A DNA stretch of 64,000 bases from an uncultured Acidimicrobiaceae bacterium (GTDB lineage Bacteria > Actinomycetota > Acidimicrobiia > Acidimicrobiales > RAAP-2): positions 1,531,777 through 1,595,776 of the forward strand of contig OY970152.1 in assembly GCA_963706305.1 (NCBI GenBank). Reading direction: 5' to 3'. Of this stretch, positions 1-64,000 are shown one piece after another (position 1 is the stretch's first letter; every line of letters starts with the position of its first letter). The notes beneath the pieces were generated by a model that had not been told where the DNA came from, made no database searches, and saw only the letters and a program-made list of their open reading frames with translations. The translations under genes were made by a program, and so were the position numbers.

Positions 1-22
1 CTATGAAAGAAGGTCTCACGAG

Positions 23-538
23 ATGACTGGAACGTCAATCTTCCTGCTGCCCAACGGCACGTTCTTCGTCGAGCTGCTGGTGGTCGCGATCATTTTGTTC
101 CTCATGACGAAGTACATCCTGCCGCCCCTCAACAAAGCATTGGAGGCGCGCCAGGAGAAGATTCGTTCTGCCCTCGCGGCGGCCGACGCCGCTCGCGCCG
201 AGGCAGCGGCGGCCGACGATGAGCGCGACAAGGTGCTCGCGCAGGCTCGTGATCAGGCCCGTGCCATCGTGGCCGGTGCCCAAGAGACTTCTGATCAGCT
301 GAAGGCCGAGGCGGCCGGGCGCGCGCAGGTTGAGTACGACCGCATTGTCGCCACCGCTCAAGGCGAGGTCGCCGCCGCGCGTCAGCACGCGATTGACGAG
401 GCGTCGGCGCGAATCGGTGAGATCGTCTTTGACCTCGTGTCAAAGATCGTCGAGCGCGAAGTCGACCAGAGCACTCACGACGACCTGGTACGTGAGGCGG
501 TCGCGGCGCTCAACGCTGAGGCACTGAAGGGTGCGTAG
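23..538 (+). CDS. atpF: F1Fo ATP synthase subunit b
   Basis: N-terminal TM helix (FFVELLVVAIILFLMTKYILPPL) followed by an Ala/Arg/Gln-rich coiled coil; first of the atpFHAGDC run. Confidence 0.93.
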   Translation: MTGTSIFLLPNGTFFVELLVVAIILFLMTKYILPPLNKALEARQEKIRSALAAADAARAEAAAADDERDKVLAQARDQARAIVAGAQETSDQLKAEAAGRAQVEYDRIVATAQGEVAAARQHAIDEASARIGEIVFDLVSKIVEREVDQSTHDDLVREAVAALNAEALKGA

Positions 539-544
539 CTGAGC

Positions 545-1456
545 ATGCTGCCCAAGCTTGAAGGATTCGCGTCCGCGATCTTCGACCGACTGGACCACGA
601 GGCCCTTTCGACCGTTGCCAGCGATCTCGACGCCTTCACGACCACGGTTCAGGCGCAAGACGAACTGAGCGCCGTTTTGACCGACACGTCGATCGGATCG
701 GTCGCCCGTGGTCAAGTGGTGAATGAACTGCTCTCGGGCAAGGTGAGCAGCGAAGCGCTTCGTCTCAGTGTGTACGCGGCGACCGTCGCCGCCGCGCAGG
801 AAGTGCCGCACGCCATCGACGACCTCGCGCACGCCGCGGCGACGCTGCGCGACACCGGCGCGTTTCACCATCCAGGGCTGGGCCTGCTGGCCGCTCGCCG
901 CCGCGTCGCTGGTTTCGCCGACGCCTTTCTCGATGAGATCGACACCGAGAACTTCTCGACGGTTGAAGATGATCTCTTTCGCTGGGCTCGCACCATAGAA
1001 GGCAACGAGGGGCTGCGTCAGCTGCTGCTCGACCGTGACGCGCCGCTCGAAGCGCGCCTTGGGCTCACAAACCAGCTCCTCGAGGGCAAAGTTGATCCGG
1101 TCTCGCTGGCCCTCGCGCAGTTCACGATCGTGGGCGGTCGTCCGCGCGACGTCGTGGGCACGCTCGACTACCTCGTCAACTACGTTGCCCATTCGCGTGA
1201 CTGGCGTGTGGCGCGCGTGCACACAGCGCGCGCGCTGAGCGCCGATAGTCAGCGCGTCCTTGTCGAATCACTCCAGGCGCTCACCGGCAAGAGCGTCGAA
1301 CTGCAGATCGCCGACGAGCCGTCCCTCTTGAGTGGCGTGCTGGTCGAGATCGGCGATCTGCGACTTGACGCCACCACTCGAGGACGCCTCGGCTCGTTAC
1401 GCGACGCCGTCGCGCCACGCCGCGTCCTCGAATCCGCCCTCCTACCAAACGAATAA
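545..1456 (+). CDS. atpH: ATP synthase subunit delta (long actinobacterial type)
   Basis: C-terminal OSCP motif (VELQIADEPSLLSGVLVEIGDLRLDATTRGRL); between atpF and atpA. Confidence 0.88.
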   Translation: MLPKLEGFASAIFDRLDHEALSTVASDLDAFTTTVQAQDELSAVLTDTSIGSVARGQVVNELLSGKVSSEALRLSVYAATVAAAQEVPHAIDDLAHAAATLRDTGAFHHPGLGLLAARRRVAGFADAFLDEIDTENFSTVEDDLFRWARTIEGNEGLRQLLLDRDAPLEARLGLTNQLLEGKVDPVSLALAQFTIVGGRPRDVVGTLDYLVNYVAHSRDWRVARVHTARALSADSQRVLVESLQALTGKSVELQIADEPSLLSGVLVEIGDLRLDATTRGRLGSLRDAVAPRRVLESALLPNE

Positions 1457-1471
1457 GAAAAGGAATATGTG

Positions 1472-2989
1472 ATGACTGAGCTCACCATTAGCGCCAGCGA
1501 GATCACTGAGGCACTGCGCAAGCATGTGACCGACTTCGACCCCGCCGTGGCGGCCGAGCAGGTCGGTCGCGTCGTCGAAGTTGGCGACGGCATCGCTCGA
1601 GTCTCGGGACTGCCTTCGGCGAAGGTCAACGAGCTCCTCGAGTTCGAAGACGGCACGATGGGACTCGCGATGAACCTCGACGAGGAGACCATCGGTGCGG
1701 TCGTGCTCGGTTCGGTCGACAGCATCGAAGAAGAGCAGGTCGTCCGCTCAACCGGCCGCATCCTGTCCGTGCCGGTCGGCGACGCGTTGCTCGGACGAGT
1801 CGTGAACGCCCTCGGTGAGCCCATCGACGGCAAGGGTCCGCTGGTGAACCCGGAGATTCGCCGCATGGAGATCCAGTCGCCCGGCATCATTGGCCGCCAG
1901 CCAGTCAGCCAGCCTCTCCAGACCGGCATCAAGGCCATCGACGCCATGGTGCCGATCGGCCGAGGTCAGCGCGAACTCATCATCGGTGACCGCAAGACCG
2001 GCAAGACAACGGTCGCGATCGACACCATCTTGAACCAGAAGGGTCAAGGGGTGAAGTGCATCTACGTCGCTATCGGACAGAAGAACTCCTCGGTCGCCCA
2101 GACCGTGAAGACCCTGGAGGACTTCGGCGCCCTCGAGTACACCGTCGTCGTCATTGCGGGCGCGGGCGACCCCGCACCGTTCAAGTACCTCGCTCCCTAC
2201 GCGGGATGTGCCATGGGCCAGCAGTGGATGGAAAGCGGCCAAGACGCGCTCATCGTGTACGACGACCTCTCGAAGCAGGCGGAGGCCTACCGTCAGATCT
2301 CGCTCTTGCTCCGACGTCCACCGGGCCGCGAGGCGTACCCCGGCGACGTGTTCTACCTCCACAGCCGCCTGCTCGAGCGCGCGGCCAAGCTGAGCGACGC
2401 GCTCGGAGGGGGTTCGCTGACTGCGCTGCCGATCATCGAAACCAAGGCCGGCGACATCTCGGCCTACATTCCCACGAACGTCATCTCGATCACCGACGGT
2501 CAGATCTTCTTGCAGTCCGACCTCTTCTACTCCGGTGTGCGTCCCGCGATCGATGTGGGTAACTCCGTGTCACGAGTCGGTGGCGCCGCTCAGATCAAAG
2601 CCATGCGCACGGTCGCGGGTACGCTCAAGATCGACCTCGCGCAGTTCCGTGACCTTGAGTCCTTCGCGACGTTCGGCTCCGAACTCGACAAATCGTCCCA
2701 GCAGCAGCTTGACCGCGGCTATCGCCTGACCGAGTTGCTGAAGCAGGGACTGAACGCGCCGATGCCGGTCGAAGAGCAGGTTGTCGTGATCTACGCGGGA
2801 ACGAGGGGCTACCTCGACTCGCTCCCCATCGAGGACGTCCAGCGCTTCCAAGCGGAGTTCCTGACGGACCTTCGCGCGAAGCACGCCGACATCTTGACGA
2901 GCATTCGCGAGACGAAGGCGCTCAACGACACCGAGCCGCTCGACAACGCGCTGACGTCGTTCCTTGGCACCTTTGCGACCAGTAACTAA
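1472..2989 (+). CDS. atpA: ATP synthase subunit alpha
   Basis: Walker [31 protein letters not shown]; ATG at 1472 (GTG at 1469 also possible). Confidence 0.98.
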
Positions 2990-3018
2990 GTAGAAGACGG
3001 CGAGAGAAAGGAGGAATC

Positions 3019-5352
<2,334 letters not shown>

Positions 5353-5353
<1 letters not shown>

Positions 5354-5778
5354 TGGCGACGCTGAACGTTGAGATCGTGGCGCCCGAGGCGGCGCTGTGG
5401 ACGGGACCGGCGAACGCGCTCGTGGCGCGCTCATCGGAGGGCTTCTTCACGGTGCTCGCTCAGCACACCGCGATGGTCGGCGACCTGGTGTCGAGCGTCG
5501 TGCGCGTAGCTACCAACGAGGGCGAGATCGCCTTCGCCGTGCATTCGGGCTTCTTTCAGGTAAGCCCCGGACTCGAGCCCGAGACGACGCTCGCGACGGT
5601 GCTCGCGAGCGTGGCCGAGCGTACGACCGAGATCGACGTCGCTCGCGCTCAAGCCGCCAAGGAGAGGGCGCAGAACGATCTCGCCGCGGCCCAAAAGGCC
5701 GATGACGAAGACGCGGAGCGCGTCGCCGCGGGTTCGCTCGAGCGAGCCGAACTGAGACTGCTCGCGGCCGGTAAGTAG
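5353..5778 (+). CDS. atpC: ATP synthase subunit epsilon
   Basis: LNVEIVAPE start, H-x-A-M-V motif, AVHSGFFQV, C-terminal helical hairpin; last gene of operon. Confidence 0.92.
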
Positions 5779-5781
5779 TTA

Positions 5782-5809
5782 CGCCGTAGTTGGGTGAGCC
5801 ACCACGGCG
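5782..5809 (+). terminator. GC-rich hairpin after atpC (possible terminator / REP-like element)
   Basis: cgccgt...acggcg inverted repeat 4 nt after the atpC stop; no U-tract. Confidence 0.4.
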
Positions 5810-5904
5810 GCTGTCCAGCGAGAGCACTATCTTGAAGCGTTCGCTGTGGTTATCCCGACTCCCGACACGACTTCACTCTGCTAGCTCTTCAGACCCATTG
5901 CAGA

Positions 5905-5982
5905 TTAGTAATGGTGCTGTCGTCCTCCGACGGCGTGACCCATGGCTCCGAGAATCCAAAGAGCTAACCCAACGATCAGCGC
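5905..5982 (-). pseudogene. C-terminal remnant of a small DUF6131-like membrane protein
   Basis: Reads ALIVGLALWILGAMGHAVGGRQHHY*, matching the GHAVGGRRHYY ending of this actinobacterial small-protein family; no start codon or N-terminal helix upstream. Confidence 0.55.
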
Positions 5983-6004
5983 GTCCTCGACTTCTTGAGT
6001 TCCG

Positions 6005-7360
6005 CTACAACGATATTCCTCCGGTTGCGAAGAGTGCGATCGATGCCACGGCCATGAGGGCGAAGGTGAACCACCCGAGGGTGTTCGCAGCGCGACCGTT
6101 AACGTAGTCACCCATCAGACGTCGGCTATTCGAGATGACGAGGACGACGATCAATAGGGGGGCCGCGATGACACCGTTGATCACGGCCACGAACACCAAG
6201 AGTTTGATCGGGTTGGCATGCAACAGGCTGAACGCAGTGCCGCCTATCGTTCCGAGTCCGACGAGCGCATAGAACAGCGGAGCTTCGCGAACGGATCGAG
6301 AAAATCCCCAGTCTTTACCGGCCAGGCCCGATATCCCGACGGAGCCCGACGCTGCGAGTACTGGGACCGCCAAGAGTCCACTCCCAATGAAACCCAGGGC
6401 GAAGATGACACTGGCGAGGCGTCCCGCAAACGGTTTGAGAGAACTTGCAGCTTGTGCCGCGCTTTGGATGTTGGTGATGTGATGCACGTGGAGCGTTTCA
6501 GCCGTGGTCGCGATGATGGCGAACATGACGATGTTCGAAAACCCCATGCCAGAGAACACGTCGAGGCGACTCGTACGCAGTTTCAACCGTGCTCGAGCAC
6601 TGCTTCTCACGGCAAGCGGTTCTGGTCGCGACCCGCCCTCGGGAGCGTCGCGCATCTCCTCGAGTCGATTGGCGCTCTGCCAAAAGAAGAGATAAGGAGA
6701 GATCGTGGTGCCCAGTATGGCGACCAGCAGCGCAATATATGCCTTGTTCAATTGAATGTGAGGGTCGACGGTGTAGATGAGCACTCGAAGCCAGTCGTGG
6801 GTCACGATGATCGCGACGATGATGTACACCAAGAGTGCCGCCGCCAGCGCTCTGAAGGCGAGCTCGATATGGGCGAATGTTCCTTTCACAAGGAGGATCG
6901 AGATTGCCACACCGGCGAGCAGGGCCCACAGCCACGTTGGTCCCGCCTTCAGCAAGTTCATGCCAGAACCGATGGCTACGAGATCCGCCGCAATGTTCAA
7001 CGTATTGGCCACGATCAGTATGAGAAGGAGCAGACCAATGACCCACTTCCCCAGTCGACCAAAACGCTCCCGGGCAAGTTCGCCAAGGCCCGTGCCGGTA
7101 GCGAGTGCCGTTCGGTCGCATATCTCCTGTACAGCGGCCATCAACGGGAACGTCAAGAGCGCCGCCCACAAGAAGGACAGCCCGTACTTTGAACCCGCCT
7201 GGGCATAGGTGGCGATCCCCGAGGGATCGTCGTCTGAAGCTCCGGTAATCAGTCCCGGCCCAATGGCTCGCAGATACAAGCGGAATCGGACGCGTGGTTT
7301 AGAAGGACGTGCGTCTTTCTTGCCGGCGCCCAATTTCTTTTTGGTCGAACCAGTCACCAC
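6005..7360 (-). CDS. NRAMP-family divalent metal transporter
   Basis: GPGLITGASDDDPSGIATYAQAG (DPS variant of the DPGN motif), GTTISPYLFFWQS, about 11 hydrophobic segments. Confidence 0.88.
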   Translation of the reverse strand: MVTGSTKKKLGAGKKDARPSKPRVRFRLYLRAIGPGLITGASDDDPSGIATYAQAGSKYGLSFLWAALLTFPLMAAVQEICDRTALATGTGLGELARERFGRLGKWVIGLLLLILIVANTLNIAADLVAIGSGMNLLKAGPTWLWALLAGVAISILLVKGTFAHIELAFRALAAALLVYIIVAIIVTHDWLRVLIYTVDPHIQLNKAYIALLVAILGTTISPYLFFWQSANRLEEMRDAPEGGSRPEPLAVRSSARARLKLRTSRLDVFSGMGFSNIVMFAIIATTAETLHVHHITNIQSAAQAASSLKPFAGRLASVIFALGFIGSGLLAVPVLAASGSVGISGLAGKDWGFSRSVREAPLFYALVGLGTIGGTAFSLLHANPIKLLVFVAVINGVIAAPLLIVVLVISNSRRLMGDYVNGRAANTLGWFTFALMAVASIALFATGGISL

Positions 7361-7455
7361 TCAATAATTGCCACTGTTTCGACAAATTCGTGGACCGGTT
7401 GCGAAATCGTCATCGGACCCACGAATCAGCGCAATTGTTCGGGACCGCCGCATTC

Positions 7456-7686
7456 TCAACGTTCGCCTTCGCCCACCAGCCGATCCGTGACCAGAAACGC
7501 GACTCTTCTTGACGTTTCAGCAATCGGAATCATCTGAAGGGAAGAATCGTTGACGGCAGGAAACTGAACCTCCGAGACTGACCCGTCGCTCGCCGCTCGA
7601 CCGAATCCCACGAGATCCAGGATAAACGACGCGTCGTCGCCGAGGCTCTCAAATTCGTCGCCGAAAGGAGTCGAGGGCTCGCTCAC
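7456..7686 (-). CDS. Small acidic hypothetical protein (76 aa)
   Basis: ORF fills the gap between CBS and NRAMP genes, co-oriented, GTG start; no motif recognised. Confidence 0.35.
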   Translation of the reverse strand: MSEPSTPFGDEFESLGDDASFILDLVGFGRAASDGSVSEVQFPAVNDSSLQMIPIAETSRRVAFLVTDRLVGEGER

Positions 7687-7843
7687 TCCAATCGAACGAT
7701 CTCGTTGACGGTGTCTGAGTGCCCCGCCCGTTCGTTGGCAAGAGCCCCGACACCGCGACTGTGCTGTCTCACGTCGACTCCGTCCTACTAGGAAGGGAGC
7801 GGGGTCTGGGCGTCCTCACGCTCAAACTATCACGAGATGGCAG

Positions 7844-8275
7844 CTAACGCCCCGACACGTAGTCCAACAAGTCACGCTTGTCGTGCTCGAGCTCTTCGAG
7901 CCGAGCCTTCACGACGTCACCAATCGAGATCAGGCCGAGTAGACGATCGTCCTCGACAACAGGCACGTGGCGAAACCGCCGCTCCGTCATCGTGGTCATC
8001 AGCTCATTGAGATCAGTGGCCAAGGTGCACGTGACCACGTCGCGACTCATGAGGTCGGCAACCTTCTGGTCAAGTGCCTTTTCGCCGCTTGTCGCGAGGG
8101 CGCGCACGACGTCGCGCTCGGAGAACATCCCCACCAGCGGCGGGGTTGCACCGGTGACGACCAGTGCGCCGATGCCGCGCTCTTTGAGCAGGGCGACCGC
8201 GTCTTTGACGGTGCGCTCCTGTGAGATGGTCGACACTTCGCTGCCCTTTGATTCCAGTAGATGCGAGACTTTCAT
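7844..8275 (-). CDS. CBS-domain protein (tandem CBS pair)
   Basis: IGALVV...GMFSERDVV and FRHVPVV...GLISIGDVVK; ATG at 8275 with GAAGGAGG RBS. Confidence 0.92.
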   Translation of the reverse strand: MKVSHLLESKGSEVSTISQERTVKDAVALLKERGIGALVVTGATPPLVGMFSERDVVRALATSGEKALDQKVADLMSRDVVTCTLATDLNELMTTMTERRFRHVPVVEDDRLLGLISIGDVVKARLEELEHDKRDLLDYVSGR

Positions 8276-8289
8276 GGGCCCCTCCTTCA

Positions 8290-8324
8290 CGCCGTAGCGC
8301 CTGAGCCAAACGGCTCCTACGGCG
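8290..8324 (-). promoter_or_regulatory. Two-part hairpin immediately 5' of the CBS gene RBS
   Basis: cgccgtag/ctacggcg 8-bp stem plus gagcc/ggctc 5-bp inner stem, abutting the Shine-Dalgarno. Confidence 0.4.
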
Positions 8325-8391
8325 CAGACTAAGGCTGCGAAATCCAAAGCGCAACCAGCGACTTTGTGAAAAGTATCTTCTGAAGGCTCTC

Positions 8392-9381
8392 TTAAAATCC
8401 TGCGAGCGTGAATTCCTGCAACTTGTCGTGGCGATGGAAGGTTTCGATGGTGCGAAGCGTGCCCGAACGCGATCGTACGACGAGCGATTGGGTCGTGGCG
8501 CCGAACTCGTAGAAGCGAACACCTCGAAGAAAGTCACCGTCGGTGATCGCGGTTGCCGAGAAGAAACAGTTGTCGCTCGCGACGAGATCGTCGGTCGTGA
8601 GCACTCTGGTGAAGTCATAGCCAAGTGCCTCGGCCTCGCTGCGTTGTTCTTCACTATCTGCGTGCAGCACGCCTTGGATCTCACCACCCAGACCCTTTAA
8701 TGCCGCGGCGGCGATCACGCCCTCGGGAGTGCCACCGATGCCGAGGAGGATGTCCGCGCCGGAGTTGGGCCAGCCGGTAGCGATCGCACCCGCGACGTCA
8801 CCATCGGTGATCGACACGACGCGCGCGCCTGCCTCTCTCACCTCGGCGATGAGGTCGTCGTGGCGAGGCCGATCGAGGATGACGACACCCATCTCCTGGA
8901 CGGGCTTGTTGAGACGCTTGGACAGCTCGCGTAGGTTGTCCGTCGCTGATGCGTTTACGTCGACAGATCCTCGACCTCTCGGGCCGACGGCGATCTTCTT
9001 CATGTAGAACACTGGTCCGGGGTTGAACATGGTGCCACTCTCGGCGAGGGCGATCACGGCGAGCGCGCCGTTTCGACCCATGGCCGTGAGCCGCGTGCCG
9101 TCAATGGGATCGACCGCGACGTCGACGAGCGGGGGTTGTCCGTCGCCGATGCGCTCGCCGTTGTAGAGCATCGGTGCTTCGTCCTTCTCGCCTTCACCGA
9201 TGACGACGACGCCGTCCATGGTGACGCCACCAAGGACAAATCGCATGGCGTCAACGGCGGCCTTGTCGGCAGCGATCTTGTCACCGCGTCCCGACCACCG
9301 AGCAGCGGCAATCGCGGCTGCCTCAGTGACTCGCACGAGCTCGAGGGCGAGGTTGCGATCGGGCTTCAGCGGTCGTTGCAC
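8392..9381 (-). CDS. glpX: Fructose-1,6-bisphosphatase class II
   Basis: DRNLALELVRVTEAAA, GEGEKDEAPML, DPIDGT, DGDVAG, GIGGTPEGV. Confidence 0.97.
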   Translation of the reverse strand: MQRPLKPDRNLALELVRVTEAAAIAAARWSGRGDKIAADKAAVDAMRFVLGGVTMDGVVVIGEGEKDEAPMLYNGERIGDGQPPLVDVAVDPIDGTRLTAMGRNGALAVIALAESGTMFNPGPVFYMKKIAVGPRGRGSVDVNASATDNLRELSKRLNKPVQEMGVVILDRPRHDDLIAEVREAGARVVSITDGDVAGAIATGWPNSGADILLGIGGTPEGVIAAAALKGLGGEIQGVLHADSEEQRSEAEALGYDFTRVLTTDDLVASDNCFFSATAITDGDFLRGVRFYEFGATTQSLVVRSRSGTLRTIETFHRHDKLQEFTLAGF

Positions 9382-9458
9382 AGGCCAAGCGTAACCGGCG
9401 GCTTCGTGAGGCCGCCTCGGAATTTTGGCCCCTTCCGCCCAGCGGCAATACTTAGAAG

Positions 9459-10724
9459 GTGACTTCTCTCGTGGTAAAGCCCGCAGGAGCCCTCATGGGT
9501 GAGGCTCGGGCGTACGGGGCCAAGAACGCCGTATTAAAGCAGATGGCCGCCTGTCTTTTGGCTACCGGCGAACACCGTTTGACCAACGTTCCACGCATCA
9601 GTGACGTGGAGGTGATGGGTGAGCTGTTGATCGCGCTCGGCTGTCGTGTCTACGCGCCAAAGGAGCACGAGCTCTGCGTCGTCGTGCCCGAGGCCGATCA
9701 GTTGCACCCTGTCGCACCCGCTCATCTCTTCGAGTCGATGCGCGCGTCGATCGTCGTGCTCGGTCCCTTGCTCACGCGTTGCGGCGAGGCGAACATGGCG
9801 CTACCGGGTGGCGACGACTTCGGCCAACGACCGATCAACTTTCACACCGAAGGACTGAGCGCGATGGGCGCCACGTTTCGCAACGATCGCACGTCGATCC
9901 ACGCCACGTCGTCGTCACCCCGTTTGCGTGCGACGCGCATCACGCTCGAGTACCCGAGCCACACGGCGACCGACAACCTGTTGATGGCGGCGGTGCTCGC
10001 CGAGGGACGCACGATTATCGATAATGCCGCGCGCGAACCCGAAGTCGAAGACCTCGGACGCCAGCTCATTGCGATGGGTGCGCGCATCGAGGGGTTGGGC
10101 ACGTCGCTGCTCACGATTGATGGTGTTAACGAACTCGGTCCCTCTACGCACGACGTCGTCACCGACCGCGTGGTCTCGGCGACGTATCTCGCCTCGGGAC
10201 TCATCACCGGGGGCAGCGTGCGCGTCGTCGACGCACGACCGGATCACATGGTCATGTTGCTACGAAAGCTCGAAGCCATGGGCGCCGAGGTCGATCGCAC
10301 CGGGCTTGGCGTCGCCGTCAAGGCTCACGGGCGATTGCACTCGGTCGACATTGCGACGCTGCCGTATCCGGGCGTTGCGACTGACTACAAACCCATCTTG
10401 ACGACGACGCTGAGCGTGGCAGACGGCGTGTCGGTCGTCACAGAGAACCTGTTTGCGGGTCGATTCCGCTACGTCGACGAGCTCGTGCGACTCGGCGCGA
10501 ACATCACCACCGAGGGTCACCACGCGATGATTCGCGGCGTCGATCACTTGATCGGCACCTCGGTACGTGGCACCGACGTTCGCGCGACCGCCGCACTCGT
10601 GCTGGCTGGTCTCGTCGCCGACGGTGAGACGGCGGTGACGGGGCTTGAGCACATGGACCGCGGTTACGACGACTTCGTCGGACGCCTGAGTGCTCTGGGC
10701 GCGCACATCGAACGGTTTACGTGA
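9459..10724 (+). CDS. murA: UDP-N-acetylglucosamine 1-carboxyvinyltransferase
   Basis: GAKNA, MRAS, LPGGDDFGQRP active-site loop, NAAREPEV, HMDRGY. Confidence 0.96.
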   Translation: MTSLVVKPAGALMGEARAYGAKNAVLKQMAACLLATGEHRLTNVPRISDVEVMGELLIALGCRVYAPKEHELCVVVPEADQLHPVAPAHLFESMRASIVVLGPLLTRCGEANMALPGGDDFGQRPINFHTEGLSAMGATFRNDRTSIHATSSSPRLRATRITLEYPSHTATDNLLMAAVLAEGRTIIDNAAREPEVEDLGRQLIAMGARIEGLGTSLLTIDGVNELGPSTHDVVTDRVVSATYLASGLITGGSVRVVDARPDHMVMLLRKLEAMGAEVDRTGLGVAVKAHGRLHSVDIATLPYPGVATDYKPILTTTLSVADGVSVVTENLFAGRFRYVDELVRLGANITTEGHHAMIRGVDHLIGTSVRGTDVRATAALVLAGLVADGETAVTGLEHMDRGYDDFVGRLSALGAHIERFT

Positions 10725-11683
10725 TCGCACGCGAGCCTGACGTCCTGCTCGCCGAGGCCCGGGACGGGTCGCGCGGTGCACTCGCGCGTCTGTTGACGTA
10801 CGTCGAATCCGGGGGCGAGTTCCACCGCGACACCGTCGCACTGGCGTACGCAACGCCTGCGCCCTACGTCGTTGGTCTCACAGGTTCGCCCGGTGCGGGA
10901 AAGTCGACCATCACCGATCGACTCATCACGACCTCGCTCGAACGCGGAAAGGTTGGCGACGCGGAGAGCGTCGACCAAGTGGGCGTCCTCTGTGTCGATC
11001 CCACGTCACCGTTCTCTGGGGGCGCGATCTTGGGTGACCGTATTCGAATGCAGGATCACGCCACCAACGAGCGCGTGTTCATTCGTTCGATGGCGACGCG
11101 CGGACACCTGGGTGGGCTGTCGCTCGCTGTCCCCGACGCAGTTCGCGTGCTGGGTGCGGCAGGCTTTCCTTTCGTGATCGTCGAGACGGTAGGCGTGGGG
11201 CAGATGGAAGTTGAGATCGCCTCGGCAGCCGACACCACCATTGTCGTGACCAATCCCGGTTGGGGCGACTCCATGCAGGCGAACAAGGCGGGACTTCTCG
11301 AAGTCGCTGATCTCTTCGTCATCAACAAAGCGGACCGGCCCGGTGTGAAAGAGACCCGCCGGGACTTGGAACAGATGCTCGACCTGGGTCGAGAACGCGT
11401 GTGGCGGCCGCTGATCGTCGAGACGACGGCAACTGACGGCGCGGGGATCGACGAGCTGTTCGAGGCGATCGACCTGCACCGGCGTTTTCTTGATGACGAC
11501 CAGCTCGCCGCGACGAGACGCCGACGCGCGCGCGTCGAACTGGACAACGTCGTGGGCGTTCTCTTGCGTTCGAGAGTGTCAGAGCTCTCGCGCGGTGCCG
11601 CCTACGAAGAGCAGATCGAGGCGCTCATCGCAGGAACGACCGATCCCTACAGCGCGGCCGAGGGACTACTACTCGACTCATGA
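10721..11683 (+). CDS. meaB: MeaB/ArgK-family GTPase (methylmalonyl-CoA mutase chaperone)
   Basis: GSPGAGKST, VDPTSPFSGGAILGDRIRM, ETVGVGQ, INKAD. Confidence 0.92.
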   Translation: MIAREPDVLLAEARDGSRGALARLLTYVESGGEFHRDTVALAYATPAPYVVGLTGSPGAGKSTITDRLITTSLERGKVGDAESVDQVGVLCVDPTSPFSGGAILGDRIRMQDHATNERVFIRSMATRGHLGGLSLAVPDAVRVLGAAGFPFVIVETVGVGQMEVEIASAADTTIVVTNPGWGDSMQANKAGLLEVADLFVINKADRPGVKETRRDLEQMLDLGRERVWRPLIVETTATDGAGIDELFEAIDLHRRFLDDDQLAATRRRRARVELDNVVGVLLRSRVSELSRGAAYEEQIEALIAGTTDPYSAAEGLLLDS

Positions 11684-12132
11684 TCGCCACCTCGGTCACG
11701 TACGACTGGGTCTTCGTCGTCCACATCATTGGAGCCGTCGCCACGATCATCGTGTTCGTTGCGATGCGCCTCGCAGCCCTCGACGTCGCGCGGGGTGCCG
11801 ATGAGGCGACCCAGCGCTCGCGTTTTCCGGAGCGCAGGAACTGGGCAGCCCGAGTGATTCACGTCATGCCAGTGACCGGACTCATCATGTCGCTCAGCGG
11901 GGGCCCGTCCGTTGCTCCATCGCAACCGTGGGTGATCGTCGGGCTTCTTTGTTACATCGCCGCCGCGGGCCACCTCGAGGCGCGGACCCTGCCTGAAGAG
12001 CGAGCCCTCGCAGCGACGATTGCCCGAGACGGAGTCGCCACCCGTGATCAGGGGCGCAAGCTCGTTCGCTCCATCGACACCCTGCTCCTCATTGTGGCGA
12101 TCGCCTTCATCTCGATGCTTATTCAGTACTAA
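11680..12132 (+). CDS. Small 4-TM membrane protein (DUF2269-like)
   Basis: VHIIGAV in TM1, QPWVIVGLL, four hydrophobic segments; overlaps meaB stop (ATGA). Confidence 0.55.
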   Translation: MIATSVTYDWVFVVHIIGAVATIIVFVAMRLAALDVARGADEATQRSRFPERRNWAARVIHVMPVTGLIMSLSGGPSVAPSQPWVIVGLLCYIAAAGHLEARTLPEERALAATIARDGVATRDQGRKLVRSIDTLLLIVAIAFISMLIQY

Positions 12133-12165
12133 CAGCACTTCCCCGAGGAAATTGCCAGCCCTGTC

Positions 12166-12194
12166 TTGACAGGTGACACTGATGTACTTAGTAT
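12166..12194 (+). promoter_or_regulatory. Housekeeping sigma promoter of the ROK/alpha-glucan operon
   Basis: TTGACA (12166-12171), 17-nt spacer, TAGTAT (12189-12194). Confidence 0.75.
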
Positions 12195-12198
12195 CTTC

Positions 12199-12210
12199 AC
12201 TTAATTAAGT
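12199..12210. promoter_or_regulatory. Perfect AT-rich palindrome, candidate ROK operator
   Basis: ACTTAATTAAGT directly downstream of the -10 box, in an otherwise GC-rich genome. Confidence 0.6.
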
Positions 12211-12248
12211 AAGTTTCTAATCGCTTAATGCTTCGTCCTAGGGGGAAT

Positions 12249-13595
12249 ATGAGTCGTAAAGAGCCGGACGCTTTGTCCCAACCGGAGCGCTCCCGTGCAG
12301 ATCTCCTGCCAGCGAACGAGGAACGGGAGCCCGCTGTTCGAACCAACCCGCCGCGGGCCTCCCGTTCCCTAATCCGTGACATCAACGTCAGTCTTCTGAT
12401 CGAACTGGTTCGACGTGCCGGTTCGATCTCTCGAGCGGAACTCGCCCGCCAAAGTCAGCTGAGTGCGCCCACAGTGTCAGCCATCGTCGACCACCTCATG
12501 AAGCGCGGCATCGTTGTCGAGACGACCACTGCTCCCTCGAGCGGTGGTCGTCCGCCCGTGCTGTTGAGCGTTGACCCGAAAGCGGGCTACGTGGTGGGCA
12601 TCAAGCTTCGCGGCGACGGGCTCACGACGGTTGTCTGCGACCTCGACGCGCAGGTCGTCTCGAGCGAAGAGCACTACGTGCGTCTCGTGGGCGATCCGAT
12701 CGCTGCCCTTGACGCCATTGAGGAAGCGACTCGGCGCGCGCTGCGCGACGCCGCGGTGCCCGCGTCGAAGGTCCTCGGCGTGGGCATCGGGCTCTCGGGC
12801 ATCATCGATTCGAGCGCCGGGGTGTGTCGGTTCTCGCACCTCCTGCAGTGGCATGACGTTGAGCTTGCTGGGCCTCTGCGTCGACGCATGGGACTGCCCG
12901 TGTGGGTCGAGAACGACGTGAATGCGTTGGCTGTGGCGGAGAAGTGGGCGGGCGACGCACACACTGCGCGTGACTTCGTCACACTGAGTGTTGGTCGTGG
13001 AATCGGTCTTGGCATCGTCGTCGACCGTTCGCTCTATCGAGGAGCGCACGGCGCGGTCGGTGAGTTCGGTCACATGATCGTCGAACCCGGCGGCCCCAAG
13101 TGCGAGTGCGGGCGGTTCGGATGCCTCGAGGCGATGGTCGGAGAAGGAGCCATGCGTCGGCGCATCAGTGAACGAAAAGGACACGACGTATCGCGCGAAG
13201 AGCTCTTGATGCTCGTGGAGCTGGGCGACGCCGCCGCGTTGGACATCGTGGACAATGCCGGACGCAAACTCGGGCTTGCGGTCGCGAACATGGTGACGCT
13301 GCTCAACCCAGAACTGCTCATCATCTGCGGGGAAGGTACGGCGCTGGGTGCCGCGTTCATCGACCCGATTGTGAGCTCAGTGAGAGATCAGACCTTCGCG
13401 GATGTGGGACGTCAGCTTGACATCAAGGTGCAGAGCTGGGGCGACGAAGCCTGGGCCGTGGGCGCGGCGACACTGGTCTTGCGCGAGTCGTTCAATCTGC
13501 CCGGTGCAGATGACAAGAGCCAGGCGATCTGGCACCGATCGGGGTCGTCAACGACGACGGGCTCGAGCGAGTTGAACTTTGTCTACGGGAGCTGA
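12249..13595 (+). CDS. ROK-family transcriptional regulator
   Basis: HTH (ISRAELARQSQLSAPTVSAIV), GGRPP, ENDVNA, GEFGHM, CECGRFGCLE zinc motif; ATG at 12249. Confidence 0.93.
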   Translation: MSRKEPDALSQPERSRADLLPANEEREPAVRTNPPRASRSLIRDINVSLLIELVRRAGSISRAELARQSQLSAPTVSAIVDHLMKRGIVVETTTAPSSGGRPPVLLSVDPKAGYVVGIKLRGDGLTTVVCDLDAQVVSSEEHYVRLVGDPIAALDAIEEATRRALRDAAVPASKVLGVGIGLSGIIDSSAGVCRFSHLLQWHDVELAGPLRRRMGLPVWVENDVNALAVAEKWAGDAHTARDFVTLSVGRGIGLGIVVDRSLYRGAHGAVGEFGHMIVEPGGPKCECGRFGCLEAMVGEGAMRRRISERKGHDVSREELLMLVELGDAAALDIVDNAGRKLGLAVANMVTLLNPELLIICGEGTALGAAFIDPIVSSVRDQTFADVGRQLDIKVQSWGDEAWAVGAATLVLRESFNLPGADDKSQAIWHRSGSSTTTGSSELNFVYGS

Positions 13596-14736
13596 GTTGA
13601 GGAACGGAAACGACGAACACCAAGTGCGACGCAGCGTTGACGCCATCCTGAACAATCAGGACGCCAACGGTGCCATCATCGCGTCGCCGGACTTCGCCCA
13701 GTACGGCTTTTGCTGGCTGCGCGACGCATCCTTTAGCGCCTACGCCCTCGACCTTGCGGGCGAACATGCGGCGTCGACGAACTATCACCTCTGGGTGAAT
13801 CGGGCGGTCACCGGAATCGCCAGCACGATCGACCACGCGATCGCCGCTCGCCTGCAAGGAGACGAGTTGGGCGTCTTGGAGATGCCACCGGCTCGTTTCT
13901 CTCTTGGGGGAACGATCGTCGTCGACGATTGGCCGAACTTTCAGATCGACGGATACGGAACGTGGCTTTGGTCACTTGGTCGCCACCTCGAACTCGCGGG
14001 ATCAACGGACCTTCCCGACGAATATGTCGATTCGGTCGCCCGGGTCGCACGCTACCTCGCCACGTTTTCGTTGAGTCCCTGTTACGACGTGTGGGAGGAG
14101 AACGGCAGTGATCGCCACACCTCAACCCTCGCGTGCGTGTACGGGGGGCTCTCCACCGCAGCGCGCTTACTGAACAACGACGACTACCTCGCTTCTGCGC
14201 TGGAAGTAAAAGAGCACGTCCTCGCGGGTGGCGAGTCAACCGGCTACTACGTGAAGTCGTCGGCCAATAGCGACGTCGACGCGAGCACGCTGTGGCTCAC
14301 TGAGCCCTTTGGCGTTGTGGACGCTGACGACGAGTACTTCGCTGCAACGGTTGCGCTCATCGAGGATCGTCTGACCCTTAACGGTGGCATACGGCGCTAC
14401 CCCACGGACGTCTACTTCGGCAGCGGAGCGTGGCCGGTACTCACCGCATCGATCGGCTGGCACTACGTGGGCATAGGGAATCGTGCGAACGCCGAGCGCT
14501 GTCGTCAATGGATCGCCGACCACTTTGACGGGGAGGCTCGGCTTGCCGAGCAGTATGACGGAGATCTTCGCGACCCTCTTCACTACGAGGAGTGGGTCGC
14601 GCGCTGGGGACGTCCCGCCATCGACTTGACGTGGTCGCACGCCATGTATGTGGTGCTGTGTCTCGCCCTCGAGGGCGAGATGTCGAGTGGCGACCCCGCA
14701 TCAATTGGCCGCGAACGAGACGCGAGATCCAGATGA
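13579..14736 (+). CDS. Glycoside hydrolase family 15 (compact, no signal peptide; isomaltose glucohydrolase-like)
   Basis: FCWLRDASF, FQIDGYGTWLW, YDVWEE (catalytic acid region), LAEQ, LTWSHAMY; start may be TTG 13597. Confidence 0.85.
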   Translation: MSTGAELRNGNDEHQVRRSVDAILNNQDANGAIIASPDFAQYGFCWLRDASFSAYALDLAGEHAASTNYHLWVNRAVTGIASTIDHAIAARLQGDELGVLEMPPARFSLGGTIVVDDWPNFQIDGYGTWLWSLGRHLELAGSTDLPDEYVDSVARVARYLATFSLSPCYDVWEENGSDRHTSTLACVYGGLSTAARLLNNDDYLASALEVKEHVLAGGESTGYYVKSSANSDVDASTLWLTEPFGVVDADDEYFAATVALIEDRLTLNGGIRRYPTDVYFGSGAWPVLTASIGWHYVGIGNRANAERCRQWIADHFDGEARLAEQYDGDLRDPLHYEEWVARWGRPAIDLTWSHAMYVVLCLALEGEMSSGDPASIGRERDARSR

Positions 14737-14886
14737 ACCGAAGTCGCCAACGCAATGCACGGTGGCTCGAGCTTTTGTTGCCGGGTAAGGGGGGAAGGAG
14801 CACACGAGGGCTGATCGGCCCAAGCAGTGAGAACAACGTGAGGTAGGGCCGCGTGGCCCAATGAAGATAGAAAGTGATGCATCAAC

Positions 14887-16191
14887 ATGAAAATGAACAC
14901 ATTTATAAGAGGAAGGACCTCGAAGCCGATTCGACTCTTTGTCGCCTTCGCTGCGGTGGCCTTCGGCGGTTCGATGATCGCGATTACCGGAGCGTCGTCA
15001 GCGCCAACACCGAAGGCTCATTCGGTGGTAACGCTGCAGTACTGGAACACGTATGACCAGGCCGACGGTGAAGGAAGGACGATGGAGAACATCATCATTC
15101 CCCGGTTCGAAAAGCTGAATCCGGGCATCAAGGTGAAGTCGACGTACGTGGTCTACGCGGATTTGCTGCCGAAGTTCATCGCGACGTCAGCAGCTGGTGA
15201 CCCGCCGGACGTTTTACGTTCGGACATTGCCTGGGTGGCGGAACTCGCTCAGCAGGGTCTCGCGGTCAACGTGGGCAAGCTGAAGGGGTATGCGGCGATC
15301 AAAGCGGAGTCTCTACCGGGACCTCTCGCGACAACCGAGGTGAATGGCAAGTATTGGGCATTCGTCTGTGACACGAACACCCAAGCGCTCTACTGGAATA
15401 AGGCGCTCTTCGCCGCAGCGGGACTCTCTGGGCCCCCGACGACATTGGACCAACTGTACGCGGACGCCGCGACACTGACGGTGCCGTCCAAGCAGCAGTA
15501 CGGTTTGGGCGTTGACGGAACGGACATCTGGAACATGGCGCCGTACATTTGGAGCATGGGCGGATCATTTACCAACGCCAACTACACGACGGCATCTGGC
15601 TACATGGACAGCCCAGCGACGATCACCGCAGTGCAGACGTTAGTGAACTTGCTGAAGGCCGGTGACATCGGCAGCGACTTCCAAGGTGGTGCGAGTGCCG
15701 TCTCCGGTGAGACTGGATTCCCCAAGAACGAGTACGCCATGTACATCGATGGCCCGTGGGCAGTTCCCACCTATAACGGAGAGAGCTTCAGCGGCTACGG
15801 CATCGCGCCGTTCCCGAGCGGCTCGGGCGGTTCAGTGTCGACGGTCGGTGGCGAGGACAACATGGTCGCCGCAGACGGCCACCACATCGCCGACGCCGAG
15901 AAGTTCGCCGAGTTCCTCGACTCGCCGTTCGCTCAAGACGAGATGGCCCGACAGGGTGACATGTCGGCCATTACGAATGACGCGGCCGTCGAAGTGAAGA
16001 ACACGCCGTACTACAGCGTGTTTACCAAGCAGCTCCTCACGGCGAGGATCCGCGCGAACAGCGCGGGCTACTCACAGCTGGACACGGATTGGTCCAACGA
16101 GATGGGCCAGATCCTGGCTGGTGACGTCACGGTTACGGCTGGTCTCACGACGGCCGCACAAGAAGCTGATACCGCCCTCGCGGGCAGTTAG
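14887..16191 (+). CDS. Sugar ABC transporter substrate-binding protein
   Basis: N-terminal hydrophobic signal, TLQYWNT, PPDVLRSD, ALYWNKALF, MYIDGPW; followed by two permeases. Confidence 0.92.
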   Translation: MKMNTFIRGRTSKPIRLFVAFAAVAFGGSMIAITGASSAPTPKAHSVVTLQYWNTYDQADGEGRTMENIIIPRFEKLNPGIKVKSTYVVYADLLPKFIATSAAGDPPDVLRSDIAWVAELAQQGLAVNVGKLKGYAAIKAESLPGPLATTEVNGKYWAFVCDTNTQALYWNKALFAAAGLSGPPTTLDQLYADAATLTVPSKQQYGLGVDGTDIWNMAPYIWSMGGSFTNANYTTASGYMDSPATITAVQTLVNLLKAGDIGSDFQGGASAVSGETGFPKNEYAMYIDGPWAVPTYNGESFSGYGIAPFPSGSGGSVSTVGGEDNMVAADGHHIADAEKFAEFLDSPFAQDEMARQGDMSAITNDAAVEVKNTPYYSVFTKQLLTARIRANSAGYSQLDTDWSNEMGQILAGDVTVTAGLTTAAQEADTALAGS

Positions 16192-16198
16192 GTAGTTA

Positions 16199-17143
16199 AT
16201 GGACAAAGAGTCAACCGATCTCCTACAGCGCCCGGCGGCAACTCCGCCGGGCGCTGTAGTGAGGCACCACTACCGAGCGCGGCGGCTACTCACGCCGTAT
16301 CTGTTGCTGCTGCCGGCTGCGTTCCTCTACGTCCTCTTCATCGTCTATCCGATTTTTAAACAGTTCGATATCAGCTTTTACAACTGGCATATCCTTCCCG
16401 GAGCGACCAATCCGTTTGTCGGATGGTCGAACTACGCCAGGATCTTCCATGATCCTGAGCTCAAGACAGCGGCGATCAACACGCTGCTGTTTGCTGTCAT
16501 CACCGTGCCCATTCAGATGGCGCTCGGTCTCTTCGCGGCCGCGCTCGTGACTGATCGAATGCCCGCGCGCGGACTCTGGCGAGCTTTGATCTTCATTCCC
16601 GTCGTGAACTCGTGGGTCGTGGTGAGCTACGTGTTCGCCTACATCTTCGCTGACCAAGGAGGCGTCGCCAACGCCATACTCTCCATCTTCGTCGGCCATA
16701 CCGTCCACGTCGACTGGCTCGCCAATACGTGGACCGGCAACGCGGTCATCTGGATCATGAGCATCTGGAAGGGGATCGGCTGGTCGTTCATCATGTACTT
16801 GGCCGCTCTCGATGGCGTGCCGCGCGACCTCCTCGAGTCAAGTCGTGTCGACGGCGCTACCGAACGAAGGGTCTGGAGATACGTAGTGTTCCCCAGCATT
16901 CGTCCGACCACCACGTTCGTGACGGTGCTGCTCGTCATCGGCGCAAGCCAAGTCTTCACGCAGGTGTACGTCACCACGGGCGGCGGACCATTCGACTCGA
17001 CGGGCGTCATGCTCACCAACGCCTATCAAGATGCCTTCTCGTTCTTCTATTTCGGATACGCCGCCGCCATTGCGTCGCTGATGGCCGTCATCATTCTCGG
17101 CCTCAGCATTTGGTACATACGTCTGATGCGGAGACGACCATGA
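16199..17143 (+). CDS. Carbohydrate ABC permease (MalF/UgpA type)
   Basis: EAA motif LLESSRVDGATERRVWRYVVFP; TTGGGP. Confidence 0.92.
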   Translation: MDKESTDLLQRPAATPPGAVVRHHYRARRLLTPYLLLLPAAFLYVLFIVYPIFKQFDISFYNWHILPGATNPFVGWSNYARIFHDPELKTAAINTLLFAVITVPIQMALGLFAAALVTDRMPARGLWRALIFIPVVNSWVVVSYVFAYIFADQGGVANAILSIFVGHTVHVDWLANTWTGNAVIWIMSIWKGIGWSFIMYLAALDGVPRDLLESSRVDGATERRVWRYVVFPSIRPTTTFVTVLLVIGASQVFTQVYVTTGGGPFDSTGVMLTNAYQDAFSFFYFGYAAAIASLMAVIILGLSIWYIRLMRRRP

Positions 17144-18057
17144 GTGTTGTCACGCTGAAAGATGCTCGAAACGACACCAAAGACCGGCGACTAACCGAGC
17201 GTCGCTCAAAACCGGCTGCGGCCCCAGGTCTCTTTGGCGTGCGATCGTGGAAGAAATCACGCATGGCCCTGGCGATCCTCTTCGGTCTGGCGGCGATCTT
17301 CCCCTTGGTCTACATGGTGTCGCTCTCGTTCCAGCCGACGAGTGACATCCTCACCTCCAATGCGGTGCTCTTTCCCTCGCATCCCACGACGGCGAACTAC
17401 ACCGTGGCCTGGACCCAGAACGGCTTTAGTTCGTACTTCCTCAACAGCCTCATTGTTGCGATCGGTACTGTCGCCATCACCGTCGTCGTCGCGTCGCTCG
17501 CCGCCTTCGCCTTCGCTCGCTACACCTTTCCGTTCAAGGAGGTGGTCTTTTACGTCTTCCTCGCCGCCCTCGCCGTGCCGAGTGTCGAGCTGATCATTCC
17601 CCAGTACCTGCTCATGCTGCGCCTCCACCTCGTGAACTCGCTGTTCGGACTGGTGCTGATCTACGCGAGCGAGAACCTACCATTTTCGATTTTCCTCCTG
17701 CGAGGGTTTTTCGAAGCCGTGCCGAAGGACCTCGAAGAGTCGTTTCGCCTCGACGGCGCGAGCACGCTGCGCGTCCTCACTCGTCTGATCGCGCCGCTTT
17801 CGGCTCCCGCTCTCGCGGTCGTGGCGATGTTCACGTTCAACTTCGCGTGGGAGGAGTTCATCGTTGCACTGACGTTGCTGAACAGTCAGTCGCACTACAC
17901 GCTGCCGATCGCACTGACGTTCTTCATCACAGCGCACCAGACAGACTGGGGACCGCTCTTTGCCGCCTGCACGATCGCGACGATCCCGAGTGTGATTGTC
18001 TACTTCATCTCTCAACGTTGGTTCCAACGCGGCGTTTCGCTCGGAGGAATACGTTGA
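17140..18057 (+). CDS. Carbohydrate ABC permease (MalG/UgpE type)
   Basis: EAA motif LEESFRLDGAS; AWEEF; ATG at 17140 overlaps the upstream TGA. Confidence 0.92.
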   Translation: MSVVTLKDARNDTKDRRLTERRSKPAAAPGLFGVRSWKKSRMALAILFGLAAIFPLVYMVSLSFQPTSDILTSNAVLFPSHPTTANYTVAWTQNGFSSYFLNSLIVAIGTVAITVVVASLAAFAFARYTFPFKEVVFYVFLAALAVPSVELIIPQYLLMLRLHLVNSLFGLVLIYASENLPFSIFLLRGFFEAVPKDLEESFRLDGASTLRVLTRLIAPLSAPALAVVAMFTFNFAWEEFIVALTLLNSQSHYTLPIALTFFITAHQTDWGPLFAACTIATIPSVIVYFISQRWFQRGVSLGGIR

Positions 18058-19652
18058 TCGCCTCTCGTACGTTGAGCGATCTTCGAAGCGCTTATCTTCT
18101 CAATGAGTCGATCGTTGTTGCCGACCTGCCGGACGACACGAGGGATGTCGTCGCGCTGAGTGCGATTGGCGAGGTCTATGGCGCGACCCTTGGTCCCGAG
18201 TCGGCCACCGTCTCGGGTCTTCCCGAGGGCACACACGTCCTTCAAGCACTCTCTTCGAGCGGGAGTGTCCTCGCCGAAGAGTTCTTCACCGTGCGCGGAC
18301 GTCGTGGCGAGGATCCGGTGCCTGGCTTCGTCACGAGCTTCGACGAGGCCTCACGCGACGACGTACTGGCGTGGCTGCGCGACCTTCGCTGTACCGTCGT
18401 CCAGGTCTACGACTGGATGGACAGCTACTCGACGGCGCTCGCCGAATCCGACGACTACGAGGATCCGCTCGGGCGGCCGATCTCTCGAGGTGCGTTGGAG
18501 AGTTTGATTAAAGGCATTAAGGAGTTGGGCGCCGTCGCCCAGGCCTACGCGCCAGTGATCGCGGCTGGTGACGATCTCGCGGGCGAGCACCCCGACTGGC
18601 GTCTCTATCGAAGCGACGGGGCGCCCGAATCCCTGGGCGACCTGTTGCAGATCATGAATCCCGGCAACGGCGAGTGGCAGGCGTACTGGATCGAGAACTA
18701 CGGAGGAGCCGCCGACGCGCTCGGTTTCGATGGATTTCATCTTGACACGTACGGCTACCCTCGCGACGCGATGAACGTCGCTGGGGAGTGGGTCGATGTC
18801 GCTGGTGGCTACGGTACCTTCGTCGACGTCGTTCGCCGAGTTCGACACTCCGACGTGCTGAGTTTCAACCAAGTGAACGGCGTGCCGCGAGGTTTCCCGG
18901 CGCCCGAGCCGCCGAGCTTTCGCTACGTGGAGGTCTGGCCTCCGAATGATCGATGGCGCCATCTCGAAGGACTGCTCGAGCGCAGCGGCAACAAGGAGCG
19001 TCAAGGTGAGACGCTCGCGCTCTATCCGCCGGTCTGGGGCGCAGGTCGTGATCTTGCGCTTCGCACGTGCGTGCTGAGCGAGGCGGTCTCGACGGCACTC
19101 GGGGCCAACGTTTTGATCTGGGGCGACAACGACGGCGTGCTGTGCCATCCCTACTACGTCAATCACGAGACGTTGACGAGACATGAGCGCGAGGTGGCGC
19201 TCCGCTGGCACCGTTTCGGGTTGCGCTGTCGCGACCTCTTTCGCGCGGCGACCGACACCAGTTGGTACGAGCTGAGCGACGAGAACGCCTCGATGAAGGT
19301 GTCGTGGGCGGGAGAGACGCGGCCCGAGCCTGCTGGCGGTTCGTTATTCGCTCGGGCCTTTCGAGATGAGCACCTCATCGTGGTGAGCCTGCTCGACCTG
19401 ACGGGCAGCGAAGACGGCTCCTGGTCGTCCGGAACGCGAAGAGGGACCTGCACGAGCGCCGATGTCGAAGTGCTAATCGATGCGCCCGAGTCGTGGTCGG
19501 TCGACGTGTCGGTCCTCGGTCGCGATGAGGGGCGCTTCGCGCCCAGCGAATACGTTGAAGCGACCATGCGCGAGGGCACTGGCATTCGCGTGTCGGTCCC
19601 CATCGACGAAGGATGGTCAGTGCTGCGCCTGACGCCGAAGACGCCGTCGTGA
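18054..19652 (+). CDS. Glycoside hydrolase family 66 (dextranase / cycloisomaltooligosaccharide-active), cytoplasmic
   Basis: VVQVYDWM, IMNPGNGEWQAY, GFDGFHLDTYG (nucleophile Asp region), RYVEVWP (acid/base Glu region); TTG start with GGAGGA RBS; no signal peptide. Confidence 0.8.
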   Translation: MIASRTLSDLRSAYLLNESIVVADLPDDTRDVVALSAIGEVYGATLGPESATVSGLPEGTHVLQALSSSGSVLAEEFFTVRGRRGEDPVPGFVTSFDEASRDDVLAWLRDLRCTVVQVYDWMDSYSTALAESDDYEDPLGRPISRGALESLIKGIKELGAVAQAYAPVIAAGDDLAGEHPDWRLYRSDGAPESLGDLLQIMNPGNGEWQAYWIENYGGAADALGFDGFHLDTYGYPRDAMNVAGEWVDVAGGYGTFVDVVRRVRHSDVLSFNQVNGVPRGFPAPEPPSFRYVEVWPPNDRWRHLEGLLERSGNKERQGETLALYPPVWGAGRDLALRTCVLSEAVSTALGANVLIWGDNDGVLCHPYYVNHETLTRHEREVALRWHRFGLRCRDLFRAATDTSWYELSDENASMKVSWAGETRPEPAGGSLFARAFRDEHLIVVSLLDLTGSEDGSWSSGTRRGTCTSADVEVLIDAPESWSVDVSVLGRDEGRFAPSEYVEATMREGTGIRVSVPIDEGWSVLRLTPKTPS

Positions 19653-19716
19653 GATCCGCAGAAGTGCGAGCAGCGAAGGAACAATCGCTCGGTGTCCCCG
19701 AGTGGAGAGGCAACAC

Positions 19717-20892
19717 ATGACATCGGTACGACTCGACAGCGTCTCCAAGATCTATCCCAACGGGTTCGAGGCCGTGTTCGACCTGGACCTCACGATCGAA
19801 GACGGCGAGCTGATGGTTGTGGTTGGGCCATCAGGCTGCGGCAAGACCACGGTGCTGCGCATGATCGCGGGTCTTGAAGACATCACCTCGGGCACCGTCA
19901 GCTTTGGTGATCGCGTCATGAACGAAGTACCGCCGAAGGACCGCGACGTCGCCATGGTCTTTCAGAGCTACGCGCTCTACCCACAGATGACGGTTGCTCA
20001 AAATATTGGCTTCGCGCTCAAGATGAAAAAGATGCCCAAGGAAGAGATTGATCGTCGCGTACGCGACGCGGCGGCGGTGCTTGGGCTCACCAACTGGCTA
20101 AATCGCAAGCCGACGCAGCTCTCGGGAGGCCAGCGTCAGCGCGTCGCGATGGGGCGCGCGATCGTTCGAAGCCCGAGCGTCTTCTTGATGGACGAGCCAC
20201 TGTCGAACCTCGATGCCAAGCTCCGAGTGCAGCTTCGCGCGGAGATCGGCCGTGTGCAACAGCAGATCGGCGTGGCCACGCTGTACGTCACGCACGACCA
20301 GACCGAGGCCATGACGCTGGGGCATCGTGTTGCGGTATTGCGCGACGGCGTGTTGCAGCAAGTCGATTCACCCGAAGTCTTGTATCAACGGCCGCGCAAC
20401 ATCTTCGTCGCGGGATTCATCGGATCGCCGGCGATGAACCTGCTCGAGGGGACGCTGTCGCCCGAAGTCGACGCCGTTGCTCTCGGAAGCCAGCGGATCA
20501 TGCTGCCGAGCGACGTGGTGAGCCAGCATCCGGGGCTCAAGAATTTTGCGGGTAAATCCATCGTCGTGGGCATCCGTCCGGAGGACCTCCCGGCCGCCGA
20601 AGGTGACAGGGACGGACAGATTCTTACCGGCGACGTCCACTTGGTCGAGGCGCTTGGGGCAGAAAAGCTCGTGCACTTTCGATTTGACGCCCCCATTGTT
20701 CAGCTCGAGGATACGTCAGTCACCGAAGAGGGCGACGAAATCCTCGTGAGCAACCAGTCGGCCATCTCCGAGTGCGTCGCGCGCATACAGCCACAGTTTC
20801 ACGTAAGCGCGGGCCAGCGTTTCAGCTTTCGGGTCTCACCCGAGAAGCTCGAATTCTTCGACGTCGAGACGGGCATCTCGATCTGGGAGTAG
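19717..20892 (+). CDS. Sugar ABC ATP-binding protein (MsmK/UgpC type)
   Basis: GPSGCGKT, VFQSYALYP, LSGGQRQRVAMGRA, DEPLSNLDAKLR, TOBE-like C-terminus. Confidence 0.95.
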   Translation: MTSVRLDSVSKIYPNGFEAVFDLDLTIEDGELMVVVGPSGCGKTTVLRMIAGLEDITSGTVSFGDRVMNEVPPKDRDVAMVFQSYALYPQMTVAQNIGFALKMKKMPKEEIDRRVRDAAAVLGLTNWLNRKPTQLSGGQRQRVAMGRAIVRSPSVFLMDEPLSNLDAKLRVQLRAEIGRVQQQIGVATLYVTHDQTEAMTLGHRVAVLRDGVLQQVDSPEVLYQRPRNIFVAGFIGSPAMNLLEGTLSPEVDAVALGSQRIMLPSDVVSQHPGLKNFAGKSIVVGIRPEDLPAAEGDRDGQILTGDVHLVEALGAEKLVHFRFDAPIVQLEDTSVTEEGDEILVSNQSAISECVARIQPQFHVSAGQRFSFRVSPEKLEFFDVETGISIWE

Positions 20893-20953
20893 TTGCTCGA
20901 CGCGGAAGCACGTTCGACCAACCAGTCGTTGGCGCGATCGTCCGCTCTGTGGG

Positions 20954-22162
20954 TTAGCGGGGGTCTGAATTGGTGGGCACGACAACAGGGAGGAATCGAA
21001 GTGCGCTCAGAAAGACCGCGAGGTCGAGTACGGCGTAGCCCGCGAGCGTGAACGGCACCACGCGCACGCCGAAGTGTGAGACGAGAAGGCTCACCAATCC
21101 TGGGCCCGCCACGCCACCGATCATCATGACAAAGATGAGCAGCGACAGTCCGTCGCTGTCATGAGGGAGCAGCTTTGTGTACCAGATGAGTCCCATCGGA
21201 AAGATCGACGCGATGATGAGGCCTAGCAAGGGATACGCGATGGGAGCGACCGGATCGATCGCGGCAAGCGCGCAGAGGGCGATTGCGGCAACCAGCCCGC
21301 CAAGCACCAGCTTCTTGTCCGACAGCCAGTGGTACAGCGGACCCCCAGCGAGTCGCCCGGCGGCGAGACCGCACCAGAAACCTGCGGTGACGAGACTCCC
21401 GATCGACTGGGAGTAGCCCACTCCATGGAGGTCGGTCGCCATCCAGCCCGACGCGGTCGTTTCGATCGCGACGTAGAGCACGTAGGCGATGACGAAGGTG
21501 AGGAGAATCGGCCGCCGTTGTGCCTTCATTTTGGTGATCTCTTGCTGCATCTCTTCGGTGTAAAGCGGCGGTGCGTGGACGCCCCTGTTCGTCGTCGAGA
21601 GCACGACACCAAGTACGCAGAGACCTCCAAAGAGTGTCGTGAAGTGCGCTGGTCCAAGTCCGATGATCACGAGAGGGCAGATGACGGCTCCGACCCCGTA
21701 CCCGGCGTTTCCAATGCTGAGTCGGTGTGCGCGACCCGTGAGGGGCGTGCGGGCGAGCAGTGTGTTGAGCGCGATGTCGAGCGTGCCGAAACCGAGACCG
21801 ATGACGAAGATGCTCGCGAGAAATAGAGACCAGGAGTGCGAGAACGTCGCTCCCGCGGCGCCAACAGCTATCGCTACCAATGCGAGGGTGAGGACGCGAC
21901 GACCCTCCAGTCGCTTGAGTCCGAGCCAACCCGGCAAGACACCAACGGTGGCCCCTATGAAGTAGACGCTGAGCGCGGCTCCCGCCTCCGGCAGCGAAAT
22001 ATGAAAGTGGTGCGTGAAGCTCTCGAGCAGTGGTCCAAAGAGCGACGTCACTGCGCCCATCAGAATGAACGCGCCCGTCGTACTTGCGAACGCGAAAGGG
22101 GTAATCGAGACCTCAGTTGCCGGAGCGCTGGAAGGGGGAAGAGGTTCGAGGTCCACGGGCAA
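20954..22162 (-). CDS. MFS sugar transporter (FucP/NagP-like)
   Basis: About 12 hydrophobic segments, GLGFGTLDIALN, YVAIETTASGW; co-oriented downstream of the Opp genes. Confidence 0.8.
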   Translation of the reverse strand: MPVDLEPLPPSSAPATEVSITPFAFASTTGAFILMGAVTSLFGPLLESFTHHFHISLPEAGAALSVYFIGATVGVLPGWLGLKRLEGRRVLTLALVAIAVGAAGATFSHSWSLFLASIFVIGLGFGTLDIALNTLLARTPLTGRAHRLSIGNAGYGVGAVICPLVIIGLGPAHFTTLFGGLCVLGVVLSTTNRGVHAPPLYTEEMQQEITKMKAQRRPILLTFVIAYVLYVAIETTASGWMATDLHGVGYSQSIGSLVTAGFWCGLAAGRLAGGPLYHWLSDKKLVLGGLVAAIALCALAAIDPVAPIAYPLLGLIIASIFPMGLIWYTKLLPHDSDGLSLLIFVMMIGGVAGPGLVSLLVSHFGVRVVPFTLAGYAVLDLAVFLSALRFLPVVVPTNSDPR

Positions 22163-22207
22163 GCAATCTTACGGGCCGCGATTTACATCGCTGTTCCGAA
22201 TGCGCGC

Positions 22208-25200
22208 TCAGGCTCCCACTGGGCTCTTGCGGCGGGCCTCGGCAATGGCGACGAAACACGCGGCGTACTGATTCGGCGCCACCTCGTCGAGCTCCGGCGT
22301 GACGGTCTTGCACTCTTCGATGGCGTACGGACAACGGGGTTGGAACCGGCATCCAGGCTTCGGGTCAACGACCTTTGGCGGCTCACCGGCGTCGATCGAG
22401 ACGGACTCGTCGAGAGGACTGCGGGGATCAGGCACGGCCGAGAGCAGGAGCTTGGTGTAGGGATGACGAGGGTCGGTCAAGATCTGTTCGGCCGGGCCGA
22501 CTTCAACGACATGGCCCGCGTACATGACGAGGATGCGGTCGGCGATGTAGCGCGCCGAGGCGAGGTCGTGGGTGATGTAGAGGATGGAGACATCTTCGCG
22601 CTCTCGAAGGTTGGCCATGAGATTGAGGATGCCGACGCGGATGGAGACGTCGAGCATTGAGACGGGCTCGTCGGCGAGAATGAGCTTCGGTCGCAGCACG
22701 AGCGCTTGGGCGAAACCGATCCGCTGGCGTTGGCCGCCGCTCAGCTCGTAGGGATACTTATCGAGCATCACCTCCGCGGGCTCGAGGCCGACGGCTTCCA
22801 TGACCCGGATCGCCTCGGAGCGCCGCGCTGACGCATCGAGGTCTGGTCGGTGCAGCTTGATCGCTCGCATGATTCCGTGTGAGACCCGATACGAAGCGTT
22901 GATCGCGCTGTAGGGATCTTGGAACACCATCGGAACCTCACCGCGGTACGCCAGCTTCTCCTTTCGCCCCCTGATGTCGTTGACCGGCTGACCTTCGAAG
23001 CGAATGACTCCCGAAGACGGGGAATAGAGCGACGCAAGGAGACGGGCGATCGTGCTCTTGCCACTCCCGCTCTCGCCCACCAGCGCGACGATCTCGCGCT
23101 TGCCGATCGTGAAGCTCACGTTGTCGACAGCGTGCAGGAGCTTCTCCGACCAGAAACCCCGCATTCGGAATGTCCTCGTCAGATTGGATACCTCGAGCAG
23201 CGGGGCGGGTTCCGCGTCGGGTGAAGTGGAGTCCGACAGCGGCTCACTCTGCAGCGCAACAGCGTCGAGCGCCGCGCCGTCGTTGATTGCTCGTCCCGAG
23301 CGCCCGGCAAGACTCCCCGTTTCAGGCGGCGCGTCCGTGTAGAGCAGGCAGCGGACGTCGGACCCGCCCACGCGATAGAGGGGCGGCTCGATGACCGAGC
23401 ACTGGGGCATCGCGTCGGCGCAGCGAGGTTGAAAACGGCAGCCGGGCGGAGGTATGAGGAGATTCGGCGGGGAGCCGGCGATACCCGTGAGGGGGATCTT
23501 CTTGCCGCGGATCGATGGATACGCCTCGAGCAGCGCGCGGGCGTAGGGGTGGCGCGGCGTGTCGAAGACGGTTGCTGTTGCCCCAAGCTCGGCCACCTGC
23601 CCGGCGTACATGACCATCAGTCGGTCCGAGAAGTGTCGCACCAGCGAGATGTCGTGAGTCACGAAGATCACAGCGAAGCCCAATCGCTCCTGGAGCTCCT
23701 TGATCTGGTGCATCAGAGAACGCTGTCCAACGACGTCGAGGGCAGAGGTGGGCTCGTCCATGACGATCAGGTCTGGCGTGAACAACAGCGACATGGCGAT
23801 CATGGCGCGCTGACGCATGCCGCCCGACAGCTGGTGGGGATAGCTGTTGAGATGGATGGGATCGATCGAGACGAGGCGTAGTACCTCGGCCGACCGATCG
23901 GCGATCTCGTCCTTCGACATCGCCGAGTGCGCCTTGCAGGCGTCACGCATCTGCTGGCCTACGGTCATCACTGGGTTCAGCGCGTTCATCGCATTTTGCA
24001 TGACGACCGAGAAGTCGCGCCAGCGCAGATGGCGCAGTTGGTTGTCACTCATCTCGGCCATCTCTTCACCGCGAAAGGTCACGCTCCCGCCAATGATTTC
24101 GGCCGGCGGGTTGAGCAGTCGGCTGATGGCAAAGACCAAAGTCGACTTGCCGCAGCCAGACTCACCCACGATCGAAAGGAACTCCCCTCGGTGCAGATCG
24201 AGGTCGACGTCGTCGACCGCCACGACCGGACCGGCGTCGCTGGCATAGGCGACCGAGAGGTTGCGAACTGATAGCAGCAGATTCGACGACGATGTTTCCC
24301 CGGCGTCGCCTCGGCTTACGACGTCGGGCTCGTTCGAAGGGGTAGTGAGTGACGGGTCAGCGGGGACCTGAATCCCGCGCGGGCGCGGAGAGCGACGCAC
24401 GGGCCGCAGCGCCGGGTTGGCGATCTCGTCGAAGGCGAAGTTGATCAAGGCGAGTGACCCACCGAAGAGGGCGAGGCAGACGCCCGGCATGATCGCCCAC
24501 AGCGCTAGACCAGATTGGAGCGCCGCTTGTTGATACGACCAGTACAGCATCGTGCCCCAACTCTGAGCATTGGGGTCACCGAGGCCGATGAACTGGAGCC
24601 CGGCGGCAGTGAGTACGGCGAAGACGGCGTTGAGACAAAAGGCGGCCACGATCAACGAACTCATCGACGGCAGCATTTCTGCCGTGATGATGTAGCTGGT
24701 GCGTTCGCCGCGGACGGCGGCTGCTTTGAGAAAGTCTCGGTTGCGCATTGAGAGCGCTTGCACGCGCAGCTGGCGAGCGCTGTAGGACCAGTTCAGGGCA
24801 CCGAGGATGATGATGATGTCAAGCAGACCAGCGCTCTTCAAATACGCGGCGATGATGATGAACAGCGGGAAGATTGGAATGACGAGCAAGATGTCGGTGA
24901 TCGTCGAGAGGACACCGTCGGTCACGCCGCCGACATACGCGGACGCGACTCCGATGAGTACCGCAACAAGCGTGGCGATGGCGCCCGCCGCGAAGGCAAT
25001 GATGAGCGACTGACGCGCCCCCCAGATGAGCTGAGAGAAGATGTCTTGGCCGAACGACGTCGTGCCGAGCCAGTGGGCCGCCGAGGGAGCCAGGTTCGGC
25101 GAGAAGCTCTCGGCGCTCGGGCTGTAGGGGGCGATCAGACCTGGAAAGACGGACAGCACAAGAAAGAACAACAGAAAGAACAAGCCGATTTGCGCCTTGC

Positions 25201-25345
25201 GATTGCGCACGAGGTTAAGCCACATGTTGTTACCGCGCGAACGCTCCTCACGAGCGATCGCGCGCTTGGCGTCGACGTCGTCGTGAGCGATGACGACTGT
25301 CACATCTTCTGGGAGCGTGTCGTCAGGGCGGTTTGAATTCGACAT
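22208..25345 (-). CDS. Fused Opp/Dpp ABC permease + two ATPase domains (OppC-OppD-OppF)
   Basis: HWLGTTSFGQDIF permease; two Walker A motifs (GESGCGKST, GESGSGKST), two LSGG signatures, two Cys-rich GCRFQPRC C-terminal domains in one 1045-aa ORF. Confidence 0.9.
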   Translation of the reverse strand: MSNSNRPDDTLPEDVTVVIAHDDVDAKRAIAREERSRGNNMWLNLVRNRKAQIGLFFLLFFLVLSVFPGLIAPYSPSAESFSPNLAPSAAHWLGTTSFGQDIFSQLIWGARQSLIIAFAAGAIATLVAVLIGVASAYVGGVTDGVLSTITDILLVIPIFPLFIIIAAYLKSAGLLDIIIILGALNWSYSARQLRVQALSMRNRDFLKAAAVRGERTSYIITAEMLPSMSSLIVAAFCLNAVFAVLTAAGLQFIGLGDPNAQSWGTMLYWSYQQAALQSGLALWAIMPGVCLALFGGSLALINFAFDEIANPALRPVRRSPRPRGIQVPADPSLTTPSNEPDVVSRGDAGETSSSNLLLSVRNLSVAYASDAGPVVAVDDVDLDLHRGEFLSIVGESGCGKSTLVFAISRLLNPPAEIIGGSVTFRGEEMAEMSDNQLRHLRWRDFSVVMQNAMNALNPVMTVGQQMRDACKAHSAMSKDEIADRSAEVLRLVSIDPIHLNSYPHQLSGGMRQRAMIAMSLLFTPDLIVMDEPTSALDVVGQRSLMHQIKELQERLGFAVIFVTHDISLVRHFSDRLMVMYAGQVAELGATATVFDTPRHPYARALLEAYPSIRGKKIPLTGIAGSPPNLLIPPPGCRFQPRCADAMPQCSVIEPPLYRVGGSDVRCLLYTDAPPETGSLAGRSGRAINDGAALDAVALQSEPLSDSTSPDAEPAPLLEVSNLTRTFRMRGFWSEKLLHAVDNVSFTIGKREIVALVGESGSGKSTIARLLASLYSPSSGVIRFEGQPVNDIRGRKEKLAYRGEVPMVFQDPYSAINASYRVSHGIMRAIKLHRPDLDASARRSEAIRVMEAVGLEPAEVMLDKYPYELSGGQRQRIGFAQALVLRPKLILADEPVSMLDVSIRVGILNLMANLREREDVSILYITHDLASARYIADRILVMYAGHVVEVGPAEQILTDPRHPYTKLLLSAVPDPRSPLDESVSIDAGEPPKVVDPKPGCRFQPRCPYAIEECKTVTPELDEVAPNQYAACFVAIAEARRKSPVGA

Positions 25346-25350
25346 GGCTG

Positions 25351-26337
25351 CTAGGAGGACTCTCTCGTTCGTGGGTCAAGGATCGCCGTGAGCACGTCGC
25401 AGATCAAAAGGCTGAACAGCACCGCGAGCGTGATGAGAAGGAAGAGCGCTTGCATGAGCGGGTAGTCGAGGCCCTCGACCGCTCGCAACAAGAGGCCTCC
25501 TAGTCCGGGGTAGTTGAAGACGTACTCGACCAGGATGGCTCCTGACACCACAAAACCGAGCGCCATAGCGAAGCCCGTCAGATTCGGGAGGATGGCGTTC
25601 CGCCCGGCGTAGGCCCACATGACGCGCCACGGCTTGAGCCCTTTCGCTCGGGCCATGCGGACGTAGTCTTCGGCGAGCACCGTAATCGTGTTGTTCCTCA
25701 TGAAGAGGATCCACAAACCGATTTGGGTGATGATGATCGTCAGCCCAGGAAGGATGGCGTGGCGAAGCACGTCAAGGATGTACACCAAGTTCCAGGCGGG
25801 GACGTCGCTGAGGATGTTGTACGCGTCCTCGTAGGGCAGCCATCCGAGCGTGACGCTAAAGATATAGACGAGCAGCAGCCCAACCCAGAAGTAGGGGAGC
25901 GCGAAGCCGATGACGGCCATCGGGGGCAGTATGTTGTCAAGCCACGTGCCCCGCCGCCACGCGCTCAACAGCCCGATGAAGGTGCCGAGGATGAAGGCGA
26001 GGACGGTTGTCACGCCGACCAGACCGAGGGTCCAGGGCAGAGCGTTCAACACCATCGTCCTCACCGGAGTCCCGAAGCTCGTGGTGATGGAGATGCCGAA
26101 GTTGAGCGTCACGACGCGTTTCCAGTACTCGCCGTACTGCACGATCAGGCTCTGGTGCTGTCCACCGCCCAGGAGCGTCGTGAGCGCGCGGAACGCCTGA
26201 GGCGTGATGTGCGGGTACTGAGAGAGGAGAGCTTCAGCCGGGTTACCCGGCATGAGGCGGGGCAGAAGGAAGTTCAAAGTCACCGCGGCCCAGACCGTGA
26301 CGACGAAGAAGGCCAGCCTTCGACCGATCGCTCTCAT
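25351..26337 (-). CDS. Opp/Dpp ABC permease (OppB type)
   Basis: LPRLMPGNPA, DYVRMARAKGL, VEYVFNYPGLG, DPRT C-terminus. Confidence 0.93.
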   Translation of the reverse strand: MRAIGRRLAFFVVTVWAAVTLNFLLPRLMPGNPAEALLSQYPHITPQAFRALTTLLGGGQHQSLIVQYGEYWKRVVTLNFGISITTSFGTPVRTMVLNALPWTLGLVGVTTVLAFILGTFIGLLSAWRRGTWLDNILPPMAVIGFALPYFWVGLLLVYIFSVTLGWLPYEDAYNILSDVPAWNLVYILDVLRHAILPGLTIIITQIGLWILFMRNNTITVLAEDYVRMARAKGLKPWRVMWAYAGRNAILPNLTGFAMALGFVVSGAILVEYVFNYPGLGGLLLRAVEGLDYPLMQALFLLITLAVLFSLLICDVLTAILDPRTRESS

Positions 26338-26373
26338 TCGGGCTTCCTTCCGGCTCGGACTAGAGCCGGCACC

Positions 26374-28032
26374 TTATTTTTCGCGCAAGTGCAAGAGGAC
26401 AACGCCCCAGTCTGGCACGGCGTACTGATTGGGCTGCGCGTACGGGTCACTCGGCGTCACCCAACCCGTGATGTTCTGGGTGTCGTACTGGTACCAGTCG
26501 ACGGCTTCGGTGATCGGTATGACTGGCACATCGCTGAGCATGACCTTTTGCAGTTCATCGATGACCGAGTGCTGAACCGCGGTGCTCGTGGTGGCGGCAT
26601 AGGTCGCAAAGAGCGCGTCGGTCGTGGGACTGCTGTAACGCTCCCAGTCGTCAGAGGCGGACTTGCCGATCGGTGCTGTGTTCACGGAGTCGAGTATCGC
26701 TCGCAGCTCGTAGTACGGCGTGGGGCCGCCAGAGTCCCAGCTGTAGGCGAGCTGGTATTGACCGGTGTCAAGGTCGGACTCCCAGGTCGTGCCCGAGAGG
26801 TTGTCCGGTGTGACCGAGATGCCGACGGCCTTCAGGTCCGTCTCGATGACGTTCACCGACGCGACCCAGTCGGAGTAGCCGCCGTTGTTGATGATCGTGA
26901 AGGAGAGCTGCTTGCCGTCCTTCGCGAAGATGCCGTTAGCGCCCTTCTTGTAGCCGGCGGCCTTCAAAATGGAGATCGCCTTGGCCGGGTCGTAGGAATA
27001 GGCGTTGCCGTATTGGGCGGCCTGGGACGAGTCGTACCAGCTGGAGTACGTCGGCTTCACGATGCTGGTCTGGTTCGATGCTGGTTCGTAACCGGACTCA
27101 CCGATCTTGGAAACCGCCGAGCGGTCGATGGCGTAGGCCATGGCTTGACGAACGGCCAGATTGGAGAGAATCGAGTTCTTCAGGTTGATGTAGATGTTGA
27201 CGTTGTAGGTCGGCTCGAACCAGATGTGGTAGTCCGGGTTCTTCGACAGGTAGTAGGCCTTGATGTTCGGGATGTACTGCGAACCCCACTGGTCGACGCC
27301 ACTCGCGAGGTCGGCGTTCGCTGCGTTGTTCGAGAGATAGGACGGGAAGTTCACCGTTTCGATGTATGGCTTTCCCGGCTGCCAGTAGTTGGCGTTCTTC
27401 GTGTACTGGATGTTGGCGCTGCTGCACGTGTGCATCGTGTACGGCCCGGTGCCAATCGGGGCAGCGTCGAGATAGGTGACCGGGTTCTTGATCTTCGACC
27501 ATATGTGCTGCGGCACAATGGGCGTCTCGTCGGCGATGTAGTAGAAGTACGTCACCGACGGCTTCGTGAACTGGAACATGACCTGGTTCGATCCCTTGGC
27601 CGACACGCTGCTGAGCACCGACCAGTCGCCGTTGAGGTCGAGCGCGGGATACTTCTTGAGCAGGTCGAAGGAGTAGATCACGTCTTTTGCACTGAACGCG
27701 GTACCGTCAGACCACTTCACGCCGCTTCGAATCGTGAAGGTGAGCGTCTTGTTGCCATTGGACCATGCCCACGCGCTGGCCAGCCACGGGGTCGTCGCTC
27801 CGTTTTTGAGTGAGTCCATGTACACGAGCTCTTCGTAGACCGGCCCAAAGGAGGCGAACTGGTCGGCGGCGCTGTACGGGTTGAACTGGCAGTTCCACGC
27901 GACCCCGTATTCATCGGAGATCGAGACCGTGGAAGAGTTGCCCGAGCCAAAGGCGGCAGTTGATAAGCCGAGGCCGAGGGCGACCGTGCTGCCGATCACC
28001 GCTAACCGTCGTGCCCATGTCGTGGTGGTCAT
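26374..28032 (-). CDS. Opp-family (SBP class 5) substrate-binding protein, probably oligosaccharide-binding
   Basis: FTIRSGVKWSDGTAFSAKDV, PIGTGPY, VRQAMAYAIDR; ATG at 28032; sits in a sugar-catabolic locus. Confidence 0.9.
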   Translation of the reverse strand: MTTTTWARRLAVIGSTVALGLGLSTAAFGSGNSSTVSISDEYGVAWNCQFNPYSAADQFASFGPVYEELVYMDSLKNGATTPWLASAWAWSNGNKTLTFTIRSGVKWSDGTAFSAKDVIYSFDLLKKYPALDLNGDWSVLSSVSAKGSNQVMFQFTKPSVTYFYYIADETPIVPQHIWSKIKNPVTYLDAAPIGTGPYTMHTCSSANIQYTKNANYWQPGKPYIETVNFPSYLSNNAANADLASGVDQWGSQYIPNIKAYYLSKNPDYHIWFEPTYNVNIYINLKNSILSNLAVRQAMAYAIDRSAVSKIGESGYEPASNQTSIVKPTYSSWYDSSQAAQYGNAYSYDPAKAISILKAAGYKKGANGIFAKDGKQLSFTIINNGGYSDWVASVNVIETDLKAVGISVTPDNLSGTTWESDLDTGQYQLAYSWDSGGPTPYYELRAILDSVNTAPIGKSASDDWERYSSPTTDALFATYAATTSTAVQHSVIDELQKVMLSDVPVIPITEAVDWYQYDTQNITGWVTPSDPYAQPNQYAVPDWGVVLLHLREK

Positions 28033-28389
28033 TTCTCTCCCCCTTTGGTGTAACGCGCGCGTCCTCGCCGGTTCGGCTCGAATGCGTGCGATCACCTTAC
28101 ATCGTCGCGTAAATCTATTAAAGAAACATCATTGCCCTAATTCACCGCACACTACCGCAAGCCGATGGACCCGTCAAGGACGGCGGCGTTGGTCTCACGA
28201 GCGCACGATTCGTTACCGACCGAAGACGTCGTCACCGAACTCTCAGCCTTCGTCGCGCTCGCTCTACGATGGGCTCGTGATGCGCTCACGACACTGTACG
28301 AGGCGGTCGTCAACGAACAGCGCGTACGATTGCAACTCGATGATCGAAGGTGGCGCGGAGACTTCGTCGAATGCTCGAGTCGCGCACAC

Positions 28390-30000
28390 GTGAGCGCATC
28401 GATCGCCCTCATTCCTCTTCCGCTGAGCGTCACGCCTGGTCGAGGAGATGCCGCCGGCTGTCTGCTCAACGACGGCCTCGTGATCTCCTATGCGCCCGAC
28501 GTCGTTCGAGAAGCACGATGGTTTCAGCAAGTACTCGAAGCGGGCACGGGATGGCTCATTCAGCTCGTCCCGCGCGAATCCGCGGACGACGCCACGATCG
28601 AGCTCAACCTCGTCTCGCAGATTGAACTCCCGTCCGAGGTTGTCGGCGGCGCGCACGACGGCGCGCTTGACGCGGCCTACACGCTGACATGCTCCGGTGG
28701 CCGCGTCGTCATCACTTCCCCTGGAGCAGAAGGGACCTTCTACGCGCTGGAGACCCTTCGCCAACTGCTGCCGGATGCCGCTTTTCGGCGCGCGGGGTGG
28801 TCCGAGCCGATCTCGCTTCCTGATCTGGAGATCGTCGACGCACCCCGGCTCCCTTGGCGCGGCGTTCTTCTTGACGTCGCGCGCCACTTCATGCCCAAAA
28901 CGTTCATCCTCGAGCTGATCGACCTTCTCGCTCTTCACAAGTGCAACGTCCTTCACCTTCACCTCACGGACGATCAGGGCTGGCGCCTCGAGGTCGAGGC
29001 GTATCCTCGCCTCACCGATGTCGGGGCCTGGCGCCGCGAGTCGCTCGCTTTAGGTGCTACAGATGCCGAGACGGACGAATCATTTCACGGCGGTTACTAC
29101 AGTCGCCTAGATCTCGAAGAGATCGTCACCTTTGCAGCCGAGCGACACGTGCAGGTGCTGCCCGAAATCGACATGCCCGGGCACATGGTGGCTGCGATCG
29201 CGGCCTATCCGGCGTTGGGCAACATTGATAAGCAGCTGACGGTTCGTCCTACATGGGGGGTCTCGAGTCACGTTCTCAACCTCGAGGACGACACACTTCG
29301 CTTCTGCACTGATGTCCTCGATGAGGTTGTGCGCACCTTCCCAGAACCGTACGTTCACGTGGGTGGCGACGAGTGCCCGACAACCGAGTGGACGACGAGT
29401 CCTCGCGCTCAAGCGATCATGCGCGACGAGGGGTACACAGACGAGCGACAGCTCCAAGGCTGGTTCACTGCGCGCATCGCAGATCATCTTGCTCGACTCC
29501 ATCGTCGAGTTGTGTGCTGGGACGACGTACTCGAAACCATCGCGCCACCTGACGCGATCTTGATGGCGTGGCAGAACGAGGCAAGCGGCGTCGCCGCGGT
29601 CGCGGCGGGGCACGACGTCGTGATGGTGCCACAAGAGTTCCTGTATTTCGACCGCCCCGAGTCCGCCGATCCCGACGAGCCCGTGGGCTTTCCTGCGGTG
29701 ACGACGCTGGAAATGGTCTACCTCCACGATCCGGTGCCGGCGTCGATTCCGACCGCGGATCGCCATCACGTACTCGGAGCGCAATGTCAGTTGTGGACTG
29801 AGTACGTGTCAACGCCGAGCGAGGCGGAGTACCGATACTTCCCACGACTCTGCGCCTTCGCCGAAACCGTTTGGACCGCCGAGACCCCCGGACGCCCCAG
29901 ATCCTTCGAAGAGTTCGAAGGGCGTCTTGAGCAACACCTCGAGCGGCTCACGGCGATGGGTGTGAACTTCCGACCACTCGAAGGGCCCCCTCACATCTAG
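28390..30000 (+). CDS. Beta-N-acetylhexosaminidase, GH20
   Basis: WRGVLLDVARHF, HLHLTDDQGWR, PEIDMPGH, HVGGDEC catalytic motif, CQLWTEY; start GTG 28390 or ATG 28165. Confidence 0.93.
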   Translation: MSASIALIPLPLSVTPGRGDAAGCLLNDGLVISYAPDVVREARWFQQVLEAGTGWLIQLVPRESADDATIELNLVSQIELPSEVVGGAHDGALDAAYTLTCSGGRVVITSPGAEGTFYALETLRQLLPDAAFRRAGWSEPISLPDLEIVDAPRLPWRGVLLDVARHFMPKTFILELIDLLALHKCNVLHLHLTDDQGWRLEVEAYPRLTDVGAWRRESLALGATDAETDESFHGGYYSRLDLEEIVTFAAERHVQVLPEIDMPGHMVAAIAAYPALGNIDKQLTVRPTWGVSSHVLNLEDDTLRFCTDVLDEVVRTFPEPYVHVGGDECPTTEWTTSPRAQAIMRDEGYTDERQLQGWFTARIADHLARLHRRVVCWDDVLETIAPPDAILMAWQNEASGVAAVAAGHDVVMVPQEFLYFDRPESADPDEPVGFPAVTTLEMVYLHDPVPASIPTADRHHVLGAQCQLWTEYVSTPSEAEYRYFPRLCAFAETVWTAETPGRPRSFEEFEGRLEQHLERLTAMGVNFRPLEGPPHI

Positions 30001-30010
30001 GCGACTCGGG

Positions 30011-31207
30011 CTAACGCTTCATTACCCGCTGCCACGCGTGCTCGGCGCCGACCGCAAGACCGCCTTGGACGATGGCGTCTTCGCCGAGCGCACTCGCGCG
30101 CAGTGCGAGCGGCAGCCTGACGAGTGGGCGCAGCTCGCGCTTGACGAGCTCAACGAAGTAGTCGGCCTGTCCGATCCCGCCGCCAAGAACAACCAAGTCG
30201 AGGTCGACGACGGCAGTGATCGAAGCGATCGACCGGGCAATGAGGTTCGCTTCGTCGGCGACGACTCGAGTGCATAGCTTGTCGCCTTGCTCGGCGGCGG
30301 CGAAAATGCGGCGGGCCGTCACGACGCCGCTCATCTTGGCTTGCTTCGCCGCGCGCACCACGCCTGCTGCTGACGCCGCTGCCTCGAGCCATCCGCGAAG
30401 CCTCGCGTCTTTCGGGTCGACGCCGCGGTCGCTTCCGAGCGTCATGAAACCAATTTCACCGGCGCCACCGTGCGAGCCTCGATGGAGGTTGCCATCGAGG
30501 ATGAGGCCGAGACCAATGCCTGTCCCTACCGAAACGAAGCCGAAGTTCTGCACGCCTTGCGCCGTACCCACGTCGCGTTCGGCGAGCGCCGCGAGGTTGA
30601 TGTCATTTTCGACCACCATGTCCCCGCCGAAGGCACGGCGCAGCTCGGCGAGCACCTGCGGACGTTGCCAGCCGGGCAGACCTCGCGCCATGAAGAGAGC
30701 GTCGCGGCGACGGTCGTAGATTCCGGGACTGCCGATCACAGTTTGGGTGACGGCCGACCTCTTGATCTTCACCGTGGCCACGAGCTCGTCGGCGAGTTTC
30801 ACCAGCTCCGAGACGCGACCGGCGCTGCTCGACGGATGTACCCTTCGCTGGCCACGCCCCCTCACTGTGCCCGAGAGATCGGCGATAGCGCCGCGGACGT
30901 ACTCGCGCCCGACGTCAAGTCCGAGAATGAAGCCTGCCTCGGGGCGAAGCTGGTAGAGCGCGGGCGCGCGCCCGCGACGGCCGGAGATCCGACCGGCCAC
31001 TCGGATCAATCCCTCATTTTCGAGAGTGGCGAGCGCCACGGCCACCGTCGGCTTCGACAGGCCCGACACTGCTGACAGTTCGCTACGCGAAACACTTTCG
31101 AACTTTCGAATCTGTTCGAGGAGGAGTTGCTCATTAAGTGCTCGCATAAGGCTCGGACGGGCCGCCAGTACTTGCGGCGTGTTCGAAGACTCGTCGTCGT
31201 GTTGCAT
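30011..31207 (-). CDS. ROK-family transcriptional regulator (NagC-like)
   Basis: HTH (VSRSELSAVSGLSKPTV), GRRGRAP, ENDINLAALAE, GAGEIGFM; lacks the Cys zinc motif. Confidence 0.88.
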   Translation of the reverse strand: MQHDDESSNTPQVLAARPSLMRALNEQLLLEQIRKFESVSRSELSAVSGLSKPTVAVALATLENEGLIRVAGRISGRRGRAPALYQLRPEAGFILGLDVGREYVRGAIADLSGTVRGRGQRRVHPSSSAGRVSELVKLADELVATVKIKRSAVTQTVIGSPGIYDRRRDALFMARGLPGWQRPQVLAELRRAFGGDMVVENDINLAALAERDVGTAQGVQNFGFVSVGTGIGLGLILDGNLHRGSHGGAGEIGFMTLGSDRGVDPKDARLRGWLEAAASAAGVVRAAKQAKMSGVVTARRIFAAAEQGDKLCTRVVADEANLIARSIASITAVVDLDLVVLGGGIGQADYFVELVKRELRPLVRLPLALRASALGEDAIVQGGLAVGAEHAWQRVMKR

Positions 31208-31390
31208 TGCGCTGTTCTACTCTCCCCGACCGCCAATATCCGAACTCGTGTTGCGTCGGGATCACGATGTGGTGTCCTGATGGTAGCGAACGCGTCAGCT
31301 TTGGACCGAGTTGTCGCGAGTCCACGGATGCTCGACCGTGCAAAGATGAACGAGAGCCAGGCGTCCTGTCGGAGTTACCTCTGAGCCGCC

Positions 31391-32416
31391 TTATGCGGAA
31401 AGTGTGATCTTGTTCAGACCCTCGGCAGTATCGATGGGCCGTCCACGCAGTTCGCCAAGGCGAAGCGCCAGTACTTGACCCACGACTACTTGAGCCAGTC
31501 CCACACTCCAGTTCGGCGCGGACTCGCCGAGCACGATCTCTTCATCGCTGGCGAGACCGACGCGCTCGTGAGTGCGCACCACGACGGTGCCCATGCCCGC
31601 CCGCTGACTCTCGGTCAAGAGCTCGCCAGCAACGGCGTCGCTCAACTCATCGGTGACAATCAGCACGAGCGTTGAGCCTTCGCCCGCGGCTCCGATAGGT
31701 CCATGCAGGAAGTCCGGCGCGGCAAATGACTCCGATCGGATGCCTGCCACCTCGCGGATTTTGAGAGCAGTCTCGGCGGCTACCGATTGACCAATACCCC
31801 GGCCGACGACGGTGAGTCCTCCACCAACGTTCAGCGCCGCAACCGGCAGGCTCGTCTCGAGCGCCCAGGTCGCAGTCCGCTCCACGAGTTCGGGCAGTCC
31901 ATCAAGGCCCTCGAGTGCGGAGCCTTGGAGGGCCTCCACCAACTGGGCGAGCGCCTGCCACGTCGACGAGAACGTCTTGGAAGCGGCGACGGCCAGCTCC
32001 GGCCCGGCTTCCAGCTCGATGACGTGTTCGGCCACTGCCGCAAGCGGCGACGTTGCGTCATTCGTGATCACCGCGTTAGGCCGCCCTTGAGCAAGAGCGC
32101 GTTCGACAACCGCAAGAAGGCTTGGTGTTCGACCTGACTGAGAAATTGCGAGCACTGCAGCACCGTTAAGACCGATGGCGGTTTCGCCCTCGTACAGCGA
32201 GGGCGTGGCGAGAGCTACCAAGAGTCCGAGGTCTTCACCCGCCAGATACTGGAAGAAGAGAGCCGCGTTGTCGGAAGAGCCCCGAGCGGCGGCGAGCACG
32301 TAGGACGCGCCCTGAAATGACTCGGCAACGAGCCTCGCCTGTTCGCGTCCTCGCTCAGCGCGCTCGCGCAGGATTGAGCCCTGAGAACGGATCTCCTGTT
32401 CAAAGCGTGTCGTCAT
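31391..32416 (-). CDS. SIS-domain sugar-phosphate isomerase/deaminase (GlmS C-terminal-like, putative glucosamine-6-P deaminase)
   Basis: ARGSSDNA, ISQSGRT, AVAASKTF, AETALKIRE, FLHGP; two SIS domains, no glutaminase domain. Confidence 0.82.
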   Translation of the reverse strand: MTTRFEQEIRSQGSILRERAERGREQARLVAESFQGASYVLAAARGSSDNAALFFQYLAGEDLGLLVALATPSLYEGETAIGLNGAAVLAISQSGRTPSLLAVVERALAQGRPNAVITNDATSPLAAVAEHVIELEAGPELAVAASKTFSSTWQALAQLVEALQGSALEGLDGLPELVERTATWALETSLPVAALNVGGGLTVVGRGIGQSVAAETALKIREVAGIRSESFAAPDFLHGPIGAAGEGSTLVLIVTDELSDAVAGELLTESQRAGMGTVVVRTHERVGLASDEEIVLGESAPNWSVGLAQVVVGQVLALRLGELRGRPIDTAEGLNKITLSA

Positions 32417-32474
32417 CGCACCCCATCAGCATGTTCGTACGCCCGTAGCGTAGTGGGGTTGATCTTCGTTCCCG

Positions 32475-33233
32475 CTAGCGGAAAAGCTTGGCGGCGCCGC
32501 GGAGTGTGGCGACGTTGTCGTTCACCACCACGCGCCAGGGCTGGTCCTCATAGCGAGCGATATCGACGCGCCGCGAATTTCCCCCGCCCAGATGGGCGAC
32601 GTCGGCAGAGAACTCTGCCACAAAATTCGTCACCGCCATGTGCAGCCGGTCGTTCCAGAGTCCCTCGTCCTGTGAGCGGGCGTGATCCCCGAGCAGCCCG
32701 TCATATGAGGCGCCATCGAGAAAGACCTCGTCGCCCACGTCGCGAATCCGAATGTTCACGTCGTCCACCACCAGCGCGATGCCAAAGCCGGTTCCCAGCG
32801 TGAAGACCAGCTCTCGACCCCGACCCTCGCAGCACCCTAGAGCGGCCAACGTGGCGTCGTTGACGACACGAACGTCGAGGCCGCTCGCCTCGCGAAGCGC
32901 GAGCTCCAAGTCAGTGCCTTGCCACTCCTCGTGCAGCGCCGGGTCGATCGGCGAAGTGAAGCCGCCGGGCCGCGAGAGGTTGCCGGGTTCGAGGACTCGC
33001 CCGTCACGCAAGTCGCCCGGAAACCCCACTCCGATTCGAGCGCATCCGCTTCGCTCAACGTGGGCCAGTACGAAGTCGACTAGTCGCTCGGGCGTGCAGG
33101 GATACGGCGTCGGTTCACGAAGGACTTCCTCGACGAGTCGACCTTCGTCGTCCACCGCAGCGAACTTTGTGGTCGTCGCACCGATGTCGACGGCCAAAAT
33201 GGTGTCGCGGACGAGAACTGGCCGTTCGGTCAT
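32475..33233 (-). CDS. ROK-family sugar kinase (polyphosphate glucokinase-like)
   Basis: VDIGATTTK, VVNDATLAALG, TLGTGFG, LGGGNS. Confidence 0.75.
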   Translation of the reverse strand: MTERPVLVRDTILAVDIGATTTKFAAVDDEGRLVEEVLREPTPYPCTPERLVDFVLAHVERSGCARIGVGFPGDLRDGRVLEPGNLSRPGGFTSPIDPALHEEWQGTDLELALREASGLDVRVVNDATLAALGCCEGRGRELVFTLGTGFGIALVVDDVNIRIRDVGDEVFLDGASYDGLLGDHARSQDEGLWNDRLHMAVTNFVAEFSADVAHLGGGNSRRVDIARYEDQPWRVVVNDNVATLRGAAKLFR

Positions 33234-33405
33234 GGACACACCGCGGGGCAAGGTGCTGGATTGAGGATTGGGGCTCGCGACGACGACTGACGTTCGTGGG
33301 CCGTTGCGCTCATGTCATCGTGTCCTTCGCACACCACTGCTCCTCTGACCCATCGTCGGCGGCCAGCCTAACCATCGCCGCCTACGATCAGAGAACCGAC
33401 CGCTG

Positions 33406-34356
33406 TCAGTCGGTTGCGGAGTTGCCCAACGCCCGTCGTAAGACGCGCATCTGTTCGTCGATCATCCGACGCGAAACTTCGGCTGCCGCCACCTTCGAGG
33501 AGCTGTGATATGTCCCCGGGTATGAGTGAAGTTCAACGGGAACGCCTGCGTCGAGCAACGCCAAAGCGTAGAGGATGCCTTCGTCGCGCAGCGGGTCGAA
33601 CTCCATCGTCGACACATAGGCAGGTGGTAGATTCCGCAAGTCGCTGGCACGAGCGGGCGCCGCGTACGGAGACACTTCATCCGACTTCGTGGCACCGAGG
33701 TAGTAGCGCCAACTCAACTCCGCACTCGACCGATTCCATTCTGGCGTGTCGACAAACGATTGCATGCTGCGTGTCTCGAGCCGATCGTCAACGACTGGCA
33801 TTCCCAGGAATTGGAAGCGCAAACGCGGCCCGCCATGATCTCGACAGAAGAGAGCAAGTGCCGCTGCCAGGCCGCCACCGGCAGACTGTCCATAGACGCC
33901 CACTCGAGAAGGGTCGACACCAAGTTCTTCGGCGTGTTGGCTCAGCCAGTTCAGCGCGGCGAAGCAGTCGTGCAGGCCCGCGGGGAACGGGTGCTCGGGG
34001 GCTAACCGGTACTCCACCGACGCGACGACGATATCGAGCACCGACGCAAGCGCAGCAGCGTTGTCTTGCTCGGAAGAGATGCTGCCGACGACGAATCCGC
34101 CTCCATGAAGGTAGAGAAGTGCGGGCACCGTGCCAACTGCGCGGCGAGGTCGGAATACCCGCACTGCTACCACGTGATCTCCCTCGTGACCAGGAATGAT
34201 GTAGTCTACTATTTTGAGGGAAGACGCGTCGAAAGTGGTCGGCGTTGTCGCAACCATCTGGTTGAGACGTGCTCTCGCGGCGCTCACGTCAGTGATGTCG
34301 ACAGGCGGAAGGAGTGGCACGGCGCGAGCAAGCTCCGGGTCATAGGAGTAGGCCAC
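33406..34356 (-). CDS. Alpha/beta hydrolase, HSL-family esterase
   Basis: HGGGFV oxyanion motif, GQSAGG nucleophile, FDPLRDEG, YPGTYH. Confidence 0.9.
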   Translation of the reverse strand: MAYSYDPELARAVPLLPPVDITDVSAARARLNQMVATTPTTFDASSLKIVDYIIPGHEGDHVVAVRVFRPRRAVGTVPALLYLHGGGFVVGSISSEQDNAAALASVLDIVVASVEYRLAPEHPFPAGLHDCFAALNWLSQHAEELGVDPSRVGVYGQSAGGGLAAALALFCRDHGGPRLRFQFLGMPVVDDRLETRSMQSFVDTPEWNRSSAELSWRYYLGATKSDEVSPYAAPARASDLRNLPPAYVSTMEFDPLRDEGILYALALLDAGVPVELHSYPGTYHSSSKVAAAEVSRRMIDEQMRVLRRALGNSATD

Positions 34357-34400
34357 ACGTCACTTTTATCACGGTCCGCCGGCGGTGAACGCTGACGGCG

Positions 34401-35141
34401 TTATGCCGTCAGAACCATCGGCGCTCCTGCAGTGACGACCATGGTGTGCTCGCACTGCGCGACGAGACTTCCGTCACTCGTGCGCAGTGTCCAACCGTCT
34501 CTATCCTCAACGACTACCTGTGCTGAAACCGAGAGAAACGGTTCGACGGCGAGCACCATGCCCTCGTGCAAACGGCCACGCTGGCCGTCGTCGTAGTTCG
34601 GGATCGAGGGATGCTGGTGCAACGCGCTGCCGACGCCGTGGCCGCAGAGATTCTTGATCGTGCGAAAGCCGTAGCGTCGCGCTCGCGTGTAGACAACACG
34701 GCCGATGCTGCCGATGCGCTCACCTGCACGAGCTGCGTCCATCGCGTCGCGACTCGCGATGGATGTCGCCTCGATGAGTTTCGTGGCCACCCCGGGAACG
34801 GTACCGACTGCCGTGCTGATGCCGGTGTCGGACCAGAAGCCATCGAGTTCCGCCGAGACGTCGATGTTCACGAGATCACCGTCGTGCACATGGCGCGTGA
34901 GCGACGGAATGCCGTGGGCCGCCTCATCGTTGATGCTGATGCACGTGAAACCGGGAAAGTTGTATGTCACGCGTGGGGCTGAACGTGCGCCATGCCGGCG
35001 CATCGTGTCGCGCCCAATAGCGTCAAGCTCTCCTGTGGTTACGCCAGGCCGCAGGGCCGCGACCATCGAGTCACGCGCTTCGGCAACGACGCGGCTCACT
35101 CGGCGCAGTCCTTCGAGCTCTTCTTGACTGTTAATCGTCAC
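34401..35141 (-). CDS. map: Type I methionine aminopeptidase
   Basis: CISINDEAAHGIP, GDLVNID, SDTG, GHGVG..H, AVEPF, AQCEHT; GTG start at 35141. Confidence 0.93.
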   Translation of the reverse strand: MTINSQEELEGLRRVSRVVAEARDSMVAALRPGVTTGELDAIGRDTMRRHGARSAPRVTYNFPGFTCISINDEAAHGIPSLTRHVHDGDLVNIDVSAELDGFWSDTGISTAVGTVPGVATKLIEATSIASRDAMDAARAGERIGSIGRVVYTRARRYGFRTIKNLCGHGVGSALHQHPSIPNYDDGQRGRLHEGMVLAVEPFLSVSAQVVVEDRDGWTLRTSDGSLVAQCEHTMVVTAGAPMVLTA

Positions 35142-35289
35142 GTTCTCATCACTATCACGGACAAAACCGCCCGCGTTGGCGCCAATCTCCAGAAGGGGAA
35201 TCGGATCAGCGACACACCTGTCCGCAGGACGTTTAGAGTCGAAAACCCGATTCACTTACAGCTCCGGACAATCGTCGAAGGAAGACCAC

Positions 35290-36168
35290 ATGGCAAGCGC
35301 ATCATCTCCGGGCGGCACCTTCACCATGGCCGAAGGACTGACCGTATCTCGCGTCGGCTTCGGCGCAATGCAGCTCGCTGGCCCGGGAGTGTTTGGTCCG
35401 CCGAGAGACCATGACGGGGCCATCGCCGTGTTGCGCGAAGCCGTGGCGCTCGGGATCACTCACATCGATACGAGCGACTACTACGGTCCGCGGGTGACGA
35501 ATCTGCTCATCAAAGAAGCTCTCTATCCGTACCCGGAGTCTCTTCACATCGTCACCAAGGTTGGCGCGTACCGCGACTTTCGAGGCGGGTGGCTGCACTC
35601 TCGAAGGCCCGAACAGTTGCGTCAAGCAGTACACGACAACTTGATCAATCTTGGCCTCGACGCGATCGACGTCGTGAACTTGCGCATGGGAGGCGGATCG
35701 GACGGACACTCCGCGGTCGATGACTCCCTCGCCGAGCAGTTCGAGGAGTTGGCGCTGCTACAACAAGAGGGACTCATCAAGCATCTCGGTGTGAGCACGG
35801 TGTCCGCCGAACAGATAGCCGAAGCTCAGGCGATTGCATCCGTGGTGTGCGTGCAAAATCACTACAACGTCGCATATCGAGGTGACGACGACATCGTTGA
35901 TTCATTAGCCGCCCAAGGAATCGCGTACGTGCCGTATTTTCCGCTCGGCGGTTTTAGTCCTCTACAGTCCGACACGTTGAATTCTGTGGCGGCACGCATC
36001 GGCGCCACGCCGCCCGCTGTGGCGCAAGCGTGGCTGCTGCAGCGATCTCCCAACATCCTCGTTATCTCGGGTACTTCGTCGCTCGCCCATTTGCGCGAGA
36101 ACGTCGCGGCGGCGGATTTGCAGCTGTCCGACGCGGACGTCGCGGAACTCGACTCCATTACATCGTGA
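35290..36168 (+). CDS. Aldo/keto reductase
   Basis: GFGAMQLAG, IDTSDYYG, HIVTKVG, VQNHYN, YFPLGG. Confidence 0.92.
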   Translation: MASASSPGGTFTMAEGLTVSRVGFGAMQLAGPGVFGPPRDHDGAIAVLREAVALGITHIDTSDYYGPRVTNLLIKEALYPYPESLHIVTKVGAYRDFRGGWLHSRRPEQLRQAVHDNLINLGLDAIDVVNLRMGGGSDGHSAVDDSLAEQFEELALLQQEGLIKHLGVSTVSAEQIAEAQAIASVVCVQNHYNVAYRGDDDIVDSLAAQGIAYVPYFPLGGFSPLQSDTLNSVAARIGATPPAVAQAWLLQRSPNILVISGTSSLAHLRENVAAADLQLSDADVAELDSITS

Positions 36169-36217
36169 TTCTGTTCGAAGTTGGATCGATGCAGTTCGCC
36201 CGTTAGGCGATCGCTCC

Positions 36218-36260
36218 CGAGCCCCTGCCAAGGCGTAGATCCACGCTTGGCAGGGGCTCG
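36218..36260. terminator. Strong hairpin between convergent AKR and lon (likely bidirectional terminator)
   Basis: Perfect 15-bp inverted repeat CGAGCCCCTGCCAAG / CTTGGCAGGGGCTCG. Confidence 0.75.
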
Positions 36261-36268
36261 AGAGTTCT

Positions 36269-38611
<2,343 letters not shown>

Positions 38612-38713
38612 GTTTCATCCTTCTTTCGAGGTGGCTCGCGCCACCAGCCTTCCCACCGAGCTCGCGGTGAAAGTGCTGGTTCCGTGCCGGTGAACTCGAA
38701 ATCGGGGTAATCA

Positions 38714-38719
38714 ATTATA
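38714..38719 (-). promoter_or_regulatory. -10 box upstream of lon
   Basis: TATAAT on the minus strand about 100 nt before the lon start; no clear -35. Confidence 0.5.
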
Positions 38720-38806
38720 CGGGTGCGAGCGAATATTCCGTTCGGGTCACGAATCGTCGCTAAAACATAGACTCACGGAATCGCGTCACCGTGGAGAGGA
38801 GCACCC

Positions 38807-39262
38807 ATGGCACTAGCGCCCGGTGAAGTGGCCCCTGATTTCAAGCTTCTCGCCACTCCTGATCAAAGTCTCAGCCTTTCGGAGCTCGACGGGCCGGTCG
38901 TTCTGATCTTCTATCCCGCGGACTGGAGTCCGGTGTGCGGCGACGAACTCACGATGTTCGAAGCGGCGAGCAAGCTGTTCCACGACCGCGGCGCCCAACT
39001 GCTCGGCGTCTCGGTTGACGGCGTCTGGTGCCATCAGGCCTTCCGGGCGGACCGCAAGATCGAGTTCCCGCTGTTGTCCGACTTCGAGCCAAAAGGTGGG
39101 ATCGCGCGCGCCTACGGGGTCTACCGAGATGCAGAAGGAGTGAGCGATCGCGCTCTGTTTGTGATTGATCGCGACCGCAAGGTCACGTGGAGTTATGTGT
39201 CGCCGATTGGCGTAAACCCGGGTGCCGACGGTGCCCTCAAAGCCGTAGAGGAGTTGTCATGA
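38807..39262 (+). CDS. Peroxiredoxin (AhpC/TSA family)
   Basis: FYPADWSPVCGDE peroxidatic Cys, GVSVDG, LLSDFEPKG, DRALFVID. Confidence 0.9.
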   Translation: MALAPGEVAPDFKLLATPDQSLSLSELDGPVVLIFYPADWSPVCGDELTMFEAASKLFHDRGAQLLGVSVDGVWCHQAFRADRKIEFPLLSDFEPKGGIARAYGVYRDAEGVSDRALFVIDRDRKVTWSYVSPIGVNPGADGALKAVEELS

Positions 39263-39801
39263 CCGAAGCAAGACTTTCTGTTCCCGTGAGCGACAAGGAT
39301 CACTCGGAGGGGCCCCTCGACGCGAAGATCACGCTGGTTGAGTACGGGGACTACGAGTGCCCGTACTGCGGCCAGGCGTTCCCCATCGTTGAAAAGATTC
39401 GTAGCACCTTCGGTGACTCACTGCGATTCGTCTTTCGCAACCTGCCGATCGCCGAGGCGCACCCTCACGCCGAGCAGGCGGCGGAGATGGCCGAAGCGGT
39501 CGGACTCCAGGGTGACGACAAGTTCTGGGCCATTCACAACATGCTGTACGAGAACCAGCACGCGCTGAGCGAAGACGCGCTCTATGGCTACGCGAAGGAC
39601 GTGGGAGCCGACGTCGACAAGGTTCGCAAGGCTATTGCCGAAGGGGCGCCGTGCCGGCGCGTCGAGGCTGACTTCGAAAGCGCGATCCGAAGCGGCGCCA
39701 ATGGAACGCCCACCTTCTTCATCAACGGCGGTCGCTACGACGGGTCGTGGAACTACGAGCCCTTCGAGACCTATCTCCACGAAGTATTGCGCGGGCTGTA
39801 G
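39259..39801 (+). CDS. DsbA/thioredoxin-fold protein
   Basis: EYGDYECPYC, FRNLP, GANGTPTFFING; ATGA overlap with peroxiredoxin. Confidence 0.9.
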   Translation: MTEARLSVPVSDKDHSEGPLDAKITLVEYGDYECPYCGQAFPIVEKIRSTFGDSLRFVFRNLPIAEAHPHAEQAAEMAEAVGLQGDDKFWAIHNMLYENQHALSEDALYGYAKDVGADVDKVRKAIAEGAPCRRVEADFESAIRSGANGTPTFFINGGRYDGSWNYEPFETYLHEVLRGL

Positions 39802-39837
39802 CTCTCAACAACCGTTGACGTTGAGCGACAATGACCG

Positions 39838-40032
39838 TCAGGTTGCGCTACGCCGGCGCCAAGCCCAGCCGAGGAGTACTGCGCCGATGACGAGAAGAAC
39901 CACTCCGAACGCCGTATAGCTGCTGTGGCCACTCATACTGGATCCGTGGATCACGTTCGCGCCTTGCAAGATCCACACAACGCCCACCACGCTCAGTAAC
40001 GCTCCGATAACGACACGCATTAACCCGGCCAT
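39838..40032 (-). CDS. Small 2-TM membrane protein
   Basis: Two hydrophobic helices joined by WILQGANVIHGSSMSG; basic C-terminus; co-oriented after cytochrome b. Confidence 0.65.
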   Translation of the reverse strand: MAGLMRVVIGALLSVVGVVWILQGANVIHGSSMSGHSSYTAFGVVLLVIGAVLLGWAWRRRSAT

Positions 40033-40076
40033 TCCATCTCCTCGAGACTCTTCGATAGACGACTACCGTCAACAGG

Positions 40077-40727
40077 CTACGTATGTTCACCCGCATCGCT
40101 GGTTGACTCAACCTCTTTCAGCCATCCGGCCGCGTGGGTTGCCGCCCACTTCTCGCTCACCCAGCCCTTGAAGATCGAGCGCAGGGAATCACGGTGGGTG
40201 AGGGCCATGTAGATGTGGCCGAAGACAACGATGAAGATGAGCAGCGCGAATGTGTCGTGCACGAACGTCGCCCCTTGACGCCATGGCACCGGGAAGAAGC
40301 GGAACCATTGGAGTATTGCGCCGGTCGCAAGCATCACGACGATCACCGCTCCGATGAAGAGCGCGTTCAACTTCTGACCCGGATTGAACTTGTCGGCCTC
40401 GAGGGAAGTCCGACCCATCGACTGCAGCCAGCGGATCTCGGCGCGAGTCCAATAGCTAAAGCGCCGAACATCGCGACGCATCTGACGTCCCCAGGGACCA
40501 AGCATGGAGATGATGACCGGCAAGGGCAGCGTCAGCCCCGTCCACAGATGTATCTGAGCGATGAGGTGGCGGGGGAACACGATGCCGAAGAATGAACCGA
40601 AGTAGAGGGGGATCGCCGTGAACATGAGGATGCCGAAGAGCCCCGCGTTGGCCCAGTGCGCGGCGCGCTGTACGCGATCAAAGCGCAGGATCTTGATTAC
40701 GTCGCGCGGCGTGTGCGTGATTGTCAT
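40077..40727 (-). CDS. Cytochrome b/b6 (FdnI-like) membrane subunit
   Basis: RFDRVQRAAHW, four heme-ligand His (AHW, IHL, VHD, GHI), KFNPGQKLN. Confidence 0.88.
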   Translation of the reverse strand: MTITHTPRDVIKILRFDRVQRAAHWANAGLFGILMFTAIPLYFGSFFGIVFPRHLIAQIHLWTGLTLPLPVIISMLGPWGRQMRRDVRRFSYWTRAEIRWLQSMGRTSLEADKFNPGQKLNALFIGAVIVVMLATGAILQWFRFFPVPWRQGATFVHDTFALLIFIVVFGHIYMALTHRDSLRSIFKGWVSEKWAATHAAGWLKEVESTSDAGEHT

Positions 40728-40729
40728 GG

Positions 40730-41452
40730 CTAGGTGAGTCCTGGATCGGGATCGTTCGGCCCGGTCGTGCCATCGAGCCAGCCGTTGACCGGATAACCGT
40801 TTTGTTCCCAGAAGCCCGGCTGCACCACGTTGACCGCTTTGATGGCAGACAGCCACTTCAGCGATTTGTAGCCGAACATCGGCGCCACGTAGAGACGCAC
40901 TGGACCCCCGTGCGGCGTCGTGATCGGGGCCTCGAGCATGCTGTAGGCGACGATGACGTCGGGCAGGTGCGCCTGGTCTAGGGTGAGGCTCTCTGAGTCA
41001 GCCCCGTCGTAGGACTCGAACGTGAGCGCGACCGCGCTCGACTTCACACCGACGGTCTCCAAGATGTGCGAGAGACGAACGCCTTCCCAGTGGACGTTCG
41101 GTACCCGCCACCCGGTGACGCACTGAAAGTCGAGATCAAGCTTCGTCGCGGGCATACCTTTGAGGTCATCGAGCGTGAAGGTCATCGGTCGATCGACCAG
41201 TCCGCTCACCTTCAGTCGGTAGTCGCTGTCGCGAATCTTTGGGTACTTGCCGGTGATGGAGTAGATGCGGAATCGATCACCACCAGGAAGGAGTCCTCCG
41301 AAGCCCGAGCCAAAGACGTTGCCGAGGAAGTTCTGGATGCTGGCCCCGAAGACGACGCCGAGAGCGCCGAGCCCCGTCACTCCAAGGAACACTCGTCGGC
41401 CCACGGCGACGCGCTTGGTGGGACGCGGCGAGTTCCCGGGAGCAATGGTCAT
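40730..41452 (-). CDS. Sulfite-oxidase-family (MsrP/YedY-like) molybdopterin oxidoreductase with Tat signal
   Basis: GRRVFLG twin-arginine motif, DFQCVTGW Moco Cys, HGGPVRL, GYKSLKW, GFWEQNGY. Confidence 0.88.
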   Translation of the reverse strand: MTIAPGNSPRPTKRVAVGRRVFLGVTGLGALGVVFGASIQNFLGNVFGSGFGGLLPGGDRFRIYSITGKYPKIRDSDYRLKVSGLVDRPMTFTLDDLKGMPATKLDLDFQCVTGWRVPNVHWEGVRLSHILETVGVKSSAVALTFESYDGADSESLTLDQAHLPDVIVAYSMLEAPITTPHGGPVRLYVAPMFGYKSLKWLSAIKAVNVVQPGFWEQNGYPVNGWLDGTTGPNDPDPGLT

Positions 41453-41613
41453 CTGCTGAGTACCGCGATGTTGGCGTCGATGTTCACCGGGGCGACAAAG
41501 TAGGCGCGAACGCGACGCGCCTCGCACCACGCATTCACAAGATTCATCGCAGTCCCTCTCGTCTCATCCTAAAAGTGGCGCTTCGACCATGCATCGCAAT
41601 AACTAAGAAGTTG

Positions 41614-41952
41614 CTAAAGGCTCAGCGAGGAGGCAGCGATGGTCATGCCCTTGATGGTCCCCGTTACCGCGACCATGGCGCCCGCCCTCAGATCCTTCTT
41701 CGAGCCCATGATCCAGTGGGTCATGGCGTCATAGTGGACGGTGTAGAGGTCCTTTCCGACTTTGACGGTGAACGACTCCGTCGTGCCCATCGTCGCATTG
41801 AGCTTTTTCACGGTGCCGTGCCAGGTCTTTGCCATTGTGGCGTGACTGTGCACAGCGGCGCTGGCGGGACCCGTGATCGCGACGCCGACGCCGGCTCCGA
41901 GCGAAGCGACAGCGAGGGTTGGTACGGCTAGAGCGGCAAACAATCTCTTCAT
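41614..41952 (-). CDS. Small secreted Met/His-rich beta protein (OB-fold/DUF5666-like)
   Basis: Signal peptide ending ASA; about 80-aa mature part with 6 Met and 5 His; ATG at 41952 with GGAG RBS. Confidence 0.7.
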   Translation of the reverse strand: MKRLFAALAVPTLAVASLGAGVGVAITGPASAAVHSHATMAKTWHGTVKKLNATMGTTESFTVKVGKDLYTVHYDAMTHWIMGSKKDLRAGAMVAVTGTIKGMTIAASSLSL

Positions 41953-42072
41953 AAAGCTCCTCCATGCATCAGGCAGCCAAAGCCGCGACGTTGGACTACT
42001 TCGTCCTTGTTGCAGTCTTTGTGCGACCCATCGCGTTACAACCTCGGCGACCAACCTGAAAATCGCTGGGCG

Positions 42073-42555
42073 TTACGAAGTGGGAGGGACGAGCCGGCCC
42101 CAGTCGCCCGACTTGCCACCTGATTTCTCCAAGAGCACGAGATCGTCGACGTGTGCCGATGGATCCTGTTCGAGCAGGGCATTCAGGATGCTGAGTGCGG
42201 TGATCGCGCATGTGACCAGTGCTTCCATCTCCACGCCGGTCTGGTCGACGGTAACGACCCTTGCATGGATCTCGAGGCCGGTGGGCACGGGTGTCACATC
42301 AACCTGCACGTCACTGATACTGAGGGGGTGGCAGAGGGGGATGAGCGTCGCGGTCTGCTTCGCCGCGAGTATCCCCGCGATGCGCGATGCGTGAATCGGG
42401 TCGACCTCACTCGAGTGCAGCGAAAAGAGATCGATGTCCGTGACAACAAGGCAGCTTGCGTGCGAGGTTCGTCGCGTAGCGGGCTTCTCTGACACGTCGA
42501 CCATCCGCAGCTTCCCCGTGACATCTACGTGCGTGAAGGGCTTGGACTCTTTCAT
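42073..42555 (-). CDS. moaC: Cyclic pyranopterin monophosphate synthase
   Basis: RMVDVSEK, AAKQTATLIPLCHP, TGVEMEAL, LEKSGGKSG. Confidence 0.93.
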   Translation of the reverse strand: MKESKPFTHVDVTGKLRMVDVSEKPATRRTSHASCLVVTDIDLFSLHSSEVDPIHASRIAGILAAKQTATLIPLCHPLSISDVQVDVTPVPTGLEIHARVVTVDQTGVEMEALVTCAITALSILNALLEQDPSAHVDDLVLLEKSGGKSGDWGRLVPPTS

Positions 42556-42884
42556 GGCCTCCCTCGTCGAAGCATCGCCGAAGGTTGAGTAGTGAATCAG
42601 GTGATTCTGCGAGCCACCTTACATGGACCACTCCGCGAACTCTCGCGCGCGCATTCCTTGTGGATCCCTCGAAAGTCAACGCCGGTAGCATCCAGTTACG
42701 GCGTCATTGAAGATCGCGTCGAGGGGGATTGGAGCCTATGGAGTTGGCGAACGAAAGCAGCGGCGCGCGTACCCGCGCGGTGCCCGACGCCTTCGATGCC
42801 CCGATGTCCACAAACGGTTCCTCGGCGGTGTCGATCTCGGTTCGCCCTCACCCTTCGTCGCGCGATGACGCGCACGCTACCGTG

Positions 42885-43877
42885 ATGCCGACCGACGGCC
42901 CGATCGTCGACCGTTACGGGCGTGTGCACACGGACATGCGTATCTCGGTCACGGACCGATGCAATTTGCGCTGTGTGTACTGCATGGCCGAAGAGGGGAT
43001 GACGTTTCTGCCTCGGTCTCAAGTGTTGAGCTTTGAAGAGATTGCGCGCGTTGCGCGCGTTGCCCACGAACTTGGCGTCACGTCATTGCGCCTGACAGGT
43101 GGCGAGCCGCTCGTTCGCAGGAATCTTCCCTCGCTGGTGTCGATGCTCGCTGCGAACGGCTTCGATGACCTTGCTCTCACCACCAACGCGATGCTGCTGG
43201 GTGATCTCGCGACGACGCTGGTTGACGCCGGGCTCACACGCGTCAACGTGAGCTGTGACTCGTTACGGCCCGAGCGCTTCGGCACGATTCGCCGGCGCGG
43301 CGATCTCGACACGGTGCTCGCCGCGATGGACGTCGCCGAAGACGCAGGACTACGTCCACTCAAGGTGAACGTCGTACTGATCCGCGGTACGAACGATGAC
43401 GAGATCCTGGACTTCGCGATGTTTGCACGCGAGACCGGACGCATCGTCCGATTCATTGAGTTCATGCCCCTCGACGCGGAGGGCCACTGGGGTCGCGAAC
43501 AGCTCGTCTCGGGGAGTGATGTCTTCGCGATGATCGACGCGGAGTGGCCCCTCGAGGCGATCGGCGACACCGGACCAGCTCCCGCCGAGCGCTTTCGATT
43601 CCTAGACGGCAACGGCGAGATCGGACTCATCTCGTCAGTCACTCAGCCGTTCTGTGGGACGTGCAATCGTCTTCGTCTCACGGCCGACGGAGCGATTCGC
43701 AACTGCCTCTTCTCTGACGACGAGCACGCGGTTCGTGATGTCATGCGCCTTGGCGGCAGCGACGAGGATCTCGCACTGTTGCTTCGTCAAGCTGTGTGGT
43801 CGAAGTTCCCCGGGCACGCCATCAACGAGCCAGGCTTCTTGCACCCCGTGCGTTCGATGTCAATGATCGGCGGTTGA
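42885..43877 (+). CDS. moaA: GTP 3',8-cyclase (radical SAM)
   Basis: RISVTDRCNLRCVYC, LTGGEP, FCGTCNRLRLTADG, C-terminal MIGG; start could lie up to 42729. Confidence 0.95.
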   Translation: MPTDGPIVDRYGRVHTDMRISVTDRCNLRCVYCMAEEGMTFLPRSQVLSFEEIARVARVAHELGVTSLRLTGGEPLVRRNLPSLVSMLAANGFDDLALTTNAMLLGDLATTLVDAGLTRVNVSCDSLRPERFGTIRRRGDLDTVLAAMDVAEDAGLRPLKVNVVLIRGTNDDEILDFAMFARETGRIVRFIEFMPLDAEGHWGREQLVSGSDVFAMIDAEWPLEAIGDTGPAPAERFRFLDGNGEIGLISSVTQPFCGTCNRLRLTADGAIRNCLFSDDEHAVRDVMRLGGSDEDLALLLRQAVWSKFPGHAINEPGFLHPVRSMSMIGG

Positions 43878-43920
43878 GCCGGCCGTCGTCGAGGTTCAAC
43901 GGCGAAAGTAGGGTGAGTTC

Positions 43921-44385
43921 GTGACCGTCACGTCAACCGCAGATTGGGTGAGCGTTACGTCGCTACCGCTGTCGCCCGACGAGCTCGCCGCGTGGGCGGT
44001 GCGGCCTGATTGCGGCGCGGTGGTCACCTTTTGTGGCACGGCGCGCAGTTCGTCAACCACCGGCCATGACATCCAAGCGCTTGAGTATGAGACCAGCGAA
44101 GAGCTCGCCGAAGATCGCATCGCCGAGGTCGTCGCGTCGGCACGCACGCGCTGGCCAGAGATTGGCAACGTTGCCGTCCATCATCGTGTCGGCGTGGTGG
44201 CGCTGAGTCAGCCGGCGGTTGTCGTGGTCGTGTCCTCGCCCCACCGACAAGAAGCCTTCGAAGCGGCCCAGTTCTGTATCGACACGGTCAAGCGATGCGT
44301 GCCGATGTGGAAACGCGAGGTCTGGGAGGGCGGATCAGCGTGGAGCGAGGAGGCCCAGCCCATTCTTCGAGTCGAAGACGTGTGA
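43921..44385 (+). CDS. moaE: Molybdopterin synthase catalytic subunit
   Basis: CGAVVTFCG, HHRVG, SSPHRQEAF, VPMWKRE. Confidence 0.93.
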   Translation: MTVTSTADWVSVTSLPLSPDELAAWAVRPDCGAVVTFCGTARSSSTTGHDIQALEYETSEELAEDRIAEVVASARTRWPEIGNVAVHHRVGVVALSQPAVVVVVSSPHRQEAFEAAQFCIDTVKRCVPMWKREVWEGGSAWSEEAQPILRVEDV

Positions 44386-44413
44386 CGACTTTTGCAGCGG
44401 TTCGAGGAGTCCG

Positions 44414-45667
44414 GTGATCCCTGTCGATGACGCCAAGCGTTTTGTACTCGACGGTCTCGCCGCGCTTACGCCGATCGAGTTGCCACTCGCCGACGCCCTT
44501 GGATGTGCGGCGGGAGAGGAAGTGCTGGCTCGAGAGGACGTCCCCGGCTTCGCGAACTCATCAATGGACGGTTTCGCGCTGCGAGCCAGCGATACGACTC
44601 AAGGTTCCGCGACGCTGGTCATCGCCGGATCACTGCTCGCGGGCGACGCGCCGTTAGGCCGAGTCGAACCAGGTCACGCCGTCCGCATTATGACGGGAGC
44701 GCCTCTCCCCGAAGGAGCCGACTGTGTTTGCATGATCGAACAGACGGTCATCGACGCAACCGCGGGGACCGTCGAAATCACACGAAGTCTCGTGGCCGGC
44801 GACAACGTTCGCTATCGAGGCGAAGATGTGAAGGTCGGCCAGTCGCTCGTCAGTCCGCGTGACGAGCTCGACGCAGTCGTGCTCGGGGTGCTCGCCGGAC
44901 AGGGATTCGCGAACGTCGCAGCAGTGCCTCGTCCTCGCGTCGCTGTGATCTCCACCGGCAACGAGCTCGTGAGCTCGGGAGGTGAACTCCGCCACGGCGA
45001 GATTCGCGACAGCAATCGACCGACGCTGCTCGGCCTGCTCCGTGAGGCGGGCTTCACACCGATCGATGTGGGGTCGGTGCGCGACGAGTACGACGTGATT
45101 CGCTCGACGTTCGAGCGCGCTGCGGAAGAGTGCGACGCGATTATCTCCACGGGCGGCGTCAGCGTCGGCGATGTGGATCACGTGAAGGGCGTGATCACCG
45201 AGCTGGGGGGCGACACCGCCCGCTCGATGCAGGTGGCAGTGCGACCAGGCAAGCCCTTCGCCTTCGGTCGCATCGGCTCGCGATGCGTGCCAACCTTCGG
45301 GTTGCCCGGCAACCCCGTGTCAACTCGAGTGAGCTTCGAACTCTTCGTTCGCCCATCGTTGCGCCAATTGGGAGGACATCGCAATATCGAACGCCTCACC
45401 GTCAATGCGGTGCTGGACGTTGCGCACCCACGCACGAAGGATGGCAAGTTGCATGTCGTGCACGCGTTCGCGCGCGTTCATGAGGACGGCCGAGTGCACA
45501 TTGAGAGCACGGTCCGCCCAGGTTCGCACCTCATCAGCGCCGTCGCGGGCGCGAACGCGCTCATCATGGTGCCCGACGGCGACGGGTTCGACGCCGGCGA
45601 CGAGGTGCGGGCCATCATCGTGAATGCAGACGGCCTCGGACCGAGCCGAGTGAGCGAAGTGAGGTAG
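44414..45667 (+). CDS. moeA: Molybdopterin molybdotransferase
   Basis: NSSMDGFA, RIMTGA, STGNEL, STGGVSVGD, GLPGNPVS; GTG start at 44414. Confidence 0.95.
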   Translation: MIPVDDAKRFVLDGLAALTPIELPLADALGCAAGEEVLAREDVPGFANSSMDGFALRASDTTQGSATLVIAGSLLAGDAPLGRVEPGHAVRIMTGAPLPEGADCVCMIEQTVIDATAGTVEITRSLVAGDNVRYRGEDVKVGQSLVSPRDELDAVVLGVLAGQGFANVAAVPRPRVAVISTGNELVSSGGELRHGEIRDSNRPTLLGLLREAGFTPIDVGSVRDEYDVIRSTFERAAEECDAIISTGGVSVGDVDHVKGVITELGGDTARSMQVAVRPGKPFAFGRIGSRCVPTFGLPGNPVSTRVSFELFVRPSLRQLGGHRNIERLTVNAVLDVAHPRTKDGKLHVVHAFARVHEDGRVHIESTVRPGSHLISAVAGANALIMVPDGDGFDAGDEVRAIIVNADGLGPSRVSEVR

Positions 45668-45673
45668 CGGCGA

Positions 45674-45910
45674 ATGGCGCGACTCCTCCTGCTCGGACCT
45701 GCTCGAGAAGCGGCGGACCGTCGCAGCGACGAGATCGATGCGGCAACGGTCGCCGAGGTGCTCGATCTCGCCGTCTTGCGCTATGGCGCTGACTTTGCCA
45801 AGGTGCTGGCAACGAGTCAGGTGTGGGTGAACGGAGATGTCGCAAATCTCGATGATCCCCTGACATCAAACGATGAGGTGGTCGTGCTCCCGCCGATATC
45901 TGGGGGCTGA
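45674..45910 (+). CDS. moaD: Molybdopterin synthase sulfur carrier
   Basis: 78 aa ubiquitin-like protein ending VVLPPISGG. Confidence 0.92.
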   Translation: MARLLLLGPAREAADRRSDEIDAATVAEVLDLAVLRYGADFAKVLATSQVWVNGDVANLDDPLTSNDEVVVLPPISGG

Positions 45911-45977
45911 TCACGTCGGGCGCCCGAACGGCCACGGAGGCGTCAGATAATGTCATTCACGACGAGGTGAGCTGATC

Positions 45978-46725
45978 ATGATGAGAAGAAGCGTTACTGC
46001 GTCCCGTCAGATTCCCAATCAGTTCGCTGAGCGGCTTTTTGATCCGTTGCCGCGGCGCTACAACCGTCTCGCGGCGTTCCTCTCGTTCGGTCAGGACGGC
46101 CGGTGGCGCTCGGCCATCGTTGACCAGGTCGCCGCGAGCGCGCCCTCGTCAGTCCTCGACGTCGCGTGCGGACCATGTGCGGTAACCAGGCGACTCGCGA
46201 AACGCACGTCGGCGCAGATCGTTGGCATCGACCTGACCGAGGCGATGCTTCGCGAAGGGGAGCGAAACGTTCATCGCGCCCACCTCGACGACCGGGTGGC
46301 GCTGGTGCTGGGGCGCGGCGAGCAGCTCCCCTTCGCCGACGCGAGCTTTGACGCGCTCACGTTCACGTATCTCTTGCGCTACGTCGAGGATCCGCAGGCA
46401 ACCGTTCGCGAGCTGGCGCGCGTCGTCAAGCCGGGAGGACGCATCGCGAGCCTTGAGTTCGCAGTTCCCCAGCAGCCGGTTCTGGTGGGCGTCGTGGTGG
46501 CTGTATACGCGCATGCTGCTGCCCGTCGCCGGATATCTCACCGGGGGCCGGGCGTGGTGGGACGTCGGAAGATTCCTCGGGCCCAGCATCTCGCGTCACT
46601 ACCGCGACTACTCAGTCGCGTGGACCGTCGACGCGTGGCGCCGCGCGGGTATCGAGCACGTCGAGTATCGAACCATGAGCCTCGGCGGCGGTCTCGTCAT
46701 GTGGGGCTACCGGTCAGCGACGTGA
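45978..46725 (+). pseudogene. UbiE/MenG-like class I SAM methyltransferase interrupted by a +1 frameshift
   Basis: VLDVACGP, LPFADASFD, RVVKPGG in the first frame; C-terminal part (SSRFWWASWWLYTR...MSLGGGLVMWGYRSAT*) in the +1 frame; junction at CCCC 46467-46470. Confidence 0.8.
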
Positions 46726-47486
46726 GCGAGAGCGCGAGTCGCGAGACCAAGTCGGCCGGGCCTTCTTTCTACGCGCGCCCACGGGCGCTGCGACGTCGAT
46801 GGATGCAGGACTGGTGGACCGTTCTTCATCCGCCCTACACGATGCTTCATCTCTCGCTCGTCACGATTGGCGCCTGTCTGGTCGGTCCGGTTAACTCGAA
46901 TCGGTTGCTGCTGACGTTGCTCGCCTTCTTCCTCGCGGTCGGAGTAGGTGCACACTCGCTCGACGAGCTGAACGGGCGACCGCTCAAGACTGTCATTCCC
47001 AATTGGCAGCTCGTCGCGGCGTCGGCCATCGGCGTCGGCGGCGCGATTGGGCTCGGGATCCTTGGCCTCTTCCTCGTGAACTTCTACCTCGCCATATTCA
47101 TCGCCGTGGGAGCGTTCGTCGCCGTTGCGTACAATCTGGAACTCTTTCACGGACGACTGCACACGAGCCTCGTGTTCGTTCTTGGATGGGGCGCTTTTCC
47201 AGTGCTGACCGGCTATTTCGCCCAGCACGGACGGCTCGGTGTGGCGGCGTGCGTTGCGGCCGTGTTCGGCGCACTGGTCACCCAGATTCAGCGTCTGCTC
47301 TCCACGCCGGCGCGCGATCTGCGCCGGCGCACGACGTCTGTCGAAGGAACGGTCGTTCGCTCCGACGGCTCGGTCGTCGATCTCAATCGTGGAGTGATGC
47401 TTCGCCCGCTCGAAGGAGCGTTGCAGACGCTCTGTTGGGCCGGGGCCTCGCTCGCGCTTGCGTTGGCCTACGTCCGATTGAGGTAG
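46722..47486 (+). CDS. Uncharacterised multi-TM membrane protein (distant UbiA-like)
   Basis: DWWTVLHPPYT, HSLDELNGRPL, about 7 hydrophobic segments; GTG start overlaps the methyltransferase TGA. Confidence 0.7.
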   Translation: MSESASRETKSAGPSFYARPRALRRRWMQDWWTVLHPPYTMLHLSLVTIGACLVGPVNSNRLLLTLLAFFLAVGVGAHSLDELNGRPLKTVIPNWQLVAASAIGVGGAIGLGILGLFLVNFYLAIFIAVGAFVAVAYNLELFHGRLHTSLVFVLGWGAFPVLTGYFAQHGRLGVAACVAAVFGALVTQIQRLLSTPARDLRRRTTSVEGTVVRSDGSVVDLNRGVMLRPLEGALQTLCWAGASLALALAYVRLR

Positions 47487-47641
47487 GGGATGTCCCTGAG
47501 GCACCCCTGACATGTTGAACCATTCCACTCAGGATTCTCGGTATTTCCTCAGTTGTCAGGTGTAACAGCGTCGGGATCTTCGCCGTAATATAAAAACAAA
47601 TTTCGATCTACTGGTGGGTGTGACAGGACGAGAGAGATCCG

Positions 47642-48325
47642 ATGAGCGACGCCGAATCCCCCAAGAGCCGTGCCGTGACCTACATCGTGTGTGGGCAGAT
47701 TTTCTTCGTGCTGTTCATCGGCGTGTGCGTGGCCATCCATCCCGGCATCGTTTTGAAGTGGAACGAAGGGGGAGTGAGCAACTACGGCATCCACGTCAAG
47801 ACTGCTCTTCCCTACACGCTGGCGCTGGGGCTGCTCGCGATCTACAGCCGAAGAGCGGCGGTTCTCTACTCCAAGAGCGATCCCGTCACTCGACGGCTCC
47901 GTCGAGTGCTCACTGTGTACAGCGTGATCGTCATCGTGATGCTGTTCAGCACGTACGTCTACTCACTCAACCACGTGTTGCGCGACATCCACATTGGCTT
48001 CGGTACGGTGCTCATCACGTTCGAGTCGTTAGCAGCAATATGGATGCTCGTGCTCTCTCGGCGACGCGCCTGGGACAGCGTTTATCTTGCGACGCAGATC
48101 GTCGGCGCTCTTCTTGCGCTCGTGACCATCGTCGGGGTGCTGCACTTTCTGTTTCTCGCTGAAATGCTCGCGAACACGGGATTCGCATCCATACTGATTC
48201 ACACGGCCCAAAGGATTGCGCTCGACGATCGCCTGGAGTCCGAGCGACCGCTGTCACGTGCGTCACTTCCGCTTCGGCGGCTGCGGCTCCCTCCCATGCG
48301 AGCGGACAACTCGATCGCTGACTGA
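47642..48325 (+). CDS. Hypothetical multi-pass membrane protein
   Basis: About 6 hydrophobic segments; NEGGVSNYG loop; no family recognised. Confidence 0.6.
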   Translation: MSDAESPKSRAVTYIVCGQIFFVLFIGVCVAIHPGIVLKWNEGGVSNYGIHVKTALPYTLALGLLAIYSRRAAVLYSKSDPVTRRLRRVLTVYSVIVIVMLFSTYVYSLNHVLRDIHIGFGTVLITFESLAAIWMLVLSRRRAWDSVYLATQIVGALLALVTIVGVLHFLFLAEMLANTGFASILIHTAQRIALDDRLESERPLSRASLPLRRLRLPPMRADNSIAD

Positions 48326-48385
48326 TTGGTCGTGTGCGGGGCATAACGCCAGATCGCGTTACCGAGAACGTGAAACAATGGGGCG

Positions 48386-49006
48386 ATGTACGTGCCCCCC
48401 AAGTTTGCGGTTGATGACGAAGAAGCGTGGAAGATCGTCGAAGACGCAGGAGCCGGCATGCTCGTCATTCAAACTGCCGAAGGCCTCGCGAGTGTCTACG
48501 TCCCGGTCCTCGTCAACGACGATCGCTCGATACTTGCGACGCATGTCGCTCGCGCGAACCCGTGGTGGAAGTCGGTGGGAGAGGGAGCTGAAGTACTGGC
48601 GCTTTTTCTCGCTGCGAGTGCCTACGTCACCCCTTTGTACTATCCGAGCCGTTTGGAGAATCCCAACGTGGTGCCGACGTGGAACTACGTCGCGGCGGAG
48701 GTTCGCGGTACAGCGACAATTCACGATGACCTCGAATGGAAGTGGCGACAGACCGGGCTCGTCACTGAGCGATTTGAGCGCGGTTTCGACCCTCCGTGGA
48801 GCGCCGACGATCTCGATCCGCAGTATCGAGAGAGTCAGCTGAAGGCCATCGTGGGCATCGAGATCGAAGTGAGCTCGATCGAGGGCAAAGCCAAGCTGTC
48901 ACAAAATCGGCCAGAGGTCGATCGGGTGAACGTCCGCGAAAAGTTTGAGGTCGGATCGCTCGGCGAGCGCAACGTGGCTGAGCGAATGGATCCTCCGGAG
49001 GAGTGA
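48386..49006 (+). CDS. PaiB-family FMN/heme-binding protein
   Basis: MYVPPKF, HVARANP, YVTPLYY, VPTWNYVAAE, GKAKLSQNR. Confidence 0.9.
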   Translation: MYVPPKFAVDDEEAWKIVEDAGAGMLVIQTAEGLASVYVPVLVNDDRSILATHVARANPWWKSVGEGAEVLALFLAASAYVTPLYYPSRLENPNVVPTWNYVAAEVRGTATIHDDLEWKWRQTGLVTERFERGFDPPWSADDLDPQYRESQLKAIVGIEIEVSSIEGKAKLSQNRPEVDRVNVREKFEVGSLGERNVAERMDPPEE

Positions 49007-49072
49007 CCGATAGAGATCCCGGTATCAGCATTCGCCCGGGCTCCATCGTCCCTGACGGGTGGTGGACTGCGG

Positions 49073-49810
49073 CTACGCGCTGATCACCGTTGGGTGAAAA
49101 CCAACGAAGAGGCCAGTGCCGACGACCCCCGGCACGGAGTTGAGCTGTGGGTCGAGGTCGGGCGTCACGTCAGCGAATCGGACGTCAAGGATGAGATTGC
49201 GGTTCTCGGTGATCACTGGACCGTCCTTGCCGACGGCCTTTCGGAGCTCGATCTCGTGAACCTCGAAACGTTCGAGTAGCTCGGACTGCACCAGTTGAAG
49301 GGACTCGGGGACCAGCTCCAGGGGAATCGGGAACTTTAGGCCGAGTCGTTCGACGAGCTTTGAATCGTCGACGAGAATGTAGCGCTCGGGCGAGCTCGCG
49401 ATGATCAACTTCTCGCGGAGCATGGCACCTCCACGGCCCTTGATCATGTCGCCATCGCCGTCAACCTCGTCAGCTCCGTCAAAGGACCAGTCGGGCCGTT
49501 GCTCAAGGAGGCTCGAGGTCCTTATGCGAAGCTCCGCGCACGCCATCTCCATCTCGATCGAGGTCGTGATGGCGGTGAAGTGCCAGCCGTTGCTGTTCGC
49601 CTGGTCGACGAGTGCGTGCAGCGCGAGCAGGCTCGTCGAGCCGCTGCCGACGCCGACCACGTCGTTGTCGCGAAGACGGGCTGCCATCTCACGAGCAACC
49701 TTCTCCTTCGCATCAAGATTCGATATTCCCTTGCGCCATGCGGTGCGGTTAACTTCAGCCTCAAACCATTCCATGAAGTGGCGTCCTCTCTCGATGCCTG
49801 GGTACATCAT
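49073..49810 (-). CDS. rpiA: Ribose-5-phosphate isomerase A
   Basis: GVGSGST, FDGADEVD, IKGRGGA, VPGVVGTGLF. Confidence 0.9.
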   Translation of the reverse strand: MMYPGIERGRHFMEWFEAEVNRTAWRKGISNLDAKEKVAREMAARLRDNDVVGVGSGSTSLLALHALVDQANSNGWHFTAITTSIEMEMACAELRIRTSSLLEQRPDWSFDGADEVDGDGDMIKGRGGAMLREKLIIASSPERYILVDDSKLVERLGLKFPIPLELVPESLQLVQSELLERFEVHEIELRKAVGKDGPVITENRNLILDVRFADVTPDLDPQLNSVPGVVGTGLFVGFHPTVISA

Positions 49811-49949
49811 TGCTCGACGGTGATCGCATGTTTGATCGTCGTGTCCCTGAGTTCCCGGGTGTCGCGATCACTGGAACTGGCGAACGCTGCTACTGTCACG
49901 AACGCTTCCTGAGGAAGTAGTCGCGGGCCTGCAACGGAGGTGTCTCACA

Positions 49950-50888
49950 GTGGAGATTGAAGCCGCAAGGTTCCAACTCGATCTCCGTCCATTTTCGGCT
50001 GGCCTGCAACACGGAGAACCCCTTGACTTCGCGCGGCGACGCGCGGAGTACTCAATACCGGAACTCCACTGGGACCATGAGATCAAGATTCGAAACGAGA
50101 CGATCGCTCGTGGGGCTCGGTCCGTGAATGTTCGTCTCTACGAACCGATTGGTCGCCGCGTGAGCGGAGCGCTTCTGCAGATTCACGGTGGCGGCTTCGT
50201 TCTTGGCGATCTCGACGTCGGACACCGTCGGTGCTTGAGCCTGGCGCGAAACGCCGGGTGCCTGGTCGTGGCCGTTGATTATCGACTCGCACCGGAGCAC
50301 CAATTTCCCGCTGGCTTGGACGACTGTTTTCTAGCGTTGACGTGGTTGCACGAATGCGCCGGCGAACTCGCCGTCGATCCCACGCGAATTGGCATCGTCG
50401 GGGACAGCGCCGGTGGATGCCTCGCGGCCGCGGTTGCCCTTCGCGCTCGCAACGAAGGCGGTCCGCCCCTTGCAGTGCAACTACTCGTGTATCCAGTGCT
50501 TGACTGTCGACTCGAGACCGCCTCGATCAGAACCTTTTGGGACGGACCAGGTTTCTCGGGCAGCAATGCGTCGGAAATGTGGAACCTCTATGCGCCTCAA
50601 CTCCCACAGCACTTCGCCGAGTACGCGTCGCCCGCCCTCGCTCAAGATCTTTCGGGGCTCCCACCGACGTACCTCAGCGTCGCCGAGTTCGATCCTCTGC
50701 GAGACGAGGGGATCCGTTACGCGGAACGACTGCTCGGCGCGGACGTCAGCGTCGAGCTGCGGACGTTCCCCGGTACCTGGCACGGATTTGACCTCGACGC
50801 TCCAGACTCCACGGTGACACAAGAGTTCTACGGAGCCGAAGCTGGTGCCGTCCAAAGGTATCTCTCGCCCCTAAATGGGGAGAATTGA
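49950..50888 (+). CDS. Alpha/beta hydrolase, HSL-family esterase
   Basis: HGGGFV, GDSAGG, FDPLRDEG, FPGTWHGF. Confidence 0.9.
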   Translation: MEIEAARFQLDLRPFSAGLQHGEPLDFARRRAEYSIPELHWDHEIKIRNETIARGARSVNVRLYEPIGRRVSGALLQIHGGGFVLGDLDVGHRRCLSLARNAGCLVVAVDYRLAPEHQFPAGLDDCFLALTWLHECAGELAVDPTRIGIVGDSAGGCLAAAVALRARNEGGPPLAVQLLVYPVLDCRLETASIRTFWDGPGFSGSNASEMWNLYAPQLPQHFAEYASPALAQDLSGLPPTYLSVAEFDPLRDEGIRYAERLLGADVSVELRTFPGTWHGFDLDAPDSTVTQEFYGAEAGAVQRYLSPLNGEN

Positions 50889-50955
50889 GTCCTATATCCT
50901 AGAATCTAGCCCGCGGTCACCCGATCGATGGGCGTCGGGCGGGAGGCATTGAGAC

Positions 50956-51702
50956 GTGGACAAAGTCGTGGGTACGCCGACCGAGGCGGTGCGCGATATC
51001 ACTGACGGTTCGTCGCTCGCGGTTGGTGGATTCGGACTGTGCGGCATTCCGAGCTTGTTGATAGACGCGGTGTTGGCAGGTGGAGCGACCGATCTTGTCA
51101 CCGTGAGTAATAATTGCGGCGTCGATGACTGGGGACTCGGGGTCTTGCTCGGGGCGAGGAGAATTCGTCGAACGACGGGATCCTATGTGGGCGAAAACAA
51201 AGAGTTCGAACGCCAGTATCTCTCTGGTGAGTTGGAAGTTGAGCTCGTCCCGCAGGGAACCCTCGCTGAGCGGCTGCGCGCGGGTGGCGCCGGGATACCC
51301 GCGTTTTACACGCCGGCGGGTGTTGGCACACAAGTGGCCGAAGGCGGATTGCCGTGGCGCTACCGAGTCGATGGCAGCGTCGACGTAGCGTCGCCACCGA
51401 AAGAGGTCCGCGAGTTCGACGGCCAACAATATGTCCTCGAACGAGAAATACGCACCGATTTCGCCCTGGTGCACGCTCGAGTGGGCGATCGTCACGGCAA
51501 CCTCATCTACGAAGAAAGCGCGCAGAATTTCAATCCGCTGTGCGCCGCCGCCGGACGCGTCACGATCGCGGAGGTTGAGGAACTCGTCGAGCCAGGCGAG
51601 CTCGATCCGGCGACCGTGCACACGAGCGGCATCTTCGTCCAGCGCGTCGTTCTCGCATCGCAGACGGAAAAGCGAATCGAGAAGCGGACGGTGCGGTCGT
51701 GA
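50956..51702 (+). CDS. 3-oxoacid CoA-transferase subunit A
   Basis: [35 protein letters not shown]. Confidence 0.93.
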
Positions 51703-52343
51703 GCGGATGGAGTCGTGATCAGTTGGCGGCCAGAGTCGCCGTCGAGTTCAGCGACGGGCAGTACGTGAATCTTGGCATCGGACTTCCAACCACCGTGCCC
51801 AACTTTGTTCCCGATGGAACTCACGTGGTGCTGCACTCCGAAAATGGCATTCTCGGTGTGGGGCCATATCCACTCGATGGTGACATTGACGCCGATCTAA
51901 TCAACGCGGGCAAGGAAACGGTGACGGTATTACCAGGAGCTGCATTCTTCGACTCCGCAACATCGTTTGCGATGATTCGTGGTGGCCACATTGACGTGGC
52001 TGTGCTCGGCGCCATGCAAGTGTCGGCTGAGGGGGACTTGGCAAACTGGATGGTTCCAGGCAAGGTCGTCAAGGGAATGGGCGGCGCCATGGATCTCGTT
52101 CACGGCGCCAAGCGGGTAATCGTGATGATGGAGCACGTTGCCAAAGATGGAGGCTTCAAGATTGTCAACCGCTGTACGCTGCCGCTGACGGGACGAGCTT
52201 GCGTACAGCGGATCATCACCGATATGGCGGTCATTGATGTCGAGCTGGAAGGTCTCGTGCTGCGCGAACTGGCGCCGGGCGTCTCGCTTGACGACGTTCG
52301 AGCGGCAAGCGAGCCACACCTCCAAGTTGCTATCGATCAGTAG
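51699..52343 (+). CDS. 3-oxoacid CoA-transferase subunit B
   Basis: [15 protein letters not shown] catalytic Glu, GMGGAMDLV. Confidence 0.93.
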
Positions 52344-52399
52344 TCGTGAAGGCTTTGCATCGCGGAGCAGCGGAGGCCTAATGTGCCCTGTTCCTCGGG

Positions 52400-52653
52400 C
52401 AGGGCCGGCTGATTTCGCCAATCAGACACGACAGCTTTCGCGCTGGAGCACTTCCCGAATTTTCGAATCGCCGAGGTGCATGTTCGGCTCCGACTGGCCC
52501 GTATGTCGTCTGGCGGCGAGCTACACGCAGGTCGTCGAACTTGCGACCGCCGCACTCGCAACCCTTTCATCGACCCAGCGCCACGACGTACTGTATGGCA
52601 GCGCGATACGGGCGTACAAACTGAAACTTCCCGACGCGTACATCGGAGACTGA
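52400..52653 (+). pseudogene. C-terminal remnant of an amidohydrolase-family sugar lactonase (L-fuconolactonase-like)
   Basis: RCMFGSDWPVCRLAASY...VLYGSAIRAYKL retained; N-terminal metal-binding region absent; ALEHF fragment upstream in another frame. Confidence 0.75.
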
Positions 52654-52654
52654 C

Positions 52655-53401
52655 ATGGATGACGAAGCGAACCAGAGGGTTCTCATCACTGGAGGGTCCT
52701 CGGGTATTGGACTGGCCGCCGCGCTCGCCTTTCGTGCGCGCGCGGCCGAGGTCGCGATCCTCGATCGTACTGAGCATGGCCCTGACGGTTTCATATTTGA
52801 ATGGGCGGACGTCGCCGCTGACGAGAGCGTGCAGGGGGCAGTGTCTCGCAGTGTGGCGAGGTTGGGCGGTCTTGACGTGCTCGTCAACTGCGCGGGCATT
52901 GGGGCCCAGGGCGGCGTCGAAGCGAACTCGGATGAGGAGTGGCATTCAGTCTTTGACGTCAACGTCCTCGGCATGGTGCGCGTCACGCGTTCGGCGCTGC
53001 CCGCACTCCTCGAATCGAAGAATGCTGCGATCGTGAACGTCGGCTCTGTCGCTGCGACGGTGGGGCTGCCCGATCGAGTGCTCTACTCAGCGACCAAGGG
53101 TGCGGTGCTGTCGATGTCCCTCGCGATGGCGGCAGATTTGCTGCCCTTCGGCGTTCGCGTCAACGTGGTGAACCCCGGCACCACTTCCACCCCGTGGATC
53201 GATCGCTTGCTCCAAAGCGCGGGCGATCCCGATATGGAACGCGCCGCACTCGAGGCCCGCCAGCCGCACGGCCGGCTCGTGACTGCCGAAGAGGTGGCCG
53301 AGGCCATCGTGTACTTGGCCGCGCCAACATCGGGATCGACGACAGGAACGTACCTGGCAGTTGACGGTGGCATGCAGCGTCTGAGGGTACGACCTCGCTG
53401 A
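52655..53401 (+). CDS. SDR oxidoreductase (2-keto-3-deoxy-L-fuconate dehydrogenase-like)
   Basis: GGSSGIG, NCAGIG, YSATKG, RQPHGRLVTAEEVA; context of a deoxy-sugar locus. Confidence 0.8.
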   Translation: MDDEANQRVLITGGSSGIGLAAALAFRARAAEVAILDRTEHGPDGFIFEWADVAADESVQGAVSRSVARLGGLDVLVNCAGIGAQGGVEANSDEEWHSVFDVNVLGMVRVTRSALPALLESKNAAIVNVGSVAATVGLPDRVLYSATKGAVLSMSLAMAADLLPFGVRVNVVNPGTTSTPWIDRLLQSAGDPDMERAALEARQPHGRLVTAEEVAEAIVYLAAPTSGSTTGTYLAVDGGMQRLRVRPR

Positions 53402-53730
53402 TGAGTGTCCAACGGATGGCCGCCGTGATCCGATTGCGCCCCGAGAAGGAGGCGCAGTACCGAGCGATGCACGCCGACACCTGGCCGCAGGTGCTTCGCA
53501 CGCTGAAAGAAGCAGGCGTATCGAACTACTCGATCTTTCTGCGCGACGGCATGCTGTTCAGCTACATGGAATTCGACGGCGACGACTTCGAAGCGTCCAT
53601 GGAGAACATGGCCTCCGATGAGGCGACCAAAGAGTGGTGGATGATCACCGGACCGTGTCAGCAGCCCCTCGGCACGGTGACTGAGGAGGAGTGGTGGGCG
53701 CCCGCCGAAGAGATCTTCCATCTCGACTGA
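53401..53730 (+). CDS. L-rhamnose/L-fucose mutarotase family protein
   Basis: YRAMHADTWP, NYSIFL, EEIFHLD. Confidence 0.88.
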   Translation: MSVQRMAAVIRLRPEKEAQYRAMHADTWPQVLRTLKEAGVSNYSIFLRDGMLFSYMEFDGDDFEASMENMASDEATKEWWMITGPCQQPLGTVTEEEWWAPAEEIFHLD

Positions 53731-53784
53731 TGCAGCTGTGAGATCGCAACGAGTGGGACGACGCAGTTTCATTGGAGATGGCGC

Positions 53785-54762
53785 ATGAATTCCCAAGCTC
53801 TAGGTCGAGCGCGCACGTCGGTGACGTCGCTCGGATTCGGAGGAGCTCCCATTGGCAACCTCTTCACGCCCGTGACCGACACGGAGGCGGAGGAAGCCAT
53901 AGGAGCAGCCTGGGACGGCGGGGTTCGCTACTTCGACACGGCTCCGCACTATGGACTCGGCTTGTCGGAACGGCGACTCGGCAAGGCGCTCATGGGCCAG
54001 CAGCGGTCCGACTTCGTGGTATCCACAAAAGTTGGTCGGCTGCTTCGAACTAATCCGCATCCCACGGGATCGGACCTATCCGTCGGTGGCTTCGCGGTGG
54101 CTGATGACGTCACACGAGTTACCGATTACTCGGCGGCAGCTGTCGAGATGAGCATCGAAGAGAGCCTCGAGCGTCTCGGCGTGGGTTACCTTGACATCGC
54201 GTACGTCCACGATCCCGACGAGTATGTGGACCAGGTCGTACACGAGACTCTTCCGGTGCTTGCGCGACTGAGAGATGAAGGCGTCATAGGTGCTATCGGT
54301 GCCGGCATGAATGACTGGCGCCCTCTTCTCGAATTTGTCGAGCGCGGCGACGTTGACGTCGTAATGCTCGCCGGTCGCTGGACCCTACTCGATCGAAGCG
54401 GTGCACCACTTCTTAAAGAGTGCGCGGAGCGCGGCGTCGCTGTCGCCGCCGCCGCTCCGTTCAATTCGGGGATTCTCGCGCGAAACGATCCACAGAGGAC
54501 GGACCGCTTCGACTACCGCACGGTGTCGGCGCGACTCTTCGAAAGGGCGCAAGCGCTCGCTCATCTCTGCGCGCGACACGACGTAGACCTTCCCCAAGTC
54601 GCGCTCCAGTTTCCTCTGCGAAGTGACGCGGTGGTGTCGGTCGTCGTGGGCATGCGCTCGGGCCGCGAAGCCGAACGCGCGGTGAACTGGATGGATCGCC
54701 CAGTTCCCGATGAATTATGGGGAGAGCTGGAGGAGTTGGACGAAGAGTGGTCGAGACAGTGA
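53785..54762 (+). CDS. Aldo/keto reductase (L-fucose / D-threo-aldose 1-dehydrogenase-like)
   Basis: GFGGAPIGNLF, YFDTAPHYGLGLSE, VSTKVGR, YVHDPD, LAGRWTLLD. Confidence 0.82.
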   Translation: MNSQALGRARTSVTSLGFGGAPIGNLFTPVTDTEAEEAIGAAWDGGVRYFDTAPHYGLGLSERRLGKALMGQQRSDFVVSTKVGRLLRTNPHPTGSDLSVGGFAVADDVTRVTDYSAAAVEMSIEESLERLGVGYLDIAYVHDPDEYVDQVVHETLPVLARLRDEGVIGAIGAGMNDWRPLLEFVERGDVDVVMLAGRWTLLDRSGAPLLKECAERGVAVAAAAPFNSGILARNDPQRTDRFDYRTVSARLFERAQALAHLCARHDVDLPQVALQFPLRSDAVVSVVVGMRSGREAERAVNWMDRPVPDELWGELEELDEEWSRQ

Positions 54763-55487
54763 GGGCAAGTGTCTTTACCACGTGCCTCGTAGAGTCGCTG
54801 TACCCAAACGTCGGCGACGCGCTCGAGACGTTGCTGGTGCGACTCGGCGTCGAAGTTGACGTGCCAACGCGACAGACTTGCTGCGGTCAGATGCATATCA
54901 ATTCGGGCTATGGATCAATGGCAGTCTCACTGATTCGAAATCACGTCCTAGCGTTCGCAGACAGCGAGGCGGTCGTTGCCCCTTCGGCGTCGTGCGTTGG
55001 TGCCGTTCGCCATCAGTACGAGAAGATTGCCCTCGAGAGCGGTGACGCGGAACTGGTCGAGGCGGTTCGCGCGCTCGCAAACAAGACCTATGAAGTGAGC
55101 GAGTTCCTCGTCGACGTGCTCGGGGTGACCGACGTGGGAGCGTACTTCCCCCACCGAGTCACCTACCATCCCACGTGCCACTCGCTTCGCTCGCTGCGCG
55201 TCGGTGATCGACCACGCCGACTGCTGGAGCGCGTTGAAGCAATTGAGTTGGTGGCGCTACCTGACGCGGACGTATGTTGCGGATTCGGCGGCACATTTGC
55301 GGTGAAGAACTCCGACGTGTCCGGTGCCATGCTCTTCGACAAACTCTCGTGCATTCGTCGAGCGGGCGCCGAGGTCGTCACCGCCGCCGACTCCTCATGT
55401 CTGATGCAGATTGGCGGCGGTCTCTCGCGCGCGGGCGATGACGTACGACCCCTTCACCTCGTTGAGATTCTGGCGTCTACTCGATGA
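54759..55487 (+). CDS. lutA: Lactate utilisation protein A (LutA/LldE, CCG domains)
   Basis: FTTCLV, QTCCGQMH, SASC, YHPTCH, CCGFGGTFAVK, DSSCLMQI. Confidence 0.9.
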   Translation: MRASVFTTCLVESLYPNVGDALETLLVRLGVEVDVPTRQTCCGQMHINSGYGSMAVSLIRNHVLAFADSEAVVAPSASCVGAVRHQYEKIALESGDAELVEAVRALANKTYEVSEFLVDVLGVTDVGAYFPHRVTYHPTCHSLRSLRVGDRPRRLLERVEAIELVALPDADVCCGFGGTFAVKNSDVSGAMLFDKLSCIRRAGAEVVTAADSSCLMQIGGGLSRAGDDVRPLHLVEILASTR

Positions 55488-56926
55488 CGTTTCCGGACCT
55501 GCCGGGCGCGCCTCGCGGCGTTGGAAGCCTACGGGGAATCGAGTCGTTTCCCGCTGCGGCGCGCGAAGCTCTTCGTGACAAGCAGTTGCGCGCAAATCTG
55601 CGCACGGCAACGACGACGATCCGCGCAAAGCGAGCGCTCGCCGTCGATGAAGTCCCCGACTGGCAAGAGTTGCGCGAGGCCGGCGCCGCCATCAAGGACG
55701 AAGTGCTCGCGAACCTGGAGGCCTATCTCCTTGAACTTGAGAGGAACGTGGTCACGCGTGGCGGGGTGGTCCACTGGGCGCGCGACGCAAATGAAGCGAA
55801 CGACATCGTCGTCAGTCTGGTGGGATCAACGGGGGCGGCCGAGGTCCTCAAGGTGAAGTCGATGGCAACCCAGGAAATAGGACTCAACGAAGCCCTCGCC
55901 GATGCGGGGATCGCGGCAACCGAGACCGATCTCGCCGAGTTGATCGTCCAACTTGGCAACGACTGGCCGAGCCATATCCTCGTGCCTGCGATCCACCGAA
56001 ATCGGACAGAGATTCGCGACATCTTCTTGCGAGAGATGATCGGTGTGAACTCGGAACTCACCGACGATCCCGCGGCACTCGCCGAGGCAGCGAGACGCTA
56101 CCTGCGCGCGAAGTTTCTCTCCGCGGAGGTTGCGATCAGCGGCGCGAACTTTGCCGTCGCCGAGACCGGAACGCTATGCGTTGTCGAAAGCGAGGGAAAC
56201 GGCAGAATGTGCCTCACCTTGCCGCGAACGCTGATCACCGTGATGGGCATTGAGAAGTTGGTACCGACGTGGCAGGACCTCGAAGTGTTCCTGCAGCTCC
56301 TTCCGCGCTCTGCCACGGCGGAGCGAATGAACCCTTACACCTCGATGTGGAGCGGCGCCGTCGAGGGGCAGGCTTTTCACCTCGTGCTCCTTGACAACGG
56401 GCGCACGGCGACGTTGGCTGATCCGAACGGACGAAGCGCCCTCCGCTGCATTCGCTGCTCGGCCTGTCTGAACGTCTGCCCGGTCTACGAGCGCGTTGGT
56501 GGTCACGCCTACGGTTCCATCTATCCCGGACCTATTGGCGCCGTGCTGTCGCCACAGCTCACCGGCATCTCCGACAATGAGTCGCTGCCCTTCGCCTCGA
56601 CGCTCTGCGGCGCCTGTCTTGAAGTGTGCCCCGTGAAGATTGACATGCCATCGATGTTGGTGCACTTGAGAACTCGAGCGGTCGAAGAGCGCGCCCAGTC
56701 CAAGGTTCCTTCGTTCGAGGCGCTGACGATGTCGGCGTTGGCAATCTCAATGGGCAGCCCCCGTCGCTGGCAGCTTGCTCTTCGTGTCGTGCGCACGGGC
56801 CGGTTCTTGCCGCGTCGTTCGCGGGTATTCCGCTTCATCCCCGGACCGCTCCGAGCCTGGACGAAGTATCGCGATCTTCCAGCGCCGGCAAAGACGGGTT
56901 TCATTGGTGAAGGGTCGAACAAGTGA
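55484..56926 (+). CDS. lutB: Lactate utilisation protein B (LutB/LldF, 4Fe-4S)
   Basis: KVKSMATQEIGLN, ESEGNGRM, CIRCSACLNVCP, CGACLEVCP. Confidence 0.93.
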   Translation: MTFPDLPGAPRGVGSLRGIESFPAAAREALRDKQLRANLRTATTTIRAKRALAVDEVPDWQELREAGAAIKDEVLANLEAYLLELERNVVTRGGVVHWARDANEANDIVVSLVGSTGAAEVLKVKSMATQEIGLNEALADAGIAATETDLAELIVQLGNDWPSHILVPAIHRNRTEIRDIFLREMIGVNSELTDDPAALAEAARRYLRAKFLSAEVAISGANFAVAETGTLCVVESEGNGRMCLTLPRTLITVMGIEKLVPTWQDLEVFLQLLPRSATAERMNPYTSMWSGAVEGQAFHLVLLDNGRTATLADPNGRSALRCIRCSACLNVCPVYERVGGHAYGSIYPGPIGAVLSPQLTGISDNESLPFASTLCGACLEVCPVKIDMPSMLVHLRTRAVEERAQSKVPSFEALTMSALAISMGSPRRWQLALRVVRTGRFLPRRSRVFRFIPGPLRAWTKYRDLPAPAKTGFIGEGSNK

Positions 56927-57693
56927 GCGAGGGGGCGCGAGAAGAAATCTTCCGTCGAATCGACGCGGCTCGAGCTGGGGGCGCCATGGTGAGTGTTCCG
57001 CGCACCTATCGCGGTGTGCAAGGGCAAGGCAGCGCCTCGCTCTTCATGGATCGAGTGAGCGACTACCGCGCATTCGTGGTCGGGGTCGCACGGCACGATG
57101 TCGCCGCAGTCGTCGCAGAGCGCTTCGCGCTTCACAAGTTGAACCGCGTCGTCGTCCCCCAAGGAATACCGGACGAGTGGCTCGCGCTTGTTGACGCGGA
57201 GGTAGTGCGTGACAGTCCAGAGTTGTCGTTCTTTGACCTTGATCAAGTGGACGGTGTCCTATCGACGTGCACGGTCGCCATCGCCGAGACGGGGACGATG
57301 GTTCTTACGCACGGACTGGGGCAGGGTCGTCGCGCGTTGACCCTCGTTCCCGACTACCTGCTCGCGGTGGTCAACGAACGTCAGATCGTCGTCGGCGTTC
57401 CCGACGCGTTGGCGACGCTCGATCCGTCCTCACCGATGACGTGGATAAGCGGACCGAGCGCCACGTCAGACATTGAACTGAGCCGCGTCGAGGGTGTCCA
57501 CGGTCCGCGAACATTGGAGGTGCTTGTTGTCTTAGAGGAACTGAGCGTGGCCAACCATGCCGGCCGCCACCGTAGCGTTGGTGACCTCGTCGATGAGCAC
57601 AAAGCTGCCGGTGACTCGGTCCTCGCTGTAGTCGTCGACGACGAGCGCATCGGCGGTCACGAGCGTGGCCAGACCGATCTCGTTCGTCGCTAG
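56923..57693 (+). CDS. lutC: Lactate utilisation protein C (LutC/LldG) with read-through C-terminal extension
   Basis: AIAETGT, RRALTLVP, WISGPSATSDIEL, GVHGPRTL; conserved part ends near 57540 but the frame stays open to 57693. Confidence 0.85.
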   Translation: MSEGAREEIFRRIDAARAGGAMVSVPRTYRGVQGQGSASLFMDRVSDYRAFVVGVARHDVAAVVAERFALHKLNRVVVPQGIPDEWLALVDAEVVRDSPELSFFDLDQVDGVLSTCTVAIAETGTMVLTHGLGQGRRALTLVPDYLLAVVNERQIVVGVPDALATLDPSSPMTWISGPSATSDIELSRVEGVHGPRTLEVLVVLEELSVANHAGRHRSVGDLVDEHKAAGDSVLAVVVDDERIGGHERGQTDLVRR

Positions 57694-58788
57694 CGATTCG
57701 GCCTCATTGATCGAGAGCGATTCGATGTCGATAACGCCGGTCATCGATTGGACCCGCACCGGCGTCGACTTCGTCGTGTGCTTGAGGCGCAGCCGTTGAC
57801 CGTTCACGGATAGCGGCTTCTCGCCGAACCAGCAGATGGTCGCTTCGAACTCCTTGGTAACTCGAGGCAGCGGCTCCGTTGCGATGAGGTCGCCCCGACC
57901 CGCGTCGGTCTCATCAGTGAGGTCGATATCCGCCGCGAGACCAACGGTCGCTTCGAGGCGAGGTTCACCGCCAAAGTTGAGGGCGCGAATGGTGGTCTCG
58001 ATGCTCGCCGGGAGCAGCGTGACTCGATCGCCGACATGAAACGCTTCGCCGCTCACCATGCCGGCGTACGTACGACCGCCGCCCGGCTGGCGCAGCACCC
58101 ATTGGATAGGGAGGCGAGCTCCCTGAGCAGTCTCCCACGAGCCGGCCTCGGACTGCTCGAGCGCGTCGAGGACCGACGGTCCGTCGTACCAGGGAGAGTT
58201 GTCGGAGTTTGTGGCCACGTTGTCGCCGAGCAGCGCTGATACCGGAATCGCGAGCGTCGAGGAGAAGCCCAACTCCCGAGAGAGCGTCTCGATCTGATCG
58301 ACGACGCGCTGGAACGCCAACTGCGACCACGCGACCGTGTCCATCTTGTTGACCGCGACGATCACCGAGCGCACGCCGAGCAAGGCAGCGATGCAGAGGT
58401 GTCGTCTCGTCTGCTCCTTGAGCCCGCTCGCGACATCGATGACGACGAGGGCGAGGTCCGCGGTCGACGCACCCGTTGCCATGTTCCTCGTGTAGCGAAC
58501 GTGGCCGGGGCAGTCAGCGATGATGAACTTTCGAGTTGGCGTCGTCGCGTAGCGGTACGCCACGTCGATCGTGATGCCCTGCTCGCGCTCTGCGCGAAGG
58601 CCGTCGGTCACGAAGCTGAGGTCCAGGTCCCCGATGCCACGCTTTTCTGACGCAGCAGCAACGGCGTCGAGCTGGTCATCGAAGAGCTGACGCGTGTCGA
58701 CGAGGAGCCGACCGATCAAGGTCGATTTTCCGTCATCGACCGAGCCGATCGTGGCGAGGCGCAGTAAGTCTTTGGTTGCGAGCTCCAC
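57532..58788 (-). CDS. cysN: Sulfate adenylyltransferase subunit 1 (GTPase), no CysC domain
   Basis: GSVDDGKST, EREQGITIDVAY, DCPGH, VNKMD, GSFVLID. Confidence 0.93.
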   Translation of the reverse strand: MELATKDLLRLATIGSVDDGKSTLIGRLLVDTRQLFDDQLDAVAAASEKRGIGDLDLSFVTDGLRAEREQGITIDVAYRYATTPTRKFIIADCPGHVRYTRNMATGASTADLALVVIDVASGLKEQTRRHLCIAALLGVRSVIVAVNKMDTVAWSQLAFQRVVDQIETLSRELGFSSTLAIPVSALLGDNVATNSDNSPWYDGPSVLDALEQSEAGSWETAQGARLPIQWVLRQPGGGRTYAGMVSGEAFHVGDRVTLLPASIETTIRALNFGGEPRLEATVGLAADIDLTDETDAGRGDLIATEPLPRVTKEFEATICWFGEKPLSVNGQRLRLKHTTKSTPVRVQSMTGVIDIESLSINEAESLATNEIGLATLVTADALVVDDYSEDRVTGSFVLIDEVTNATVAAGMVGHAQFL

Positions 58789-59709
58789 TTAGAAGTAGCC
58801 CTCTCGCTTGCGGTCTTCCATCGCGGTCTCAGAGAACTTGTCGTCGCCACGGGTGGCGCCGCGTTCAGAGACGTTGGCGACCGCAACTTCGTCGATGATG
58901 GCCTCGATCGTCGCGGCTGACGAGAGAACCGCACCCGTGCAGTTGGCATCGCCGACGGTGCGAAAGCGCACAAGCTTTCGCGTCACAGTCTCGCTCGCGC
59001 TCGGTTCGACGAACTGTCCGACGGCGAGCCACATGCCATCGCGCTCGACGACGTCACGCTCGTGGGCGTAGTAGATCGAAGGAAGGTCCATCCGCTCACG
59101 TCCGATGTACTGCCAGACGTCGAGCTCAGTCCAGTCTGACAGCGGGAACGCGCGCACGCTCTCGCCGGGGTTCACCTTGCCCTGGTAGAGCTGCCAGAGC
59201 TCAGGGCGTTGCTGACGCGGATCCCACTGGCCGAAGGCATCGCGGAAGCTCAAGATGCGCTCTTTTGCGCGAGCTTTGTCCTCGTCGCGGCGAGCTCCGC
59301 CAAAGGCGGCGTCAAAGCGATGATCAGTGATCGCGTCGAGCAGTGTCACCGTCTGGAGGCGATTGCGCGAACCGAGTGGGCCGGGGTCAACGACCTTGCC
59401 TTGGTCGATCGTGTCTTGCACCCGCGCGACGATGAGTCTCGCTTTCGCGGCCTCAACGGCGCGATCGCGGAACTCGAGTACCTCGTCGAAATTCTGCCCG
59501 GTGTCGATGTGCAGCACCGGAAAAGGGAGCTGCTGGGGCGCGAAGGCCTTCGCAGCAAGGTGCAACAACACCGCAGAGTCCTTGCCGCCGGAAAAGAGCA
59601 GCACGGGGCGCTCGCACTCGGCGACGACCTCGCGCAGAATAAACAACGCGTGCGACTCGAGAACATCGAGGTGGTCAGTGGCGTGTGGGGTGTGCAAGGT
59701 CGTTGTCAT
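58789..59709 (-). CDS. cysD: Sulfate adenylyltransferase subunit 2
   Basis: FSGGKDS, GGARRDEDKARAKER, FRTVGD, DRKREGYF; ATG at 59709. Confidence 0.96.
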   Translation of the reverse strand: MTTTLHTPHATDHLDVLESHALFILREVVAECERPVLLFSGGKDSAVLLHLAAKAFAPQQLPFPVLHIDTGQNFDEVLEFRDRAVEAAKARLIVARVQDTIDQGKVVDPGPLGSRNRLQTVTLLDAITDHRFDAAFGGARRDEDKARAKERILSFRDAFGQWDPRQQRPELWQLYQGKVNPGESVRAFPLSDWTELDVWQYIGRERMDLPSIYYAHERDVVERDGMWLAVGQFVEPSASETVTRKLVRFRTVGDANCTGAVLSSAATIEAIIDEVAVANVSERGATRGDDKFSETAMEDRKREGYF

Positions 59710-59721
59710 GATCTCTTTGGA

Positions 59722-59748
59722 TGCATTGTATTCTAGTAATGCACTAGA
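59722..59748. promoter_or_regulatory. Divergent cysD/cysH promoter region with overlapping inverted repeats
   Basis: TGCATT-N10-AATGCA and TCTAGT-N5-ACTAGA in a 60-nt AT-rich gap; TAGAAT/TACAAT -10-like boxes on the minus strand. Confidence 0.45.
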
Positions 59749-59769
59749 GAAAGTAAGGCTCCCGCGAGA

Positions 59770-60447
59770 ATGCCAGTGATTACCCCGACCAGTGTGCTCC
59801 TGAGCGAACTCGATGAAGTAAACGAGCGCTTTGAGCGAGCGACCCCTGTTGAGATTCTCCAGTGGACGTTCGACCGCTTTGATGACGACCTCGCGATGGC
59901 GTGTTCTTTTGAAGACGTCGTGCTCTTGCACATGGTCCACGAACTTCGACCTTCGACAGAGATCATCTTCCTCGATACGGGTGGGCACTTCGCAGCAACA
60001 CTCGAGTTCGCGGCTCAGCTGGAACAGAGTTGGAGTTTGAAGCTCACCCGCACTCAACCAGGCAACGATGCCGACGCATGGCCGTGCGGCACGGCTCGAT
60101 GCTGCGAGCTCAGAAAAGTCGAACCACTTGGCCGGGCTCTCCAGGGACGTGCCGCGTGGATAACCTCGGTCAAGCGCGTGGACGTTGCGACCAGGGCTTC
60201 CATGAAAACCCTGATGTGGGATGAGAAATTCAACCTCGTCAAAGTGAATCCGCTCGCTACCTGGACCGATGACGACGTCGCGTACTACTTGAAGAGTCAT
60301 GAGTTGCCCGAGCACCCCCTGTGGGCCGAGGGGTACGCGTCGATCGGATGTGAGCCGATGACGGTGAAGCCCCTGGTGCCAGGAGATCGGCGATCAGGTC
60401 GTTGGGTTGGTCTTGACAAAGACGAGTGCGGACTGCACGAGGCCTAG
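59770..60447 (+). CDS. cysH: APS/PAPS reductase
   Basis: IFLDTG, CCELRKVEPL, KVNPL, GYASIGCEP, RSGRW, KDECGLH. Confidence 0.92.
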   Translation: MPVITPTSVLLSELDEVNERFERATPVEILQWTFDRFDDDLAMACSFEDVVLLHMVHELRPSTEIIFLDTGGHFAATLEFAAQLEQSWSLKLTRTQPGNDADAWPCGTARCCELRKVEPLGRALQGRAAWITSVKRVDVATRASMKTLMWDEKFNLVKVNPLATWTDDDVAYYLKSHELPEHPLWAEGYASIGCEPMTVKPLVPGDRRSGRWVGLDKDECGLHEA

Positions 60448-60521
60448 ACATCCACCAAAAAATCAAGGTGCGACTGTAAATTTGTCGCAATGCTGCGGCG
60501 ATACCTTAAGGAGCACGTCGG

Positions 60522-61271
60522 ATGCTTCTGATAGTCCTCGCTGTTATCTGGGTTGCTCTCCTGGCCCCGGTAGTGATTCGACGACTTCGAGAAGGTGGAA
60601 CAGAGAAATCCATCCAGTCCTTTCATGCTGAGCACGAGGTCTTGAGTCGTCAGGACTACGCGATCGTTCCCGCGCATCGCCTCGATGAACCTGATCAGGC
60701 ACCGGTAACGGAACCGACGGGAGATCGTCGTCCTCGCCTTACCGTCGTGCATCCCGACGATACCTTTGCCGAACTCGAGTCACGCACGTCGTGGGACGAG
60801 TGGAGCGAGGACTATGAGTATGACGAAGAGCAGTCGGTCCGCACGTCGGCGAACCACTACGCGCGCGCCTACTCTACTCATCCACGCGACGTTGACGTGA
60901 CGTCGGTGTATGAGCCGCCAATCCGTCGCCGCACGATGCGCGCACAACGTCGCGTCATGTTTTCTCGCCTGGTGCTGGGTGCCGTGCTGCTCACGATCGC
61001 TGCGTTCTTTACCGGCTACTCACCCGTCATCGACGTTGCCGCACTCGCCTGGTTCGCGGTCGTCGTCTTTGTTGCGCTCGCCCTCTATGCGGTGAGCCAG
61101 GGTTACTTGAACGACGCCGCGCTGAAGCCGCGCCTGCCACAGCGTCGAACCCTCGCGACGGTGAAGCCGCTGTATCGAGACGCCGATGACTCATACGGCG
61201 ACTTTGAGGACGAGTTGGACGCTGACATCTACGAGCCAGAACCTTGTTGCGGCGTGGTACCGCGAGCCTGA
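60522..61271 (+). CDS. SepX/GlpR-like actinobacterial membrane protein
   Basis: N-terminal TM (LAVIWVALLAP), SIQSFH motif, low-complexity middle, basic stretch then two TMs; directly before tRNA-Ala as in other actinomycetes. Confidence 0.55.
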   Translation: MLLIVLAVIWVALLAPVVIRRLREGGTEKSIQSFHAEHEVLSRQDYAIVPAHRLDEPDQAPVTEPTGDRRPRLTVVHPDDTFAELESRTSWDEWSEDYEYDEEQSVRTSANHYARAYSTHPRDVDVTSVYEPPIRRRTMRAQRRVMFSRLVLGAVLLTIAAFFTGYSPVIDVAALAWFAVVVFVALALYAVSQGYLNDAALKPRLPQRRTLATVKPLYRDADDSYGDFEDELDADIYEPEPCCGVVPRA

Positions 61272-61308
61272 GCGTCATCGCGCGTTGGGCTAAAATACAA
61301 GTCTCTTC

Positions 61309-61381
61309 GGGGGTGTAGCTCAATTGGTAGAGCGCTACGTTCGCAATGTAGAGGCAGTGGGTTCGAATCCCATCACCTCCA
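61309..61381 (+). tRNA. tRNA-Ala (anticodon CGC)
   Basis: Cloverleaf folded by hand: GGGGGUG/CACCUCC acceptor with G3:U70, D arm GCUC/GAGC, anticodon stem CUACG/UGUAG with CGC, TTCGAAT T loop; CCA not fully encoded. Confidence 0.95.
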
Positions 61382-61407
61382 CCGAAAGGCCTGATCTATT
61401 GAGTGGA

Positions 61408-61432
61408 CCGCGCTCGTGAGAGCGAGGCGCGG
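61408..61432. terminator. GC-rich hairpin between tRNA-Ala and the convergent SDR
   Basis: ccgcgc...gcgcgg outer stem with ctcg/cgag inner pairing. Confidence 0.45.
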
Positions 61433-61443
61433 CGTGGGATTGT

Positions 61444-62181
61444 CTAGATCAACCCGCCGTTCGCGTAAATAACTTGGCCGTTGATCCAACGAGCGGGGCC
61501 GGCGAGAAAAGACACGACGTTGGCGATGTCTTGCGGTTCGCCGAGTCGTTCGAGCGCGGGCCCCTTGGCCAGTGTGTCGATCGTCGCCTGATCTTTGTCA
61601 TCGAGGAAGAGCGGCGTTGCGGTTGGACCCGGCGCGACGGTATTGACCGTCACGTCGCGCCCACGAAGCTCCTTCGCCAAGATCATGGTGATCACATCGA
61701 TAGCTCCCTTTGAGGCGGCGTACGTCGCGTAGGTCGGGACGAAGCGCTGAACGACTGAGGTGGAGAAGTTGATGATCGCCCCGCCGGGTCGCACTCGGCG
61801 GACTGCTTGTTGATCGACCACAAAAGTGCCACGCACGTTGACGCGCATGATTTGATCGAAGTCGGTGAGATCGAGATCGGCGAGTGTTGACAACTTCATG
61901 ATGCCCGCGGTGTGCACGACCACGTCGACGCCGCCGAAGCGACGTTCAGCCTCGTCAAAGAGCTCTCGCATGTCATCCTCGTTAGCGACATCACCGCCGA
62001 CCGCGAACGCGGTGCCCCCCTTCGCGGCGATGGAAGCGACCGCCTCGCCGGCCTGTTCTGAGCGACTGGAGTAGTGCACCACGACGTACATGCCGTCGGC
62101 GGCGAGCTGTTTGGCAACGGCACGTCCGATGCCCCCGGAACCGCCAGTGACGATTGCGACTCTTGGCGCTAGATCTGACAT
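61444..62181 (-). CDS. SDR-family oxidoreductase
   Basis: TGGSGGIG, HTAG, YAASKG, VAPGPTAT, WINGQVIYANGG; ATG at 62181 with AGGAG RBS. Confidence 0.92.
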   Translation of the reverse strand: MSDLAPRVAIVTGGSGGIGRAVAKQLAADGMYVVVHYSSRSEQAGEAVASIAAKGGTAFAVGGDVANEDDMRELFDEAERRFGGVDVVVHTAGIMKLSTLADLDLTDFDQIMRVNVRGTFVVDQQAVRRVRPGGAIINFSTSVVQRFVPTYATYAASKGAIDVITMILAKELRGRDVTVNTVAPGPTATPLFLDDKDQATIDTLAKGPALERLGEPQDIANVVSFLAGPARWINGQVIYANGGLI

Positions 62182-62470
62182 GGCTCTCCTACGTTGCGTG
62201 CTGGTAGTAGCCACAGGAATCTAGCGGCCATCTAGCGGTCTCGTTCGCATCACAAAGTGAAGACGGATCATTCGATCCCCTGCCTCTGTGAGAGGGGTGT
62301 GAGGCAGTTCAAAAGAAGATGTGAGAAGCCTCAGGGTTGAATGTGAATGGCCCGCTCCATCAGTTTTTGTTTTTGAGTTGAGCGTATTGAATTTGATCGT
62401 TCGTAATCTCTGCCTCGATGTGAACGCTCGAAGCATTCGCTTTGGGCGTCTTCGAGGCGGAGGTTCAATC

Positions 62471-64000
62471 ATGGTGACAGCGTCACTATTAGCCAGGAAC
62501 CGCGAAGTCGACGGTTCACCAAATGCATCGCGAGCGGGGGGCACTCGCCGTGTCGGAAGGCGCTCGTTGCTCACGACGTTCCTCAGCGTTGCGACCCTCG
62601 TTTCGTTCGCGAGCGCCAATGCCTACGCAGCGAGCTTCGTGCCGTCGCTGGGCGCGGCGGCACCCTACGCAATTTTGGGAGTTACGCCCGGAAGCAACAT
62701 TGGTCTCTCGAACATCACCGGTGACCTTGGCATCTCGTCGAGCACGTCGACCTCGGCAGGAGCCGCGGCGTCATCGGGAGCCTCTGGCTCTGGTCTTCTC
62801 GGTGATGGACTCTTGTCAGGCGTCGGCACGCTTGCTGGTTCCCTCCTGGGCAGCGTCACTGGTGCGACGAACGTGAGTCACACAGCTGCGACGGCGGCCG
62901 AGAGTGCCGCCGCGAGCGCGTACCGATCGATCTCGAATGAAACGCCCACGCATCTGATCCCGGGATCCGTTCTTAAGGATGCAACGCTCGCTCCCGGTGT
63001 GTACGCAGTTCCCGGCACGCTCGAAGTCGTTGGACGTCTACTCCTCAATGCGCATGGCGCAGCGAATCCCGACTTCATCTTTCAGATTCCCTCCAACCTC
63101 GCAACCGCCTCCCGTACGCAGGTGCTTCTCGGCGCCGGCGTTCGGGCGAGCAACGTGCTGTGGCAGGTCGGCGGAGCGTCGGCTCTCTCGCCCGGTACAT
63201 CATTTGCGGGAACAATCCTTTCGAATGGTCCGATCACGCTGAGAACCGGATCCAGTTTGATTGGACGTGCGCTGTCATTGACGAGTGGCGTGAATCTCGA
63301 CAGCGACTCGATCAGCGTTCCTTCGGTGAGTTCCGTCGCATCCGCTGCCGGCGGTGCGGTCGACACTGCGACGAAAGTCGCAGTTCGCGCAGCGGGCGCG
63401 GTCGGCGCACGTGGCGTTGCTGCTGCGACGCCGAACGTGTCCGTAGGCGCACACCTCTCGCTACCACTCTCGACGCTGACAGAGGTCCCAACGGTGGGCT
63501 TGTCGACGGCGGGTGCGTCGTCATCTGGCGTCGCATCAGTCGGCCTGCCCGCAGTGCTCCCGTTCATTCCGCTGTCAGCCATCGACGTACCGGAACTCGA
63601 GGTACCGACTCTGCCAACGGGTGGGGTTGCTCTGCCAGGTTCGGGAGCTAGCGCGCCCCTCACGAACTTGTTCTTTCCGCTCGTTGGAATCGGGGCGGGG
63701 CTGCCGACATCCGTGTTCCCTACTGTTCAGGTGCCCAGCGTTCCGTCGCTGGGCACGAGCGCGCCGATAAGTGGAGTGGCCGCGCCGACGATTGGCCTAC
63801 CCCCGTTGCCGTCGGTGGGCGTACCGGCACCCTCTTCGACTCCTTCACCGCTGATAGGAGTTCCCTCGTTGACGGCGCCAACATCGCCGCCGGTATCCGA
63901 AACGACGCCTCCTCTTCCGCTGAGCGGACTATCACCGCCGGCTCTCGTACTGCCATCATCAGTGCCATCCGGCGTCGCGTTGCCCGGCGTGACCGCACCC
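62471..64000 (+). CDS. Secreted DUF3494 ice-binding-like protein with Pro/Ser/Val-rich tail (partial, runs off the window)
   Basis: ATG 62471 after GGAGG; 510 codons without a stop; RRSLL...ANAYA signal; LGAAAPYAILG, ITGDLG, LAPGVY, FIFQI, ASNVLWQVG, GTSFAGTIL, ITLRTGSSLIGRAL. Confidence 0.85.
   Translation, partial: MVTASLLARNREVDGSPNASRAGGTRRVGRRSLLTTFLSVATLVSFASANAYAASFVPSLGAAAPYAILGVTPGSNIGLSNITGDLGISSSTSTSAGAAASSGASGSGLLGDGLLSGVGTLAGSLLGSVTGATNVSHTAATAAESAAASAYRSISNETPTHLIPGSVLKDATLAPGVYAVPGTLEVVGRLLLNAHGAANPDFIFQIPSNLATASRTQVLLGAGVRASNVLWQVGGASALSPGTSFAGTILSNGPITLRTGSSLIGRALSLTSGVNLDSDSISVPSVSSVASAAGGAVDTATKVAVRAAGAVGARGVAAATPNVSVGAHLSLPLSTLTEVPTVGLSTAGASSSGVASVGLPAVLPFIPLSAIDVPELEVPTLPTGGVALPGSGASAPLTNLFFPLVGIGAGLPTSVFPTVQVPSVPSLGTSAPISGVAAPTIGLPPLPSVGVPAPSSTPSPLIGVPSLTAPTSPPVSETTPPLPLSGLSPPALVLPSSVPSGVALPGVTAP

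Follow-up and report, generated by a model that had tools for sequence, protein, structure and literature searches.

The window, the whole stretch of 64,000 nucleotides that was analyzed, carries on its forward strand, between positions 12249 and 20892, a seven-gene operon encoding, in order, a ROK regulator, a GH15 enzyme, a solute-binding protein (SBP), two ABC permeases, a GH66 enzyme, and an ATPase, each assigned to its family with Pfam (Table 1). An earlier note on this DNA had proposed a complete ROK-GH15-ABC-GH66-ATPase operon within these limits, and all seven family assignments were borne out. Stop and start codons overlap at three gene junctions, and all seven reading frames are intact. 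The full gene order, ROK-GH15-SBP-permease-permease-GH66-ATPase, recurs in about 30 species of the Acidimicrobiales and Solirubrobacterales, with GH66 identities of 45 to 82%, and because of this recurrence the arrangement is not due to chance. Within the family, the cluster is present in 13 of 301 genomes, all 13 from one genus, and broken-up copies occur in several relatives (loci L013, L028, L030, and L032).

Table 1. Features of the operon and its upstream region, with window coordinates
Feature	Position	Strand	Supporting evidence
Promoter-like site and candidate operator	12166..12214	+	Promoter scan, palindrome count, conservation
ROK-family transcriptional regulator, N-terminal winged-helix domain (NagC/Mlc type)	12249..13595	+	PF00480, E 6e-57; HTH_24/MarR
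Predicted cytoplasmic GH15, catalytic domain only	13579..14736	+	PF00723, E 1e-22, 80.7 bits
Two small G+C-rich hairpins, GH15-SBP spacer	14808..14859 (14808-14821, 14846-14859)	+	Kept in 7 species
Extracytoplasmic SBP, TdCIBP type, N-terminal signal/anchor segment	14887..16191	+	SBP_bac_1, E 5e-32
ABC permease 1 (MalF/UgpA type)	16199..17143	+	PF00528 (BPD_transp_1)
ABC permease 2 (MalG/UgpE type)	17140..18057	+	PF00528 (BPD_transp_1); start overlaps permease 1 stop
Signal-less GH66, 532 aa, domains N, A, and C, without CBM35	18054..19652	+	PF13199, E 5e-47, 161 bits
Dedicated MalK/MsiK/UgpC-type ATPase	19702..20892	+	ABC_tran and OB_MalK

Regulator, promoter region, and intergenic spacer

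The gene starts called in the earlier note held for the regulator, which is preceded by a conserved GGGGGAA Shine-Dalgarno sequence, and for the GH66 gene, whose TTG codon follows a GGAGGA motif and shares nucleotides with the permease 2 stop codon, in a junction that is retained in orthologous loci. An upstream ATG at 12228 was considered as the ROK start and rejected, as it is not conserved in relatives. The NagC and Mlc models cover the regulator from end to end, with scores under their equivalog cutoffs. Upstream of the gene, the promoter scan found TTGACA and TAGTAT separated by a 17-nt spacer (12166-12194), followed downstream by a perfect 12-bp palindrome, ACTTAATTAAGT, at 12199-12210, which occurs once in the window against a chance expectation of 0.14. 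A block of about 34 nt that takes in the -10 element along with the palindrome does not vary among six species, with diverging flanks, and this conservation makes the palindrome a candidate operator for the ROK repressor. In the spacer between the GH15 and SBP genes, the stems of both hairpins are invariant in the seven species and so carry no covariation support, and an invariant ATAGAAAGTGA follows them immediately 5' of the SBP start; an Rfam search of these hairpins gave no match, and they possibly serve in mRNA processing or stability.

The GH66 enzyme

The earlier note had read the product of 18054-19652 as a compact GH66 protein without a signal peptide, and Pfam, Foldseek, and the catalytic carboxylates agree on the family. 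The Pfam score lies well above the cutoff of 23.7 bits, for a match that spans only profile positions 96 to 478 of 546. In the AlphaFold2 model (pLDDT, 91.1; pTM, 0.92), an Ig-like domain N, a (beta/alpha)8 barrel, and a Greek key domain C are present, and the top 18 Foldseek matches in the PDB are all GH66 enzymes (TM scores, 0.76 to 0.80; E values, 1e-30 to 1e-37), followed by GH13 at a TM score of about 0.5. The putative nucleophile D231 (in FDGxHxD), the acid/base E293 (in YxExW), and a third aspartate, D120 (in YDW), align with their counterparts in BT3087, PsCITase, and Bacillota GH66 proteins; a set of 31 sequences shows no variation at D120 and E293 and at least 90% conservation at D231, and the -1 subsite Asn is also retained. 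Orthology with BT3087 itself was rejected, as the NCBIfam EndoDexBT3087 equivalog model scored 81 bits, far under its cutoff of 730; membership of the family stands. The N terminus (MIASRTLSDLRSAYLLNESIVV...) lacks a hydrophobic segment, again as the note had it, and the enzyme is probably cytoplasmic, a location judged solely by the absent signal peptide. All GH66 activities characterized so far target alpha-1,6-glucan (preprint 10.64898/2026.08.30.748175), and the protein is probably an endo-alpha-1,6-glucanase, predicted to cut or open imported oligosaccharides.

No Bacillota GH66 is more than 28% identical to the enzyme, and the branch that ties the actinobacterial clade to the tree, which it meets at the midpoint root, measures 3.55 substitutions per site, in a comparison that did not include the enzyme of Paenibacillus sp. 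598K. The motifs DxYG[YF]P[KR] and EVWPP-ND are common to this clade and a clade of signal-less Bacillota GH66 proteins. Because of the low identity, the partial Pfam coverage, and the very long branch, the specificity of the enzyme may have shifted.

Binding protein and transporter

The best PDB match of the SBP is TdCIBP (E value, 8e-66; 35% identity over 379 aligned positions; next match, 4e-25), the cycloisomalto-oligosaccharide (CI) and long isomalto-oligosaccharide (IG) binder of Tepidibacillus decaturensis (PMC13084667), and we confirmed that the matched entries, 9XF5 and 9XFU, are TdCIBP with CI8 and with IG7. TdCIBP binds CI7 to CI9 and IGs of DP of at least 3 and does not bind IG2 or glucose (PMC13084667). 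Eleven of 15 ligand-contact residues of TdCIBP are identical in the SBP. In TdCIBP numbering, 26 orthologues show no variation at Y94, R115, D117, N168, W217, W290, E322, and R389, nor at the residues that hold Glc3 to Glc5, which are the same in the two proteins. Nine residues are reported to be conserved among CIBPs, namely, E66, R91, R115, D117, N168, W217, W275, W290, and R389 (PMC13084667); seven are kept in the SBP, six of them invariant in the 26 orthologues and E66 present in 25, and two are lost, with Tyr or a variable residue in place of Arg91 and Thr or a variable residue in place of Trp275, a position adjoined by a three-residue loop insertion. The peripheral contacts R91, W275, and D403 are replaced and the central ones retained. 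Permease 1 shares 41 to 43% identity with the TdCIBP-adjoining permease of Tepidibacillus and permease 2 shares 42 to 44% with the second TdCIBP-linked permease. The ATPase scores 445 bits with the UgpC subfamily model, over its cutoff; its gene lies downstream of that for GH66 in most orthologous loci and may truly start at ATG 19717 instead of 19702. The import of isomalto- or cycloisomalto-oligosaccharides envisaged in the earlier note is therefore supported by homology, through the closest solved relative of the SBP and its conserved central site.

The GH15 enzyme and genome-wide enzyme content

The only PDB family matched by the GH15 protein is the Kribbella flavida isomaltose glucohydrolase, KfIG (5Z3A-F; E value, 9e-63; residues 14 to 361 of 385), a resemblance that the earlier note had also perceived, and identity to the Kribbella orthologues is 37 to 38%. 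The protein comprises an (alpha/alpha)6 catalytic domain and lacks an N-terminal beta-sandwich. Alignment places the acid catalyst at E173; that of KfIG is reportedly Glu178 (Tagami 2022). The KfIG residues Tyr48, Asp56, Glu335, Gln336, Trp350, and Ala358 correspond to Y42, D49, E324, Q325, W339, and A347; among them are the general base Glu335 with Gln336, as well as Tyr48, Asp56, and the alpha-1,6-specific Trp350 (PMC12446779). Two KfIG positions are changed, Pro334 to Ala and Tyr291 to Phe. The enzyme is probably a glucohydrolase, predicted to act on isomaltose or short IGs; at only 37% identity, orthology with KfIG is not assured.

The GH66 gene is the only one of its family in the 2.97-Mb genome, in which no GH13, GH31, or GH70 was detected. 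The earlier note had seen no secreted producer enzyme in the locus and called for a search of the genome for GH31 and secreted GH66, and this search returned neither a GH31 nor a second GH66. A CITase, a GH15 4(6)-alpha-glucosyltransferase, and a GH31 6-alpha-glucosyltransferase were likewise not found genome-wide, and therefore the organism is unable to synthesize the substrate by itself; this enzyme complement fits a pure scavenger. In the searches run, the only apparent alpha-glucoside hydrolases of the genome were the enzymes of the operon and one trehalase-type GH15.

Interpretation

We consider it likely that the operon is induced by its substrate and serves to scavenge alpha-(1->6)-linked gluco-oligosaccharides that other organisms have made, probably linear chains of DP of about 4 or more, CIs, or both. 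From homology we infer what the substrate is, in which direction and order the enzymes act, and how the operon is regulated. An oligosaccharide would be captured outside the cell by the TdCIBP-type SBP and imported intact through the two permeases, energized by the operon's own ATPase; in the cytoplasm, the retaining GH66 would cleave it internally or open the ring to yield short IGs, from which the inverting GH15, of the isomaltose glucohydrolase type, would release glucose. The ROK/winged-helix protein probably represses transcription through the promoter palindrome until a sugar effector frees it.

A narrower reading, which we judge improbable but worth weighing, is that the operon serves cyclic oligosaccharides only (CI7 to CI9 or the small ring CI4), with the GH66 hydrolyzing rings open instead of acting as a general endo-dextranase; in that case, the organism would tap rings made by other bacteria for their own private storage. 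The known intracellular dextranase reportedly also cleaves long linear IGs, which speaks against this reading. In its favor, the enzyme of Paenibacillus sp. 598K, the only intracellular GH66 to have been characterized, breaks down CIs, which also induce it (via PMC13084667). TdCIBP prefers rings to linear chains but still binds linear IG4 to IG7 with sub-micromolar to micromolar affinity (PMC13084667). The replacement of peripheral contacts around a preserved center could suit a ring of different size, but Trp275 of TdCIBP stacks on Glc1 and Glc8 of CI8 (PMC13084667), and its loss argues against a CI8-like binding mode; the sequence itself holds nothing that distinguishes ring from chain. Soil Actinomycetota, Agreia and Microbacterium among them, are the source of CI4 (cycloisomaltotetraose) and its GH66 synthases, and we entertain, with little confidence, the idea that the divergent GH66 clade and the remodeled SBP target an alpha-1,6 ligand unlike that of the Bacillota systems, CI4 being one example. 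If so, the operon would be a dedicated "cheater" system with which streamlined, uncultured Acidimicrobiia, in which no GH13 or GH31 was detected, harvest the private cyclic-sugar stores of their neighbors.

It is distinctly less probable that the divergent GH66 has another specificity or reaction, acting on a different alpha-glucoside (fragments of alternan, pullulan, or panose; mixed-linkage or branched) or as a transglycosylase. The long branch and partial Pfam coverage would allow this, as would two substitutions in the clade, in which Thr stands in place of Gln directly after the nucleophile and Tyr in place of the His after the YDW motif (YDW-xxx-H), but Thr also follows the nucleophile in some ordinary Bacillota GH66 proteins, the enzyme retains all three catalytic carboxylates together with the Asn of the -1 subsite, and the central site of the SBP and the alpha-1,6-specific Trp of the GH15 independently indicate alpha-1,6 linkages. 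That the cluster is a decaying or nonfunctional remnant of horizontal acquisition, as its patchy spread and the fragmented copies in relatives might suggest, is highly implausible given seven intact frames, three overlapping junctions, and catalytic residues and a promoter block conserved between species, and the broken copies come from long-read MAGs, in which frameshift errors are probably common.

The scavenging operon that we favor would extend the recently described import and digestion of CIs and IGs from CI-producing Bacillota to uncultured Acidimicrobiia and Solirubrobacterales of soil and peat, and the inability of the hosts to make the substrate suggests that alpha-1,6-glucan oligosaccharides are shared or stolen goods in soil. 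The analysis also delimits a large uncharacterized GH66 clade, with hundreds of metagenomic members, all automatically annotated as "dextranase," and supplies for biochemistry a set of partners comprising a binding protein, a GH15, a regulator, and a candidate operator.

Comparison with known systems

The closest parallel is the CI and IG utilization system of CI-producing Bacillota, which includes the TdCIBP transporter of T. decaturensis and the intracellular GH66 dextranase of Paenibacillus sp. 598K. It has a homologous SBP (35%) and permeases (about 40%), a signal-less, CBM-less GH66 encoded directly after the permeases, and an isomaltose glucohydrolase-type GH15; some loci also include a ROK regulator. 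SBP-permease-permease-GH66 is found in 57 of 80 Bacillota loci around TdCIBP homologues, and the order ROK-GH15-SBP-permease-permease-GH66 is identical in two loci of Bacillota MAGs (L159 and L162). Unlike those systems, the present genome lacks the producer enzymes (CITase and the GH15 and GH31 glucosyltransferases), its GH66 sits on a separate long branch, its SBP is without Arg91 and Trp275, and the operon encodes its own ATPase; the operon of T. decaturensis yielded no NBD.

KfIG (EC 3.2.1.205; PDB 5Z3A-F and 7C24-27) is likewise a catalytic-domain-only GH15 with the conserved Glu/Glu/Tyr and alpha-1,6-specific Trp, and its gene also adjoins those for a ROK regulator and a CUT1-type ABC transporter. 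GH66 is, however, absent from all 80 Kribbella-type loci, in which the order is ROK-permease-permease-(SBP)-GH15; these loci probably import isomaltose-sized sugars, for which an endo-enzyme is unnecessary.

The GH66 shares its three-domain fold and catalytic residues with BT3087 of Bacteroides thetaiotaomicron (9SJE-H) and TpDex of T. pseudethanolicus (5AXG), with the enzymes of F. johnsoniae (8IU8) and S. mutans (3VMN), and with the CITases of B. circulans/Paenibacillus (3WNK and 5X7G), all at the TM scores given above. It differs from these secreted or surface endo-dextranases and CITases, to which it is 14 to 17% identical in structural alignments, in having neither a signal peptide nor a CBM35 insertion and in belonging to an ABC importer operon with a predicted intracellular role rather than to a PUL or an extracellular function.

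The earlier note knew of no characterized example, in this lineage, of import followed by hydrolysis inside the cell, and the concept is new for the host lineage only: for Paenibacillus sp. 598K, an intracellular, CBM-less, CI-degrading GH66 has been characterized and CI uptake documented, as relayed by a later paper (Mizushima 2019, pmid 31273396, via PMC13084667), and for T. decaturensis a whole route that combines uptake with an intracellular dextranase and an isomaltose glucohydrolase has been proposed (PMC13084667). What is new here is the host lineage, the very divergent GH66 clade, the dedicated ATPase, and the conserved palindrome of the promoter and putative operator.

Operon architecture and candidate regulatory elements

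The seven plus-strand genes at 12249-20892 had been described in an earlier note as a single operon with a ROK start at 12249, and both proposals stand. Pfam assignments agree with the families named, and the complete order, ROK-GH15-binding protein (SBP)-permease-permease-GH66-ATPase, recurs, with GH66 identities of 45 to 82%, in approximately 30 species from the orders Acidimicrobiales and Solirubrobacterales; the arrangement is therefore no chance juxtaposition. Stop and start codons overlap at three junctions (ROK/GH15, permease 1/permease 2, and permease 2/GH66), the last involving the TTG start of GH66 at 18054, which has a GGAGGA Shine-Dalgarno sequence on its 5' side. The ROK start is backed by a conserved GGGGGAA that precedes it, and an upstream ATG at 12228 is not kept among the relatives compared. 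Genes further upstream, encoding MurA, MeaB, and a small membrane protein, were rejected as part of the unit, being syntenic in close relatives only.

Features of the operon and its noncoding elements
Feature	Position	Strand	Basis or detail
Sigma-70-like promoter	12166-12194	+	Promoter scan; TTGACA, 17-nt spacer, TAGTAT
Perfect AT-rich palindrome ACTTAATTAAGT	12199-12210		Pattern search and alignment
ROK protein with winged-helix domain	from 12249	+	Pfam
GH15	13579-14736	+	Pfam
Two short G+C-rich hairpins and invariant ATAGAAAGTGA block	14808-14859	+	GH15-SBP spacer; conserved in 7 species
SBP_bac_1 binding protein	within 12249-20892	+	Pfam
Two BPD_transp_1 permeases	within 12249-20892	+	Pfam
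GH66	18054-19652	+	Pfam PF13199, 161 bits
MalK-type ATPase with OB_MalK domain	within 12249-20892	+	Pfam

The palindrome was spotted by eye, having been missed by an inverted-repeat scan, and was then confirmed; it occurs once in the window, where 0.14 occurrences would be expected by chance. Together with the -10 element it forms a block of approximately 34 nt that is invariant in six species and bordered by diverging flanks, and we infer that this block is a candidate operator of the ROK repressor. The hairpins of the GH15-SBP spacer displayed no covariation across the seven species, and no Rfam family matched anywhere in the operon or its spacers. Elsewhere on the minus strand of the window, a single 1,045-aa frame (22208-25345) encodes an OppC-type permease domain along with two ABC ATPase domains and two oligo_HPY C-terminal regions, and another ROK-family protein, 398 aa long (30011-31207), matches both sugar-kinase and NagC/Mlc models, in each case below the cutoffs.

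The binding protein and its probable ligand

Among the results for the operon, the kinship of the SBP to TdCIBP, the cycloisomalto-oligosaccharide (CI)-binding protein of Tepidibacillus decaturensis, is the most informative. The top PDB match was 9XF5/9XFU (E 8e-66), with GacH as runner-up (E 4e-25); these entries represent TdCIBP with cycloisomaltooctaose and with isomaltoheptaose (PMC13084667). TdCIBP binds CI7 to CI9 and linear isomalto-oligosaccharides with a degree of polymerization of at least 3, and it binds neither isomaltose nor glucose (PMC13084667). When the 15 contact residues listed for TdCIBP (PMC13084667) were transferred to the SBP by HMMER alignment, 11 were identical. In TdCIBP numbering, Y94, R115, D117, N168, W217, W290, E322, and R389 are invariant in 26 actinobacterial orthologues and E66 is conserved in 25 of them; all of these residues contact Glc3 to Glc5. 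The variable contacts in the same orthologues, S63, R91, W275, and D403, are peripheral, and a 3-residue insertion adjoins the W275 position; the SBP of the window has Tyr87 in place of R91 and Thr276 in place of W275. Retention of the central contacts therefore makes it very probable that the SBP recognizes the same type of linkage as TdCIBP; the size of its ligand, and the preference for ring or chain, may differ.

The GH15 and GH66 enzymes

The GH15 protein consists of the catalytic domain only, and its sole solved relatives are the entries for the Kribbella flavida isomaltose glucohydrolase KfIG (E 9e-63), the enzyme that it had been thought to resemble; identity to Kribbella orthologues is 37 to 38%. 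The resemblance extends to function-bearing positions, since equivalents of KfIG Tyr48, Asp56, Glu335-Gln336, Ala358, and the alpha-1,6-specific Trp350 (roles in PMC12446779) are all present. The other GH15 of the source genome is of the trehalase type and lies at a different site.

By sequence, the GH66 protein is a distant family member, its top PDB match being a Bacteroides thetaiotaomicron enzyme (E 3e-17) and its PF13199 match spanning the barrel only. An AlphaFold2 model built from a 31-sequence alignment (pLDDT 91, pTM 0.92) comprises domains N, A, and C, without CBM35, and its best 18 Foldseek matches are all GH66 structures (TM 0.76 to 0.80). No signal-like hydrophobic stretch was found at the N terminus (MIASRTLSDLRSAY...), in keeping with the earlier description of a cytoplasmic GH66. 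The essential Asp, the nucleophile, and the acid/base of characterized enzymes are matched in alignments by D120 (YDW), D231 (FDGFHLD), and E293 (YVEVW), respectively, which are invariant or nearly so across the actinobacterial GH66 clade. Two subsite positions are unlike those of most GH66 enzymes, namely, a Thr after the nucleophile, which is found in some Bacillota GH66 proteins too, and a Tyr for the usual His after YDW. The PDB matches give no ground for a special kinship to the Agreia CI4 glucanotransferase: the best of them, 9SJG, comes with its sister entries from a study of the B. thetaiotaomicron dextran utilisome, and the glucanotransferase is represented by 24TK-24TM.

Maximum-likelihood analysis places the actinobacterial clade on a branch of 3.55 substitutions per site, too long for a sister group to be named, whether the cytoplasmic or the secreted Bacillota clade. 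The actinobacterial clade has DxYG[YF]P[KR] and EVWPP-ND motifs in common with a signal-less Bacillota clade. Bacillota loci of the TdCIBP type (L124, L126, L138, L146, L187, and L194 among the loci fetched) often contain two GH66 genes distinct from CI-forming GH66 (CITase), one directly 3' of the permeases and encoding a protein of approximately 600 aa whose N terminus is of the signal, lipoprotein, or transmembrane type, the other a signal-less protein of 530 to 577 aa; the two types form separate, well-supported clades.

Genome content and distribution

The source genome, a single contig of 2.97 Mb that is approximately 95% complete and contains the window, has as its closest public relatives MAGs of uncultured Acidimicrobiaceae/Acidimicrobiales recovered from soil and peat. 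It encodes exactly one GH66, as do two operon-carrying relatives, and searches of it for GH31, GH70, and GH13 gave no match, GH13 being present in 13 of 14 control genomes. GH49 also went unmatched, yet the control genomes were equally without a match, so its absence is not established. The genome therefore lacks a CITase, a dextransucrase, and an alpha-1,6-forming transferase, in keeping with the earlier view of a scavenger pathway without a producer enzyme, and from its gene content the cell appears unable to make the operon's own substrate. A lack of both GH13 and GH31 is unusual in a free-living bacterium; the missing matches imply a predicted absence of classical glycogen, maltodextrin, and TreS/TreYZ metabolism.

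Within the family, 13 of the 301 genomes sampled encode the GH66 of the operon, and all 13 come from one large genus; at class level, 5 of 401 genomes gave a GH66 match of any kind. Carriers in the family sample have genomes of 2.1 to 2.5 Mb; the non-carriers listed from the same genus span 1.3 to 2.4 Mb. This patchy distribution, together with the occurrence in Solirubrobacterales, suggests that the operon is an accessory, horizontally mobile trait.

Comparison with known systems

Sequence evidence thus far supports the interpretation of the operon as a putative alpha-1,6-oligosaccharide scavenging system, the novelty of which is limited. Uptake followed by an intracellular GH66 and an isomaltose glucohydrolase is a pathway logic already in the literature: Paenibacillus sp. 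598K, in the account of Mizushima 2019 cited in PMC13084667, takes up CIs and degrades them with an inducible intracellular GH66 dextranase, and uptake by TdCIBP and its transporter, followed by the action of an intracellular dextranase and isomaltose glucohydrolase, has been proposed for T. decaturensis (PMC13084667). Among 80 loci fetched around TdCIBP homologues, SBP-permease-permease-GH66 was present in 57, and in two Clostridia/Eubacteriales MAGs (L159 and L162) the order ROK-GH15-SBP-permease-permease-GH66 is identical to that of the window; the L159 genome has just one real GH66, the copy at the locus. Close homologues of the isomaltose glucohydrolase are widespread in Actinomycetes, in Kribbella and others (loci L041-L120), within a conserved ROK-permease-permease-(SBP)-GH15 order. 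These Kribbella-type loci share the ROK regulator, permeases, and GH15 with the window operon but, unlike it, contain no GH66 (0 of 80). The operon's own features are its host lineage of uncultured Acidimicrobiia and Thermoleophilia, a dedicated ATPase, a remodelled periphery of the SBP binding site, a total absence of producer enzymes from the genome, and a strongly divergent GH66 clade, which would fall among the GH66-network clusters with "no functionally characterized enzymes" (preprint 10.64898/2026.08.30.748175); it is this uncharacterized enzyme clade that merits assay.

What the first reader, a model, noticed from the sequence alone, without database searches (positions are those of the whole stretch)
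62471..64000. Ice-binding-like DUF3494 protein missing from the ORF track, with twin-arginine-like signal and long low-complexity stalk
The frame is open from ATG 62471 to the window end. After a signal (RRVGRRSLL...ANAYA) comes a recognisable DUF3494 beta-solenoid (about 62648-63322), then more than 220 residues rich in Pro/Ser/Val/Leu/Thr/Gly with almost no charged residues. DUF3494 proteins bind ice and act as antifreeze or ice adhesins (established). Inference: a surface-tethered, possibly O-glycosylated adhesin, pointing to a cold habitat or to binding of another crystalline surface.
Basis: partly seen in the sequence, partly recalled or inferred. Interest (0 to 1): 0.7.

Follow-up and report, generated by a model that had tools for sequence, protein, structure and literature searches.

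The report
Sortase-anchored ice-binding-like surface protein
An uncultured soil actinobacterium (Acidimicrobiaceae) encodes an "ice-binding-type" beta-solenoid head on a long floppy stalk, which the genome's only sortase, encoded directly behind it, most likely fastens to the cell wall; the gene is real and gives a likely natural substrate for the poorly understood class F sortases, but whether the head binds ice is untested.

Summary
The frame from ATG 62471 (GGAGG 7 nt upstream) runs 450 nt past the window end and encodes 659 aa. It comprises a signal peptide (1-53), a PF11999/DUF3494 solenoid (127.5 bits; all top 31 PDB fold hits are ice-binding proteins), a 327-aa disordered Ser/Pro/Ala/Leu/Val stalk (5% charged), and a C-terminal sorting signal: IPVGAPQTGFGG, a hydrophobic helix, then RARRIQRG.

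The next gene overlaps the stop codon by 8 nt. It is a class F sortase, the only sortase in the 2.97-Mb genome, and this protein is the genome's only convincing sorting-signal protein. The pair recurs in every related locus. In the genus, presence of DUF3494 and of a sortase are tightly linked (30/1/3/15). Class F sortases across Actinomycetota are typically preceded by cargo with similar PxG..x(T/A)GxGG signals.

The twin arginine is not conserved, so Sec export is more likely than Tat. No canonical Pmt was found, so glycosylation stays open. The DNA occurs in soil and peat, so a cold habitat is not shown. The putative ice-binding face is only moderately ice-like, and ice binding remains unresolved. 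A second module nearby has decayed.

Verdict: a lineage-specific variant of known kinds, of moderate interest.

The parts
62459..62463 (+). Shine-Dalgarno GGAGG, 7 nt before the ATG
   Evidence: Read directly from the sequence (L002 4235-4239).
62471..64000 (+). First 1530 nt of the 1980-nt gene for a 659-aa DUF3494 surface protein; it continues off the window to the stop codon at window-equivalent 64448-64450
   Evidence: Open frame. Full gene at L002 4247-6226 = G000:C1:1594247-1596226. 0 of 2000 shuffles stay open.
62471..62629 (+). Signal peptide, residues 1-53: long Arg-rich n-region, h-region SLLTTFLSVATLVSFASA, cleavage site A-Y-A|A
   Evidence: A51, A53 and P58 are conserved across 22 homologues, but the RR at 30-31 is not. 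AF2 predicts a helix at 25-53. No SignalP or TatP was available.
62630..63325 (+). DUF3494 / PF11999 beta-solenoid head with flanking alpha-helix (residues 54-285; Pfam match 74-281 = 62690-63313; helix 137-155)
   Evidence: PF11999 127.5 bits against a 28.7 cutoff. AF2 gives 168 residues with pLDDT >= 90. The Foldseek top 31 PDB hits are all DUF3494 ice-binding proteins, E down to 6e-13, TM (target-normalised) up to 0.91. A profile search finds 25 IBP chains.
62735..62875 (+). Subfamily-specific Ser/Gly/Leu/Ala-rich insert (residues 89-135) that replaces the canonical 'SPGxxITGFPPG' capping-head region
   Evidence: Conserved motif SSGLLGxGLLSGVGxLAGSLLGxVxG in the family. pLDDT 28-59, no secondary structure. 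Composition S 26%, G 23%, A 15%, L 15%. The canonical sequence is seen in the type-2 paralogue P0082.
63326..64000 (+). Disordered stalk (residues 286-612; the in-window part ends at residue 510): S 18%, P 16%, A 13%, L 11%, V 11%, G 10%, T 9%, with 17 of 327 residues charged
   Evidence: Composition. AF2 pLDDT 25-40 with no secondary structure over 286-630. No tandem DNA repeats. No other ORF of 300 aa or more in the genome has such a window.
63557..63610 (+). Conserved short linear motif in the stalk, LPFIPLSAIDVPELEVPT (residues 363-380)
   Evidence: L363, P364, I366, P367, L368, I371, P374 and L376 are at least 90% conserved in 22 homologues; the motif is duplicated in some members.
64000..64000 (+). 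Marker for off-window parts (window-equivalent coordinates): rest of the stalk to 64306, with the HPRVK (residues 581-585) and HAK (598-600) motifs; sorting motif IPVGAPQTGFGG at 64307-64342; hydrophobic helix at 64358-64423; basic tail RARRIQRG at 64424-64447; stop at 64448-64450; class F sortase gene at 64443-65120 (GTG overlaps the stop by 8 nt); LapA-domain gene at 65137-65607; remnant of a second DUF3494-sortase module at about 66004-66376
   Evidence: L002 coordinates plus 58224.

Best explanation
This is a cell-wall-anchored surface-display protein with its own dedicated class F sortase.

Inferred sequence of events:
1. The precursor is exported, most likely by Sec, and the signal peptide is cut after A-Y-A53.
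2. The C-terminal hydrophobic helix (630-651) and basic tail (RARRIQRG) hold the precursor in the membrane.
3. The class F sortase, translationally coupled to the cargo gene and itself anchored by an N-terminal helix, recognises the extended signal I-P-x-G-A-P-x-T-G-x-G-G. It cleaves between T620 and G621 and transfers the Thr carboxyl to a peptidoglycan/lipid II amine.
4. The 327-aa uncharged, Pro/Ser-rich disordered stalk spans the wall and holds the DUF3494 solenoid head outside it.
5. The head acts as a flat-faced binding module for an ordered surface.

My split for the ligand is: a non-ice solid or polymer surface in soil about 40%, ice (freeze-thaw protection or attachment) about 35%, other (for example a structural coat) about 25%.

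Shown: the gene, the fold, the disorder, the signal architecture, the conservation of the gene pair, and the 1 sortase : 1 substrate ratio. Inferred: the cleavage site, the acceptor, and the ligand.
For: - Full gene and architecture.
- The C-terminal block IPxGAPxTGxG is invariant in 22 of 22 homologues (P614, G616, A617, P618, T620, G621, G623), followed by a hydrophobic segment and R(S/T)RRxQRG. It gives a weak hit to NCBIfam GVDTG_CTERM.
- The next gene is a sortase: PF04203 64.5 bits and class_F_sortase 162.9-164.1 bits against a 166 cutoff. Its His (GHVDS) and Cys (VTCGG) are invariant.
- Its start codon overlaps the cargo stop by 8 nt.
- It is the only sortase in the genome, and this protein is the only convincing sorting-signal protein.
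- A sortase directly follows the DUF3494 gene in every related locus with downstream DNA: 19 pairs in 16 loci, including one with different flanking genes (L006).
- Within the genus the contingency is 30/1/3/15, Fisher p = 7.6e-9.
- A different cargo with the same signal also precedes a class F sortase (L026).
- Across Actinomycetota, class F sortases are usually preceded by cargo ending in PxG..x(T/A)GxGG plus a helix and a basic tail.
- Two soil-metatranscriptome contigs match the 5' part of the gene exactly.
Against: - There is no biochemical evidence for cleavage or wall linkage.
- The pentapeptide is APQTG, not LPXTG. The only characterised class F sortase (Cutibacterium acnes SrtF) was reported with LPXTG (PMC8225981).
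- The NCBIfam class F and GVDTG models both score just below or below their cutoffs.
- Class F sortases carry Asn where class E enzymes have the catalytic Arg, in 31 of 31 sampled, so their chemistry is not fully understood.
- The co-occurrence statistic is not corrected for phylogeny.
- The ligand of the head is not constrained by any direct evidence.
Confidence: 0.75

Rival explanations
1. One reading: the head is a true ice-binding domain. Displayed on the cell surface, it inhibits ice recrystallisation next to the cell or attaches the cell to ice, and so protects a soil/peat bacterium during freeze-thaw. This concerns the ligand only and is compatible with the anchoring mechanism above.
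For: - Every solved relative is an experimentally studied ice-binding protein.
- Relatives come from soils and peatlands that can freeze, including palsa/bog and SPRUCE peat MAGs.
- The gene is patchy within the genus (31 of 49 species), like an accessory environmental trait.
- The upper rows of the predicted B-face are small residues: GASALS, GPITLR, SGVNLD.
Against: - Only 11 of 20 predicted outward B-face positions are A/G/S/T, against about 70% in AnpIBP (PMC7277481).
- The lower rows carry Arg, Gln and Leu.
- The position equivalent to the essential T156 of AnpIBP is Ala here and Asp in 7 of 22 family members. The S153 equivalent is Gly.
- The capping-head region is replaced by a disordered insert.
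- DUF3494 proteins are common in bacteria outside icy habitats, with unknown function (PMC11645318, PMC12337378).
- This genome kept the divergent type 1 and lost the canonical type 2.
- No habitat temperature data were available.
Confidence: 0.35
2. The protein is not processed by the sortase and simply stays tethered to the membrane by its C-terminal helix. The neighbouring sortase acts on something else or is inactive.
For: A C-terminal helix with a basic tail can act as a stop-transfer anchor on its own. The motif departs from LPXTG. Quadruple class F sortase knock-outs in Actinoplanes had no phenotype (PMC13251363).
Against: - The PxGAPxTGxGG block just before the helix is invariant, which a plain membrane anchor would not require.
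- There is no other candidate substrate in the genome.
- Adjacency and co-occurrence with the sortase are strict.
- The same signal sits on an unrelated cargo next to a sortase.
- The sortase keeps its His and Cys and matches the class F active-site pattern.
Confidence: 0.1
3. The sortase polymerises the protein rather than, or as well as, anchoring it. It would join T620 of one molecule to a conserved stalk lysine of another (K585 in HPRVK or K600 in HAK), giving a pilus-like or bottle-brush fibre.
For: Two conserved Lys-containing motifs lie 20-35 residues upstream of the sorting motif; K600 is at least 90% conserved. Pilus-type sortases use conserved Lys nucleophiles (PMC11231552).
Against: There is no canonical pilin motif and no second (housekeeping) sortase to attach a polymer to the wall. 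The lysines lie in a disordered region rather than a folded pilin domain. There is only one sortase class and one cargo.
Confidence: 0.05
4. Export goes through the Tat pathway, as the G-R-R-S-L-L motif suggests, so the solenoid folds in the cytoplasm before export.
For: RRSLL followed by a hydrophobic stretch fits RR-x-hydrophobic-hydrophobic.
Against: Only this sequence has RR at that position. 20 of the other 21 family members have a single Arg or none, including the homologue at 86% identity (GVRS). The protein has no cofactor. The upstream RR (TRRVG) does not fit the motif.
Confidence: 0.1

Closest known systems
DUF3494 / PF11999 microbial ice-binding proteins (IBPv 5UYT, FfIBP 4NU2, TisAFP6 3VN3, AnpIBP 7BWX, EfcIBP 6EIO, ColAFP 3WP9)
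   Same: Same fold: a triangular beta-solenoid braced by one long alpha-helix. The Pfam score is well above the cutoff, 22-32% identity, TM (target-normalised) up to 0.91, and a secreted protein.
   Different: - The capping-head region is replaced by a roughly 45-aa disordered Ser/Gly/Leu insert.
- The predicted B-face is less Thr/Ser-rich.
- It forms a separate, well-supported clade found so far only in Acidimicrobiia (support 0.997).
- It carries a 327-aa stalk and a sortase signal.
- It comes from temperate soil/peat MAGs, and its ice activity is untested.
SfIBP_1 of Shewanella frigidimarina (6BG8), a multidomain DUF3494 protein proposed as an ice adhesin
   Same: A DUF3494 head displayed on an extender at the cell surface. 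It is a fold hit (rank 29).
   Different: In SfIBP_1 the extender is made of folded Ig-like domains in a Gram-negative envelope (PDB entry name; the rest is from my own knowledge). Here it is a disordered Pro/Ser stalk covalently sorted in a monoderm actinobacterium.
Class F sortases (SrtF of Cutibacterium acnes; SrtF1-4 of Actinoplanes missouriensis)
   Same: The neighbour scores as class F (162.9-164.1 bits against 166). It shares GHVDS...VTCGG..FD...Y..N.VVF with 31 of 31 class F sortases sampled across the phylum.
   Different: C. acnes SrtF is a housekeeping enzyme reported with LPXTG, and the physiological roles of class F enzymes are described as unknown (PMC8225981, PMC13251363). Here the enzyme is the only sortase, is paired 1:1 with its cargo, and the signal is PxGAPxTGxGG.
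NCBIfam NF058571 'GVDTG sorting domain' (GVDTG_CTERM)
   Same: A C-terminal sorting domain with an xxxTG core, a helix and a basic tail. It hits residues 613-653.
   Different: The score is only 19.4 bits (cutoff 29) and the core here is GAPQTG, so this is a related but distinct signal variant.
Class E sortase with LAXTG substrates (for example the chaplins of Streptomyces)
   Same: Actinobacterial covalent display of surface proteins through a non-LPXTG variant signal (PMC8225981).
   Different: A different sortase class: GHRTT...TLTTC...xRLVV, with an Arg present. The motif differs (Ala at position 2 rather than position 1), and class E enzymes are housekeeping enzymes with many substrates.

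Membership tests
PF11999 Ice_binding (DUF3494) | Pfam HMM score above the gathering threshold | tested here: met
   127.5 bits against 28.7, residues 74-281, profile positions 7-207 of 208.
PF11999 Ice_binding (DUF3494) | Triangular beta-solenoid with one long flanking alpha-helix | tested here: met
   AF2 pLDDT >= 90 for 168 residues, helix at 137-155 and 17 strands. The Foldseek top 31 PDB hits are all DUF3494 IBPs.
PF11999 Ice_binding (DUF3494) | Flat B-face dominated by small or hydroxyl residues (the ice-binding site) | tested here: inconclusive
   11 of 20 predicted outward positions are A/G/S/T, against about 70% in AnpIBP. The equivalents of the essential S153 and T156 are Gly and Ala, and Asp at the latter in 7 of 22 relatives (PMC7277481). 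The register was inferred from sequence alignment, not from coordinates.
PF11999 Ice_binding (DUF3494) | Ice-binding activity (thermal hysteresis, recrystallisation inhibition, ice shaping) | not testable with these tools
   Needs recombinant protein.
NCBIfam NF045625 IBP_CFB (equivalog) | Score above the equivalog cutoff | tested here: not met
   57.3 bits against 400. It is not an orthologue of the Bacteroidota IBP.
Sortase substrates (cell-wall sorting signal) | LPXTG-like pentapeptide near the C-terminus | tested here: inconclusive
   APQTG (P, T and G kept, Leu replaced by Ala) sits inside the invariant IPxGAPxTGxG block. NF058571 scores 19.4 bits, below the 29 cutoff. Similar variants precede class F sortases across the phylum.
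Sortase substrates (cell-wall sorting signal) | Hydrophobic segment followed by a positively charged tail at the extreme C-terminus | tested here: met
   LDLALLALSAFLLAVCAGSFAI (630-651) followed by RARRIQRG (652-659). AF2 predicts a helix at 629-658.
Sortase substrates (cell-wall sorting signal) | N-terminal signal peptide | tested here: met
   n-region, h-region and AYA|A site conserved in the family. No dedicated predictor was available.
Sortase substrates (cell-wall sorting signal) | A cognate sortase in the genome | tested here: met
   One PF04203 gene in the genome, directly downstream with an 8-nt overlap. The pairing is conserved.
Sortase substrates (cell-wall sorting signal) | Cleavage after Thr and amide linkage to peptidoglycan | not testable with these tools
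   Needs biochemistry.
Class F sortase (the neighbour gene) | NCBIfam NF033748 score above cutoff; class F active-site pattern | tested here: inconclusive
   162.9 and 164.1 bits against a 166 cutoff, so marginally below. The GHVDS, VTCGG and Y..N.VVF motifs are identical to 31 of 31 class F sortases sampled. NCBI names close relatives 'class F sortase'.
Tat substrates | Conserved twin arginine at the n/h boundary | tested here: not met
   RR occurs only in this sequence. The others have GVRS, GGRT, AARS, GMRT or KR.
Pmt-dependent O-mannosylated actinobacterial proteins | A protein O-mannosyltransferase (PF02366) in the genome | tested here: not met
   The best hits are 19.6 and 16.3 bits, below the 22.7 cutoff. 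The ORFs are a GT-C-like TPR protein and a YfhO-family protein. Other glycosylation routes are not excluded.

The most novel reading that the evidence does not exclude
This soil lineage offers a minimal, tractable model for what class F sortases do. In this reading they are single-cargo enzymes that read an extended P-x-G-A-P-x-T-G-x-G-G signal rather than LPXTG. The DUF3494 head they display is not an antifreeze but a general flat-face adhesin for ordered non-ice surfaces, such as minerals or crystalline polysaccharides. The conserved stalk motifs (LPFIPL..VPEL, HPRVK, HAK) would be functional sites, for example a second cross-linking lysine or a wall-binding element, rather than filler.
Probability: 0.2. 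Interest if true: 0.65.

Novelty: new variant of a known kind. Interest (0 to 1): 0.4.

Why it matters
Class F sortases are widespread in Actinomycetota, yet their physiological roles and natural substrates are described as unknown (PMC13251363, 2026; PMC11231552, 2024). Here one genome has exactly one class F sortase and one candidate substrate, translationally coupled, with an invariant non-LPXTG signal. The same gene order recurs across the lineage and, with related signals, across the phylum. That gives a concrete peptide and enzyme pair to test.

It also adds a well-defined, monophyletic DUF3494 subfamily from temperate soil/peat bacteria to the open question of what 'ice-binding-like' domains do outside icy habitats.

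The gene itself is an ordinary, already-annotatable family member ('ice-binding family protein'), so the value lies in the pairing and the signal. There is no evidence here for cold adaptation.

Tried and rejected
- Tat export: rejected as the likeliest route because the RR is not conserved.
- Canonical Pmt O-mannosylation: no PF02366 hit above the cutoff.
- Degenerate sortase lacking the catalytic Arg: at first it looked clade-specific. It was rejected because Asn at that column is universal in class F sortases, 31 of 31.
- PDB sequence searches with the sortase, alone and as a profile, gave nothing usable.
- A second homology search returned only close Acidimicrobiia sortases and did not sample the class broadly. 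A genome search with NF033748 replaced it.
- No Rfam regulatory RNA and no promoter or terminator signal above chance around the operon.
- No tandem DNA repeats in the stalk.
- No structure for the stalk or its conserved motifs in the full-length model.
- No paper mentions DUF3494 and sortase together.
- Papers holding both 'ice-binding' and 'Acidimicrobiia' did not look relevant from their titles and abstracts; I did not read them.
- Habitat temperature could not be obtained from the coded run metadata.
Full report
**1. Observation.**
The frame from ATG 62471 to the window end is open for 510 codons, and none of 2000 shuffles of the same bases stays open. It appears in the ORF list only when ORFs that run off the source are allowed, which explains its absence from an ORF track. 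A GGAGG lies 7 nt upstream of the ATG, and the N-terminus is conserved in homologues, so the start is right. PF11999 matches residues 74-281 at 127.5 bits against a cutoff of 28.7. The in-window tail (residues 286-510) is 76% P/S/V/L/T/G and has 9 charged residues in 225.

**2. Completing the gene.**
The window is G000:C1:1531777-1595776 of a single-contig 2.97-Mb genome. Reading on (L002), the gene ends 450 nt past the window and encodes 659 aa. The last 47 residues read IPVGAPQTGFGG-AAGAG-LDLALLALSAFLLAVCAGSFAI-RARRIQRG. That is a T-G-containing motif, a hydrophobic helix and a basic tail, which is the architecture of a cell-wall sorting signal.

**3. The head.**
An AlphaFold model of residues 40-310 built on 69 sequences is confident (pLDDT 81.8; 168 residues at 90 or above), except for residues about 89-124. 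The Foldseek top 31 PDB matches are all DUF3494 ice-binding proteins: IBPv 5UYT at E = 6e-13, AnpIBP at TM 0.91 normalised to the target, and FfIBP at rmsd 2.2 Å. A profile search finds 25 IBP chains.

The low-confidence segment is a subfamily-specific Ser/Gly/Leu/Ala insert with the conserved motif SSGLLGxGLLSGVGxLAGSLLGxVxG. It replaces the canonical 'SPGxxITGFPPG' capping-head region. On a tree of the solenoid core, the 24 proteins with this insert form one clade (support 0.997) on a long stem, separate from the canonical type. In the species-genome collection this clade is found in uncultured Acidimicrobiaceae/Acidimicrobiales MAGs. A few more distant, canonical-type matches carry other labels: Actinomycetes, Acidobacteriota and Pontibacter.

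**4. The signal.**
The family shares a long Arg-containing n-region, a hydrophobic core and an AYA|A cleavage site. The RR at residues 30-31 is unique to this sequence. The homologue at 86% identity has GVRS and the others have GGRT, AARS or GMRT. Tat export depends on the twin arginine, so Sec is the likelier route.

**5. The stalk.**
Residues 286-612 are S 18%, P 16%, A 13%, L 11%, V 11%, G 10% and T 9%, with 5% charged residues against about 21% in the genome's long ORFs. There is no predicted structure (pLDDT 25-40) and there are no tandem DNA repeats. The stalk is not mere filler. LPFIPLxxIGVPELAVPT, LPLPLSGISLP, HPRVK (581-585) and HAK (K600) are conserved across the family, and total protein length varies from 453 to 676 aa.

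No canonical Pmt is encoded, so O-mannosylation is unsupported, though glycosylation as such is not excluded.

**6. The sortase.**
The next ORF has its GTG at L002 6219, inside 'GTGGCTGA', and overlaps the cargo stop by 8 nt. It matches PF04203 at 64.5 bits and NCBIfam class_F_sortase at 162.9-164.1 bits against a 166 cutoff. It is the only sortase in the genome. A scan of all ORFs of 80 aa or more finds no other convincing sorting-signal tail. This is therefore a one-enzyme, one-substrate system.

The sorting block IPxGAPxTGxG is invariant in 22 of 22 homologues. A sortase gene directly follows the DUF3494 gene in every related locus with downstream DNA, 19 pairs in 16 loci, including L006 whose flanking genes differ.

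Among 49 species genomes of the genus, 31 have PF11999 and 33 have a sortase. The contingency is 30/1/3/15 (Fisher p = 7.6e-9, not corrected for phylogeny), and 25 of 39 DUF3494 hits have a sortase within 0.9-2 kb.

In L026 an unrelated cargo (a Cys-containing NQCNG..GGGS repeat domain with a PT linker) carries the same VPSGAPETGFGG signal and is followed by a class F sortase. Across 30 class F sortase loci from the phylum, the upstream gene usually ends in P-x-G-(G/A)-x-x-(T/A)-G-x-G-G plus a helix and a basic tail, for example GGVATGAGG, GPIDTGGG, GAPGTGAG and GTPQTGAG. This agrees with the weak NF058571 'GVDTG' hit.

The sortase keeps His128 and Cys195. The Asn at the column where class E enzymes have the catalytic Arg first looked odd, but it is universal in class F, 31 of 31. 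The enzyme is therefore a typical class F member.

**7. A lost second module.**
In relatives (L004/L012, L010, L015, L020) a second pair follows: a canonical DUF3494 protein (P0082: PF11999 209.8 bits, Thr-rich linker, IPVGAPATGEGG signal) with its own sortase. In this genome that position (L002 7780-8152) holds only codons about 29-132 of such a gene, in two frames. A trace of the last roughly 25 sortase codons follows (E = 0.003), just before the intact DUF2332 gene. An internal deletion plus a frameshift destroyed the second module.

**8. Organism, habitat and expression.**
Relatives are MAGs from Danish soils (MFD), a soil MAG catalogue (SMAG), SPRUCE peat and bog/palsa sites. The gene's DNA occurs in soil, rhizosphere, peat, leaf-litter and drinking-water metagenomes. 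One soil metatranscriptome holds two contigs identical to L002 4284-4606. That is weak evidence of transcription, because DNA carry-over is possible.

**9. Ice or not.**
[quoted passage not shown] About 70% of the outward residues are A/G/S/T, and S153 and T156 are essential. By sequence register the corresponding rows here are GRLLLN, TQVLLG, GASALS, GPITLR and SGVNLD. Of the 20 outward positions, 11 are small, and the lower rows carry Arg, Gln and Leu. The S153 and T156 equivalents are Gly and Ala, and the latter is Asp in 7 of 22 relatives.

This is compatible with ice binding but not indicative of it. The literature notes that DUF3494 proteins occur in many bacteria outside icy habitats, with unknown and possibly other surface-binding roles (PMC11645318, PMC12337378). 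I put ice at about 35%.

**10. Mechanism.**
The inferred sequence is:
1. Sec export and signal cleavage after A53.
2. Retention in the membrane by the C-terminal helix and basic tail.
3. Class F sortase cleavage between T620 and G621.
4. Transfer of the Thr carboxyl to a peptidoglycan amine.
5. The disordered stalk spans the wall and presents the solenoid head as a binding surface.

**11. Comparison and novelty.**
The head is a bona fide PF11999 member, and public annotation already calls close relatives 'ice-binding family protein' and 'class F sortase'. No paper in the library mentions DUF3494 and sortase together. Recent papers state that the roles of class F sortases are unknown (PMC13251363, PMC11231552). 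Earlier AI notes of this scan report the same pairing in CPR bacteria and Actinomycetota; I treated them as leads and tested the pairing independently here.

I rate this a new variant of known kinds: a divergent DUF3494 subfamily with a non-LPXTG, class-F-type signal and a dedicated sortase. Interest is moderate.

**12. Limits.**
- No signal-peptide predictor was available.
- No habitat temperatures were available.
- There is no biochemistry.
- The co-occurrence statistic ignores phylogeny.
- The family sample was limited by the length and word filters of the homology search.

Noticed in passing
L002 7780-8152 (window-equivalent 66004-66376, beyond the window end): Decayed second module. Codons about 29-132 of a canonical (type-2) DUF3494 gene survive in two reading frames. 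A trace of the last roughly 25 codons of its sortase follows (E = 0.003), abutting an intact DUF2332 gene. Relatives have the intact pair at this spot.
   Followed up: yes
L049-L078 (class F sortase loci from 30 Actinomycetota genomes): All 31 class F sortases sampled have Asn at the column where class E sortases have the catalytic Arg (TCGG.FD....Y..N.VVF), although reviews state that all sortases have a His-Cys-Arg triad. An Arg two residues earlier (Y-R-x-N) is common but not universal, and is absent here.
   Followed up: partly
L049-L078, upstream of each sortase: Class F sortase genes are usually directly preceded by a cargo gene ending in P-x-G-(G/A)-x-x-(T/A)-G-x-G-G plus a hydrophobic helix and a basic tail. 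This is a phylum-wide, non-LPXTG sorting-signal family (compare NCBIfam GVDTG_CTERM). I did not identify the cargo domains.
   Followed up: partly
L026 2954-4165 and 4165-4896: A 403-aa secreted protein with Cys-containing repeats (..NQCNG..GGGS..C..), a Pro/Thr linker and the same VPSGAPETGFGG sorting signal. It is followed by a class F sortase whose ATG overlaps its stop codon. This is a second cargo type for the same system.
   Followed up: partly
L002 6913-7383 (window-equivalent 65137-65607): A small membrane protein with a LapA domain (PF06305, 40.2 bits) starts 17 nt after the sortase gene on the same strand. The same third gene follows the pair in L005 and L008, so it may belong to the operon.
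   Followed up: no
window 61309-61383 (L002 3085-3159): tRNA-Ala (anticodon CGC), between the 249-aa membrane-protein ORF and the SDR gene.
   Followed up: yes
P0064 (599 aa, from an ENA metagenome): A DUF3494 domain and a sortase domain lie in one ORF, joined by an Arg/Pro-rich stretch that looks like out-of-frame GC-rich translation. It is probably a frameshift or assembly artefact merging a cargo-sortase pair rather than a true fusion. Its sortase has Arg where class F has Asn.
   Followed up: no
G000:C1:1129103-1129432 region (L027 1240-3279): A 679-aa membrane protein combines a weak PMT/GT-C-like N-terminal part (18.4 bits, below the cutoff) with C-terminal TPR repeats. It is a candidate glycosyltransferase of unknown target.
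   Followed up: partly
L002 14578-19000 (beyond the window): Three co-directional ORFs, the last a large DnaE-like polymerase. From the translations alone they look like an imuA'-imuB-dnaE2 mutagenesis cassette. I ran no family search on them.
   Followed up: no
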